Origin: Botryllus schlosseri
Lineage: Eukaryota
DNA length: 64,000 nucleotides
Assembly (NCBI GenBank): GCA_051294905.1
Contig: CM119384.1
Coordinates: 5,146,001-5,210,000 of the forward strand
Direction of reading: 5' to 3'
Shown: piece after piece, positions 1 through 64,000 of the stretch
Layout of the letters: each line of letters begins with the position of its first letter
Numbering within the stretch: position 1 is the stretch's first letter
Notes under the pieces: generated by a model
Seen by the model: the letters and a program-made list of their open reading frames with translations, nothing else
Told to the model about the DNA's origin: nothing
Databases searched by the model: none
Program-made: the position numbers and the translations under genes

Positions 1-545
1 GAATCTCTTCAGCAGCGACTTGTTGGATAGGCAGCCAGGCCCCTTTGGGGCCCTAGTTATGATTCGGAGTACTTTATGTTGTAGTTTTTGCAGTGGCTTG
101 AGTGCAGTTTTTCTGGCAGCCCCCCAACACAGGATGCCATAGTGTAACTTCGATTGGATTAAGGATTTAAAGAGTATCAGAAGAACCCATGCTGGCATGA
201 AGCGCCTAAGGCTGTAGAACAGGCCGCACTTCGGTGATAATTTAGTTTCTAGGGACTGAATATGACTCTTCCAGGACATGTTCGAGTCCAATAAAACTCC
301 GAGTTATTTGGCATTGTCTGTGTTGGAAACGGGCTGACCAGCGATATTAACGGTTAGGTTATTTTTTGAATTCACTGTCAGCAATTGCGATTTCGAGGCG
401 TTTATGCAGAGGTTGTTCTGGGCCGTCCACTCATCGACTTTGGGCATTTGGTCACGAGTCAGGGCATCCAGCTCTGCCGTCGAAGATGCTGAAGAGAGGA
501 GGTGAGTATCATCAGCGAAGACGGCGAATAATATCAATTACCGTT
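1..545 (-). mobile_element. Non-LTR retrotransposon (CR1/L2-group LINE) reverse transcriptase fragment, 5'-truncated, with an in-frame stop; continues past the left edge
   Basis: Minus frame reads ...FADDTHLL...CINASKSQLL...DNAK*LGVLLDSNMSWKSHIQSLETKLSPKCGLFYSLRRFMPAWVLLILFKSLIQSKLHYGILCWGAARKTALKPLQKLQHKVLRIIT. These are the (Y/F)ADD, K(Y)LGV and YGILCWG motifs of CR1/L2-like RTs. The KYLG tyrosine is a TAA at 304-306. Confidence 0.9.
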
Positions 546-1196
546 ACCGCGATGACAATGTTACCACTTTAATTCACTGCGTCAGATGTAAAATAAAATT
601 AATACGCCACAGAATATAGTTAAAATTTCTGACTCGTCCCGCCAACGTATCCTCTGCTTTTTATTTGGCCCTCGGTAAAAATAATTGCCTACCTCTGGTT
701 TAGACCAGCGATTGTATCATGCGTACATGGCCTGCTGTTGTAGATGCGATTGTTAAGGCCTGCTGTCGACGCGTTAGATTAGCGGGGATTGCGTGCCCGT
801 GCAACTGCACCAATCAACAAATTAGCGAGGATTGCGCGCACAGCAATCAATGACCTGATTTCGCTCGTGTAGAAATAGCAAACCAACTCAGCAGGAGATC
901 GCGTGCTCTGCAGAATCTCGCTAATTGGCAACACGCTTCTCGCTAATTGGAAGCGCCCAACACTGCAAATACGAATTGCTGGGCAGGACACAGACTGTGA
1001 TGCGCGATAGACATTAAACATGAAGAAAGGTGTGATTTTAGGACAAAAAAATCGGTAAAATTTTGCGCGTTATGACTGGAAAATTACGGTATATTCAATT
1101 AACACGACCAAAAAATGCGCATGAAGACGGCTTATTTTGCATAAGACGCGAAAGTTGACTAATAAAAGGTCAACTCAACCGAAAGTAGACGCGGAA

Positions 1197-1410
1197 ACCG
1201 GTTTTCCCAGCGCCTACTCGGATAAAATGACCGTTTTTAGACAATTCACCAGGGATCAGGCCATCAGGGTTACTTGAATAAATTTCGCGTATGTATATTG
1301 TATATGTTCTCTTTTTTTTTACGAATCCGTAAATATTGGGGGGGGGCGTGAAATTTTGAGTCGAGCTTGATAAGGGGGCGATGAGTCGAAAAAGGTTGGG
1401 AACCACTGTT
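1197..1410. mobile_element. Degenerate hAT (Charlie-type) MITE
   Basis: Right end AAAGGTTGGGAACCACTG (reverse complement CAGTGGTTCCCAACCTTT) is a typical hAT TIR. A degenerate left end may be CCGGTTTTCCCAGC near 1197. No TSD verified. Confidence 0.5.
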
Positions 1411-1753
1411 TTACAGCTTAGCTGCGGTGTAAATAGCTTTGGTGTTGCTATCACAAGTGTCCGTCATAGATTGAAAACACCACAAGGTTGCAATACAACG
1501 ATCGAATCTCATAGCAACAACTACAAGGCTAGTCCGCTAGTTAGTTAGGAGTAGTGAAGTGGAATATAATCGTCAAGTTGAAAATATCGATCGTGGAGAG
1601 GGAGTGATATTTGAAAAACCACAACTTCGCCGTTCCTCTCAGCAAGCCGAGGAACAGTTGATTTTTGTAGCATTTGGATGGCAGGGGTATTCCCCTTGTG
1701 TGAGCTTTCATTCGCTGTTGCAATATTTATTTTACTGAATGGTCGGTTCCGTA

Positions 1754-1761
1754 GCGGAAGT
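1754..1761 (+). promoter_or_regulatory. ETS/GABP-like site GCGGAAGT about 80 bp upstream of the proposed start codon at 1841
   Basis: Exact motif match and position only; no functional evidence. Confidence 0.25.
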
Positions 1762-1840
1762 AGAAGGAGTACCGCGGTGAAAATCGATGCATGTTTTGGC
1801 GCGTCTGGAATATTTCGAAGACGATTCTGCGAATAATCGA

Positions 1841-3420
1841 ATGGGTTCTATTGAACAAGAATTGGACGACATAGGAACGGAATGGGAAGTAATTCATGAC
1901 GACTCTCCCATCCAATATCGTTACGTTGTCAAATTTTGCAGGGAGGAGTTATCAGTTACTGCTAGAATTCCAGGTACGGCTGCTGCTGTTGTAGCTGCTT
2001 TTATTGCCGAGTTGATTGCTTTTTACGATTACCTCTTATCTAGTATCAAATGTACATCACGAATTCCAAGTTGTAGTTCCTTCTTCGTTTTATTTGCTTT
2101 TTTATCAAATCAAAATAATAGAAGATCACGATAATATGAATACATAGGATCGTCTCGGAACGACATGGAGTAGTCTCTTAATCAGACCAGAGTGGTCATG
2201 TCTGCACACAGTGCACTGTGCACTTGTACAGGCTCGGTGTGCAGGATACAGACAGCTTAGTGCGGAATATATTGTTCATAGAGAACTTTCAGTTAGAAGT
2301 TAAGATTTGGAATTTGTTTTGAGTTGGCAGTTTTGCGAATGGATACAGCTGACAAGTGACATAGAACAAGAAGGGGAGATTGTCAGGATTATCAACAGGG
2401 GCATTTCCATCAAAGAGGGCAACAAAGCTTTAAAACAGAGGAAGAGTAATCACTGATTAGTCATCACCAACCATCAGCATCCCAAGATAAAAAGAGGAAA
2501 CTAGTACACAGTATAAAAGTCATGACCATTCTTCAGAAGTCGGAAATTTCCAGGATGACACAGATGAAGTTGGAGCAATAGACAAGGATCTTGGAGCAAC
2601 ACCAAAAGTTAGTCAGTATGTAATACTTGAGTATAAGAGAGAGTTTTTTTCAGGGTCTTGTAGAGAGTGTGGGGATGAGAAAGGTGCAGAAGTCAGCTTG
2701 GTGCAGAATTCACTGACATGCAAAAGGAAAACATTGCAACTGGTCAATTCAAAACGACTAAATATTTTTTATTGGGTGCATACTAAACAGATAATATCTG
2801 ACCCAGACTTAGTGAACGCTCGTAGTAGTTACACAGTGAATTAACTCAAATAATATTGGCATTGACCTACTTTTTCTGATTGATTTGTGTGATTTTGTTG
2901 ATGTTTTTTGAAAGACCGTAGAGGGTCAAAGTCACCTTCTCAACTTATGTGATTGTCGTATGTGTAAATATGTTTTAACAGAGTAAAAATGGTGATCAGC
3001 TAAAGTCACACGGGTGACATTAACCACCTCATGAAAATTATAATTAAAAATGATTAAAAGCATAAAAATGTATTAGTTTCATGTTTGATCCGTAGCCAAA
3101 ATAATTCTTTCAATGAAATAAGAGATAAAATCATGCCATATAGAATTATTCAGCATTGCATTGGAAAGTTGGTACAAAGTCTGTCTTTGGTGCAGTATCT
3201 GACTATCTGTTGTTGCACTGGTATCCCTTTTAAAAGATTCAAACGTTTAAAACTTTTAGAGAATTATCCAGATGATCCACCAGCATTCGAGTTTGTAGAA
3301 GGCAAAAAAGGGGACATACACGAAGAAATGGAAAGAAAGATACTTTTAAGAATCAACGAGATCCTCATTCGATCGCAAGGCCAACCTATGTTAATGAGAA
3401 GCATTTTGGATGCAATATGG
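1841..3420 (+). CDS. RWD domain (exon 1 and start of exon 2 of the fusion gene)
   Basis: Spliced sequence MGSIEQELDDIG...EELSVTARIP|ENYPDDPPAFEFVEG...SQGQPMLMRSILDAIW shows the RWD YPxxxP motif and the C-terminal G-x-PM helix. Confidence 0.7.
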
Positions 3421-6400
3421 AGTCATTCACATATAACCCCGATAGAACCTACGCCAGGAGACGTCATGAATACAAAAAGGCTTCCAACACGAAAAAAGAA
3501 AAAAAGAGTCAAGTATCAACTAGCAGCGAATTTTGGTGGTTTACCGCCTGGTCTTTCTCTGGATCCAGGAAGACAAAAAGTCAAAAATAGCAAATCAACG
3601 GAGCAGGGTGAAGCCATAAAGGAGAAGCAGAAGTCTTCGTCAGGCGCAAAAGAACAGAAATTGCCACCAATGAAAACTGCTAAAGACGTTATCAACAGGT
3701 AAACTTCGATTGTTTCATTATCGTAACCTCATCAATATGAACTCAGAACAGTTAGTAGCACTTTCAAAATTTCTTGGATTCGCAGCATTTATTGACAATC
3801 AGCTTGGCAGCTTGATATGTCATGGAAAATTAATACCAGATGTTAAACCGAAATTATATTTCATCTGACTGTCCAATTGTTCATGTTTAATGTCTATACA
3901 AATACAATACAATCCTCTTTGCAGGGTATTTAGTAGTTGCGTGCAACCACGACTTCTCGTAAACAAAATTACATCATGTAGCGTCAAATCACTGTGTAGA
4001 CTACCATTAAATAAAAGTATAGCTAGAATGATACACAGCACTCCATGATACTCTGATTATAGTGCTGAAAAATTTTACCCCACTTCTGATGAATCAGTCA
4101 ATAAGCAGGAAAATGGTGCTGTTGGTTTGTATTTGTGGTATGAGTCCAAGGAATCCGTGTGGCGACGTCCCATATGTTGATAATGTTGTCAATTTCACGC
4201 CGTTCATTGGGAACTCTATTCATAGATTGAAATGGGACGAGCAACTGAAGCATGAAGAATTCATAGTGGGATACGAAGATCGTTTTGATGGGATAAAGGA
4301 AGTTCCTGTGTGGGATCTTAACTGGGAAGATGACATCTCTGCCACGGGTCCCACCGACAAGTTGGCCATCCCCGAGCATCGCATAGAGCATTTCAAGTGG
4401 AATTCAATTCTGTTGTGGGAGAAAAGCACTAGGACAGATGATGTATTCGGGTCTACAGGAAGTCAGAAAACGGTCGTTGATGTCATTCGAAGGTATGGAC
4501 TTGCTAAACTGTCTACCTTGAATTACCGTACTTACTTTGCTGTTCAATTGAAGGCTAACATACAACCCGTGTGGGATCACATTGTAAATCATACTGTGAA
4601 GTGTGAACAAATGAAGTCAATCGTTTGCTCATTACCTTAAGGCCTTTGCTAGGAAACAATGCCCTTTTTATTGGCCAAAATCAGTGTAGCCCACATCTAA
4701 TACAGGGATAGTGTGTAATATGTCCTCATAAATGCGAGCTCTCACTTGTACTTGTACAGGAAAGTAGTTGTATGATAAGCCAGCTTTGGGGGCTCAATCT
4801 TAGATTGAATGAAAAATATCAATCTATTATAATTTATATCTGTAATGATTAAATCAATAAATGTATTTGGTCTGAATACAGTCTATTTCTAAACTGATAT
4901 AGAATTGGAAAATGTTAATATCAATGATAGGACCATCCTACCGTCTAAATTTAATGTATTAATAAAACCCGATTCAAGCGTTTTTGCTGTTCCTTAGTTT
5001 GATTGCAACAGTATACATACCTTAACCCTTGACGTGTCACAAAACAATTCAGATATAAATCCAAGCACTCTTCGGAATCTGGTGGTAACAATGAGAGTAC
5101 TGAAAACCTCGGAAAGGACAAAAACGAAAGTTGTCAGAAAATCCCGTTGGTCTCCGGGGAGGTGCAAAATGTACCAAATGCCACGAAAGATTTTTCCAAC
5201 ATCTCATTGAATGAATGTAAAGGTGAGTTGAGCCAATGGTAATACTAGGTACTAGTGTCAATATTATAGACCAGTGCTTCCCAACTGTCTATTTAGGTGG
5301 ATTGAGAAGAATCTCTAAATGTTAGTTTTTTATTCCATTTGCGAAATATGCCAAACGCATTATCTTCTCACGATTAGACAGGCAAATACCCGTTTGTCTT
5401 TGCCCATAAGTGCCGTAAGCCACGCTCCTGTGCTTACAATAACTCATGAGCCAGATTTTCATGACAGTGATTTTGATGGGACCGTGAAATTGGAAACGGT
5501 AGTGTGTTTTTGAGTATATGTCTTAAATTGGAAATCAGTAGCAATGGCTTTGCGAACGGTCATTGGAAAATGCAATCCTGCCCGATTATAATCAGTAAAC
5601 AATTGCCGCGACACAAGCTATGCTCGGGACCTCTTTGTGCTCGAAGTAAAATACAAATTACTGCTTGAATACACTCTTTCCTGTTTGTAATCATATATTA
5701 TGTGTATTCTTGTCTGCTTGATAGGCTTGTGGGCGTCGCATGTGACTTGTTACTCACACGACTAATTCTACGTCAAATTATGTGCTCATTCGTTCATATC
5801 TAATGGTAGGCCGCACAATATGCTGACGCATTTGGTATTTTCTCACCCTGCTTTCTCAAAATATACCACTGGAGAAGCCACTTCTATCAGCAGATTGCCA
5901 ATGAAGCTCCTAACTTCATTCCTAACGGGATCATCAAATGCTTATATTGATTTACTTTTGTCGTATAGGTGAATTTACTGGCAGCGGAATTCAAAAAAAG
6001 TATGATAACGAACAACCCGTGACACAAGATCACGGCTTTGTTAAATCATCAAATGTGGAAAAGCAAAATCAAGTCCAAACATTTAATGAGAGCGATAAAA
6101 TATCGAGTGTGAAAGCAGTCCTCGCTAGTGACAGTGTTGGACTTGGTGACAGAAAAGACAGTCCATCAGATATCAAACACAAATTGGAGTCTTCAAATCT
6201 GGCAAGCACTACTTTTGATGATATTCAAGGGTAGGGTATTTCCTAGTGCTGTTAATCATACAAAAACTTTAGACTCGAGAAACTTTTCAGGCGTGGACCC
6301 ACGAACTTATCGGAATCTGATGCAAAGGTCGGGTCAACTCCGCAAGAAACTATCGAGACTCCAAGAAATGAGAATTCTCAAGAAGTCCAGCTGGCCAATG

Positions 6401-9400
6401 TGGTCGTGCAAGGCGTTCCAAATAATCTTCAAGATTTTGGTGATAGCTCAGTAAAGGAATCGGAAGAAATCAAAGGTATGTTCAAAGCTATATCACTTCA
6501 ATACGGTGGTGCAGTGAGTCACAATAATCCAGTGATTCCTAGGGTTGTAAGCAAGTCACAAGGTTCCGAGTCACAAGTTATTCATACTTTTATAGTTTTG
6601 ACTCGAGTCAAGTCGAATCATTTACAATTCACCACCAAGTCAAGTCCGAGTCATAGTGTTGTGACTCGAGAACAAGTCATTGTGTTCACTGCTCAGTTTC
6701 GCGTTCAAGCATGTTCAATCCACTTTTTTTCAATTCTGTTCGAGGGATATAAAATGACACGCATTTATAAGATCTTAATTTTCCTCAGTCCTCACAGTTT
6801 CTGGCCCTATTTTCCAAGTAGCAAGACTGATAGACGAAATACCTATAACATGGTGACTTTACTATTATTCTAAGTTACAATGAAATGTTTGGGTTGGCCG
6901 TCCTATTCTCGAGTCATATGACTTGCATGACTCGAGTACAAGTCGAGTCAAAACAAAAATTGACTCGAGTCGGACGCATTTCAAAAAATGACTCGGGTCA
7001 TGTCGAGTCACCAAAAAATCGTGACTCGAGTAGGACTCAAGTCAAGTCATGATTCGAGTCATTGCAACCCTGGTGATTCCAACCCTTTGACAATCTGTGA
7101 CCCAGTTTCAGCGTGGATGGACAACATTTGCCGTAAGTAGCATACACTGATAATTTTCTGGCATGCGCCGGGAAAACGTCTGGTAATTTAAGAACTTTTT
7201 GACTAAAAAGTAGTCTATTAGGGTTGCTACAACCTTGCGTCTTCAAAAAGCAATGACAAGTAAGGCTCTATATGATATTGCTACTATTTGAAATCACGCC
7301 GAGGTCACCAGGTGAAAACTGTAGGTGTAGCACTGAACCTTTTTCTAATTAAAATATTCGGTTGTTCATCGATGGAACTACTTGTGACTTGGGTTAATTT
7401 TTCTACGTTAATCTGTCCAAAACATAGCGGAATAAGTGTCACAATATCTTACAGGTGACCATGGCGGCATGACTATTCCAAACGAGACCGAACAACACCC
7501 TGAACACGACGGTGACTTTGTCAAGTCTTCCTGTGCGAGAGAACAAAATTCCGTTCCAAAAATCAATGAAATTGATAAAGACACAAGAGTGGATCCTGCC
7601 TTTGCGGACGACAGTGCCGGTCCTGCCGATAAAATGGACAATTCTACCAATAACGAGCACAGCTTGGAATGTTCAAATAAGGATTCATTCGGCCAAATCA
7701 AATGTGTCATGGAAGACATTCTTGAGGGGGAAGGTAACTGGAATATCAGAATAAGTAGCATATCTAAACCTCTTTGAGCCCTTACTGGCTGTTCCATGCC
7801 GCTCGAAGATGCCAATGGATACCGCTTCAAAGATTTGTGTGGCCTCTGCCGCAATACCTTACTTCCTTTGCCCATAACTTGTGTTTTGATATCCAATTCA
7901 ATTTCAACTTGCAGGTAATGACGATGGAGTGGTGTTTGGAGGCTGTATGTCCGACGACTTGTTTGAGCATGGGAGTTCGGAAAAGAAAAGTCCAGGTAGG
8001 TTAGGTGTACAATAGTTTCCTGTCTAGCTACCGTTTTTTTACGGCATGTATATTGTTAACAGGTGGTCAGCATTTTCGGTCTAGTAGAGGTAGAAGTTGT
8101 GCCGTAAATGTCTATACAAATACAAGTAGAAGTATCAATTTCAACTGTATGACACTTCAAACTGGAGTAGAAAATGAGGGGTCAGAATCTGAATTATTCG
8201 ATAGTTAAGGAGTCTCGTAGCAGTTAATCAGGGGTGGTTACTGTTGAAATGGCAACATTGGTCTTCCTGATTAATACAAAAGGACTAATGACACTACAAG
8301 TGTGTGCAATCTTCGAAAATATATTCAGTTACTGTGATACATGGTCTATTTCACGTGGCTCTTACTTTCTAATTTTCGAAATTAAAGCTGTAAAAAACTG
8401 CTCAAGTAGAAGTAGAAGTCGTCTCAAAACATTAAGTTGTGCAAACATACATGATCTATATGATATCTGATATTTTTCTAGAAATTAATTCTTGCCTTGA
8501 TTGCGTAAACAGAATACGGCCGTCAACCATGTTATTCGCTTTTCTATTCATTTCAAACCGTCTTTCTGTGCAAACTTGACGGTTGGCTTCTCGCAGGTGA
8601 GAGAAATTACTCGAAAGAAAAGTCGCGTAGAAAGGATCGCCGTCAAGATTTTTCCCACCCGTACGGTAGCCGCCGGAATGGTGGACGTGATGATGCTCGT
8701 TCACAAAGGAGACGACGAGAACCGTCACAAAACAATGAAGATCATCGATGTGCCAGCAAGACTTATGGGGATGAGTCACAAGGTATGAAATAAACCTGAA
8801 CTTTTGCAATATGAAGATATTCTTCAGTTGTATATTAAAATTCTGTACCTTCAGTATTGGCTATAATTAATTACGTTATATTTGGATTGTGCCTACAGCA
8901 AATAATTATCATTGTTGCGATATGTTTCAATACATCCGGTGTCCCTATATTCTATCGCTGAACCGCCGTAGCTCCCTGTGTTAACTCAAAGCGAGCATTA
9001 CAGAAAATGATTCTCAGCATTTTCAATGCACCTATGGAGTGCAGTGCCCTTTTAAGGAATTAGTATGCTCAGTTTACAGTATTATATTCCCTCAACTTAA
9101 CGAAATCCCAGGGATTTTCACTCTTGTGATTTACGAATTGTGTTTTTAGTGTTGCCGCGTGAATATCAATACTGCATTGTCGCTGATATCGAAGGGCACC
9201 AATTAAGAGAATTGCAGAATTTGCAAAGACAACTGGTCCACGGTCGAAAACACAGTGCCAGGTTACGGAAGGAGGATTTTTTATTCGTCAATATCGCATC
9301 AATAGCTTTTGACAATTTTGAGGAGAGACGTGTTTTGGAGAAGGTATTGGATATTCTACACACGATAATAACCTACGTTTTCTTTTGAAAGAAGTCTTGA

Positions 9401-12400
9401 TGTGTATTCTCGAATTTCCAGGCCCTGGTGCAAGTTTGTAAAGAAATGAAGCCTTTTCTATCGAACACAGGCCGTGTAGAATTCCGGAAACGCAAACTTA
9501 CCGTGCCGTTGTTTGCCGAACCGTTTAGAGACTTGGCCAAAAAACTCCGCCAGCGAATCCCTTCAGATGGTATGTATGTGACATATTTCGACAATATAAC
9601 TACCGACTGCCTATTAGGCATCTATATGCTGTCCGAGATAAGAACCTTTAGTATTGCATCGAACAGAGATGGTCAAAGTGGTCATTGTTAGTATTCAAGT
9701 GGAATTCAGTGGAATTAGTATTCAAGCTGTAAATTTCTATTCAATTACAAGTAGGGATTTGAAGAGCTACTTGGAGGTACAGAACTTCAACATACAATTG
9801 AATAGTGTATTCAGATTGAAGTAAATCCAAATATTTTCGGCTGACACTCGTCAGGGGTAATCATCAGCAGCTGGTAGAGAATCGGAAAGAACATTGTATA
9901 TTAACAATAGCATCAAAAATATGACGTCACCTGCATGAAATTTCGAAAATGATGATATGAAAATTAGTAAAATTTGTGGTTTCAAGCAGGGATTTTCTAG
10001 AACTTCTAGAAGTTTCTAGATATCCCTGATTTCAAGAAGTAGATTTGGTCAACACGTCACACACTTTTAATAGCCAGTCCAAGGTTGCTACTTTCGAAAT
10101 TGCTGGATGTATCTTCATGGCTGACAAAAAGGACGAATAACATAACAAATCAATGCAATTTTCAAACATGTATTCCTTTACCGTGATACGGGCTATTTCA
10201 TCCAGTTATGATAATGTCAACGATACACGTGATTGAAACCTGTCCCAAAACTACTTTCTAAATGTACTTTCGACTTTACAAAGTCCAGAGTAGTTTTAGA
10301 AGTGGAAGTAGTCAAAAAGTACAACCACTTGAGTAAGTAGTTCAAGTAGTAGTTTTTAGATTTGCTAAAATTTGTTCAAATTACGGAATAATTTTGTGAC
10401 TTTATGTAGATGCACATTGCACATGCACTTTCAGGGATTGACCCTCGGTCGCATGCTAGATTTTTATGAAACGTATTTCATTTAGTTGACGTCACATTGC
10501 TACCTCATGTTCAACTGGTGAATGTTTCGGGCGACACGAGAGGTTTGGAATCCCAGAAAATGCCATCGCCAAAGTTGCGATGTCCTATTCATTTCATGTA
10601 CTTGTGGGATCTCAATGGCCCAGATAATCAACCCATTGACTATGTTGAGCTTGGAGATGGAAACGATCGTTTGTGGCAAGAAGGTTTGTGGCGGATTTAC
10701 ATTTGCGATTTGAAAACATGCTAGAGATCGTTCGAATAGTTACTTGCCACTCGTCGCATGATGAGATTGATGTCACTGTACGGCCGGATTATCCGAGACA
10801 TGTTTATTTGGTTCGGTAGTACCTTATGCGCACAATCCACTTTCCCCGTCATTTGCTAGAATTTTACTAAATATTTTTGAGTTAACTAATTTTGTGCACA
10901 GGAGAGTCAATTTATTGGCAAGTCTGTGTACCAAGTTTTCATGTAAATTGTGTCTACTTTCTTTTTGTGTGCTAGTGCGTTGTTTTACTTGTTCAACAAC
11001 ATTGAGGACTAATATGTATATTTATCAATCTTATTTAAATTGCAGAGTTCAAATCCTATCATGATTCAAGACAGACATATGGGTAAGTGTAGCAGATATA
11101 AATCAGTAATTCAAATGTAGTTAACCATTGGCTTACGGAATAAGATATTTTTCTTCTCAAGATCCATTAAAACAGTTATAACTTCACCTGTAGGGTAGGG
11201 CCCTTCGTAAAATGACAGCCATATTTACTTTTGCCCTAGCTAGTAGCTAGTTGCTATGTTATCTACCCTATTATGATATATAATGAACTTGAATACATTC
11301 CTTGGTATTTTCACCTTATTGTCCATCCCTGAGCCATAACATTCGAGTGTTAAGAGACTTCGAGAACGTTCTCACTGTAATATTTTAAGGCGTGGAATGC
11401 GTAAAGATTCCAAATGGGAAGTTACTGTAAGCAAAAAGCTGTCTGGCATCTTGAGGCACAACAATATGGGCTTTCATATCGATCAGGGTAAGTGTGATAC
11501 ACCAAATGTATGCATGGCAAACACCGACATGTCTTCTGCAACGTTTCTAATGTTCATCACAGATGGGTACATCGAAGTCAATTCACTGTTGAGTCATCAA
11601 TTTTTCCGACATAGCAATGTCACAGAGGAGGATATTGAAATGATAGTGAAGAATAACGCAAAGAAAAGGTTCGTCCTTGAGGGCGAACCTGGGAAATACA
11701 AAATACGGGCTACGCAGGGTCACACTGTGAAGGTAGAATGAGTTGTAACGGTGTGGTCTAGTTCATTAAAATATTTCTTTCAATTTCAAAAGGGGGTTGA
11801 TCTGCAGCTACGTCAAATCCAGGATGCCGAAGAATTTCCTAACGTGATCCATGGCACGATCACCAAAAATCTTGATGGCATAATGGACAATGGTTTATGC
11901 AGGATGAAGGTATGACGTAACGGTTGTTTTACTGAAAAATATTTGAGGGAAAAAGATGCATGAAATTGTATTTCCTGAATTTTCCCGAACTAGACAAAAG
12001 ATTCACGAGTCTCGATTTCACGGAATGCTTTGAATCTAGCTATGGCATTTCACTAAACATCAACTGCAGTCGATATATTGACAATGTATGACCAATTTGA
12101 GCATCCGTATTTCAATTCAGATGTTATTTTCTCAGAGAAATCACATTCACATGACGACAGGGTTGCCGCGTGAAGAATCAGTCGTCAGCGGCATGAGGAA
12201 TTCCAGCAATTGCTTCATTTACGTGGATTTGAAGAAAGCCATGGAAGGTAATCGGGATTGTAACCAGGTCACAAGTAGGGATGATGACCAAATGAATCAA
12301 CTGTAGCAATCTGATGCTATGATAATCCCATAGAATCAATATCTTTGTCGCTTTACCAACAATTTCCACAAGGACTTGTTACCGACAATGTATTCGGCTT

Positions 12401-14624
12401 CTGGCTATCACTACATTGATATTGAACGGAGTGTAAAACGGGTTTCTATACTTGCTACCGATATTATCACATAAACAAGTTGTCCGGTAGCCAACACCCC
12501 AATCGCACGGATTTGGTTTTTATGCTACAATAATCATTAAATCAAGATGGATCCCATACGCCTGCTATATTTTTCACATTAGACAACGATATATTTTTCA
12601 TTGATTGGTTGGGTGAGCATCATTCACTGACTACCTACATGTAGTGTATTTCGTTCCTGATGTTGTGATTGCGGGTCAAGCTCACAGCAGGAGAGTCACT
12701 AAATATTCACAAACGGAAAGCTGGATATTTCAAGCAAACTTATGTAACAAAGCAAGTCAAATTTTTGAGCTTGGCAAGAGGCATGCTCGTTTAGTTTTGA
12801 TTCTTTTATGCTGCCAGCGCCATGCGTAGAGTGGCCCAAAGTTGAAATGCAAAGAATATCAATCGAAAATATAATGTGAAAAATTGTAATATATAAACAA
12901 AGGCTCACAGTGCGGAACCTACCAAGGTTCGTTGGTGAACGAGAACCTCTAAATTTCTGAAGTACAAATATGAAATGGCGTATGGCCTGCAAAACAGTCT
13001 TCTGACTCAGCCTGGTCTGGTATGTTTAGGCTTAGCTGATTTGGGATAAGTGAAATAGTAGCAATTTACAATTGAATTTTTTGACAAACTATATTCGATT
13101 ATCTGTAAATGTTTTGCGCTACATGCGATTAGCCTCATTACGTTATTTGGATATAAACACCAGTTTTTATTGATAAATCCATAACCAATTCCTAATGAGT
13201 TCAGGGGCCTTGCAATGACTAGAAACCAGAGCTGATCAAGTGATCAGCAATGAAGTACTTCATTTTAGAGCTTCATTCCTATTCCCACTTGAAGTAAATT
13301 TGACATGTCTTGGAGAAAACTACTTCTAGTGATCGAGTAAAAGTTTATATCTTTACTTCTACTGTAGGCTTACCATAAAGAGGACACTTTTTCAGAAATT
13401 TGAGACTTGCAAAACCGGAGAAGAATTCTCAAAAACCGGTGAATTTTTCGCACTTTGTGATCGGTTGACTAAAAAAAAGGTCATGCTAGGTGGATGACTA
13501 GAAATTTTAAAAAAAGCCGTTTTTAACTTCGAAATATCCGCCGGAGCGTAACTTCTGTGCTCATTTACGGCATATTACTCGCAATTTGCTCTAAATCTGA
13601 CCTAAATATTCCAAAGAGAGGACAAAATCTCAAAAAAGAGGACAAATCCTCTTAAAAGAGGACGTATGGTAACCCTATTCTACTGTAGTACCAACGCTGA
13701 ATAATTTGACCGCCTCTGCTAGAAGCTTGGTGCGGTTTCATGGGTTATATATTTTCAGCTCGTGGGTCGAATAGGCTGCACGCTACTGCTATAGACCGTG
13801 TCTTTGGTTACTCACCACAGTAGTTACGGTGCTTTCAGTGAAGTTAGGGTGTGTGGATCGTAACGGACCTGAAGCCGGCCCATTTAAGGATGTGATGTAA
13901 CTCTAATGCATACATCAACTGTCTTCCTTGCATTGTGGCTCAATTGTGTTGTCTTCATTTGACAACGCAGCTCGTCATTTGAAATTATGACTCTGATGCT
14001 GCCTTCAACATTCGTTTGCTGACAGGCTTACAGACCCACACTTCATCTTGCGATACGTAATTTGGTTGTGGAAATTCAATGAGAGAATTCTTTTACAGAC
14101 GGAATAGAGTTTTATGTCTCCGAGAATGGTGTGATATTGTCAGAAGGCCGCGACGGAGTCCTGCATCCGAAGTACTTCAAAAAAGTCGTAAACAGGGTCG
14201 GAGGAACTGGTCAGTTTATTTCATTATGTTGTTGCATCACTGCACTGTTTGGTTTCTTATATGCCATCCTGAATTTATGTTTTGGTGGAATCTTATGAAT
14301 AGGGCTGGGGGCAATGATTCCAAATCAAAACGATTAGTGTGCTATAAGAGTGAATTTGTCATCAACGTCTACTGATCTTGATCTGAAGTACTGTCACGTG
14401 CAGTATGAAATTGTCATCTGCCAACTTCTCCCAAAAATATATTGAACTCCGTGTCATTTGCTGAGGATTGTATTAGTACATGTTCGTTTGATCATGTCTA
14501 CAGTTTCTGCTGTACATTTGTGTTGTGGCGTGATGGCTAGACCATCTTTCTACAATAATCAAAACATTCGCTTTAATTTTGTGCAGACCGTGAAATACCG
14601 ATCAAAGGAAGAGAGAAGCTATGA
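1841..14624 (+). CDS. Multi-exon RNA-end-processing fusion protein, ~1074 aa: RWD + MJ1316/DUF504 + low-complexity linker + degenerate 2H phosphoesterase (LENG9/AKAP7-like) + Tpt1/KptA (TRPT1)
   Basis: Exons: 1841-1973, 3260-3698, 4226-4492, 5053-5222, 5969-6230, 6291-6475, 7455-7733, 7915-7995, (optional 27-nt 8063-8089), 8597-8782, 9150-9343, 9422-9569, 10486-10683 (or 10668), 11046-11082, 11390-11487, 11563-11732, 11793-11909, 12136-12247, 14099-14209, 14587-14624. All introns are GT..AG, all junctions are phase-matched, and the total of 3225 nt is open to TGA at 14622-14624. AATAAA at 15084. The last exon is the least certain. Confidence 0.75.
3670..4492 (+). CDS. LENG9: MJ1316/DUF504 RNA-repair-associated domain (LENG9-like)
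   Basis: Spliced MKTAKDVINR|LKWDEQLKHEEFIVGYEDRFDGIKEV...LAIPEHRIEHFKWNSILLWEKSTRTDDVFGS matches the DUF504 pattern (A.DVI.RI.WD, F.VGY.DRF.G..E, IP.HRI..F, WD/E+..R.D.VFGS). The symbol indicates domain similarity only; orthology is not established. Confidence 0.88.
6540..7072. mobile_element. Non-autonomous hAT MITE, 533 bp, with many GACTCGAGTC subterminal palindromes
   Basis: TIRs TAGGGTTGTAA / TTGCAACCCTG. Identical 8-bp TSD GTGATTCC at 6532-6539 and 7073-7080. Confidence 0.92.
9150..10660 (+). CDS. 2H phosphoesterase-like fold (AKAP7/LENG9 type) with degenerate catalytic motifs; three exons of the fusion gene
   Basis: YQYCIVADIEGHQLRELQNLQRQLV...EDFLFVNIASIAFDNFEERRVLEK|ALVQVCKEMKPFL...FRDLAKKLRQRIPSD|VDVTLLPHVQLVNVS follows the AKAP7-like layout. 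Motif 1 reads F-V-N and motif 2 reads H-V-Q instead of H-x-T/S. Recognised by eye only. Confidence 0.55.
9740..9965 (-). repeat. Interspersed repeat family A copy containing a minimal hammerhead-like core (9825-9858, minus strand)
   Basis: Reverse complement reads ACCC-CTGACGA-G-TGTCAGC-C-GAAA-ATAT-T-T-GGAT. About 220 bp align by eye with 47660-47860 and 51630-51770. Confidence 0.7.
10270..10380. repeat. Repeat family B (AGTAGAAGT/ACTTGAGTA-rich, MITE-like). Related copies near 8080-8220, 8395-8430, 22465-22560, 24030-24170, 27275-27510, 34530-34790 and 50810-50945
   Basis: Shared AGTAGAAGT, CCACTTGAGTAAGT and GATTTGC motifs. The copies at 22465 and 27275 begin TAGAGGTGGT. Boundaries are approximate. 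Confidence 0.55.
11390..14209 (+). CDS. TRPT1: Tpt1/KptA NAD-dependent RNA 2'-phosphotransferase domain (six exons), C-terminal module of the fusion gene
   Basis: Spliced SKKLSGILRH...GFHIDQ|DGYIEV...NAKKRF...KIRATQGHTVK|GVDL...VIHGT...GLCRMK|RNHIHM...SGMR...FIYVDLKKAME|DGIEFYVSENGVILSEG.DGVLHPKYF. All Tpt1 signature motifs are present (RH, KxRF, RAxQGH, HGT, RxHIH, SxNGVIL). Confidence 0.95.
12320..12975. mobile_element. Internal fragment of the hAT-type element found complete at 59064-60029
   Basis: Long colinear similarity to about 59300-59990, with shared strings such as GAGTGTAAAACGGGTTTCTATA, GAGAGTCACTAAATATTCACAAACGGAAAGCTGGATATTTC and AACCTACCAAGGTTC. TIRs are missing. Confidence 0.85.
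13365..13677. mobile_element. Non-autonomous hAT MITE, 313 bp, with AAGAGGACA subterminal repeats
   Basis: TIRs TAGGCTTACCATA / TATGGTAACCCTA. Identical 8-bp TSD TTCTACTG at 13357-13364 and 13678-13685. Related ends at 56830-56947 and probably 50180-50643. Confidence 0.9.
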
Positions 14625-15139
14625 ATATTCAAATCATCAGTTGTGAAAGGCTTCATTGCCACTGTATGTTACCTGATCAATGTCACAAATTTCTTTTGAC
14701 TATCGTTACCAATATATTTGTTACCTGCATTGTGCAGACAGGCACACAGTAAGTAGTCCAGTGGTTGCAGGCTGTTTTTCAAGCGGAAAAGCATATAGCC
14801 AGAAACATTGACACCAAAACATGTAGATATTTTCAATGGTTTATCTGACAAGCAGCTAACCTGAGATGTTTCTGACCTAGGCCGAGTCCAGTGATTCCCA
14901 AACTTTCTATGAGCATACCACCTAGTTAAATCGACAACAACCAAAATCAGTTTCAAACAAACCAAGATTTGGATAGAATGTGTTCAAATTGTGGCAAGGT
15001 TTGATGATTAACAACCGATACTGCAATATCGCGCTAAGCGCTTGAAAATGTTCAGGTATCTGATATAATCGTTGTTATAATATAATAAAAGTATATGTGT
15101 TGCACCATTGGGTCATTGCTACATTAAAGATTCTCAGTT

Positions 15140-15207
15140 ACTGGTTTACTTGTACCATCCAGTTTCGGAAGGCACTGGTTTACTTGTACTATCCAGTTTC
15201 GGAAGGC
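15140..15207. repeat. 34-bp tandem duplication (2 copies)
   Basis: ACTGGTTTACTTGTAC(C/T)ATCCAGTTTCGGAAGGC occurs twice with one mismatch. Confidence 0.85.
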
Positions 15208-15597
15208 CCAGCGTGTTAAGTCTTGAAAGATTTTTTTTCAATTTAAAAATTGGCTGAAGTTAGCACTTGAGATGCTCCCACGTACCACAATTTGGGAACC
15301 ACTGCTATAGTCAGCAGAAATATGACAATGCTCAAAATGGTTGGCCAATCGGTAACGGGATCCATAGAAATCAGTTTAATGTTAAGCATCTACCAAGTAA
15401 ATAATTGGCGCATTCGGGCAACATCAGGCGCCGTCCCAGCATATTAAAACAGATCATTTCACGTATGCTGCTTAGCCGAGACTTGCATCCAGCAGTATTT
15501 CACCAACCCTTGGGCAACAAAACGTTGGGGATATTGGCCTTGGCGTTTGGCATCAGGCTTAAATAGATTAGCACATCCACTTGACATGCTGAGACCA

Positions 15598-17417
15598 TTA
15601 GCCGCCAGATTTCTTCTTCGATTTCGATCTGGTGACAATGGTAGTCCAACCATCTTCATCTTGTACTTGCCTCCTACTGCTACAAGCCGCACCGTTGTTC
15701 TGATTTTGAGTTTCAACTTCGTCAGTGGCGAGATTTAGCGACGCCATAGTTTCCTCCTCATTTGATACTGCCATTGGTTCATCCTGCCCAGCAGACGCAA
15801 TCAGTTTAGAAGTCAAATTCCAGAGCATGAACTCAATTCAAATATACCAGAATAAGTCCAGTCTCAGACTTTACTACATTCCTTCCCCCCTCATAGTCAA
15901 ATAACTAAGCATAGTTGAACACTTCATAGTTTTAGCAAACCCGTTGCGAGTTCAAGGTTGGAGCAATACCACCAAGAAGGCTTCTTGAGAACCACTGCAT
16001 TAGACAGTACTAAACTATTATAAATTGTGCTCTTGTGTGAATCCAGTTTCAATATCTAGGCCTAAATTGGTTGAATGGCTTCACTGTATAAAATATACTC
16101 AGTTACCTCATCGTCTCCCTGGTACACACATTCAGCCAAATTGACTTGCGGCATTGCCTTGATCTTGTTGCGAAGTTCCTCCAAATTATTCCTCGACCAC
16201 AGACCGTATAGTTGACATATTTCTTTTGCAATCTGAGGAATGAGAAAATTACATTTCATCCGCATGTCTCAGCAAGTGGCAGCAATTCGGTGAAACATGA
16301 CGATGCCGTATTGTCTTCATAGCCATCATGAGATCACACCATCGGAAGTTGAATGGTAGCAATACAAACACTGACTACCCCTGCTGGTCAAAAAGGTTGC
16401 ATGTATATTCACATTCAGATACATTCTAGGAAAGACATACACCAAAATATTTTAAACTTAATTAGAGTTTCAACAGAGTTTTAGGACATGGTTCTCCAAA
16501 GCAGCATTGCCAAGACTTTGCTCTTGTCACGTCTAAATTAGCTCATAATTAGGCTATAGTTAGTTCAACATGGGTTCTGAAATCAAACTCATTGTTGTAG
16601 CTAGCCGAAAAAAGTATCAACGGCATACCAACCGCATAAGGACTGTTGTCTTCTAATACTGTGTCAAACTCTTCGTTCATGATTTGACTGATGAATTCCT
16701 CCACCTCAAAGTCTTCAAGACTATCTGCACAAAAAGAGAATATCACTGTCAGCCGTATGACCTATAAAGGCTTATAGTGGTCAGTTGCACGTTACTATTG
16801 TCGAGACTTAAGTTATCGTAGGCTGCGGTCCAGACTATATAATATACATCATCGTAACTAACGTAACGCGACGAATAACAATGAAAATGGGAAGGCCTTA
16901 CGAAAAAATATTCAGTTCCCTGAAATAAGGTTCATTTTGCTCATTTGATATTTTCACCCTATCCAAAAACTATTCCCTACTTTAAAAAATCTCAAGTGTG
17001 AAAAAGGAATTATTTTTCAACAATTTTGTATACAGTATACCAAGACCAAGTTATCCTACAATTGAATGTCTTCTAAAACATTTCCCGCAGTAGATATTTG
17101 ATCAAACGGACAAGCAGATAAGCACTACTGCACAACATAACTCACACAACTTGATACGCCTGTCAAAAGAAGAAATGTACATTCCATACTTACCATTTTC
17201 TGCAAAGTACGTTTCTATAACACCAACGAACCATTGAGCTTTCTCTGCGCTATGTTGTCCGCCAAGCCCATGAGATACGGCAAGCTACAAAACAGCAATT
17301 AGGCACATTTACTAACATAACAAATCATAAGATTTTCATATACCAGAGTACCTGCAACGCTGTCCAGCTCTTCAGAACACCCTGAATAGCGATATAAAAT
17401 TCAGAGCGTTCACTCAT
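15598..17417 (-). CDS. TSR2: Pre-rRNA-processing protein TSR2 homolog, 186 aa
   Basis: Exons 17352-17417, 17194-17284, 16633-16724, 16107-16232 and 15598-15783 are phase-matched and total 561 nt. Protein MSERSEFYIAIQGVLKSWTALQ|LAVSHGLGGQHSAEKAQWFVGVIETYFAEN|DSLEDFEVEEFISQIMNEEFDTVLEDNSPYA|IAKEICQLY... with C-terminal DEDGWTTIV. WTALQLAV..G.GG, EFDT..ED.S and DGWT are TSR2 (WGG-family) hallmarks. Confidence 0.93.
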
Positions 17418-18100
17418 TTCGAGTATATTACTTTGCTAATCCACACCACTGTACAGCGAAACCGTATACAAGGGTAAAAGACTGCAATGCTAATTAGGGC
17501 TGATTAAAACAATATACTTTTATGCAAATGGTGTTGGCTTGTTGATTAAATTGTCGGGTTGCCTAAAAATGCATTCTACATCGCCTATACACCGGTGCAT
17601 GCCACATGTAGTAAGTACATTAGTCAGGATTTTCTATATTGTGGACTACCTTCACCCTGGTGCCCTGACTCGCCAAAATAATTAATGCAGACATCGCTGA
17701 CATTTGTATATCCAATGATATATATATCATTGATATATCGTACAGCTTTCATCGCCTAAATTCATGCGTCAATCAAGAATCAACATACACACGTGACATA
17801 CATCCGACACGGCTTATGCTTTTTGGAACCAGCTGGCACATTTCCGTGACTTATCGACTTGCCACTTCTTGAAATTGTTTGGCGCTGTCATTTTACAGCA
17901 GGCGCATTGTGATATATACATGGGTACTTTCTGCGTTTTTTTTCGAACTTTAGTTAGGCAGGTATGGATAGGATAAGTCCTTTTGAATACTTCGTATCAG
18001 CCCTCAAGGATATTGGACCATAGTAATTTACAGCGTAAAGGCTATGATTGGATCTGCTGGACCATGATCTGGCTGGCATCGACCTCGCCTACCCAGTACC

Positions 18101-18642
18101 CAGTGATGGCTTTTGGGGTGGGCGAGGTGGGCGGTCACCCAGGGCCCCCTGGTTGAAGCCCCCTCTTTTGTTTAGCTTTTTTTCAGAGGTTTATTGCGAA
18201 TAGACGTGGAAATCCGTGTACCGATAAAGAAGATGTTAGAAGCGTCCCATATCCCGATAATCATCAATTCTCTGCTTCGGTAGGCTACTTAGTTTTGATA
18301 TACACTTGTACACTGTACAGTCTATCCTTGCAACCATGCAATAATAGATATGACCTAATCGAGCGCCTGACTCAGACCTTGACGTCGTGTGCTGACTTAT
18401 TTACTATAATGTCAGTCGATAGCTTTCCGGATTAGTGTGGTCTATTTAGCCTGTAGCAGTTGTATCGCTATTCTATTTAGGCCTGCTTCAGTGTCGTGTC
18501 ATATACACATCACGTAATTCCGTTACATATGGCTCACTAATATTAAGTTGGTGATAATAGGATGCTGCCGGGGGAGGAGCTGCGAACACATAGCCTACTC
18601 TCGTCCTCTAGTCTCGCCCACTCAATAATAGGGCCACCTCTG
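18101..18642. mobile_element. Non-autonomous hAT MITE, 542 bp
   Basis: TIRs CAGTGATGGC / GCCACCTCTG. Identical 8-bp TSD CCAGTACC at 18093-18100 and 18643-18650. Confidence 0.88.
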
Positions 18643-19665
18643 CCAGTACCCACCCTGACCCACACAGGCCGCATTCATTTTCACGCTAGTCCTTTTATGT
18701 TATCCTTTTTTTCTTTCATCCAGTTAACATGTCTCTTTAAATGCTATAGCCAAGAGGTTTCTGGCCAGTGGGTCATGGACGACTGGTATGGGTCACAGGA
18801 GAATTTTGAGGTGGGCCACAGAGCTATTTGGAAAATTGTAGAATTAGTGAAAGTTTAGTTATATTTGTTATGTCATTTCCTCAAAAATGTATTCATATTA
18901 TCGAATTATACGTAGGCTACATAAAGCTTTGCATCCGACTCTGACGAGACGTAGCGGCACTTAACAATACTTTCTTCAGACGTGCAACTATAGAGACTAC
19001 ATCCTCTATAGTGCAACGTAGGCTACCGCAGTCAATCAAGTGTCTCATTATAAAGACAACTCTTTAAAATCGTTTTGATCCCAACGATGGTGTACAAAAA
19101 CCTTTTTCGGCCAAACAAGTTTGGGATTTTGTACAAGAACTTCTAGCTAGTGCTTGGATGAATCCAGCCCTCCTATCCAAAATAGCCTACAGCATATTTT
19201 CCGCGAGTGAGAAATGCTTGCTGACAGAAATCGTTTTTAACAGCTAGTATCACACAATGGTCTCGAAGGCCCCAGGTCTTCGAAGGTGTGCAAATCCCAC
19301 ATCTCTCTACCTTATGATTTAGCTGCTCCAACTTGTCTTCTGTCTTGGTGCGTCTTTTTGGCGCTGAACAGCTGGTGCCTAATTGACACGCAACCGCAGG
19401 TAGCATACAACAATGCAGTTGGATTCAATTCTGTACATCATGAGTAGGCTATTTTCCCTAGGCGCGAAGTCAAATCTACGGATGGCATTATACATCGTAA
19501 AGAAAAATTTCAAGTTAAATAGATCTGCCCAACAATACTCCACCGTTTGTTAATTTACGAAAAATGCTGGAAGAGTGGCATGGCCCTTCTGGCTACGCCT
19601 TTGATGTCGACTCATGACCTCATTTTCTCGCGGCAATCCGAAGCAGTCCAATCAGAATGGCATGT

Positions 19666-19982
19666 CAGTGGTGGCTTTTGGGGTGGGCGGTCGCCCGCCA
19701 CCCCCCCCCCTTTTGGTTTTACCGCTTTTTTCAAGGGTTCTAGCGAATAGACGTGGAAATCCTTGTACCAATCAAGAAGATGATCCCGTTCAGATAAGTC
19801 AATCTTCAAATCTCCGCATTTGTTATTAAAGTCCCATATCACGACAATAATGAAGTCTCTACACGGCTGTTACGTTGGTACGCGAAAGGGGGGTCTGAGC
19901 CCTCCAGAAGCTGCGATTACATACTTATAGCCCCCCCCCGGAAGTCTCGCCCAGGGCCCCCCCAATCATAGGGCCACCACTG
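19666..19982. mobile_element. Non-autonomous hAT MITE, 317 bp, same family as 18101-18642
   Basis: Perfect 10-bp TIRs CAGTGGTGGC / GCCACCACTG. Shares GCGAATAGACGTGGAAATCC and GTCCCATATC with the 18.1-kb copy. Flanks share ATGGCAT (imperfect TSD). Confidence 0.85.
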
Positions 19983-20668
19983 ATGGCATCCATTTCATTG
20001 CTTATCCTTTTACGTTCTCCGTTTACAATTACATGCTCTGTGCCAATGTGGGTGCCTGATTAAAAAGACTACGTTACTTACAAACAACACCCTCTTTTCA
20101 TTATATCGCAACCTTGTGGTTTTTTAATCGATAAAACTTTCAGTAAATGATTTGCTACGGTAGGTTTGACGGGACAAAATATACAGAGGTCCCTAAACCC
20201 ATAGTTGGTTTTAAGGTACGACGACCGACCCTGCCGATGCGATGGCGCAGTTTTCCATAAGTCAAATGCAACAAGCCTTCTGTGATTATAACGCCCACCC
20301 AAACATTCATCATATCAACCAGCCAATTTCAAGCGTTTCATAATATTCGGTGTTATATACAGCAGCATGGTACGCAACGAAATAACATTGACACGCGACA
20401 GCAGAACAGTTTCCGTATAACCGTGAACGAACGAATAAAAAGCGCAAGGGCGCCATAGTAAAATCGCGACACTCGAAAGCAAGGACACTATACTAAAACC
20501 AATAGGCTAAAAGCGATGAAGTTCGAGGAGTCGTGTATAATGTATATAACGCGGGCGCAGTAACAGGAATGAAATTATTCATAAAAGAAAAGATAGAAGA
20601 ATCTTGAGTACGGCAATAACAGGGTAGTAGCAATAAAATAATCATGAAGTAACACGTAAAATGTCGCG

Positions 20669-23600
20669 CTACGAAGTGTCAGTGACTTGAAAGGCTTCGT
20701 TAGTTTGCGGGCTGGCGTCAGACTGTACGCCCGCACCGGTGCTACCGTCGCTGACATTGCAACCTGCGAGACTAGTCGGTCGGCTTGAAAAATCACTAGC
20801 TGTCGACACCGAAGCTCCCGAAGACTCGCCGCTGGACGAACTCAACCGTGATCCATTGATTGACAACCCCGCCAGATTCAGCGAGAGCCGAGAAGGCGTC
20901 TCTTCGCCGTACACGTCTTCGCGCTGCACTTCTTCGCCTTGCGTGACTTTTGCGAACACGAATTTCCAGCGCTTCATCTGGTCTGCGCTGGTGGCGGCGA
21001 AGCAGAGGGTCTTGCGCGCTTGGACTAGTTTGAAGGAGAACTCGCGGTCCAGCGCGGCGTCTTCTACTATGGTGAAACCGAGGAGAGGCATGGTCATCGC
21101 GGCTCTTACGTCCTGTAAATAGTACACGTGTATGTTTATAGTGCAGCATACAGTAGTTCTACTTTTCCGTAACACACGAAGGTTTCAGCTACTTGTTTCA
21201 TATGATAAAGTCGTATGTTTTGTACACAACTTCAACTTCAACAGAGAATCCATGATAAGTTCAATATGATGTCTGATGTGATGTGAGAGTGCAATATGAC
21301 GCAAATTTCTTCGATTTTATCCCATCAACAATCGTAGAATGCAATGAGTCAAGCATTCAGTCGCTTTTCATTATCAACTTCTTTCGATTACAATATATTG
21401 AACTCACCAAGAAAACAAACAGCTTATGAAATACAACCTCGAACACATGACAAACCTGATTAGCTCCGTATACGTAGAGACAAGGCTCGTTTCCCGGTAT
21501 CACACACCACATTTTGGTCCACGGCTTGCGCTTATCGGCTTCGGAAAAGAACAGATACTCCGATATCACGCTGTCTTCTGACACCACGTCGGCTTCGATC
21601 TGTCGAAAAAAATTCATTTAAAGCGCGAACATGTCACAGTCACCAGAAAGGTTATAAATAATACTTCGTTTATAACAAAGTTTGCTCATTATTACGTAGA
21701 TCCTTCTACAAGGTCAAACGGGGCATGATGAATGGTCTAATCACGCATTTTGTGTGAGACGTGTCCGCCTCCCTTTGTTACGCATAGGGCACGGAGCACC
21801 AGCTGACCCCATAGGAGTAAACTTAACCATATTGTCAATTCTGTAATGGGTACAAGGTGTTTTTCACGGCTTGTCATTATTGAAGCAATTTGGTCAGAGA
21901 TGGCTGGTCGGGGTTTAGGAGTATTACAATTACAAATAAATTCAGTCTCGTAACCGCGCGAATGGCACACATCTGTGGACAGCTTTCGTCGCTTCTTAGT
22001 ATACAGTTATACCACAGCACTTCCAAGACAACTGATTAAAACTAGAGCCTACAAACATTTCACAAGTTAAATTAGAATCGGTATGCCAGTATTTCGCTCC
22101 AATTAGCTAACTATAATTATTATCGGGTCGTCCAAGTGTGATCTAGTCAGATTATGAGCTCTGCAAGCTCAACAACGGAACGGGATTCAGATTTATAACA
22201 TAGCTATCAATCTCTGACAGTCACAATGAATTTCCCGCTTGGAAAGGTGGTAAGTAGCCACTAGCCACACAGATCGAAGGGTGCATACTTGCAAAACGCT
22301 CTTCTTGTCGGCACCGTCGTTGCCTTTGCGACCCGTTAGCACGGCGTGACACTTGTTGCAGACTTTGTGCGGCTTGCCGGGCTCGTACAGTAGCTCGAGC
22401 TTGTGATCGGAACATTCCGTGCACACAACCTGCGCGAGGAACAAGCACGCTTTAGTTCACTACTTTTTAGAGGTGGTCAAAGCAGTCGATGTTGTTGGTA
22501 CTAGAGTTGAAGTAATTAGGTAAATTTTGACTCAATTACAAGAAGCGATTTCTAAGACATGCCTAAACTACTTTAAGCGGAAACCGAAAATGGAGATATA
22601 AAAAGTACTTGTGTAGTTGCAAAAAAGTGAGCACGAGGGGTCGCATACAACAAGAAAAAGCAGATGTAGTCAAAAACATGAAGCACTTGGGCGGATATTG
22701 AAATGAACCTGAATATTTTCGGCTGTAAATCGTCGGGGGTAATCGTCAATAATACCAAATGAATATGCTATTCAACTGTACATTGAAATAAACCCAATTT
22801 TATTCAATTGTATATATATGTGCTTCGTTACTGACCACCGCTGGGTTTCATAAATGATATTAGTATTCTATATTACTCATTGTCAATAACGCTAAGATTT
22901 TTCGAAAACTGAATACAAGAAAAGTGTATATAGACAGGCGTATGTAGTACGCCGCCATTAAAATAACCATCGCGACACAACCAAATAAGACGCGTCATTC
23001 ATCAGACAGTGTATTATGACGTCACAAGACGCGTCGAAATGAAAATATTCAGAATCGCGACCACATTCAGTGTTGCGCTGACTTCGAACGCGAAACAATC
23101 ATGCTGCTCGGCACATCGGCTAAAATCGTCGCTTCCGCGGCTATGGCAATACTCATCGGCACCACCACGTTCGTAACCAATTCCGGGGAGCAGCTGCCAA
23201 GCGTTGAGGATACGAATTTCGAGTCTGCGATAGAAGAAACCTCAAGCACCGCAGACCCGTTCTTTCGCAAGCACCGCAAAACGCCAGGCGAATTTCTCTG
23301 CTTAGCTTTGAACAAAGCCATGCCTTCGATAGTTGGCGACGATTTGGCGGACCCTAAGACTTTCCGATCGTGCGTAGGCGCTCTGACTGTCATTGGCCTG
23401 CCTCCTACGCTGCTAATCATGTCGGTGATCACGGCTGTCGCGCAGCAGATGAAATATTTAGGCCAGGGGCTTTTGAGAAGGATGTCGGCGCATGATTCTA
23501 AGAGCTTGGTGGTGACGTGATATGATTTGGAGAATATATTATTACGAATTGGATCGGTTTGGTAGTGTTTTGCGGCGTTATCAAGGGTGGCAAAGTTTAG

Positions 23601-26600
23601 GGAAACAGACAATACGAGTCGATTTAACAGTTAGCGGAAGTTAGGAATATACAGAGCTGGAAGTAATCACCGTTGCTGCTGCTATAGTAGATATAACGGC
23701 GTAGATTTCTACTCAATTATTAGTATATTGTAAAAATTTCCAAGAGATGTCGAAACTGCTTGAATTGAAATCGAAACGTTGGTTTCAAACAGTAGGTTTG
23801 GCGTGGCTCGCGGGGTGGATGAGGTGCTACTTTTGTAATTACAGAACGCGTCTTTGCCAATAACGCATAATCACAATAATAGCACCGCAAATACGTGCTG
23901 CCTTAAACTATACCAAGACACCGCGCCACAAGCTATTTCATGCGATTCGGGCGACAATTTCCCTCGTAAAAGCAACGCAGGCGTGTCCCAGAACTACACT
24001 CTATACTTTACAAAATCAAAACAGTAAAACGTACGTAGTTTTGCTTAGAAAACTGTTCAGTAGTTGTTGAACCAGTAGTTTAAAAATACAATACATTCCG
24101 AAGTTGATCAATAGCAAAGTATACTCACACTCAAGTATAGGTTAAGTTGTTGAACTACTGGTATATCAACATAAATCGGTCATTAACATAGGGCAAGGCG
24201 AATGAGACATACTCCGCACTCTCCAATTAGCATCGAAGTCAGAAATCGTGACGTCACTCAGACACTCACCCGTCCGCAAGCTCTACAGTGGTGGCGTCTA
24301 CGCAGCAGCCGGTTGAAGGCCTTCGAGCAGTTCATGCACATCGTCACTTCGTTGTCTTTGATCCAACGCGGGGCGCGCTTGCCGAGGTCGTGGTCTTCGA
24401 TGTCCACGATGTAGGCGCTGCCCGCGTTGCAGGATATCTCGATGCGTTTTTCTTCCGCGGCAGCATCAAATTCCTAGAAATGGAAATGTAGACATTGCAG
24501 AAATCAAGGGAAATTCATGATCAGTATAGAAGAGCCGAATAAAACCGGATAGTTACTACTTTCCAACAATTCAAATACAACACCTGCACCAGTGATAGAA
24601 GATTCAAATAGTTGTCGCTAAAATTTATGAAGCCACTCTTGGAAATATACGGGACTGCAATATACAATCGAATAATATATTCATAGTGAGTAAACCCGGT
24701 TATTTCCGGCTGACAATCGCAACAATTAGAGAAGTGAGAAGAACATGGTGCAACAACAATACCGTATCACCAAAATTTCTAAGCCACGGCGACGCGTCTC
24801 GGAAACAAATTACATTTAGTCGGCGAGAAACGAGAAACTCGATAATATCAAAAGCCCATCCTACCTCGAAGCTGATTGGTTTATTGGTGGGGGTTCGCAG
24901 CGGGGACGCGAGCTGCAATTGGCTGTCGGACTGGCTAGCAGGCGGCTGCTCTTCGGCGGCGGACACGGGCCGGGCGCGCTGGCTCACGCTTTTCATGAAG
25001 GAAGTTTTTCTTTCCAGGGAGGCCTCGATCGCTTCGTTCACGGCGTTGATCCATTTGTCTTTTTCCTCGGGGGAGCTGTTTGCAGAGCAAAATGTGGTCA
25101 GGTGGTCAGGAACGACGAATTATTTCTATTTTTTTCAGAGTAATCAAGTATGTTTCGCCAACTCGACCTAGCAACTCAACGCGTCCTTCACAATTTTTAG
25201 AAAACTACCACCTCTGACCATTTGTCAAGTATCGCTTCTTAGCTTCAGTGGTAGAGCTGTAGATAAATTGGATCGTAATTAATTTTACCTAGCGGCAAAC
25301 TCCATCGATTTGTTCGTCCCGTTCACGCAGAACGTGTTCGGAATGCTCATGTTCGCGACCCCGCGTATTTCCATTCCTTCCAGGTCGATTTTGGCAGTGA
25401 TTTTGTATGATTTCTTTTGCAGGCGCCGCAGCGGCGTGCAGCACAGCAGCATGTCGTTGAACTGAGACAGAAATTGGAAAATGACGGAACGGTTTCGGAA
25501 AATTCGCGTCACGAGTATAGGTGCGGTCACGATTACGATTTTTTTCTGGCGCGCCACCTTCATACGATAACGAAATATAACAGTCTGAATAGGAATTCTC
25601 ATTACACCAGTCGTAATACCAAAAAAGGAAGTGCGTAGTCAGCAGTGCGGGGATGTTGACACAGAAAATTTGCGATGCACAACAATGTGATATGATCTAA
25701 ATTTAACCCACGATTTAAATCACATTATTGTAAATCGGGTATTTCCCTTGTCAATACCGGTTGCCCGACATTTCAGCATGGAACACAAAGAAAAACAATA
25801 GTTGCGCATGCGACACTTGAGCATGTGAATATATAACCCCCAAAACTACCTATAACAGTTCCCAAACCCTAATTTCAACCCTAACCCAACCCTAAATGTA
25901 ACCATGAGTTCAACCCACATGCTGAAGTGCCGTATGCTATCTTCTGGCATGCTCATTGCTCATCATTCACATGTCCACGGAGCTTAAATTGCAATGTCAC
26001 ATCCCTATACGATGCTCTTCACGAAAAAAGGTCAACCATGGCTATGGGTCAACCCAGCCCACATTTACAATTTTCCAAATTGAGAATTTGAGGCTTCGCG
26101 TTTCTCCGATTCAAATGCATTTCCGTGATGCAAGGCGTGATTGGATCAGAGATCACTTTCGGACCCGGACTTACAACCGCGCAGTTTCGCAATGCCTCGA
26201 CTGGACTCGAATCAACTATCGCAATATCCACTCGTTAACAGACCTCGGACGCGGTTTGGTTCCACCAAAACTCTGAGCAAACACTTGATTACTCGTCACG
26301 ACGTGTAATTAATAAATTCCTCGCCGGCCGTATAAGGAAATCGATTTCCGTAATTGCGCGTTTGAATGAAAGTCGGCATCCATCAAGTTTGGAACACCTG
26401 ATTCAGCTATTTGACCATGGTCCCATCTACACTGGTAAATTACAGCTATAAGCTAGGCGGTTATAGCCAAGTTATAACTTACGTTATCTTGGGCCCCGAG
26501 GTAGGCTAGCAAATTAAAATAAACACAGCGGCGGGGCTGAGCACCAAATTGGACTTTGATTCATGACAAATTACATCGAAATTTCGGGTCTAATTTTTGT

Positions 26601-29600
26601 AGTATTTGGTGATACTAAAGAATTTGTGACACGACGGACAGATATTTTATGTTCCTATGTTGCTAACTAATAACTTGATTTCAATTTCATTCCGCAGTCA
26701 AAGCGTCAGGGTGGTATTATCCAGTGGAAAGAATATAACAAATGACAAATAAATCCTAGACCCCGGACTGTGTTACAGGTCGGCTTTTGGATACAGCGGC
26801 TAAATATCCAATTTGGTCTAATTTTCGTGCCGGGGTTATTAAAGGTAATCAGTTGTGGGATGCGGTAAACCCGTATTCAGCGATATGTGCGTCTCAAATC
26901 GCGCACACTGTAAAATATCATAAATTGTATTCCTACCTCAATTCCTAAGTTCAACTAGTCTTAAAATAGAAACAGCATGTGACACTCTCCACTTAGGTGA
27001 AGTGGCGCGAAGCGCTACGGGATTACACACGAAAGAAGCCTACCAAATATAGATATCTCTCGTGCTTTTCCCCGTTTCTGGCAGAGATCTTGATGATTTT
27101 GCCTTCCATGATCAATTCTCGCGATACGTTCACAGTGTCGAAGTTGATGTCCACGAGATTGTTGTAGATGCTCAGGATCTTGTTGAATTTATCCTGCGCC
27201 GCAAAACAAATGGTTCTTTCAGAGACGGAAGAGGTGATTGGTAAAAACAAGCACTGTTAGTACTATGTTAATTAGAGGTGGTAAAAGTAGTTACTCGCGT
27301 AGAAGTAAACTTGTAAATGAAGGTAACGATTTTGAAGGAAGTATTCAAGGCCTGTAGTTTTGCCTAAAAAACTGAAAACTTTAGTAGTAGAAGTGGAAGT
27401 TTTCTATTATCATTGCGATTGAGTAAGTGGTGCCAGTAAGTAAAACTCAATTAAAATTGAGTACTCGGGGAAAACTAATAAGTACTTAGTTAATCGCTAC
27501 TGACCATCTTTGCTCTTTAGGTCATGCAAGACTTGGTCAAAACGAGATTAAAATAGGGTACTTGATCACAAGGTACACATTGTCAGGGTACGTACGTTTT
27601 GTCGCATGGATTCGTTGGTGTGGTCTGCGGCTTTGGAAATCAAATCGAGGGCAGTGGCAGTTTCCAGCCTGTCCGGACTGTCCTCGGGAAGCCTCTTCAA
27701 GTAATCGTCCAAAAGCATTTTATATCGGGGTATTCTTTGAACCGGCCCGAGCATGTGATGCTGAAGATATAAACGCAGAACATAAGGCAAACCAAAACAA
27801 ATTGCTATGTTTAACTCCGTCGGGGAATAGTTATGTTTATAAAAGCTCTGCAATTTGAAACATCCGTGAAATTAATATCAATATCGATGCCATTTTCACC
27901 CTGTGTTTTATGCATCACCGCCAGTGCAATTATATTTAAAATGCGCAACTTGAAACTTAGAGCATTATAGAAACACGGGCAATCACCTCAAGCCGTCATT
28001 ATCTTAGGCCCGGAAAGAGATACATCTCAGCCTCATTTAAACCCTATAAATCACGATTTTCAAAATTCATCTTTACTAGCGCGGTTGTTAGACTTTTCAT
28101 TGGGCGCCAAGAAGTCACAAAGGCCAGGTTTGCTCGTAATTCGACCATACCAGCGTATACACGATCTTTTTTTACAACAACAGGCCTCATTATGTGTTAC
28201 TAACGCGCCATACTTGGTGTGGACAGATAAGCGTTACTGGTGAAGACTTCCCGATAAGTCTATAGTTTCCTGTCGCGATACGAGCCGAAAGAAGGGTATT
28301 TTATGGATCGCGGAAGTCCATATCAGCATCTTATAAATATGCGATGAAGTGAACTGCGCTACGGCGATAATACTCCTTTAAAAAACGCCGCACCGGATGA
28401 CGTATTCAACAAGATAATGCATCGCTATCATTTAGGTCGGCGAGAACACAGGCCGCGAATTAGTACAGGATTCGGTACACGCTCAAACTGTAAACACGAT
28501 AGTTGAGTGTCTTTTGTGGGTGTTGAATGTGAAGAGCTCTCGGGTGTTTTAAGTCTGGGATTGAAACGTGGCTTATCGGACTTCGAGTGGGGCAGGAGGG
28601 CTGTCGACGGTGTTCTAGGAAAGCCAGGCTGCGCGAATTACATCCCTGCTGGTTGCGTAAATACACGTTGCAAAGACATTGTACATTGTACAAGTATATA
28701 GGAACACAGATTATCACAGTCTGTTGTAATTCTCCAACTGTACCGGCATAATAAATATATCCTCTACATTAGACCCAGGTAATTTACCTGACAACAAACA
28801 CGAACAACTAGAAAATTTTCAGGTTTCGAAGTTAGATTAGAATTAGAATTACAGATATATATTCATTTTTCCAAATTAGGCTTAAATGATAATTATAGCT
28901 ATAGCCTACATTTTTTCCTAATTTAGACTAGAATTAGAACTACTGAATTCGGGAAAACAAGGAAATCGAATGAAGTAAAGTTCATTCTCAAAAACGCGGG
29001 AATGGCGAATGTCTAGCAAACTTGTTTCGCACTATACACTATACAAATCTCCGTTAGCATTTTCAGGACAACTAGAAATTAGATTAGCATTGGAGCAATG
29101 AAACATTTCACAAATTAGATTAGAATTTGATTAACACCATTTCGCTTTAATTAGTGTGCCTATACAAGGGTTATTTAGAGATTAGATCATTATAACTTGC
29201 GATTGCGAGTCACCATACCACACCCGTGGCTGGTTCAAACCAAGTCGGAATATTTACAAAATGCACATTTCCACGCTTGGATATAATATTAGATATACTA
29301 TTACTATTATCCAGCTAATGCAGGTGGATCACACAGGTACGCACAACGGCCTTTTCTCTAAAACCTAATGGCCGCGAGAATTTCCAGTTAAGTACAGGCC
29401 CACACGCTATTTTCCATAAAGGAGCTGTTAGGACAGGCTTACCGTAGCCTGACAATCACATTTCTCAGGGTAACAGTAGTAGTATACAACACCGCCATTA
29501 GATTGCCAAATATAGCAATCCAAGAAAACTTCTTTCAATACGAGTTGGCGCAAAATAACGAATTTTCAAGATATAGCGTTGCAGTGAAATGTAATAAAAA

Positions 29601-32600
29601 ACAGCCTTTCGTCGCTAATACTAGTATCGATTTCGTCGAAAGTTTCTTTCAGCGAAATCTGGATTACGCGACGCGAGCCCCATTTGAAAACACCCACTTG
29701 AACTCGGTCACGGGATTTCGTCGAAATATACCCGCCTTCGGGGTCGGGTGACATATCACTTGTCGGATTATCGCGCAAACAAACACTACTTTTCGAATTA
29801 AATTCATCTCATTCGTTGTATTGCAAGCGACAGGGAGACTAAATTGATAAATCAACACATCGGCTGACGAATCGCCGTATCAGTATTCTGCGAGTAGCCA
29901 GAAATATAATCTCGACGGACTTATGACCAATAACATGTGATAAAAACGAAGAATAGCGTCTTGATGGTCTTATCTTGGAAGTATGTTTGTATCAATGAGC
30001 GGAATGTATATTTCACAAGCGGTATACTTCCATCAGATAATTCACATCAATCTTGACGTAATCGGAATATGTTTTATTTATGTAAGATCTAGAGATGTTA
30101 TACGGAGACCAAAGACAAACGTCAGTCGCAAAATGGCGGTGTAGTCCAAAAGCGAACGTATATTCATATTGAAATGAATCCGAATATTTTCGGATGACAT
30201 TCGTTAAAGTGAATCGTCAGCAACTAGTAGAGAATTGTGAAGAAGATTGTAGTCCGAAAAAGTGGAGGCGTTTCGTTACTGACCACCTTCGTACACACTT
30301 CACACTCACCTCCAGGGAAAGATTGCCGCACTGTTCCAAGGCCTGCGTCTGCCTCATGATGTTCGCGAAGTTGGTCGACTTCTCGGACCAGTGCTTGATC
30401 ATGGTCATGGCCTCGTGAAAGTTCTGCACGTAGAGGCTGTACATTTTCAGAAAGGGCGCCGCCTGCGTCAAAATGTCGCCGATCTTCGGATTAGCCTCCC
30501 TGGATGAAACGCAAAAATCGGCTACTGGCGTATCAAATTAAGTGCGATCGATGGATCATTATCGGATTGGTCATCGCGGTAACCCGCGAATTTAATGTTA
30601 ACGGCGTGTTGGCGGCTATTAATATATTAACCTGTTCGTTCCGGTGACGGTATAATTTCATCCTTGTCAGTGTCATTAAACTTTTGCGGTGGCCATTATC
30701 ATTTTGTAACAATACGGACAAAATTATCAATGAAATTCTAAACCGTTATCTGCAACTCATACAACTGACACACCGCAAAATACCGGTGCTCTGGTGAATA
30801 ACGGTTTGCATATAGCTTTGATACGGTTGCATTGAGGATAGAATAGTCGTTGGGGTCATTTCTCGCTGAACCGTGTCACTTACAAGCCAAGGACATACTA
30901 CAAAGCCTGCGACAAGAATATAAATAATAAATATGTTCAATATAACGGGATGCATTCGCAGCTGAGTGGCGTTTCGAGGTAATTTACACGAAATTGCTGC
31001 AATTTTGGTACAGGCCAAAGACAGACATTGCCAAAAACAGACATTTTACACTGCTTGAAATAACCTGACTGTATTTGTATTGGAGATATTCAATAAACGG
31101 AATGCATTCGCAAGAGCTGAGGCGTTTTGAGCTAATGTACAGGGAATTGCTGCAATGTTTAGGTCGGGTCGAAGGCTAACTATAATATCACCTGAAAGAA
31201 GGCGATATTGACGACCCGGCCTTGCCGAGGAAAATTGCGATGGACCTTGCCGCCTTGCAACAGTTGACGGCAATACTCCCTCTTACCATGAGTCAAGCCT
31301 GGCTTGCAGTTGCGGCAGAAGAAACCCGCTGTGAAACTGGTAGATCGCCGACACGTTGGAAAAGATGTTTTTCACGTCGGACGGAATTTGTTTCTTGTTG
31401 ACGGCCTCGAGGACGCGTTTGTGAAATATCTGAAGGGAAACGCTAAGCTTTCAATACCAACGGCACGAGCGTGTGTATATTTTGATAGACAGGAGCATCA
31501 GTTGCGGTACGCAATTCGTAATGACTCGCATTAGCGAAACCCACTCATACGAAAACCATCCGACGGCTTTCCACACAAGGAGTACCGTACCGTGCGAATA
31601 ATATCCGTCAGCAATACGTAACGTGGGAAACATTATCACTCATGCTTCGACAGGAGGCAAAATCGATTCGATTTGTAGTGCAATAAATCATTAGTCAGTA
31701 TTATCTGTGACAATCGCATGCATATTTCTCATATCACGCAAAACAACAACATCACTGCGAGTCATTTGCTCCGCAACACTGCCAGCGTTACAAATCTGTG
31801 ACGTAATAAATGCCATAGTTTGTTATAACAGCCCGTTGTCGAAATTTAACCAACAACAACAACAACGGAAGTAATGTACTTCTCAAGGTTAAAACGCGGT
31901 ACGACTACTTTCCATTAAGGCTGAAGTGGAAATTTTCTTAAGCCCTTCATACCGAAAGGTAGATATCACGACACCAATACTACCATGCCCTTCATCGGCA
32001 ATACATCTGCTAATAGGGATGTTGTTGTAAAGCTAATTGGTCTTTGGTCAATAAATCAAAGCGTATTGAGCACATTTCTCGGCATATTTCTAGACATTTT
32101 ATCTATACGTCACACGAGATCCAACCTTTGCTACCAAATAACGACACTACGTTGTAGATTGCGTGATCAGTAGTGATATAGCCAACAGGATTTCTGTCCC
32201 AGCCAAAACTATGGGCAAGATAACAATAAGTTGTTCCATATATGCATCTACTTAGTTTCTTGCCATCATAATTCCGAACTCGATTTTCAAATCCACAGTA
32301 AATACCACAATCATATAACAGTATAAATCAAATATTGAGGGACGGTATGACGAACTTGACCCGACACTCTTGAACGCAACGAGGCCATATCAATTCACCA
32401 CTCCATAGCAATTAACATCCTTAACCTCGCAAACACCACAAAAACCGTCACGAGACTTTAACCTCCTTTGTCTACGACAGTGCACTGCAATGGCACGTGC
32501 GGGCATTGCTGACTAATTACAAAATCATTCCAATTATATCCATGATGTAATTGATCAAAATATTGTCGGCCTGGTCAACATCGTAGCTACGACAAGTCGC

Positions 32601-35600
32601 TGCACTGCAAACAGCCAGATAACTTAATGAATTTGGCGAATTCTGTTTCAAACTGGAAGCTTTACAGAATGAGTGACAGAACATATCATTCCAAATCATA
32701 CTGTACAATGTACATTGTACATCGTACAAGTGTGCTACTGTGTGATGTGCATGTATGCAGTGTGCGGCAATAGCCACATGAATTCTCCAGCAACTCTGCA
32801 GTCGACGAAATGAACGACGCCATTGTTTGACAGCACAACTGCTAATCCCGTTAATCCGCTTAGTTACTACTGACGTCATCATACGATTACAAATATAGCG
32901 AATAGCCCAACCGTAAAAATTATAATTCATTTCAGACCAAACGCTTGATAACGGAAATTTTATCAATCAGCTGAAATATTTGAAATGGACAATTGTAAAT
33001 CTCGAATTAACCAGATTCGAATCTACACATGTTTTCCGCGTAGGCTATTACACGCACTGTAGTAACCACCACACGAGAATTATTCGATTATAATTTATCT
33101 CTAGGTTTGATTCAATTATTGCTCAACAATTTTCACGGGAAATGGTCATCGCAAGATCTTGAAAGAAACCATAGTGAATGGACATACAAATCGAATAATA
33201 GACTGCTTATCAATAGGACGAGGATTGATACTGTTTTCACTTAAGTAAAATTGTACAACACAATGAACTATCAACCGGATATATTCCATTGGGTTCCTGT
33301 GGTATCGCAACATTTAATGCGTGGTTATGGCTACTTCGCGCGTACTTTGTCGCACTATATTCTGATACTCCGTTCGGCCCATTCCATTGACAGATGAGCG
33401 AACAACCTATTCCATTGAGAGATGATCGAACAAGAGTAGATATCGCGCAAGCACCTCAGACGACAGCACCGTGATTAATTGAACACGTGTAAAAAACAGG
33501 AGATAGTAGGAAAACCTCAAAAATGAAAATTGAGCATAGTGCATCGGGTAGTGACGTACGAATGAAGGTGTTGCCAAGGAGAAACGATCGACACCACGAC
33601 TACAAATCTGCGGTAAGCAAATGATCGCGTATTGAAACCCGTCAACATGTAATGTTCCATTGACACCTTGAACCTTGGCAAACAATTATCAGCATTACTG
33701 CCAAAAAGCATCTGTAAATTCCATCTAAAGTGCGAGGAGGTGGAATAGATATGATTGGAATCGTGGCTTGGATCCAGATTAGAACGAACGGAATGTGGAG
33801 TTTTTACAAAACATGATTTCTGTCCGAAGAAAGAGCTGGGAAATGTATTGGCACATCGATTTCCGGATGAAGTGACGTCACAATCCAAACGTGAAGTCAT
33901 CATATCCGCAAGCTTTGTACTAGTTGCCGAGATGTAATGAACTATGTATTTCAAAAGTACTTCAGCAGAATCTCTCCCTCGCACCAAGCATCTATCGTGT
34001 TATACTTGAAAGCAGATGTATTTTTGTATACCTATGTTGCCAGTCAATGTAATATCAACAACCCATCACAATCCACACGGTCTGACACGGTTAGCAAGCA
34101 TCGTTAAACAGATTTTCCTGATAGCTCCCGCGAACATATCGATTCGCGGCAGACAACGGACCGCACCGATGAGTAACAAAATTAAAGTCCACTTAAAGCG
34201 GCGCATATCGAAAAGGTCACCCAGCAAGGTCAAACAGAGAGAATCCAATCGCTGCTATCTAGAGAACGATCTACCTTGACCCGGGTAATCTATATCGGAA
34301 CAAAACGAAACATGGCAAGGCAGCTTCCAAGTAAATTACGTATCGCATATCAAGTTGCCACTTTGTCACAAAATTATCGCGCAATATCGCCGGATCATAC
34401 ACGTGATACATGAATTGGGCATAAGCATAATTAGCAAGACGCGCGCGGGGTAAGCAACAGCAATGTAGCAGTTATTCGTGCGGATCACCACCAGATTACA
34501 TATATATAGCGTGAGGTTTTGTACATAGGTGGGACTCAATACTCATCGTTGGTACTCAAGTGGTAGAAGTAGAAGGAACGTTATAAACTTCCAATCGAGC
34601 ACAACAAGTTAAGCAGATACTTCAAAGTAAGTAAAAAGTAGGTATTCTGGGCTTAGTTTTTCCTTAAAAGCTGTACACTTTTAGTAGCAATGAAAGTACC
34701 GGTAGTCTTAACACATAACCACTTCAACAAGTATAGTGCAAGAGGGTGACAGTAAATTTACTAGAGTACTAAAAATAAAGAAAAATCACCACGACAACCA
34801 CGTTAGTGATCACGTCTGGTTTTATATCAGCATTATGGCGACACAACGATAGCTGTACCGCCGCTATCTCATCTTTGGAGGCTACGGTGGATTATAGACG
34901 CGCCTAGCAGCAAGTCTTGTCGAAAAATTGGATAAATATAGCGTCGGTGCGCAGACAATTTTCGGGAGTGGCAAAAATCGCATAGAGGCGTACCTGATCG
35001 ATTAGATTCAATACGTCCACGTACGTCGCCTCCGTCGACAGCAGCTCCTTGGCGATGTTATGCAACTTGACTGCGACGGGAACTTTCTGCATAAAAACAG
35101 ATGTCTGATTATTTGCGAGCACCTCTAATGCAAACTACAGAACTGGATGACTTCATCATTATTGGTGACGTTACTGGTGGCATTACTGTGCATCATATCA
35201 GCGTCCATGCAACATCCAGATAGCAACGCGTAGCAATCGGAATGAAGTTTAATTGACAGGAAAGCCCGAAATTACAATACAATTCAAATTGGAGCATGAC
35301 AACATGTCGCAAATTGGATTAGAATTAGATTACGGCATTTCGCTCTAATTTGTCCGATCAACAACTAGAAATATCTGATTGTCCGAGTCTGCTACGTCAC
35401 ATGTATGTATTCAAGCAAGCGACTTCGAAATTATATGTAAATCACGACTATGCAGAATTAAACAGTTAAATAAACTATAATATTGAATAATATATGATAA
35501 TAATGCGGACCGTGGATAGGAAGATTTAGTAGATAAAATGATTGGTTCAAACCGGTTCACATTTCTAATAAAAACAACTTTTAGTGATGTCATCACTGAT

Positions 35601-38600
35601 GATCACGGGCAATAGACCGCCGTTTAAAGAATGGACATTATCACGACGCGTTTCTCCTCGCGACAGCGCAACGGGTGGGGAGCGGGTGTCCTCCAATCCA
35701 CTTCAGCGGCTTGGAGGGGCCATTGTGCGTCAGCGATTTTGATGGCAAACGACAAAAACTCGTCAACCCGTCCGACTCGAGCATTTCCAGTTCTGTTAAG
35801 AGCGCGCAGCTGCGCTACACACACTTTCCAGCCAAATTTCAACTTCAAAGCGTTTAAAAGGATCGATAAACAATGTTCTGCCCGCGTTGGATTCAAGGCC
35901 AAGAGCCGTAAGACGGATACGTCGCACCCGTGACCTGCGATTGGGTTTGAGGAGCCCGTGTAAACAACCGTATACGCAATATTGTACGCAATATTTATAG
36001 CCTTGAACCAGCTATAAAACTACGCGATGGCAGTGAGAAAGATTGATCGCGACTATAAATGAAACTGTTTCCGCTGTTGCGAATGGTATACGGCACGCGA
36101 TATACGGAAATACGGGTTAGGACAGCAATCATAGGACCCACCGACTCAACTTGTCAAGCGCCATCACTTTTAAGCTATAAAGCATCGAGTTTCGTCCCTA
36201 CAAATTCACGGGTTATCTAATGTCTCCTATTGTGAGCCTACAGCATAGGTACGAGACCTACAAGATTACGTCATACAATACTTATAAACTCCCCAACTAC
36301 GACGAAGCGATAAACTATTCATCGCTTGAATAATGTATTCATATTGAAGTAAAACCAGAATATTTTTGCTGACACTAGTCAGGGATAATAGTCATCGCTT
36401 CCTTTTGCCAATACCCACTGAACATATCTTATACGAACACGAATAGCATCATGAAGAACTAAGATCAGTCATATCCGCGACTCCATAGATATTTGTATAT
36501 ACATTGTACACTGATGACAATAGCCACCGCGATGATATTATGTGACATGAAGGTTTCTGGCGAGACGTGTGCGACTGTGCGTTGAGCAAATAAGGGAACT
36601 ATCAGGTGAAGTCGCCTCGACGTGACGAAATAGGGTTTCACACCAAACGGAACCATTTTGAGAGACTGCGCACGAATCGAAATGACCTACACTACAAGAA
36701 TAGAGTTCGTTATATCCGCCGTGAGATCCATGAAAAGTACCGATGACAGACGTATAGGAGTCGGTATTTGCCAGCCCAAGGCCGTTTTCCTAGATTTCAG
36801 CAATAGCCGTGTCCCGTGTATGATCGTGTGGCTTGACATAACCAGCTCAATACTTTTAATAGACTTTTATACAATCGAAAATTTGTTATTCCACGAGCCA
36901 TCCTGTTAAAAAACACTACAACACATTTTAATATTATATTCAGGTTTACTGCAGAGTGTCAGGCTAAAATATTCCGGTTTATTTCACCATAATATACTAT
37001 TCAAATCACCATCTCCATGACATCATAATCTCGCCAGTGGCATTATCCTGGCGCAATAGTTTGCACCCTTGTGACTAATATCGGACTGCAACAAGGATAT
37101 TGCACACTTGAAAAAAGAGAGCGGTATCCTCATGTTGAATTGATACACTTCAGCCAGCAAAGCAAGTCAGAAGTGCCTGTGGGGTTGCGGCAGAAGCGTG
37201 GCGACGTAAACACGTTTCCAAAACATTGTCACAATCTAATCAGTAATCATATCGACCAGCAGAGTGTATGCATCACGCTTAGTATATGAAGAATACATAA
37301 CGCCGCTTCCAGACATTGAAATTCTTCTTGCGACTTGGATAAAAAATAGACGCCTACCCAAACAAGTGACGTGGCGATCAATGGCCGGGTTCGAGTAGAG
37401 TCTGGATGACGATGTGAGCGATGATTATATCCTACATGAATTTCGTATGACTTTGACAGGAATTTTGGGAAGTAACTGGAGGGCGATGGAATGAATGAAC
37501 GAATAGAATGCTGCCAATTCCTATCTGCGCATGTGCAGCAATACATGAATCGAGTAGGCGACGTAACACTACAATCGTGACAACCGATATTGGACATCAG
37601 GACATGGTGCAAGTCAAACAGATAACGCGGTCCAACTAGTCAGTCGCGGAATCGCGTAACACAGTCAGATATATATCAATGATTCGCCATTTCATGACTA
37701 TATCAAAAAGGGTTACCGTACATTTGAGCGTGTGACACGGTGAAAACCATTAAGCATGCGAAACTTTACTTTACAACTCCAAAATTACCCCTAACCCAAA
37801 TCATTGCTCCCAAATTTATCCATACCAAAAATTACCCATAACTCTAATCCTAATCGAACTCTGGTATATTCTAAATCAAGCCCACATGCTTAATTGTTCC
37901 ATACCAATATGTCTGCGTACCATCAGAGAGACTCAGACCCCGATAAAACCGATTCGTGCGTTACATCAATGGAATATTCTCCAACTAACCGCCGGCGGCT
38001 CCGAGCCACTCTGGTCGCCGACAGGATTGCCGGCCGTCTGGCTGCCGTCGTCCTCCACGTCGCTGACATCGAAATCGCTGTAGCTATCGTTGTCGCTCGC
38101 CTGCGATTTTCTGCCCGGCACTTCCAGGGAACCACGATTTTCCGTAGAGTCGTCGCCGATAGTGAAATTACACGATTCCTCGGCCTGCGAAGACTCCGTA
38201 CTCCTCCTATACCGTTTCGTGGACGTGGGAGTCGCTATCACGTCTAAAATGCGGTTGTATTCGTCTTCCGCATTGAAAGTACCGTCTCCTATACCAGACA
38301 GCAGACTCATTCTGCTTGATATAGTGTGAGTAGATCCTAAATTGTCACCGGAATCGTTTTCGTTTTGTTTATCTATCACAGATCCCGATTTTGCCCGTCT
38401 GTGAGAAGGCGGGGGTGGTGGGGGCACGCTAGGCCGCACGACGTGGTCGTGGTGGGACGCGCTGGCTATAGTCGAGGAGGACCGGCCTCTAGTGGGTTTA
38501 TCGCTGCTGGGTGGCGGTGGTGGCGGCGTCTTGTTTAAAGATGATATTGAAGAAAAAGACCCCCCTCTTTTGAAGTTATCAGGGGCGCTCACAATGCTAT

Positions 38601-41600
38601 CACGGTTGGCACCGAATAAATATTTTCCGGAAATTCTAGAATCACGGTTCGCACCAGGAGATACAGTCCCAGTGCCGCTGTCTGTGGATAAGCTGACCCG
38701 CTTCGCGGCGTCTATAGACAGTTTACGGTTTAACACAGCGGTAGGCGACTCTACATCATCATCAACGCTGGAGGTGCTGTGCTCTTTGTGTAGCGAACTT
38801 TGCCTTCTAGATGTCGGTTGCGACATCACAGGAGGCGACATGGCGATTGCGCCTAAACTACCGGATCTACCGGGTCTAGAACCGATGCTGCCGGTTCTCG
38901 AAGGGGGTGTTGGAGTTATCACTGGACTATGCGGACGAGAATTTTTCGGGGATGCGTTTTTGTGTAGAAAGCTCTTAACGATTGGGGTTGTAGGGCTAGC
39001 CGCTGGCTTGCAAGGGCTGTTTTCGTCGCGATTTTCGTAGCGTCGCAACACTACAGGTCCTTCTACCGATGTTGAAGACATAGAAGATGCAGAACAACTG
39101 GAATCGCTGTCAGAATGACTAGACCCGCGTCTGGCCAGCCTGCGTCTCTCTTTCGCAGAGTTAGCACTGTTGCGTCTTATGTTACGCATAAGCGATTCGT
39201 CGCTGTCGCCTCTGATTCTCTCCGATTCGTCGTAATCCAGAAGCCTCATCGATTCGGGCTTAGCGTTTTCGCGCCTCGACTTGTGGTCGTTGTTGTTCAC
39301 AGTTCGTCCCGGGGAATTCTGATTCTTGCCTCCTTTGTACCCACCGCTTTCATCGCCCGCGGTGGTGTTGGGGCGGTTTTTGCTGCGATTCAGCGACCTG
39401 CAAACAACAAGGAACTTCAAGGGACGCTTATGAATCAGTTTACACACACAGGTTGCAAACATCCGAACTTCATCTCTTAAATACATAGTCACGGCGTAAA
39501 CCGAACTCCTTGTGACATTGTGACAATACAAAAGTTCCCTGAACGCAAATACGCAGTTAGCAAACAGAACTTGGACATTAACGGCGCAAAAATACCCCGG
39601 CGAAACACTGTTCGCTAACGCTTTGACAATTTTAACGAGAACTCGGCGCGGTATATGAAGGCGTTGCTGTGAAACTAGTCATGATGTAAAGGAAGTAGCA
39701 CCTGCAGTCTAAATACAACAACAGAAGATATATGCTACTGGGAATGTGTTGAGAACAATTTTGTGATTGAATCGTACAATCTTGACGCCCTATTCGCACG
39801 GTCGAAGCACGAACGGACAGACTTAAATTGGGCAAAGATTGCTGCTTTAGCAGACGCAAGCCAAGTCAAATATCAAAAACCATTCGATCACAGTAATTTG
39901 TTCCTTTTATTCCAGATCTAAGTTATTGAATCGTAAAATCTGTAGCTCCCAATATTGTGACGCCGGTGCCATTCTGCCGTGAACCACGGACTAACGAGTT
40001 CACGCAAGAGTGGAAAATTCGCCCTCACGTTTTGAAATTTTTGCCGACTATCCTCAGTGATTTTCAGGGTAACGTGTGAATAAAGTGACGAAGTTCTTGA
40101 CGAAGACCTCAAGAGCTTATGACATACAGAAGATTTCGTAAAAACGGTGGTGGTCCACCTACAAATAAAGACTCCTAATTTAATTACTGTCTGGGTAATA
40201 ATCGGGCACGGTGCCACAACTATGATGCCATAGGGGTCGCATGACTGGAACGAACAGAGTCGTCAATACACGCAATTGTCGTACACTGTAAATATAGGCG
40301 AGTGACTCTCTGGTACAAACGTTCTTTCACACCTATCCCAATGGGCGAACACGAGTCAAATAAACCAATGAAGATATATATGCCAGGGGTATAAAGCGTA
40401 TAAAGCTGGCACACATAAACATACCCCTGTCATATACCTCCATAAATATTGGAGTATTTGACCCATAGGAATGTATGCGAAAGCATTTGGCACCAAGAGT
40501 GGTCAAGGGTGAAGGCCTGATTTTCACTATGCTAGAAATCAGGTACCTACACCCATTTTCCACCCACATATTTACGGCGTACGGTGTAATGCTGTAGACA
40601 TTGCATGCAGCACGAGGCACGTATAGCAATAAATCATTGCGGCGTGGATTCTGTCGGGCGACGAGACAGGTTGTCATTTATTCTGATGTCACAAATCTAA
40701 CTTTTCTTCAAACAAGCATCTGCATAATCATTTAACGCCGCTACAATTAAAATTACGGCTGTTTTTATTGACGCGACGCCAAAGCCGCACGTAAGGCGCC
40801 TGTCGCTCAAGGGCATCATTCGTAACGACGGGCCAGAGTCGTAAATCGCGGAATTAGCATTTCGAAAAAAAACTAGAACCGAAAATCGCGTATCGTTGGC
40901 GAGATACTACTAACTTATCTGGTTCTAATCCGAAAATTCGGTGATTTCAGAAATATAAATAAAGCACTTGTCTGAGTTGTGACGACACAACGTGAATCCA
41001 AGTGTTATGACACCTAAGGTGTTGATAAATCAATAATTTCCGTTTCAATCCGCGGTAAAGCCGGATCATCTCAATTTGCTTTCATACCGCCATACATAGT
41101 ATCGCAACGCCAAAGCAACACAACTATCCGAAATGGGTCAATTACTACAAAACCGGAAGTCGACCAGTAGACGTCTCCAGCATAGGAGCGACAATGGAAC
41201 GGAAGATGGATGAGTAATCGAATATAATCATCTAGATTCGGTAAAATGCTATATTTGTATTCTAAACCTCCGGAGATATAAACATGAAAATACTTTCCAC
41301 TTGTAACTGCAGCGCAAATTTGAAAACACGTTCAACAGGACAGTACAGTACAGTAAGGTAGCCATGTTATTTTGTCAGATATGGTATTGCAAAACAGCAC
41401 ATGCGTTCATTAGCTGCACGCAAACTTGAATTGTAGTGAGTCGCTATCGAACTCTAGCACCTATCTTTGTGCGGAAGTATTTACAATGTTACCTCAAAAC
41501 AACGAGTAAGCCGCACAGTGTGACACAGCTCTTTTTCTGCTTCTTGCATTGGCACTGCGTCCGTTCGGAACAGCTCGAAGTCGACCGGGAAAGCTGTGCC

Positions 41601-44600
41601 ATTTCAAAGTCACTCTGAGAGTATATCTCGCCCGCATCGTGTACCGGAGTGAACGGAACTTTCGACTTCATTACAGTATTATTTCCACACTATTATCAGT
41701 ATTCCAAATACATCTTGTTTGCACTTACGATGGCTATTGCTGATATAGATTAAACATACAATTATGTACACACCATCACTCGCCCATCTATAACCCTTCA
41801 AAAATTGCCGTAAAACGTAGACTTCGATATAATTTATACCTTTGAACCTGCAAAATCTGCTTTATTACCGAACGCGAACTGCATTTTTGCGGTAACCGCG
41901 AAGTTATCCATCATATAGGGAAATATTTTAAAACGATTCATTATTGCGGCGTCTATATATAATCTTAACTTGAAAGTCTCCTGGTTCCGGTAAGGATTTA
42001 CCGCAGTTAGTATAACTATTTCCAGCAATAACTATATATCCCTTATAATATAAGCTACTTTAAAGCGGAAAATAAGGACGATTCTGACTGATTTACGAGA
42101 CTTTCAATCGGCTAATTGTCAATTCTAGATTGTAATCTACGACTAACTAAACTGTAGGTTATTCCGTCAAGTATTTAGGCGCTAGCGGACTACGGGCTCG
42201 CTAATTTCTGCCACTTGTCTGAGGTCTCACTGCTCACAATAATGTAGCACAATTCCCAATATATCCGCTATCGGTTCGAGTCCTCTTGTGCCAACAATGT
42301 ACACAACGCGAGTGCGTCAGACGTCTGTCCGAATTTCCATAAAGAGCGAAGTTGTTGAGTGCGAAGAGTAGCGACCGCCCCGAGAGAATAAAGACTTTTA
42401 AGCCCGTATTGAGATGATTTGAACCGGCCTTTTCTCGGATCGGCGATGCGAGAAATGAATAAGGTGCAACAGCATAAATTATAGAGGACGCCTTATAATC
42501 AACTTAGATGTTTATACGAGATTACGCCGGCGAAATGGTTATCGAAAATGCCAAAACACATATGCCAGCTCGCGTAGACGGGTGACGAAAGCGAAGACTT
42601 GTTGAAATTTTAATGAACCATTGAATGATGGTGTGATAATGCGAAAGCCTCGGAATGACGGGAATTTAAGAACGGATGGGACGAATTAGTGCAAATGACG
42701 ATATTACAATAAGCATTGCTCGCAGTAATAATCACGGATTAAACAAATCTAAATAAGTTCATCAGCTGGACCTGGACTAACGCTATATGCTTTCACAAAG
42801 GATTACAAGGTATGAAGTCAGCGACCAATACTGCTATCCAGGGGACGATACCTTGGATATGCCCCATTCATGCCTAATTATATGCATAACATCTGAGAAT
42901 GGTGTATGGATGCACAAATGCACATTGCAACATGCACAAATTGCACATTTTTGTACGCTTTACATGTTACAGGAACACAGACAGCCCGTTCTAACTGCCT
43001 GAAATTCGATCTGAATTTACCGTCTATCTGCATTTTGCAATCTCGACATCTAGTTGGCCTTCAATCAAGGATAAAATAATCCACACGCCTACATTCTAGG
43101 AAAGATTTAGCTGCCTATTCGCGATCATCATAGGGTCGATACAAACCCGGGCGCCGACCCCGTGCGATGTATCCACAGTGCTGATCGATAAAACACTGTT
43201 TGAACAGCAAGGACAGCACCCACTTCAAGCTTGTACATCACCACCAATTACCGAATTACTTCGCCTTTCCATCATGATCTCCCGCTAATAAGATTAGTCT
43301 TCTAAAGGCTCACAGACACCGTTTACGGCAAAACTTCCCACGGATTTGATCCGGCAATATGTTTCGTTAGCTCAACCAAAACAAGACACCGCTCGAACCT
43401 GTTACTTTGCGCTGATAAGCGATGCCTTACGCGACATTCGATGCTGACTGCTTAACTGAGGCGGCGAAGAAGAAACTATACACAAACATCATATTGCAAC
43501 AGCCTGTATTCTACCTGGTACATAATACCTTAAAATCTGATAGGTGTACTATGTCACCGGGTTATCGGATTCCTTTCTGTCGGGTTAGCGAATGTGTCGA
43601 ACAATATCTACTATCTCTGCACTCGTATATAATGACTTCTGTAGCGAGAGAGACACTTCTTCGTAATACGATCTCAACGGGAGTGCGGAAACATTATCTC
43701 CCGGCAGAGAGTGCACCATTTGCTCGGGTTATCGGCCATTGTCTGCGGGTTCGATAAGTTACACTATCGTTTTCCAATTAACGCATTGATTTTAGTTTAC
43801 GATGGTTTTGTCGACGGATTAAATCTGCGAATTCGCCGTACTCCCGTTGTCCTATGAAGAGTTTGAAGATTGTTTACCGGCGAGTGGATAAGGACAGTGC
43901 GCTGATACGGTACCGTGCTGATTTACATGCTCGGAGATAACCCTTTTCCGCCGCACCGCGTTAAATACCGGCACCGGCAGTGTAAACAGAACGGTTGTAA
44001 GACATGTTTCTTCACGCTGTTTGAAGAATGTGTGCTGATAAGCTCATTCGACAGATCATAATTTCACAGACAATCAAAAGTTCATGCTAATTTACGGGCC
44101 AGTGTCTCTCTGGAGCATAGATTGCAGGAATAGCATTCGTGCTCTTGTCCTGCTTAAACTGGTTGGTTTCATTAATGTTCATGTTCAGGTATCCAGTGAA
44201 CGCACATAGCCCATTAAGAAAAGTTATTTAACTAAAAAGATTTCTAAAAAAGTTAATTCGGCATGCGTGAATGCTTTTCGATTGTAAAAGCACCCGCCAA
44301 CATTAGAACATCCGCAAATACCCTTGTCGTTTCAAGATATCGTTACAAAAATCTACGCACTAGTGCAGCAGTTATTTACATATAGATTTCGCCAGATATT
44401 TGCGTTGAGATCATCGGTTATCATGTTCCAATGCCTAACCTAGAACAGTAAATATCGCAATATATTTTATATTCCTGATGTTGTCATCCTTTACGAAACC
44501 TTTCGCTTGATTCACTAAAAATTGAAAGACGCCTGAAATAGCGCTCTTCTTGCAACAAAAACAGAAAACAAGCCTTGCTATAAAGTACCATCGAGGTTAC

Positions 44601-47600
44601 CGTCTCCACAACTGCAGTGATAACACAAGTCTCATGCAATGTCAACTGAGCGCCAGTAAATTCCTGGCGTTGAATCATTCCGCAAAGTGCGCGGTGCAAG
44701 CTCCGAACCTTGCAATTACATTCGCATACCGATACCCAGTCTGAAAGAGCCCTTTTCAAACGCCTGCTTCAGACTTTATACTCACTTATCATAATCCTTG
44801 ATTTTGCTCACTCTAACAAAAGCTTGATATGCGCTCTATTGCCCAACAATAAAATTCAACACACCGAGAATATCGTCGACTCGAACTCGTCGGCGCCGTA
44901 TACCAGGAGACGACATCGAAATCTCTGTACGATTTGTTTGTTACATATCAATATCGGGTTACTTTTGTCAGAAGTCTGACATCTGCGGTCCGCAAATGTC
45001 GGGGTGCGAAGATGGATTGTACCCGGACAAAAATCACGTGCCACTCGCGATACGATTTCACGCATAATATAGATTCGGGGTTATTGTAGGATTTGCCAAC
45101 GGATCTTATTTTACGTATTATTCAAAATTTTCTGATGTAAATAAAGAGGAATCGCGAATATACGAGATGGTGTTGGTCATAGAGTGAAACTTGCGATGTA
45201 TTTGCTTTAGTAACGACACACACAATTAACACAGTTTACTGTACGCAGCATTTTGCTCAACCCATTGGGGAAGGCCGACTTCGGAACTCGAAACGAATTC
45301 GGGTTGAATATTGAATGGTTTGTCTTCTAGCATGAAATCGAGAAAGAATTTCGTCTCGAGGTGTTGAATTCGAATTTGATTATTGATGAACGAGTTTTGA
45401 CCGCATGATATTTCAAGCCCATAAGAAAACATGCACAGAAATATTACGGGCATTTATGACAAAATTTAGTAGAGGCATACCTTCCAACCAATTTGTAACC
45501 AAACGAAAGTTACATGTAATTTCCTCGTCATATATAGATCCATATTTAGGACTGTGTTTACTATACCTCTACAATTCCTTGAACATGATAAATGTTATTG
45601 GAAATCTCGCATATACATAATCTACATAAATATCTAATTGTGACTTCAGTCTGTAGATACTACTGTGTCATTCGCAAAGACAGGAAAACACCCCAAAATA
45701 GAACAAAAATAACAAAATCACGACTACATCTGATCCGATAAAACACGTATGGTATGGGTGAGAGGTATATTTAGGCAAAATCAGTCGATCGAGGCAACGC
45801 GCATTCCACCTCGAAGGGCTTTACAGTGACAAATACCCCATCCCTCTCTTGACCGAAGTCAGGTAAATTATTCCGTATCATCACGACCACTGCGAAACTA
45901 CCCGCACGACGGCGAGATTTTGATGACTCCATCAAAGGCCGATTTGAAGAGTAACATCGTGGGAAGATGAATAGCCTCCCATTCAACCCAGGAAAATTGT
46001 CACACAAAATACCGCGAGTCGTAAACAGTGATCCTAATAGTCGTGGACAGCGCACGCTTGGCTAGCAGTGAATAATGCGTAACACATTATATATTTAGTG
46101 GCGATTATTAGAGATCGCGCCGATAACCGTCAGGCTTTTTATGCGAAAGGCGATAATTTTGTTTGTGTAAATACGATCAGTGGAACACGAATGACTATAG
46201 TTGGTCAAATAAACGAACAAAACGAATTTCCTGACTCAGTGGGCGTGAGTCAAAATTTCGATCTGTGATGGAGGTGTTTGGGCCGTTTTCACACGAAATG
46301 TATTAGCGTTGAATCTTACGATGGCGCTAATGTGCTTTGGAAACAACATTTTCATGTATAAGCCTTCTAAAACAGACTCTGCGAATAGCTGTAACGACAT
46401 TTCGCAATGTTCGACGCTATTTTTGCACATCGAGTCCTGAAATAGCTTTGTCACGGGAAATCTAAAACTGCAAAATCTGGTATTGAAGGGTACATTTCAT
46501 CGAAAATAAGTTCAACGCGTGCTGAAAGGTACCTGATTCAAACCTGTTATTCAAAGAGCAAGAATATATTTTTAATGATATTATGGCCTAGCCATTTATA
46601 TTGATCAACATTCCCCCTAATGCTGCTGGTCTCAATAATAATTAATCTTACTAGCCATGATTATCACTGCGAAGATTATCTGAAAGCATTCAAAATGAAA
46701 AAGAAAATAGCTTTCAAAATTTCTGAATAAGAAATGCATAGCGTCGACTAATAATGAGCACCCCCAATGCAGTGAATGACAGAATATCCCCGATATTAAA
46801 CATCCGGTTCAGGCCGATGACAGACGAAAGCATAATGGGAAATTGAACCACAGGTGTAGCGTTTCGCGCTTCATCGGAAAACGTAGATTACGGGCAAGTA
46901 AGCGTTTCGTCCGACATGCATCGGCTGGACAGAGATTGATAAAGTTTTACCTCTAACGCAGCTATCGACAACATTGAAATCAGAGACGAGTTTTTCATAT
47001 ACGAAGTCCTACAAACACCAATGAATTCAGCGGAACGCCGTCCGCTAGACAGATAGATGCGTGATTACTGATTCGTTAAATATTCCAAGACTTCGGGTAC
47101 CGACTAATTCCTTTACTGGCGATTTGACAATACATTGACAGATACACGATTCCAGCGCTTATCGATACATAGCGTGGGGATTAGTGTCTCCATTGGTCGT
47201 GTGAGTAACGTTGTTGCACGGCAATGACTATAATCCGCGAAATGATACATCACGCTGGCAATGATTTGATTGTGTTACTTATGGACAAGAAATTTGAGAT
47301 GCCCCGACGGACGGTGACTCATTCCAACCGGGGATTAGAAAATATTCTGTTGGACGTAACGTAGTTGCACGACTTTCACACGTATCGGCTCAACTTACAC
47401 AGTATGTATGCGTCTGACACTCGCTAACGACGAATTACTGAAATCAACGGTACCAATAAATGGAGCTCCAAGTATAATGACGCATGAATGAGAGAGATGG
47501 AGAGCAAACAAAACGATATAAAATTCAAGGAACTGATAAGAAATTATCTGTTACGGTGTAGAAAGTCCCGCGGCCGATAACCGACACACACAGATGTCTC

Positions 47601-50600
47601 TCATAATAATTAGGAGGACAAAAGGAGCTCGTGTACCACCTAAAAATAGTACATTGAACGCTCTCTCATTCGAAATTTTATGCTGGTGACGTCATATTTT
47701 GTGATACGATTGTTGTTGATACAATGTTCTTTCCAATTCTCTACTAGTTGCTGACGATTACCCCCGACGAGTGTCAGCCGAAAATATTCGGGTTCATTTC
47801 AATATGAATGTAATGTTCAATTGAAGTTCTGTAGCCTGCCTCCAAGAAGTTCTTCTAATAATAATAATGATCATACGAACACGACGCTCTAGCGCCATCT
47901 CGCGGGTCCTGATCATACTCTGATCAGGAAACTGTACGAAATCATTTCAGAAGGTTATGGCGGGTTTTTGCGAATTATTTACAACACAATGACTACAAAA
48001 CTTCCCAATACTGTAAATCTGTCCACAATGTCAAGTATCAAGCTGTCAATTACCAGCTATTCACCGACGTGAATCGACCGAGGAGGATACTCGATACCGC
48101 ATAGTAATGATGATGGTTCGTTGATGACAGCATGGCATCCAATGGAAACCAAAAGTCGCGTGCCACTCTCATAAATTCACAAGTAGAACATGCTTCGCAT
48201 GCTTTCTGTCACGGTGAAAACCAGACACCGTACAAACCTCGCCAAATGTACACATTCTAAGGGATAATCCTCTCATATTGTAATACGACACGGCTCATTT
48301 GTTGCCATCGCTCCAGTGTCATTTTATACGACCCGTGCGGACCCGCAAAAGCCGCAACCAAAATCGCAGCAGGTGTCTAAGGAGCCGGAATCGACCATAA
48401 ATGGGCTTAAAGCCTACAGTTAAGAATACATTTGGAAATAATTTTTGCCTTATTTGTTGTAGCAGCCTATTTACGCTCAACGATAGGAAATTACCGACAA
48501 GCAGAAATTCATTATACATTTTCATTATGCCACAAAGAGATGAACATTTGAAATTAGTTCAAAATCTGATTTTACTCTGGCAAAAAAGGCATTTTGTACC
48601 TAAAACGCGCAATGACACTTCAAAATATATATTGCATATCCGAGATGCCAGGTTAACGAATATCTTTTGTCAATGTAATTTTGTACACAGTAAGCGTTTG
48701 CATATTTCGGTGGATTTTGTTTGTCCTTCTTATTATCTCACATGAAGTTGATCTACGACGTACCAGACCAAGCTAACTTGGCAACCCATTTTCCGACCGA
48801 GGTGGACTCCAGCATTCCTAACTAAGTGCTTGTGGTTAATCTAGGCACCTCCTCGCCATTTCATCCGTGTAAGCGGTGTCTTGTAAATGCCTAGAAGTGG
48901 GCCGTGCTATACAAGTCGGCAGCTACGGAACAAAAATGAGGAAAATTGGCCTGGTGTAAATGACCATATGAGCCGACAAACACCATGAATACGTCAAAAC
49001 ACACAAACCTTTCAAAATTAGCACTTCTTCGCGGGCGCACAAAATATCCCTACGACCACAGTTTGCACGACCCTGGGTCTACCATTTAAGCTTACGGGCG
49101 CAAAACTGTATTCAACAATAGGGCCCCAACGACAAAACCTACCGATTTCATCCAACTTGAATTAGCATATGATTTTTCCTTTTTTATTTCGATTCACATT
49201 ACCCGTGTGTACCCTCATGTTGACTATTTTACACTTTCACACTAGTTGTAAATGTGTCTTAAAACTACATAGATGTTATTGCCTATTGCACTCCGAAACG
49301 GGCGTTTGAGTTACAGATTTCAATAAGCGGTGTGGCATCTTCGGGTCTTATCACATAATCGCATTCTTACGATGTTTGGAAATGAGATAATTATGAAAAA
49401 GAATGAACTAAGGAATATGTTATGCAACCCCACCCCACACGGTCGTGGCATGACAAGAAAAAAATCGCCAGTTTCAAATATCGTACAAAGGTGATATGGT
49501 AACGACAATCTGAGCACGATGTACTGGCATGGCAGTTCACTAACCACAGATGACGATTGGCGTCGATCCTGAGTAATAGCACTTAGTATCAATTGGGAAA
49601 ATTCATGCAACTACTTCGAGCAATATCTGCCGGGCGGCTTTGCGGTTCTATATCAGATGAATGTTCGCGATCAAGATTACAGTTGAGAACATGCCAAAAG
49701 CGAGCACTTGGTTGATTCGATCACGAGTTGCATATTCGACAGACTATACCAAGAGTGTGGCATCATTCATTGTAATTTTGAACCATTTAAATTAAGACAA
49801 GGAAGTTAACGTCCACACACACGCAATGAATAAGCAACTTATGAATATGATATCAAGCGCTTTGTACTCCATGAACGGCGATAACTTTAAGTCGCGGGAT
49901 GATAAAGTTCCTCGCCAAGGTTACTCCGAGAGGCCTTGCAGTTCTGCGATACGTTCTCCCAAGATATACTTCAAATCCAAATAACTCTATAATCCTCGTT
50001 GAGAAACATATTTTAGCTACAAAAGAGGTGATATCGGTGCTGGAAAGAATCGAAGAAATCGGCACATAGTTGGCAAATGTAGCGATTCCAAGACGTATGT
50101 CAAGGGGAAGTAGAATACGCGAAGTATGACAAGTAGCCTGCTCAAATAATAATTAGTTCGAAAGAGCAGATTTAGTAGAGGGTTCGCATAATCTGTTGTA
50201 TTTGGTCAGTGGTGGCTACTTTAAAATTACGAGATGCATCTTCGAGCGTAACGCAAAACGAATAGCGACTACGCGGTTATATGCCTCCTTTTTTCGTAAA
50301 TCCAAAAAATGTCCTCCGAGAACGCCTAAATGTCCTATTTTTTTGAAATTCGGCCTCCTTTATAGCTCGGACAGCCGCCAGGCTTTTGGACAGGCTGAAC
50401 CAAAAACGCCACAAATGACACGAGATCTGTAATGCGAACGTTAGCGCGGGGCATTCGAGGTTAGGACCGGAAACCTGACATTTTATTTCTATTTTTTAGT
50501 CAACACCTCAGCAGTAACGTAGAAAAGTGGGTTATTCGGGAGTTGAGTCGAAAAGATGACCTGATTTTCAGTACAGATTTTAGAATCAGCAGTTTTCTAG

Positions 50601-53600
50601 CTCAGAAATCTTTCATGATTATTCCGTAACTATGGTGACCAGAAATTAGTGACACTACAAACAGATACAATAGCCGGAAATATGTTCAGAAGTTATACGG
50701 TTCTTATCACGATTTCATATATAAAAGTGAAGCAATCTCATTCTAAACTATCTCCCCCCCCCCCCCCCTTCAAAACCAAAAGTGTAAAGTCAGTAATTTT
50801 GTTTAAATCCTGTCTAAGTAAAAGTAGAAGTATCTACAACAGATTTGCCAATTCACACATACCACTTGAGTAGGTGGTGCAAGAAGGTAAAATCTACTTG
50901 GGCACTTCGAAAAAGTAGAAACACTTCGTTACTTAACACCGGTAGAAATCAGCTATCATTACCAGACTCGAATCGTTTAATTTAATATTCGATTTGGATT
51001 CGTGTTAGCTACTCGGATTGTAGTGCCCAGCAGTCCAACCAATAAGGAAATAGGACTAAAACTCACGACTTATCCGCGTCCTGGCTTGCATTGCCGTCGC
51101 CCGAGAGGTCAAACATCTTCGCTCTGTTCCTAACAGTGCTGGGGAGCGTTGCGGCGGATCTGCTCGTGAACGAGTTCGCTTTCTTTCGGATATCTCCCGG
51201 ATGCTCTTCCCTGATCCTCAAGTTGACAGGTTTCGGTTTCAGAGGTTTTGGTTTGGTCGGGGTCGGAGGGCGGTCGCCGTCCCTGTTTGGCGATAGTCGC
51301 CTATGGTTTTCCGGCGGGCGTTTGTCGTGGACGTTATTTTCTCCGCATTTCGAAGACGTGCTGTTTCCTCGCGACTTCGGAGACCAGCTGGGAGGCGGTG
51401 GGATAGCGCTAGTGTCTGGAAATAAGAGTTGGGGGATGTATGTTTGGACAAATTGTGGAATGATGTCTGTAACTGTGAGAACGGCGCGTTTGGAATACGC
51501 AAAACTCCAAAAAATCATACACATATATGAAAAAGGTTTCTCGTGACCTTCTCCAACCTATAATTCTCTCACAATCCGGGGAGCTACCTGAGAGATTGAA
51601 TTAAACTTTTAAAATTTCAGTAATAAACTCAATTTGTTTCACAACGTTCTTGCCAGTTCTTTACCAGTTGCTGACGATTACCCCTGACGAGCGTCAGCCG
51701 AAAATATTCGGGTTTATATCAATGCGAATATATGATTCAATGGTATATTGAGGTTCTGTTCGTCCAAGTGTCTCTTATTCCAAATTATACTAATTGTTCC
51801 ATGAAGAGGTTAAATCACAGAATTGCAGTGGTTGAAGAATTGGCCAGGGTGTTAGAGGTAGAGATAATTAAAAGTGAAAAATCGAAATCAGAGAGGTTGT
51901 CCTGAGATTTTGAGTGTGAATTAGTCTAATGCTGTATTCAAAGTCTCCTGAAGAATTATTATTATCATTATTAACCATAGAGATACGACTACATACAGGC
52001 AACTCATTGCCGTTAGTCTGGAACAAAATACTATACGGTACTCCCCACCGCTACCGGTAGATTGTGACTGTGAAAGAATATATGGATAGCATGACAGAAT
52101 TCCACTAAAATCCGGGGACTGGATGGATCACAGGTCAGTAGCGGATTGCTGCTCGGTATCATAATCGGGTAAAGGTTGCTGGGTGTTTCAAATCTTACTT
52201 TTAAGAGTGTCATCTATAACCTTTTACCTCTCATTATTCGGTGTTGGTTGAAATGGCTGATTCAGTTTTCGAGACACTTAGCTCAGCACAATATGCTGTA
52301 CTCCAGTAAACTTCATCGATTGCTAACAACGATTGCATAATGAGAGGGGTGGTAACGATAAAGAATATATATTGCTTTTGTAAACATATATCTATTCTGC
52401 ACTGCGCTAGCTATTTCCCTGGCTACTTCAAAATTCGTCCTATACTTCACGTCCATAATGCCTCAAAACTCTTTGGAAATCACAGCTTCAGTATATGTAC
52501 GTCGACTGTAACAGCGGTAACTACTTCGTGCGTGTAAACATCACATAGCGCAAAAAATATCGAACCTCATCGTGAGTGTATAGCTGCATACTGCTTAGCA
52601 TATAGTCCTACTCTCTGTCATAACATAGCGAAATATTTTCCCTGCCATACGCACATGCACTATGCAGTGCCAACCTGTGTGATCTAACGCTCAATTGATG
52701 ATCTTGCACTTTTCCAGCGCATTCAATGCATTTCCTGTCAGTAAGCATTCGATGTTCTCCCAGTTCTGTAGAATCGGCCACACAATGAGTGGTACAATCT
52801 ATAGATTTAAATAACTTTAACGCGCAGCGATGACTATACCCACAAAGGCTTGCAGCAATGGCAGAGAATACCGTGCGCACGCGCCTCTGATTCATAGGAA
52901 GCAGACCACCTCTGTGGGTCGCAGTTCATTATCCTACTCCAAAGGATCGCATCGTTGCAAAATGTATGTCTACTGTGATTGCAATTATTCTTGATTAACC
53001 GACTGTCGTCTCCGCTGAAATCTAAACTGGCAAGGTCACTTCCCTGAGATAAATACTATCGATATTTAGGAGAGAAAGATAGGGACTGGACACTGGAAAC
53101 TGATCGAATCTGGATAATGATATTAAACTACACTGCAATACGAGTAACCAAGAATATTGTCCGCTCATCTCTGTACTAAACTAACCTCCAACTCGATAGC
53201 TGTACTGTCTGACATGCACTAGTAGATCATATACTCCTGCAAACCGCAAAACAAGTGGTTTCCTGCGATAAATTCAACATTGGTCGGACATAAGAATGCT
53301 GAAACGTCTATGCATATTCGCTACGCGTGTCGTCAACATCATATCCGCGTTACGGAGCGCTGTGAATATTCCTAGTATGAGATAGCGTATCGCATGCTAT
53401 GACTGTACTGGTCCTTCCTAGCATGCTCACGACGGATCGGCCCGTGAGTTTGAGAATCATGCAAAACTTTTATTGCTGCCATATATCATGTGAGGAATGC
53501 CTGTACATAATGTACACAAGACACACCTTGTATCATTCGAACTATATGCTTTTGCAGTTCGTTGCAAGAACGAGAACAGAACAAAAAATGTTTTCGATAA

Positions 53601-56010
53601 AAAACCCAGATAACATCAAGTTCATAATTGATAAGATCATGCAACATGGTACACCGCTTTGATGTATTTAAAAAATACGACTGTATAGGTTACTTGACTA
53701 GGTTGATCAATGATCAATTATAGCAAACATTATCCAGTTGTTAGTTAGTCGAGCGATACATGCAGAGCAGTGGACCTTCGGCCATAAGTTTCGCTTTGGC
53801 GTTATATCATCAGATATGTTCGAGTGCTTACTGATGGACATACGGGAAATGACGAATTAATAGTCACAGAACGTTGCTCCGTCATTTCCTCAGTATAAAA
53901 CCACGCACGAAACAGCCACGATACTGCAGCAGGGTCGTTACGCAAATTAAAACGACGGGGCCGATGTACTGCCATATTGTAGCGTTGATACGCATAGATC
54001 ATTTGCTACGTAACCGAATGTAGATGATATTACACAGAAATTATGGGTCGCGTACTCACGACCAGGAATGGTCCGGAGCAAAACGTGCGAAAAATCAAAA
54101 TAAACGCTTGGCAAGCGCAAAATCAACCTGCCCAGTGCCCACGCGTATACCTCACTGAATTAAATAGTTACGAATTTGCGTAGAACTCTGACAATAATCC
54201 AGCTGATCCAGCTAATACTGCGGATAAAATTATAAAAAATGTATGAATAACAGCGAAATCTGTGAATAGCTGTGATGTAATTGACATATAACCTATAGCA
54301 ATTAATTTGTCAACAATACATTGCATTGCATGTATTCCCGATCCCGAATAAGGGTCAATATATAGGGCGACATAGCGGCTACTATCACTGCATTGAGGGA
54401 TATGTATATTGGTATCAAATACAAACGCGGCGGAGAATCAACTAGCGTGTCGTGACCTATTACAACTTACCATGAACAAATTTAAAATAATTCATCATAA
54501 ATGTAAAATGGATTAACAACCAAGTGATGCTGTGACACAACAGAGGGCATTCTATAACATGAATATATAATAGTGAATAGGCAATAGAAACCCGATAACT
54601 CATAGTCAATTTTACACACACGCAAATCTTGCTTTTTCTATCATAACTACCGAAACTAAGACAGAGGTTTACGCCCGAAAGTACTGCATTGACAGATCTG
54701 TATATTGGTATCAAATACAAATGCAGCGGAGAATCAACTAATGTGAACTAGGAGCGTGTCGTGACCTATTACAACTTACCATGAACAACTTCAAAATGCT
54801 GCTCTCTTGTACTGTAAAACCCACAACATTGTATATTTGATAATTCATCATCAATGTAAAATGGATTGACAACCAAGTGATGACTGTGATATAACAGGGG
54901 TCTTCTATAACATGAATATACAATAGTGAATAGGCAATAGAAACCCACAGTCAATTGTACGAACACGCAATTCTTGCTTTTTATCATGACTATACCGAAA
55001 CTAAGACAGAGATTTACGCCCGAAAGTGCACGCGATCCCACATAAAGCACCCAACACGTAATATGCTGCTATTGCGCGTTATTAACTAACACAATGCAAT
55101 ATATTGGTATTTTAGTGTGGTTCCCACAGTCATACACACCACCTTCTTGTACCCATGTTGGGGTAGTTCGTATTTACTATTTACTCACATCACAGCTCTT
55201 TATCATGAACTTACTTTTGGCCTTTGCTAATGTTTTTTTATTAGGTATCATAAAAGCCATTAACGTATGCCCTGCCCATGAATAAACGTCTGCAATCTAG
55301 TAATATAAGTGACCTGTCATGAACTACTGCTATGGGTAAGTACAGTGGGGGATTGAAATTTTTTGCAAGCCGGTTCTATCACAAAAGATATATTTTCTAG
55401 TCGGTTCTGTTTTTTAAAAAAAAGTCATTGCCAGTGACCAGTAATGCTAACCGGTTCGCTGATCTCCTAAGATTTCGTGAGACGACTCTATAAAGCAGGT
55501 CCGAACCGGACGAATTCTACCACTGAGTAAGTATATCCCCAGACACAAGTTCCAGTTCGAGTTGATTCTTGAATTGGACCAGGCTTTAATATGGACGAAA
55601 TAAGATACCGGCATAAACACACGTTATGCCACGACTATGAGAATATAAGGCGGGGGATGCCCAGTGTACTGTACAAGCTCTATATGGAAGGTACACAAAT
55701 TGTACATACCAGATTGCTGCTGCACTTTTTTGTCCCATAGCTGCTTCATAGCTTGAAAGCTCTTTTGTAAATTTGGATCCGACATTGATCTCCTGTGTCT
55801 GTCGTCCCTGGCCGCACGTTTCGGCTTGGCCGGCGGTTTTGGCTTCACGGGCGATTTCTTGTCGGGGTTCAGCCTCGATTGGTCTCGTAACTGAACTGCT
55901 TTCGACTGCTGCGGGGGTGAGGGTCTGGCCGTTTCGCGATTGGTGGACGATGATCTTTTCGCCGGTGTCTTAACGTGACGCGGTCCGACTCCTTTGCCCC
56001 ACGACTCCAT
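20669..56010 (-). CDS. FGD: FYVE, RhoGEF and PH domain-containing protein (FGD1-4/frabin family Cdc42 GEF), ~1371 aa
   Basis: Exons 5'->3': 55710-56010 (ATG of MESW; an open upstream ATG also exists at 56151), 51067-51415, 37990-39397, 34994-35086, 31287-31429, 30310-30499, 27596-27760, 27044-27193, 25289-25461, 24865-25075, 24270-24473, 22289-22429, 21456-21599, 20669-21112. All GT..AG, phase-matched, 4116 nt. DH motifs ([36 protein letters not shown]), PH (ERYLYL|FNDMLL, EEKDKW), FYVE ([23 protein letters not shown]) and a second PH ([13 protein letters not shown]). The paralogue assignment is not resolved. Confidence 0.92.
22289..24473 (-). CDS. FYVE zinc finger of the FGD gene, split across two exons (24270-24473, 22289-22429)
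   Basis: [39 protein letters not shown]|[27 protein letters not shown] contains WxxD, RRHHCR and all eight zinc ligands. Confidence 0.95.
23101..23520 (+). CDS. Putative nested intronless gene, 139 aa, possibly a secreted precursor, antisense within an FGD intron
   Basis: ATG has A at -3 (ACAATCATG). The ORF is GC-elevated against AT-rich flanks and has C/G-biased third positions like the FGD exons. It has a hydrophobic N-terminus, an acidic spacer and a basic RKHRK cluster. No homology recognised. Confidence 0.45.
   Translation: MLLGTSAKIVASAAMAILIGTTTFVTNSGEQLPSVEDTNFESAIEETSSTADPFFRKHRKTPGEFLCLALNKAMPSIVGDDLADPKTFRSCVGALTVIGLPPTLLIMSVITAVAQQMKYLGQGLLRRMSAHDSKSLVVT
25766..25932. mobile_element. 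Small inverted-repeat element with an internal telomere-like (CCCTAA-variant) tract; possible Helentron/HINE-type non-autonomous element
   Basis: IRs CGACATTTCAGCATG (25766-25780) and CATGCTGAAGTGCCG (25918-25932) match at 13/15. Internal tract CCCAAACCCTAATTTCAACCCTAACCCAACCCTAA. Confidence 0.6.
27044..35086 (-). CDS. DH (RhoGEF) domain and start of the first PH domain of the FGD gene
   Basis: Five exons encode [25 protein letters not shown]|IFHKRV...[27 protein letters not shown]|[27 protein letters not shown]...CGNLSLE|[30 protein letters not shown]...AADHTNESM. Confidence 0.95.
28790..29200. repeat. ATTAGA-rich repeat (MITE-like); related copy at about 35270-35370
   Basis: Repeated CAACTAGAAA, TTAGATTAGAATTAGA and AAATTAGATTAGAATT motifs at both sites. 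Ends not defined. Confidence 0.5.
30925..31170. repeat. Diverged tandem duplication of about 90 bp (copies near 30925-31015 and 31080-31170)
   Basis: Both copies read TTCAATA..ACGG.ATGCATTCGCA..GCTGAG..GCGTTT.GAG.TAAT.TACA.G.AATTGCTGCAAT. Confidence 0.7.
37714..37900. mobile_element. Second copy of the inverted-repeat element with a telomere-like core
   Basis: Perfect 10-bp IR ATTAAGCATG (37749-37758) / CATGCTTAAT (37885-37894) around ACCCCTAACCCAAA...CTCTAATCCTAATC. Shares CCCACATGCT and TGAGC(A/G)TGTGA with 25766-25932. Confidence 0.55.
37990..39397 (-). CDS. 1408-bp exon encoding the Ser/Pro/Arg-rich disordered N-terminal region of FGD
   Basis: Open 469-codon frame between AG (39398-39399) and GTTAGT (37984-37989), phase 2 to 0, which fits both neighbouring exons. 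Contains PPPPPP and PSVPPPPPP runs. Confidence 0.88.
47660..47860 (+). repeat. Repeat family A copy; hammerhead-like core at 47760-47793 carries a U4->C change
   Basis: ACCC-CCGACGA-G-TGTCAGC-C-GAAA-ATAT-T-C-GGGT. Flanks are colinear with the 9.8-kb and 51.7-kb copies. Confidence 0.75.
51680..51713 (+). ncRNA. Candidate minimal type I hammerhead ribozyme (Penelope-like-element type) within repeat family A
   Basis: ACCC (stem I) - CTGACGA (C3-A9 core) - G[CGTCAGC]C (1-bp stem II) - GAAA - palindromic AATATT stem III - C17 (UUC cleavage triplet) - GGGT (stem I). Activity is untested. Confidence 0.62.
54387..55027. repeat. Tandem duplication, unit about 296 bp, 2 copies; the second has two insertions
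   Basis: Copies start ACTGCATTGA at 54387 and 54683. Both contain TATATTGGTATCAAATACAAA, GCGTGTCGTGACCTATTACAACTTACCATGAACAA and ACCGAAACTAAGACAGAG..TTTACGCCCGAAAGT. Confidence 0.92.
55343..55525. mobile_element. Short hAT MITE, 183 bp, with AACCGGTTC-like subterminal motifs
   Basis: Ends CAGTGGGGGATT / AATTCTACCACTG. TSD GGTAAGTA (55335-55342) vs AGTAAGTA (55526-55533), 7/8 match. Confidence 0.75.
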
Positions 56011-56829
56011 GAGGGCCACTTTCTCCCTGACGGGTACTGCATAAAAACAGATCAAACATCTCGGTAAGCACTCGTGCGGCGGTATCATAAAGAAGCTATC
56101 TGAAGCGGTGCCAGTATACACGGAAGGCAGGCTTATGCTTCTCCGGTGCATCGCGGCGATGAGGATTCAAAGTGAGTCACTTGTACACTAAACGCGGTGC
56201 TTGCAAGCAGCAAAAGAATGACTAAGAAATGCCGTTTGAATGGTGGTAAATACATGTGTTAAACGCTACCGTAATGTGGGTTGCGAAACTACACCAGGGT
56301 AGAGGCGATAAAGCTATACGCAATAGCTAGGATCTGCTAATTAGGTTGAGGCTGTATGTATAAGAACTGATATTTGCATTCTTCCGGCCCTTAGCCACAC
56401 GATCGCGCCATGTTTTTACTCTGATTTGCGTGTATATCGATAAAATCAAATCATTGGTATACATTTATCAAGAAAGATGAAAATAGATTCAGGGCGAGCC
56501 ATGATATTTTCAGCGTGGAAATGGCGCATCCTTTACGTTGAGACGCTACAGATATCGCAATGTATATGCAATGGTTTGGTTGGGTAAGCAGAAAACGGTC
56601 TCTCTCCTCTCCTAAATCTCTTTTTACGACCATGACCTCTCCAGTTGGTTACGTCACAGAAGTATATCTGCTAAAAAAGTAGCTCGATGAAGCGTGTCGC
56701 TGTCCCACTAATTTCATTCCGGCAATTCCCGTGTGTATACGAAATTAATTATAATATGATTGTGATTTTGATGATTGCGGGAAGAGAGTCTTTCGAAATA
56801 AATAAAACAACTCAAATATTAATTTTACC

Positions 56830-56947
56830 CTATATTTAACCATAATTCTCAAAAGAGAGGATAAATTCTCATAAAAGAGGACATTTGGGCGTCCTCCGAC
56901 GACACCTTTAAAAAAGTCAAAAAAAAAGAGGACGTATGGTAACCCTA
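56830..56947. mobile_element. Right end of the hAT MITE family seen at 13365-13677
   Basis: Ends in AAAAGAGGACGTATGGTAACCCTA, identical to the 13.6-kb copy, and is preceded by AAGAGAGGA/AAGAGGACA repeats. Confidence 0.8.
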
Positions 56948-58509
56948 TTTAATAGAGCACGTATATGAACAGAATAAATACAAGGTATAGGGCCTCCATC
57001 CTACATATATATAATCTGATAAGTTGCAAGACAATAGAATGACATCGAAGACAGGCCTTTTCCATCCCACCTCATAACCAGACAATATTTGGACAGAAGT
57101 CCGAATCGTGTCGTAACATCCCACACTAGAACTTCTCGGTCAGATTCTATAAATGAGCGACAATGGCTAGGTTAAACTTTAAAATGCGTTAGCTGTATGC
57201 GTTTTTTTCGGATCATCAGCACTGCTTGGCATAAATGAGGCGTGTAGATGGACGTGGACATGGAAAGGATGCAACAGCCTTTTATATTCCTGTAGATTAT
57301 AGGATCAATCAACTCTCATAATAAACGTACCAGTAATAAAAGAAGGGAAATCTAATAAATCTGAATTAAAAATCCATTAGTAGTTGTTATTCTGTTTCAA
57401 GGTCTGGGAGAGCCAAGGGTATAGTTGGATTAAAGAGCCACGCGATAAAGAGCCACCCACCCCTTGACTTACACAATATCATTACCGCTTAATCATACCA
57501 TTAATCATGAGCATTGCAAGTGATTACGTTTATTGAAAATCATTAGTTTTAACTTGCGGACACACATCTGAATCATATTCCTGAATAGGTGACCATAGCC
57601 CACTCAAAATATTACGGCCAAATGCAATATCGCAACGTTCAACATACCAGCAGAACTGTCTCCATTGCCTCGATAAATGACAGCTAAAACCTGCTCCTGA
57701 ATTATCAACATAACACATGTGATAGCAGATCTAACTAAACGGCCTGAGATAGTTATCTAACAGATAAGAACAACTAATTTGGAGGAAATGAATGGCAAAA
57801 TACCTGCTAATCTTAGACGCAACATCCCCGGAATTTGCGAAAAATGTTTGGTGACAATACTTAGCGTACGGGAATTGCACGCAATTAGCGATTGGGTGCG
57901 AAAATGCGACCATCGATCTCCGCCCGTATAAGCAGTGGACTACGTTCGAGTATCGTTGAGGACTATCGCGAACATCCAGTGAAGAGAATTAAAGTTAACG
58001 CCTTACACTGCCGAGTGTGCCATGCAATCCACCACCGTGCCACGTTGCAAACGGATAAATTTTGATGACCGATTTTCAAGTTCGAAAATACACTACTTCT
58101 TTACAAAATATGCAAACTTTGCAGTATAATTTCGAAAAGGTAATAGTCATATCGTGTCGGCCAAGCATTCGAGATCGAAAAGAAGATCAATGTACTGTAC
58201 AGTACAGTACAGTATACTGTACATTGTACAGTACATGAAAGATTCGGTGCAAGCAATCTTGGTGCAAGTGCAATCTCGCTGCGATTGCCGATTAAATTAT
58301 CAAGCTCAAGTGTCACAACACTCACATGTTGTGCTACCTTGCTCTGCCACCGAATAGTTTTGGGCTTCGTATCTAATCTTAGTTTGAATAACTGAATAAT
58401 GTCAGCAATACTCTACCGGACCACAATCACAATGCATTTGAGGTTTGACAAGGTTTTCTCTTGGGAATAAAGGTAATACAGAACTTGGCAGCCCATTGTC
58501 TGTGTACAA

Positions 58510-60321
58510 CAGGGGCGGGCAACATACGGCCCGCGAAGGGATTTCGTCCGGCCCGCGGACACTTTTCCGTCTTACATGATAATGTGGCCCGCGGCCCCAG
58601 TCTGCCGAGATTCTCCACTACTTGCTTACTACGTCAAATTTTAATGACTGTATGTTATTATATACGTGTATGCGCAGCGTGCAAGAGTGGAGCTTACGCG
58701 TAAGTTCGTCGAAGCGAGAAGACTTGCATTATCGGTATTTACGATGTACTCAACCCTAATGTCGTTTGTGGTAATCATGGTGTTTGTCGACTGCAATGGT
58801 CATTTGCACCAGGCTGATATTTCTTATTTTTGATTCCGTAAACACCGACATCACGTCACACTTCTAGGCTTTTGTAAGGCACCGCTTTTGCCAGGGGTCG
58901 CCAACTATAAACGGGTCGCGGTCACTTTTCAAATTTCGTAGAGGACGCGGACCGCATGAATCCAATATCGAGATTAATTAGGCCACACAGTTCACCAACG
59001 ACGCAATCTCGTCACCTACTCAACCCTAATGAATTGATATCTTGGTAAATCTGGGGTACCGGGTAGGGATGGTGTGGACCTCTGAAAAGTTCAGGTTCCA
59101 ACTTTTTGAAAGGTTCTGTGTGAACGCGAACGTGAACCTCATGACATCACGTGACGTCATATTGCTAATTCCAACCCTACATTTCAGTGAAGTGAGAGCC
59201 TATCTATACTTAGCGAGCGACGTCTCGGGCCAATAATGCCACAATGCTGAAGTACATATTGACGTTTTGAACGTCGCTTAGTGTATCAACTGGGACAATC
59301 AAATGATATAATAATCCCATAAAATCAATATCTTCCGTCGCTTTGCCATCCATTTCGATGAGGACTTGCAAGGATTATAAACTTACGCCTTAACGGTCTA
59401 GGCCAGATCGGAAAATGCATTCGGCGTCCGAGTATTGCTACGCTGATATTGAGCAGAGTGTAAAACGGGTTTCTATATTTGCTACCGCTAATACCGCATT
59501 AGCAAGTTATACAGCAGTAGCAAACACGCCAATCGCACAGATTTGGTTTTTATGATGCAATAAACATAGAAAATCAAGATTGAACACGTATGCGCCTGCT
59601 AGATTTTTACATCAGGCAATGATATCAATTTCAATAATTGGTTGAATAAGCATCATTCGCTGACTACCTACATGTAGTGTATTTCGCTTTTATTGTGATT
59701 GCGGGTCAAGCTCACAGCAGAGAGTCACTAAATATTCACAAACGGAAAGCTGGATATTTCGAGCAAACTTCTATAACAAAGCATGCAAAATTTTTGCTAT
59801 TGGTAAGGTGCATCACGTGCATGCCCGTCTGGTGTTAATTTTTTTTATGATGGAAGTGGAATTGCAAAGAATTCCAACCAAATATGTTATAATGACGTGA
59901 AAAATGGTAATCGATGGAAAAGGTTCACAGTGCAAAACCTACCAAGGTTCATTTGTGAACGTGAACCTCTAAATTTCTGAGGTTCAAATACAGAACGCGA
60001 ACGTGAACCTCGCGTTCATACCATCCCTAGTACCGGGCTTATCGAACGCCTTGAAATCTTAACCGTGTGTTGATAAATCAGAGAGAAGCAGACATGGCGG
60101 CGCCTGAGACAATGCTATTCTCAAATCCACATTGTCTTCGTCATTATTGGCGAGAAATGGCTTTGAAGTGACATTGCTGTCGTTAAAATACATTCATTAA
60201 ATACGATTTATTCCTTGTATATGTGGAATAGGCGAATAATGTATCGATTCAGTAATCCGGCCCGCCAAGTACTTAATTTTCCTATATCCGGCCCGCCGAC
60301 TGGAGAAGTTGCCCGCCCCTG
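58510..60321. mobile_element. Non-autonomous hAT (Charlie-type) element, 1812 bp, containing a nested second element
   Basis: Perfect 14-bp TIRs CAGGGGCGGGCAAC / GTTGCCCGCCCCTG, CGGCCCGC subterminal repeats, and identical 8-bp TSD GTGTACAA at 58502-58509 and 60322-60329. Confidence 0.95.
59064..60029. mobile_element. Non-autonomous hAT element, 966 bp, nested in 58510-60321
   Basis: TIRs TAGGGATGGT / ACCATCCCTA, GAACGTGAACCTC subterminal repeats, and identical 8-bp TSD GTACCGGG at 59056-59063 and 60030-60037. Confidence 0.95.
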
Positions 60322-62339
60322 GTGTACAAGATACTGGTGTATTATTGTATACTCTCGGTGAAAATACGCCGAGTATGAATAAGAGCTGCTGACGCTAGTT
60401 TCAACATCTTTCTTCAGTTGCTAGCCCTTACGCATTCGTATGACACAGACAAATTCACACAAGGGTTCAAAGTTAACATATATTCCGAGTCGATTCCTTT
60501 CTACCACTGTGAGCTATGTTTTTGCGCTTATGGCTATTTACCGACGGGCAATCTGTATTCAGGTATAGAATTTGATTGATAAGTCTCGTCATCCCCATAA
60601 CCGTTAGGCCCTACCTATTCATAATGTGATGAAGGGCCTGGCATCTAGGCAAGTTGAAAGCCGATTTGCGGTCAGTGGATTCAGCGCATCTGGCCGCGTC
60701 TCTTAATTCATAATGTTTGGACAAATACACATCCCTGACTTGACGTGATTATAGAGTAGACGGAACTATGGAACTAATATAACCCGCCAAACAAACCAAT
60801 CTACTTCTGGAAGCCGACGAAGATGAAACGAATGTACGGATATACAAAGTTGCTCGTACTTACCAGGCTATAGTTAAATCTATCTCTTACCAAACGTCAA
60901 TCTATCTTTGAATAATCTCACCTGACTAATACAACCACCAATTACGCTGCATAAAACGGGCTACCAACAGCTTACCGTGTAGTTAGGTGTTTGGCCCTAT
61001 TACGGAAGTCTATTATCATTTCAATGGTTGTGGCGAAAGCTCTACTGGTTGCTATCTAGACTTTAAGGTTTCAGCTATCGACATATGCCGTGACGGGTGT
61101 CGTCTATTGATACACCAAATGAAATTGCGATTAAAGACTTACTGGATCCCAGGAATACTGTTTTGGCTTCATCGGCGAAATATATTTTGATATCCGGTAT
61201 CTTGACACTGTTCATATCTCCGTAAATCCTACTTATCGCGTACAAAGCAGAAATTACAGTATCAGTAATAGTATCGCTTCGCTCTATTCATTTCTCGTTC
61301 AAGTAAAACCTGCATATCACGACAATCGCGTACAGTACATGCATTTTAGTCGCCAAGTCGCTATTTCATATTTTCTATCATGACCAGCTTGTCGTCACAA
61401 CACGAGTGAGCGGCCTGGCCTGCAGTAAAACAGATGATTAGGCAAAAACTATCAAACAACCTTGGTCCCAATAGGGGAAATTTTCCTATACTTACTCAGT
61501 AGCGATCAAAATATTTTAAGCCAGTAGGGCTAACCAACTCTACACTCGCACTGTATGGCGTGGCATACCGCGTCACGCATTGTTTTTGTATATAGCAAGA
61601 GCACTGAATACACATCGCATCGAGAAGAATGAAAACATGTCGCAATTTGCAAAACCGAGTCCTTCCAAACGCAGATTGACGTCGAATAATGTTCCGGTTG
61701 ATTGTGATGCGTGAGATTAGTAATGCGATTTTTATCAAGAAGTGAAGTCAGACAATCCTGCGAAGCCGATAGTATCATTTAAACAATGGATACAGGAAAT
61801 TTTCATAGAATCCCTCGACCAAAAGTAGACCTGCTTGTATAATGTACAAATTATAACACGTACGTCGTACAACTAATATCGACGAAAGCTCCCTGTGCAG
61901 CTACTGATCATAACGCGAAATCCGAAGTACTATCTCACAATCACTTGGTTCCGACTTCCAATATATTTCAGCTTCCAAACTAAGATGGACTGTACAGGCC
62001 TTGCAAATTTCGTTTGCCGTTAAATTTAGATCCTATACGTGTATCAGTAAGTACTAGTTCCTAAACTACAGCACTCATTGACAGGCATGAGCCATATCAT
62101 GTATAGTACCACAAGCTAGCAGCAAAGCTCCCAAAAGCTAAAGCTTCGACTATAGTCCGTGTATACCACCAAGTACATGACTACTAAGCAGGCGTTCGTC
62201 AAAACTAGCGCATGGCAATAAATCGATGAATTAAACTTAACGTCCGACAAAGTGAGCAGTAAACGTTTTGACCATGGACGAAAATCGAAGATAAAATTAT
62301 TTTTTCTTGAAGTGAATACACGAGTAGCGAATATGATCA

Positions 62340-63121
62340 TTGATCGTTAGTGAGATTTTTTTGACATGTTAAAATAAGTCGAAATTTTGTCAAAATTGTA
62401 GTGTTAGGTCGAAAAATTGTCAAAATTGTTAACAAAGTCAGAAAATTTTTGACCCCTGCATTTCGTTTGTATCGTAGATTTTGCCCTGTCGGTGAACCTA
62501 TCATTTGATTTTTTTACAGCTTGTAGCCTACTCTACATGATGAAAAATTGTGATGTAGACAACATTGTCAAAATGAAGCAACACGGTGTGTCACCAGCAG
62601 TGTACGCACAACTTCAGTATTGTCAGCCAACAACTGCTGCTGTTGAACGTTCTTTCTCCATTTTTGGCAAACTACTTAGTAAAGACAGACACTTTCTACC
62701 CGAGAATGTAGGAAAGCATCTTTCGTTATACTACAACAACAAATTTTAATTATTTTTTACCGTAATACGTGATGTAACTACTGGAATTCTTCATAGGGCC
62801 AGATTTCTTTCAAATGCAAGTTTTTTCATGTAGAAATTTGTCATCTTTTAAGTAAAAAACAGTTTTTCAGGCCGAACTACTTCGTAAGAACAGACAGTTC
62901 CAACCAGAAATGAAGATAAGGGGTACAATTTTAACATTACGTGCGAAAATTCGGTAAAATTTCTTATTTTGGTCAAAAAATGTCAAAATTTTGATTTTTT
63001 AGGTGAAAATCTTCAGTTTTTAGGACCAAAAAATCGCCCACTTGATAATATCAGAATTTTCCAAATCTTGAAGGTATTTGGAGAGCTTCCCCCTCCCACT
63101 TTGTCATCCGTTGCGGCCATG
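62340..63121 (+). mobile_element. Internally deleted hAT transposon retaining the transposase C-terminal dimerization-domain coding fragment (ORF 62492-62749)
   Basis: ORF ends AQLQYCQPTTAAVERSFSIFGKLLSKDRHFLPENVGKHLSLYYN, the P-x-T/S-x-x-x-ERSFS...R...EN pattern of the hAT dimerization domain. It is flanked by GTCAAAATT/AAAATTTT subterminal repeats. Outer ends are approximate. Confidence 0.82.
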
Positions 63122-64000
63122 ACGTTTGTATAATCAGAATGACCCAATAGCTGATAGACTGCTGTTTACAAAAACAATTTGTCTTGTGGGAGAATCCCTC
63201 TTCGCCATCGGTATTGCATGTGACAGCAATACAATGCTCCTTGCTCGATGCTCATGGTCACCAATCGTGCTTTAGCCTATCGCTCTCGCCCAAACTAAAT
63301 ATATCTCACCAGCAATGGATTTGGAATTTGGGCATAAATCCTCGTGGGTGGGGATTAGTGATTGGCAAGACAAAGCACCGATTCGATATTGATTTGAATC
63401 GAGTCAACAAGAATATTCAGATTGTGTTTTGTCCAGAGCGTTTTTATTGGCGGCTCCAAATAATAGTGATAATTGTTTCCAGAGTTGCGCGAGGCCATCT
63501 CGCGCTCAGAGATTGCTATTTGTTCTATGATACTAAGGCTGCGTCAAGATGTCTTCTGCCCCAAACATAAATGATGAATCAGAAGATGTCGATGTCACGT
63601 ATATGCGTGTCCCAATCATCTGGTAGAAATTGTCCTCGGAAATATAATGCAGGAAACCGTGGCTCTTGGTAATCATGAAGTACAGCGGCGTATCTTATTA
63701 GATCAAAGTTGATCAACAATCCTTGGAAATGGTGGAATCAGGAAAGTTTCCATTGACTTCTCAATTCAGAGAGTAAATGGTGGTGAAGACAATGTCACTG
63801 TAACGCAGTCGTGTAATTCATTGAAGATCCATGACTAATTTATGATTTCGTTACCCATCATACTTTCGTGCTTCTCCCTGTACTAATTCCGTTTCGACTG
63901 AATAACCTCCCGCTGTAAATTTTTAAGTGGTGATTCGATTCGAGCAAAGTTTCTGTATCTGGTACGAATTAGCTGTAATTCGATGTTGCCCAACGCTACA

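What the first reader, a model, noticed from the sequence alone, without database searches (positions are those of the whole stretch)
1841..14624. One gene appears to fuse RWD + MJ1316/DUF504 + 2H-fold + Tpt1/TRPT1 into a ~1070-aa RNA-end-processing protein
Seen: 19 GT-AG exons splice in matching phase with no stop from the RWD start (1841) through a complete Tpt1 domain. The key bridge is a 37-nt exon (11046-11082, TTGCAG/GTAAGT, phase 1 to 2) that joins the 2H-like exon in frame to the acceptor just before the Tpt1 coding sequence. Known: vertebrate LENG9 (CCCH, DUF504, 2H) and TRPT1 are separate genes. Tpt1 removes 2'-phosphates left by fungal/plant-type RNA ligation and produces ADP-ribose 1''-2'' cyclic phosphate, which 2H-family CPDases such as yeast Cpd1 hydrolyse. 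MJ1316 has been predicted to recognise cyclic-phosphate RNA ends. Animals ligate tRNA with RtcB, so the role of animal TRPT1 is unclear. Inference: this is a Rosetta-stone fusion placing LENG9-like proteins and TRPT1 in one pathway, with RWD possibly linking it to ubiquitin or ribosome quality control. I do not know of this architecture being described, but could not search.
Basis: partly seen in the sequence, partly recalled or inferred. Interest (0 to 1): 0.92.

Follow-up and report, generated by a model that had tools for sequence, protein, structure and literature searches.

The report
Ascidian LENG9–TRPT1 fused RNA-repair gene
This sea-squirt gene really does join a LENG9-type RNA-end-binding protein to the RNA 2'-phosphate-removing enzyme TRPT1 in one transcript; other sea squirts share the fusion, so it links two poorly understood animal proteins, but it is not unique to this genome.

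Summary
Nineteen GT-AG exons (1841-14624, + strand) join in phase into a 3225-nt ORF of 1074 aa. The two key junctions, 10683/11046 and 11082/11390, appear in spliced contigs of two RNA runs from different studies and in raw RNA-seq reads. Intron 12, which carries the read-through stop, is almost uncovered.

Domains found:
- MJ1316 and Tpt1: clear Pfam matches; the Tpt1 R-H-R-R tetrad and HGT motif are intact.
- RWD: below threshold, but orthology supports it.
- "2H" segment: a very divergent 2H homologue (hhalign P 4e-5; 0 of 200 shuffles reach its score). It has lost the motif-1 histidine and both threonines, so it is probably not a phosphodiesterase here.

The architecture is not unique. 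Phallusia, Clavelina, Ciona and Styela proteins carry MJ1316 + Tpt1, with a recognisable 2H domain in the first three. Databases list them as "uncharacterized" or "2'-phosphotransferase". The Tpt1 domains form one tunicate clade. Amphioxus LENG9 already has RWD. Sponge and jellyfish LENG9 modules are fused to tRNA-ligase-type kinase/CPD domains. I found no paper on the fusion.

Verdict: a real, lineage-wide fusion and a useful functional clue, less novel than proposed.

The parts
1841..1973 (+). Exon 1: start codon and N-terminal part of the RWD-like domain
   Evidence: ATG, donor CAG|gtacgg. The N-terminus aligns with the Styela clava orthologue from residue 1. An in-frame ATG 18 codons upstream (1787) is not matched by Styela.
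3260..3698 (+). Exon 2: rest of the RWD (YPDDPP motif, aa 47), basic RKKKKR cluster (aa 122, NLS-like), and the first residues of MJ1316 (PPMKTAKDVINR)
   Evidence: Pfam RWD 15.4 bits, E 0.021, below cut-off. Styela orthologue RWD 22.6 bits. Amphioxus LENG9 RWD 59 bits. Alignment.
4226..4492 (+). Exon 3: MJ1316 / DUF504 domain (RNA cyclic-phosphate-end recognition domain)
   Evidence: Pfam PF04457 64.5 bits, E 1.5e-17, cut-off 26.3. 657 library proteins with E<=0.001.
5053..8782 (+). Exons 4-9 (5053-5222, 5969-6230, 6291-6475, 7455-7733, 7915-7995, 8597-8782): about 380 aa of Ser/Glu/Asp/Asn/Lys-rich linker ending in an Arg-rich stretch
   Evidence: Open frames and GT-AG phases. Composition. 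No homologues found. Junctions not checked with reads. The X15 contig runs 212 nt upstream of exon 10, which fits exon 9 plus part of exon 8.
9150..10683 (+). Exons 10-12 (9150-9343, 9422-9569, 10486-10683): degenerate 2H-phosphoesterase-derived domain. Motif 1 is L-F-V-N (aa 712) and motif 2 is P-H-V-Q (aa 788).
   Evidence: No Pfam hit and no hit with a LENG9-2H HMM. hhalign local against a 74-sequence 2H alignment: probability 69%, P 4.4e-5, 144 collinear columns. 0 of 200 shuffles reach the score (33.4 against 13.5 +/- 2.7). Junctions seen in RNA contigs.
11046..11082 (+). Exon 13: 37-nt bridge exon that keeps the LENG9-like part and the Tpt1 part in one frame
   Evidence: Joints 10683/11046 and 11082/11390 in X1 and X15 contigs and in X23 reads. 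Both ATGs in the exon are out of frame with Tpt1 and open a 20-codon uORF; skipping the exon gives a stop at codon 861.
11390..14209 (+). Exons 14-18 (11390-11487, 11563-11732, 11793-11909, 12136-12247, 14099-14209): complete Tpt1/KptA RNA 2'-phosphotransferase domain
   Evidence: Pfam PF01885 on exon pieces: 54.3, 24.9 and 37.6 bits, covering profile positions 3-160 of 177. Aligned to yeast Tpt1 7yw4 with R71 and R138 conserved. LRH, KKRF, HGT, RNHIHM and SGMR motifs present. All junctions seen in RNA.
14587..14624 (+). Exon 19: last 12 codons and the TGA stop
   Evidence: Joint 14209/14587 in 18 X23 reads and in contigs.

Best explanation
This is one protein-coding gene of an ascidian: the tunicate orthologue of LENG9, with the RNA 2'-phosphotransferase TRPT1/Tpt1 fused to its C-terminus. 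Its 19-exon mRNA encodes a 1074-aa protein made of an RWD-like domain, a basic NLS-like cluster, MJ1316, about 380 aa of disordered linker, a degenerate 2H domain, and Tpt1. Shown here: the exons are spliced together in RNA; the Tpt1 active-site residues are intact; MJ1316 is intact; the fusion occurs in four other ascidian genera; and the Tpt1 domains form one tunicate clade, which points to a single old fusion. [quoted passage not shown] The N-terminal LENG9 part acts as the targeting module. In this reading MJ1316, and the catalytically dead 2H remnant as a possible ligand-binding shell, hold RNAs with 2',3'-cyclic-phosphate or 2'-phosphate ends, and RWD docks the protein on a partner. In the ancestral tunicate protein, and still in Ciona and Clavelina where both H-x-T motifs survive, the 2H domain could also act as a cyclic phosphodiesterase. 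It could work either upstream (RNA>p to 2'-P) or downstream (breakdown of ADP-ribose cyclic phosphate). In this genome and in Styela that step has been lost.
For: Exon chain and ORF. Spliced RNA across the bridge exon in three runs, with no coverage of the read-through intron. The same RNA runs hold the upstream exons. Pfam MJ1316 and PTS_2-RNA. Tpt1 catalytic residues against yeast Tpt1; motifs; the tetrad and HGT motif are defined in PMC12810181. Fused orthologues: Phallusia P0009, Clavelina P0155 and Ciona P0157 with MJ1316+AKAP7_NLS+PTS_2-RNA, and Styela P0158 with RWD+MJ1316+PTS_2-RNA. The window protein aligns to Styela over aa 1-346 (39% identity) and over aa 596-1066 (36.5%), running without a break from the upstream part into the Tpt1 domain. 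Tpt1 tree: window+Styela 100/99, tunicate clade 99/95. 2H homology and motif loss. LENG9 modules fused to kinase/tRNA_lig_CPD/HAD_SAK/R3H in Oscarella and Sanderia. MJ1316 described as recognising 2',3'-cyclic ends and as fused to RNA-repair domains: PMC6514570.
Against: No single read or contig was shown to span exon 1 to exon 19; only exons (8/9)10-18 lie on one contig, and Logan contigs are not proof of one molecule. In X23 the depth rises from about 1-2 on exons 10-12 to about 18-21 on exons 16-18, so shorter Tpt1-containing isoforms may exist; Ciona has an annotated 440-aa isoform, P0156. Ascidians use spliced-leader trans-splicing and operons (background knowledge), and I could not look for leader-carrying reads at the exon 13 and 14 acceptors. 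No activity or binding has been measured for any of these proteins. The 2H assignment rests on one profile comparison at 69% probability. The S. pombe Tpt1-Yae1 case shows that Tpt1 can be fused to a functionally unrelated partner.
Confidence: 0.8

Rival explanations
1. Two adjacent genes, perhaps an ascidian operon: a LENG9-like gene ending near 10.7 kb and a separate TRPT1 whose mRNA begins at the exon 13 or 14 acceptor (by spliced-leader trans-splicing) and is translated from the Met in exon 14. On this view the cis-spliced 12-13-14 form is a minor read-through product.
For: Higher read depth on the Tpt1 exons than on exons 10-12 in X23. An in-frame ATG lies 3 codons into exon 14.
Against: Junction reads for 12>13 (4) and 13>14 (2) are as many as for 14>15 (2) and 15>16 (3). 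Intron 12, which carries the alternative stop, is essentially uncovered. The exon 13 ATGs are out of frame and would impose an overlapping uORF if exon 13 were a 5' UTR. The exon-14 Met is not conserved in Styela, Ciona, Phallusia or Clavelina. Those four genera have the same in-frame fusion.
Confidence: 0.08
2. The fusion is real but says nothing about function. LENG9 and TRPT1 happened to be neighbours and merged in the compact tunicate genome, and the two halves work in unrelated processes, like Tpt1-Yae1 in fission yeast.
For: S. pombe Tpt1-Yae1: both domains are essential but need not be linked, and their pathways are unrelated (PMC12810181). The fusion was found only in tunicates: of the 150 best MJ1316 representatives only one carries Tpt1, and long non-tunicate Tpt1 proteins lack MJ1316 and 2H. 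A long disordered linker lies between MJ1316 and the 2H domain, and the 2H active site has decayed in two lineages.
Against: All the partner domains belong to RNA-end chemistry: the cyclic-phosphate-end reader, the cyclic phosphodiesterase fold and the 2'-phosphotransferase. The LENG9 module is separately fused, in a sponge and a jellyfish, to the kinase/CPD healing domains of the ligation pathway that creates Tpt1's substrate. The fusion has persisted across deeply diverged ascidian lineages.
Confidence: 0.25
3. The segment encoded by exons 10-12 is not 2H-derived at all but a lineage-specific spacer, and the positional match to the 2H domains of other ascidians is coincidental.
For: No Pfam hit. 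No hit with a LENG9-2H HMM even with filters off. No BLAST similarity to the equivalent Styela segment. Catalytic motifs absent.
Against: hhalign aligns 144 columns collinearly over nearly the whole domain, P 4.4e-5, score 33.4 against a shuffle maximum of 24.9. The remnants of the motifs fall exactly on motif 1 and motif 2. The segment sits between MJ1316 and Tpt1 as in Ciona, Clavelina and Phallusia. Styela shows an intermediate state (13.7 bits).
Confidence: 0.15

Closest known systems
Ascidian fused proteins: Styela clava LOC120328512 isoform X1 (914 aa), Ciona intestinalis LOC100175594 isoform X2 (757 aa), Phallusia mammillata A0A6F9DFL6 / CAB3260711.1 (714 aa), and a Clavelina lepadiformis unnamed protein (1066 aa)
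   Same: Same domain order: MJ1316, then a 2H or 2H remnant, then Tpt1, with RWD in Styela. The window protein is collinear with Styela across the junction. The Tpt1 domains form one clade.
   Different: Only 36-39% identity to the best full-length match, and 58% within the Tpt1 domain. The linker is longer. The 2H catalytic motifs are lost, as in Styela; they are partly kept in Phallusia and intact in Ciona and Clavelina.
LENG9 (leukocyte receptor cluster member 9) of vertebrates and amphioxus
   Same: MJ1316 followed by an AKAP7-type 2H domain. Amphioxus LENG9 also starts with RWD.
   Different: Vertebrate and amphioxus LENG9 have a CCCH zinc finger and end after the 2H domain. Here there is no CCCH, the 2H domain is degenerate, and Tpt1 is appended.
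TRPT1 / Tpt1 / KptA RNA 2'-phosphotransferases (yeast Tpt1 7yw4; human TRPT1)
   Same: Full-length PF01885 domain with the Arg-His-Arg-Arg tetrad and the HGT motif.
   Different: Stand-alone proteins of about 180-250 aa in most organisms. Here it is the C-terminal fifth of a 1074-aa protein.
Schizosaccharomyces Tpt1-Yae1 fusion (PMC12810181)
   Same: A lineage-restricted Tpt1 fusion protein.
   Different: There the partner is an FeS-assembly adaptor at the C-terminus, unrelated to RNA ends. Here the partner is N-terminal and made of RNA-end-related domains.
Sponge and cnidarian LENG9-module multidomain proteins (Oscarella lobularis XP_065834305.1; Sanderia malayensis EP00794_P008777), of the 'Swiss army knife' RNA-repair type
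   Same: The CCCH+MJ1316+2H module is fused to further RNA-repair enzymes.
   Different: The partners are a P-loop kinase, tRNA_lig_CPD, HAD_SAK_1 and R3H, not Tpt1.
Yeast Cpd1 and the Trl1 CPD domain (2H cyclic phosphodiesterases)
   Same: The same superfamily as the LENG9 2H domain. These are the enzymes acting next to Tpt1 in the fungal tRNA-ligation pathway (established knowledge; PMC5434554).
   Different: The window's 2H segment lacks the motif-1 histidine and both Ser/Thr residues, so equivalent catalysis is unlikely.

Membership tests
Tpt1/KptA RNA 2'-phosphotransferase (PF01885) | Significant match to the family profile over the whole domain | tested here: met
   Exon pieces score 54.3, 24.9 and 37.6 bits (cut-off 26), plus 14 bits for exon 14, together covering profile positions 3-160 of 177. 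phmmer to the Phallusia domain gives E 4.9e-54.
Tpt1/KptA RNA 2'-phosphotransferase (PF01885) | Catalytic Arg-His-Arg-Arg tetrad and the HGT NAD+ motif | tested here: met
   KKRF aligns to yeast R71 and RNHIHM to yeast R138. ILRH at aa 880 and HGT at aa 969 are conserved with the other ascidians. The tetrad and HGT are as defined in PMC12810181.
Tpt1/KptA RNA 2'-phosphotransferase (PF01885) | NAD+-dependent removal of RNA 2'-phosphate | not testable with these tools
   Needs an enzyme assay or yeast tpt1-delta complementation.
MJ1316 / DUF504 (PF04457) | Profile match above the curated cut-off | tested here: met
   64.5 bits against a cut-off of 26.3 for exon 3 alone. The missing first 11 profile positions are supplied by the end of exon 2 (PPMKTAKDVINR).
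MJ1316 / DUF504 (PF04457) | Binding of RNA 2',3'-cyclic phosphate ends | not testable with these tools
   For the family itself I found this function only as a statement in PMC6514570 and in the Pfam family name.
2H phosphoesterase superfamily (AKAP7_NLS PF10469 / LigT) | Two H-x-T/S-x catalytic motifs | tested here: not met
   Motif 1 is F-V-N-I and motif 2 is H-V-Q-L in alignments with LENG9 and ascidian 2H domains.
2H phosphoesterase superfamily (AKAP7_NLS PF10469 / LigT) | Detectable homology to the family profile | tested here: inconclusive
   No Pfam or hmmsearch hit. hhalign gives probability 69%, P 4.4e-5, z about 7 against 200 shuffles. I read this as a divergent homologue, not an active member.
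2H phosphoesterase superfamily (AKAP7_NLS PF10469 / LigT) | Two-lobed 2H fold | not tested
   The segment spans three exons, so no single reference exists to hand to the structure predictor.
RWD domain (PF05773) | Profile match and the YPxxxP motif | tested here: inconclusive
   The exon 2 piece scores 15.4 bits (cut-off 22.8) on profile positions 60-103, and exon 1 alone gives no hit. The YPDDPP motif is present. The Styela orthologue scores 22.6 bits. Amphioxus LENG9 scores 59 bits.
LENG9 orthologue group | CCCH zinc finger + MJ1316 + 2H architecture | tested here: not met
   MJ1316 and a 2H remnant are present in the right order. No CCCH match appears in exon 2, and no Cys/His pattern between RWD and MJ1316. 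I treat it as a derived orthologue, not a typical member.
Tunicate LENG9-TRPT1 fusion (database-only group) | MJ1316 and Tpt1 in one polypeptide, collinear with the ascidian proteins | tested here: met

The most novel reading that the evidence does not exclude
The ascidian fusion reveals a partnership that holds in all animals. On this reading LENG9, whose function is unknown, is the RNA-end reader and healer that works with TRPT1, whose role is unexplained in animals that ligate tRNA with RtcB. Together they would form a second RNA repair or quality-control route acting on 2',3'-cyclic-phosphate and 2'-phosphate ends, possibly docked to the translation machinery through RWD.
Probability: 0.3. 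Interest if true: 0.8.

Novelty: new variant of a known kind. Interest (0 to 1): 0.6.

Why it matters
I found no functional study of LENG9. The role of Tpt1 in organisms without a fungal-type RNA ligase is described as obscure (PMC6573784). A fusion of the two that is transcribed and conserved across a whole subphylum gives a concrete, testable hypothesis: they act on the same RNA ends. It also offers tractable systems to test it, namely Ciona genetics and recombinant domains. The natural series helps too: both H-x-T motifs are intact in Ciona and Clavelina, one Thr is lost in Phallusia, and the motifs are largely gone in Styela and this genome. That series works as a built-in experiment on whether 2H catalysis is needed. 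The separate fusions of the LENG9 module to tRNA-ligase healing domains in a sponge and a jellyfish point the same way. The importance is limited because the architecture already sits in sequence databases for other ascidians, and because MJ1316 proteins were already proposed to be RNA-repair factors.

Tried and rejected
1. Finding this genome's own annotated protein failed. The representative search with exon 3 returned at best a 99-aa Logan fragment at 76% identity.
2. The search with the whole Styela protein was swamped by low-complexity words and returned only itself.
3. A sequence-only test of the 2H label gave nothing with Pfam on exon pieces, a custom LENG9-2H HMM, or BLAST/phmmer against Styela. 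Only hhalign with a shuffle control gave a signal.
4. I did not predict the structure of the RWD or 2H segments.
5. I could not read Burroughs & Aravind 2016 (NAR gkw722 / PMC5062991), the paper most likely to have listed MJ1316 fusions. It is not held, so I cannot exclude that it shows an MJ1316-KptA architecture.
6. Literature searches for LENG9+TRPT1, MJ1316, TRPT1+ascidian and DUF504/LENG9 found nothing on the fusion.
7. I looked for the fusion outside tunicates. Long Tpt1 proteins of oysters, a barnacle (probably a chimeric gene model joining PIG-L and poly(A)-polymerase domains), a dinoflagellate and others have no MJ1316 or 2H.
8. I rejected reading the depth gradient in X23 as proof of a separate TRPT1 mRNA. 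Counts are tiny, only 6% of the run was read, most reads are 95-99% identical and so are partly filtered, and junction counts fluctuate (4, 2, 2, 3, 13, 4, 18).

Full report
**Observation**

I rebuilt the proposed gene from the window. The 19 exons are:

| Exon | Coordinates |
|---|---|
| 1 | 1841-1973 |
| 2 | 3260-3698 |
| 3 | 4226-4492 |
| 4 | 5053-5222 |
| 5 | 5969-6230 |
| 6 | 6291-6475 |
| 7 | 7455-7733 |
| 8 | 7915-7995 |
| 9 | 8597-8782 |
| 10 | 9150-9343 |
| 11 | 9422-9569 |
| 12 | 10486-10683 |
| 13 | 11046-11082 |
| 14 | 11390-11487 |
| 15 | 11563-11732 |
| 16 | 11793-11909 |
| 17 | 12136-12247 |
| 18 | 14099-14209 |
| 19 | 14587-14624 |

All have AG acceptors and GT donors and join in phase. 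The result is a 3225-nt ORF of 1074 codons that ends at TGA 14622-14624. Leaving it out gives a stop at codon 861. Reading through the weak exon-12 donor (AAG|gtttgt) also gives a stop at codon 861, which is TAG 10722-10724.

**RNA evidence**

I laid four public runs of the same organism on 9140-15130.
- X1 and X15 come from different studies. Each holds a single spliced contig (1009 nt and 1316 nt) running exon 11 (X1) or exon 10 and upstream (X15) > 12 > 13 > 14 > 15 ... > 18.
- The joints 10683/11046 and 11082/11390 are present in both contigs.
- Raw paired reads of X23 show the same two joints (4 and 2 reads). That is about as often as the next two joints inside the Tpt1 part (2 and 3 reads).
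- Intron 12, which holds the read-through stop, has depth 0 (X23), 2.8 against about 82 (X1), and 0 (X15).
- X16 is collinear with the genome, so it is DNA.
- The same RNA runs hold 0.46 of the sampled words of 1700-8800, more than the exon share of 0.28. The upstream exons are therefore expressed, but I did not check their junctions.
- Depth in X23 rises towards the 3' end, from about 1-2 on exons 10-12 to about 18-21 on exons 16-18. Only 6% of the run was read, most reads are 95-99% identical, and junction counts fluctuate (4, 2, 2, 3, 13, 4, 18). I therefore draw no conclusion about extra short isoforms and do not exclude them.

**Domains**

- **MJ1316.** Pfam on exon pieces gives 64.5 bits for exon 3, E 1.5e-17.
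- **Tpt1.** PTS_2-RNA matches run across exons 14-17 (profile positions 3-160 of 177; best piece 54.3 bits). Against yeast Tpt1 (7yw4), KKRF aligns with R71 and RNHIHM with R138. LRH, HGT and SGMR are conserved with the other ascidians. The Arg-His-Arg-Arg tetrad and the HGT NAD+ motif, as defined in PMC12810181, are therefore intact.
- **RWD.** The match is sub-threshold (15.4 bits on exon 2; YPDDPP motif). The collinear Styela orthologue scores 22.6 bits, and amphioxus LENG9 has a clear RWD at 59 bits.
- **2H label.** This is the weakest label.
  - There is no Pfam hit, no hit with an HMM built from 70 LENG9 2H domains, and no BLAST similarity even to Styela's equivalent segment.
  - hhalign against a 74-sequence 2H alignment does give a collinear 144-column local alignment: probability 69%, P 4.4e-5, score 33.4. 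In 200 shuffles the score was 13.5 +/- 2.7 with a maximum of 24.9.
  - In that alignment and in a MAFFT alignment, motif 1 (L-H-x-T) reads L-F-V-N and motif 2 (P-H-x-T) reads P-H-V-Q.
  - Styela has L-N-V-N and P-H-V-K. Phallusia has L-H-V-N and P-H-L-T. Ciona and Clavelina keep both H-x-T motifs.
  - I conclude that this is a 2H-derived domain that has lost its phosphodiesterase site in the Styela/window lineage.
- **Linker and other features.** Exons 4-9 encode about 380 aa of Ser/Glu/Asp/Asn/Lys-rich linker with no homologues. No CCCH finger is present.

**Relatives**

- I searched 1.84 billion representatives with exon 3. Of the 150 best MJ1316 proteins only one, P0009 of Phallusia mammillata, also has a Tpt1 domain.
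- Word-based searches with ascidian Tpt1 domains found more:
  - Clavelina lepadiformis, 1066 aa;
  - Ciona intestinalis LOC100175594, 757 aa, plus a 440-aa isoform;
  - Styela clava LOC120328512, 914 aa.
- Pfam confirms MJ1316 + AKAP7_NLS + PTS_2-RNA in Phallusia, Clavelina and Ciona, and RWD + MJ1316 + PTS_2-RNA in Styela.
- The window protein aligns with Styela over aa 1-346 (39% identity). It also aligns over aa 596-1066 (36.5%), continuously from the upstream part into the Tpt1 domain.
- In a maximum-likelihood tree of Tpt1 domains, the window pairs with Styela (100/99). All ascidian sequences, plus two metagenomic fragments, form one clade (99/95). This fits a single old fusion.
The Styela affinity agrees with that.
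- Long Tpt1 proteins outside tunicates (oysters, barnacle, dinoflagellate, chytrid) have no MJ1316 or 2H.
- The databases name the ascidian proteins "uncharacterized protein" or "2'-phosphotransferase".

**The LENG9 side**

- Vertebrate LENG9 is CCCH + MJ1316 + 2H.
- Branchiostoma LENG9 is RWD + CCCH + MJ1316 + 2H. RWD is therefore an old LENG9 feature, retained here, and not a new addition.
- In Oscarella (a sponge), Sanderia (a jellyfish) and several unnamed assemblies, the CCCH + MJ1316 + 2H module continues into further domains: a P-loop kinase (AAA_33), the fungal tRNA-ligase CPD domain, HAD_SAK_1 ("Swiss army knife RNA repair") and R3H.
- That is a second, independent type of fusion. It ties the LENG9 module to the healing enzymes of the 5'-phosphate ligation pathway, the pathway whose product carries the 2'-phosphate that Tpt1 removes. 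A yeast-type pathway has been reported in HeLa extracts and in the lancelet (PMC5434554).

**Mechanism**

Shown: there is one transcript, the Tpt1 site is intact, MJ1316 is intact, the 2H site is degenerate, and the fusion is lineage-wide.

Inferred:
- The Tpt1 domain performs the standard NAD+-dependent 2'-phosphate transfer.
- The LENG9 part recruits it to RNAs with cyclic-phosphate or 2'-phosphate ends. MJ1316 is described as a reader of 2',3'-cyclic ends (PMC6514570).
- RWD provides a protein-docking surface.
- The basic RKKKKR cluster suggests nuclear import.

So does the alternative that 2H opens RNA>p to a 2'-phosphate. Neither can be assumed for this genome's protein. Human Tpt1 is poor at removing terminal 2'-phosphates (PMC6573784), so the substrate may be an internal 2'-phosphate.

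**Rivals**

| Rival | Probability | Main arguments |
|---|---|---|
| Two genes or an operon, with a trans-spliced TRPT1 mRNA | about 0.08 | Against: junction counts, the empty intron 12, out-of-frame ATGs in exon 13, the non-conserved Met in exon 14, and the conserved in-frame fusion |
| A real fusion that carries no functional information, like S. pombe Tpt1-Yae1 | about 0.25 | See Rival explanations |
| Exons 10-12 are not 2H-derived | about 0.15 | See Rival explanations |

**Novelty and score**

I found no paper on the fusion or on LENG9 function. I could not read Burroughs & Aravind 2016, the paper most likely to have drawn MJ1316 architectures. The architecture is already in public protein databases for four other ascidian genera. 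The general idea that MJ1316 proteins are RNA-repair factors is published.

I rate this a new variant of a known kind, with interest 0.6. It is a solid, transcribed, conserved fusion that makes the unexplained roles of LENG9 and animal TRPT1 testable. It is neither unique to this genome nor as complete a pathway as proposed, because its 2H site is dead.

Noticed in passing
window 9740-10139, 12340-12939, 13340-13739 (introns 11 and 17): Very high-copy dispersed repeats. In the DNA run X16 the summed word depth is 2e5-7e5 against about 129 for single-copy sequence, and these stretches are also abundant in the RNA runs, with many loose ends at 13377, 13630 and 13677. Family not identified.
   Followed up: no
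window 6540-7080 (intron 6): A cluster of the palindromic motif GACTCGAG / CTCGAGTC: 5 of the 7 copies of GACTCGAG in the whole window lie in this intron. It looks like a small inverted-repeat element or MITE.
   Followed up: partly
P0064/P0193 (Oscarella lobularis), P0073 (Sanderia malayensis), P0015, P0128 (unnamed assemblies): Proteins of 1400-1640 aa joining CCCH + MJ1316 + 2H (a LENG9 module) to AAA_33 kinase, tRNA_lig_CPD, HAD_SAK_1 and R3H. These are early-animal 'Swiss army knife' RNA-repair proteins built on LENG9.
   Followed up: partly
P0040 / P0191 (Branchiostoma lanceolatum LENG9): Amphioxus LENG9 carries a full RWD domain (59 bits) in front of CCCH + MJ1316 + 2H. Pfam did not detect RWD in the two vertebrate LENG9 proteins checked.
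   Followed up: partly
P0168-P0173 (Crassostrea gigas, C. virginica and Logan contigs): Oyster Tpt1 proteins are 704-760 aa, with the Tpt1 domain at about 160-365 and a C-terminal extension of about 400 aa with no Pfam match.
   Followed up: no
P0164 (Saccoglossus kowalevskii, 408 aa): This protein has one complete and one partial Tpt1 domain in tandem (6-195 and 264-385).
   Followed up: no
window 1787: An in-frame ATG lies 18 codons upstream of the proposed start at 1841. The Styela orthologue starts at the position matching 1841.
   Followed up: partly
window 11441, 11639, 11861, 11888-11891, 12210: Exonic single-base differences between the reference and the X23 RNA reads, and the DNA run X16. 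They look like strain or allele polymorphism, not editing. Ascidian populations are highly polymorphic (background knowledge).
   Followed up: no
same genome, another piece (note s1-231971): Another reader noted a Tpt1-like domain inside a retroelement-like Pol elsewhere in this genome. I did not examine it, and its relation to this gene's Tpt1 domain is unknown.
   Followed up: no
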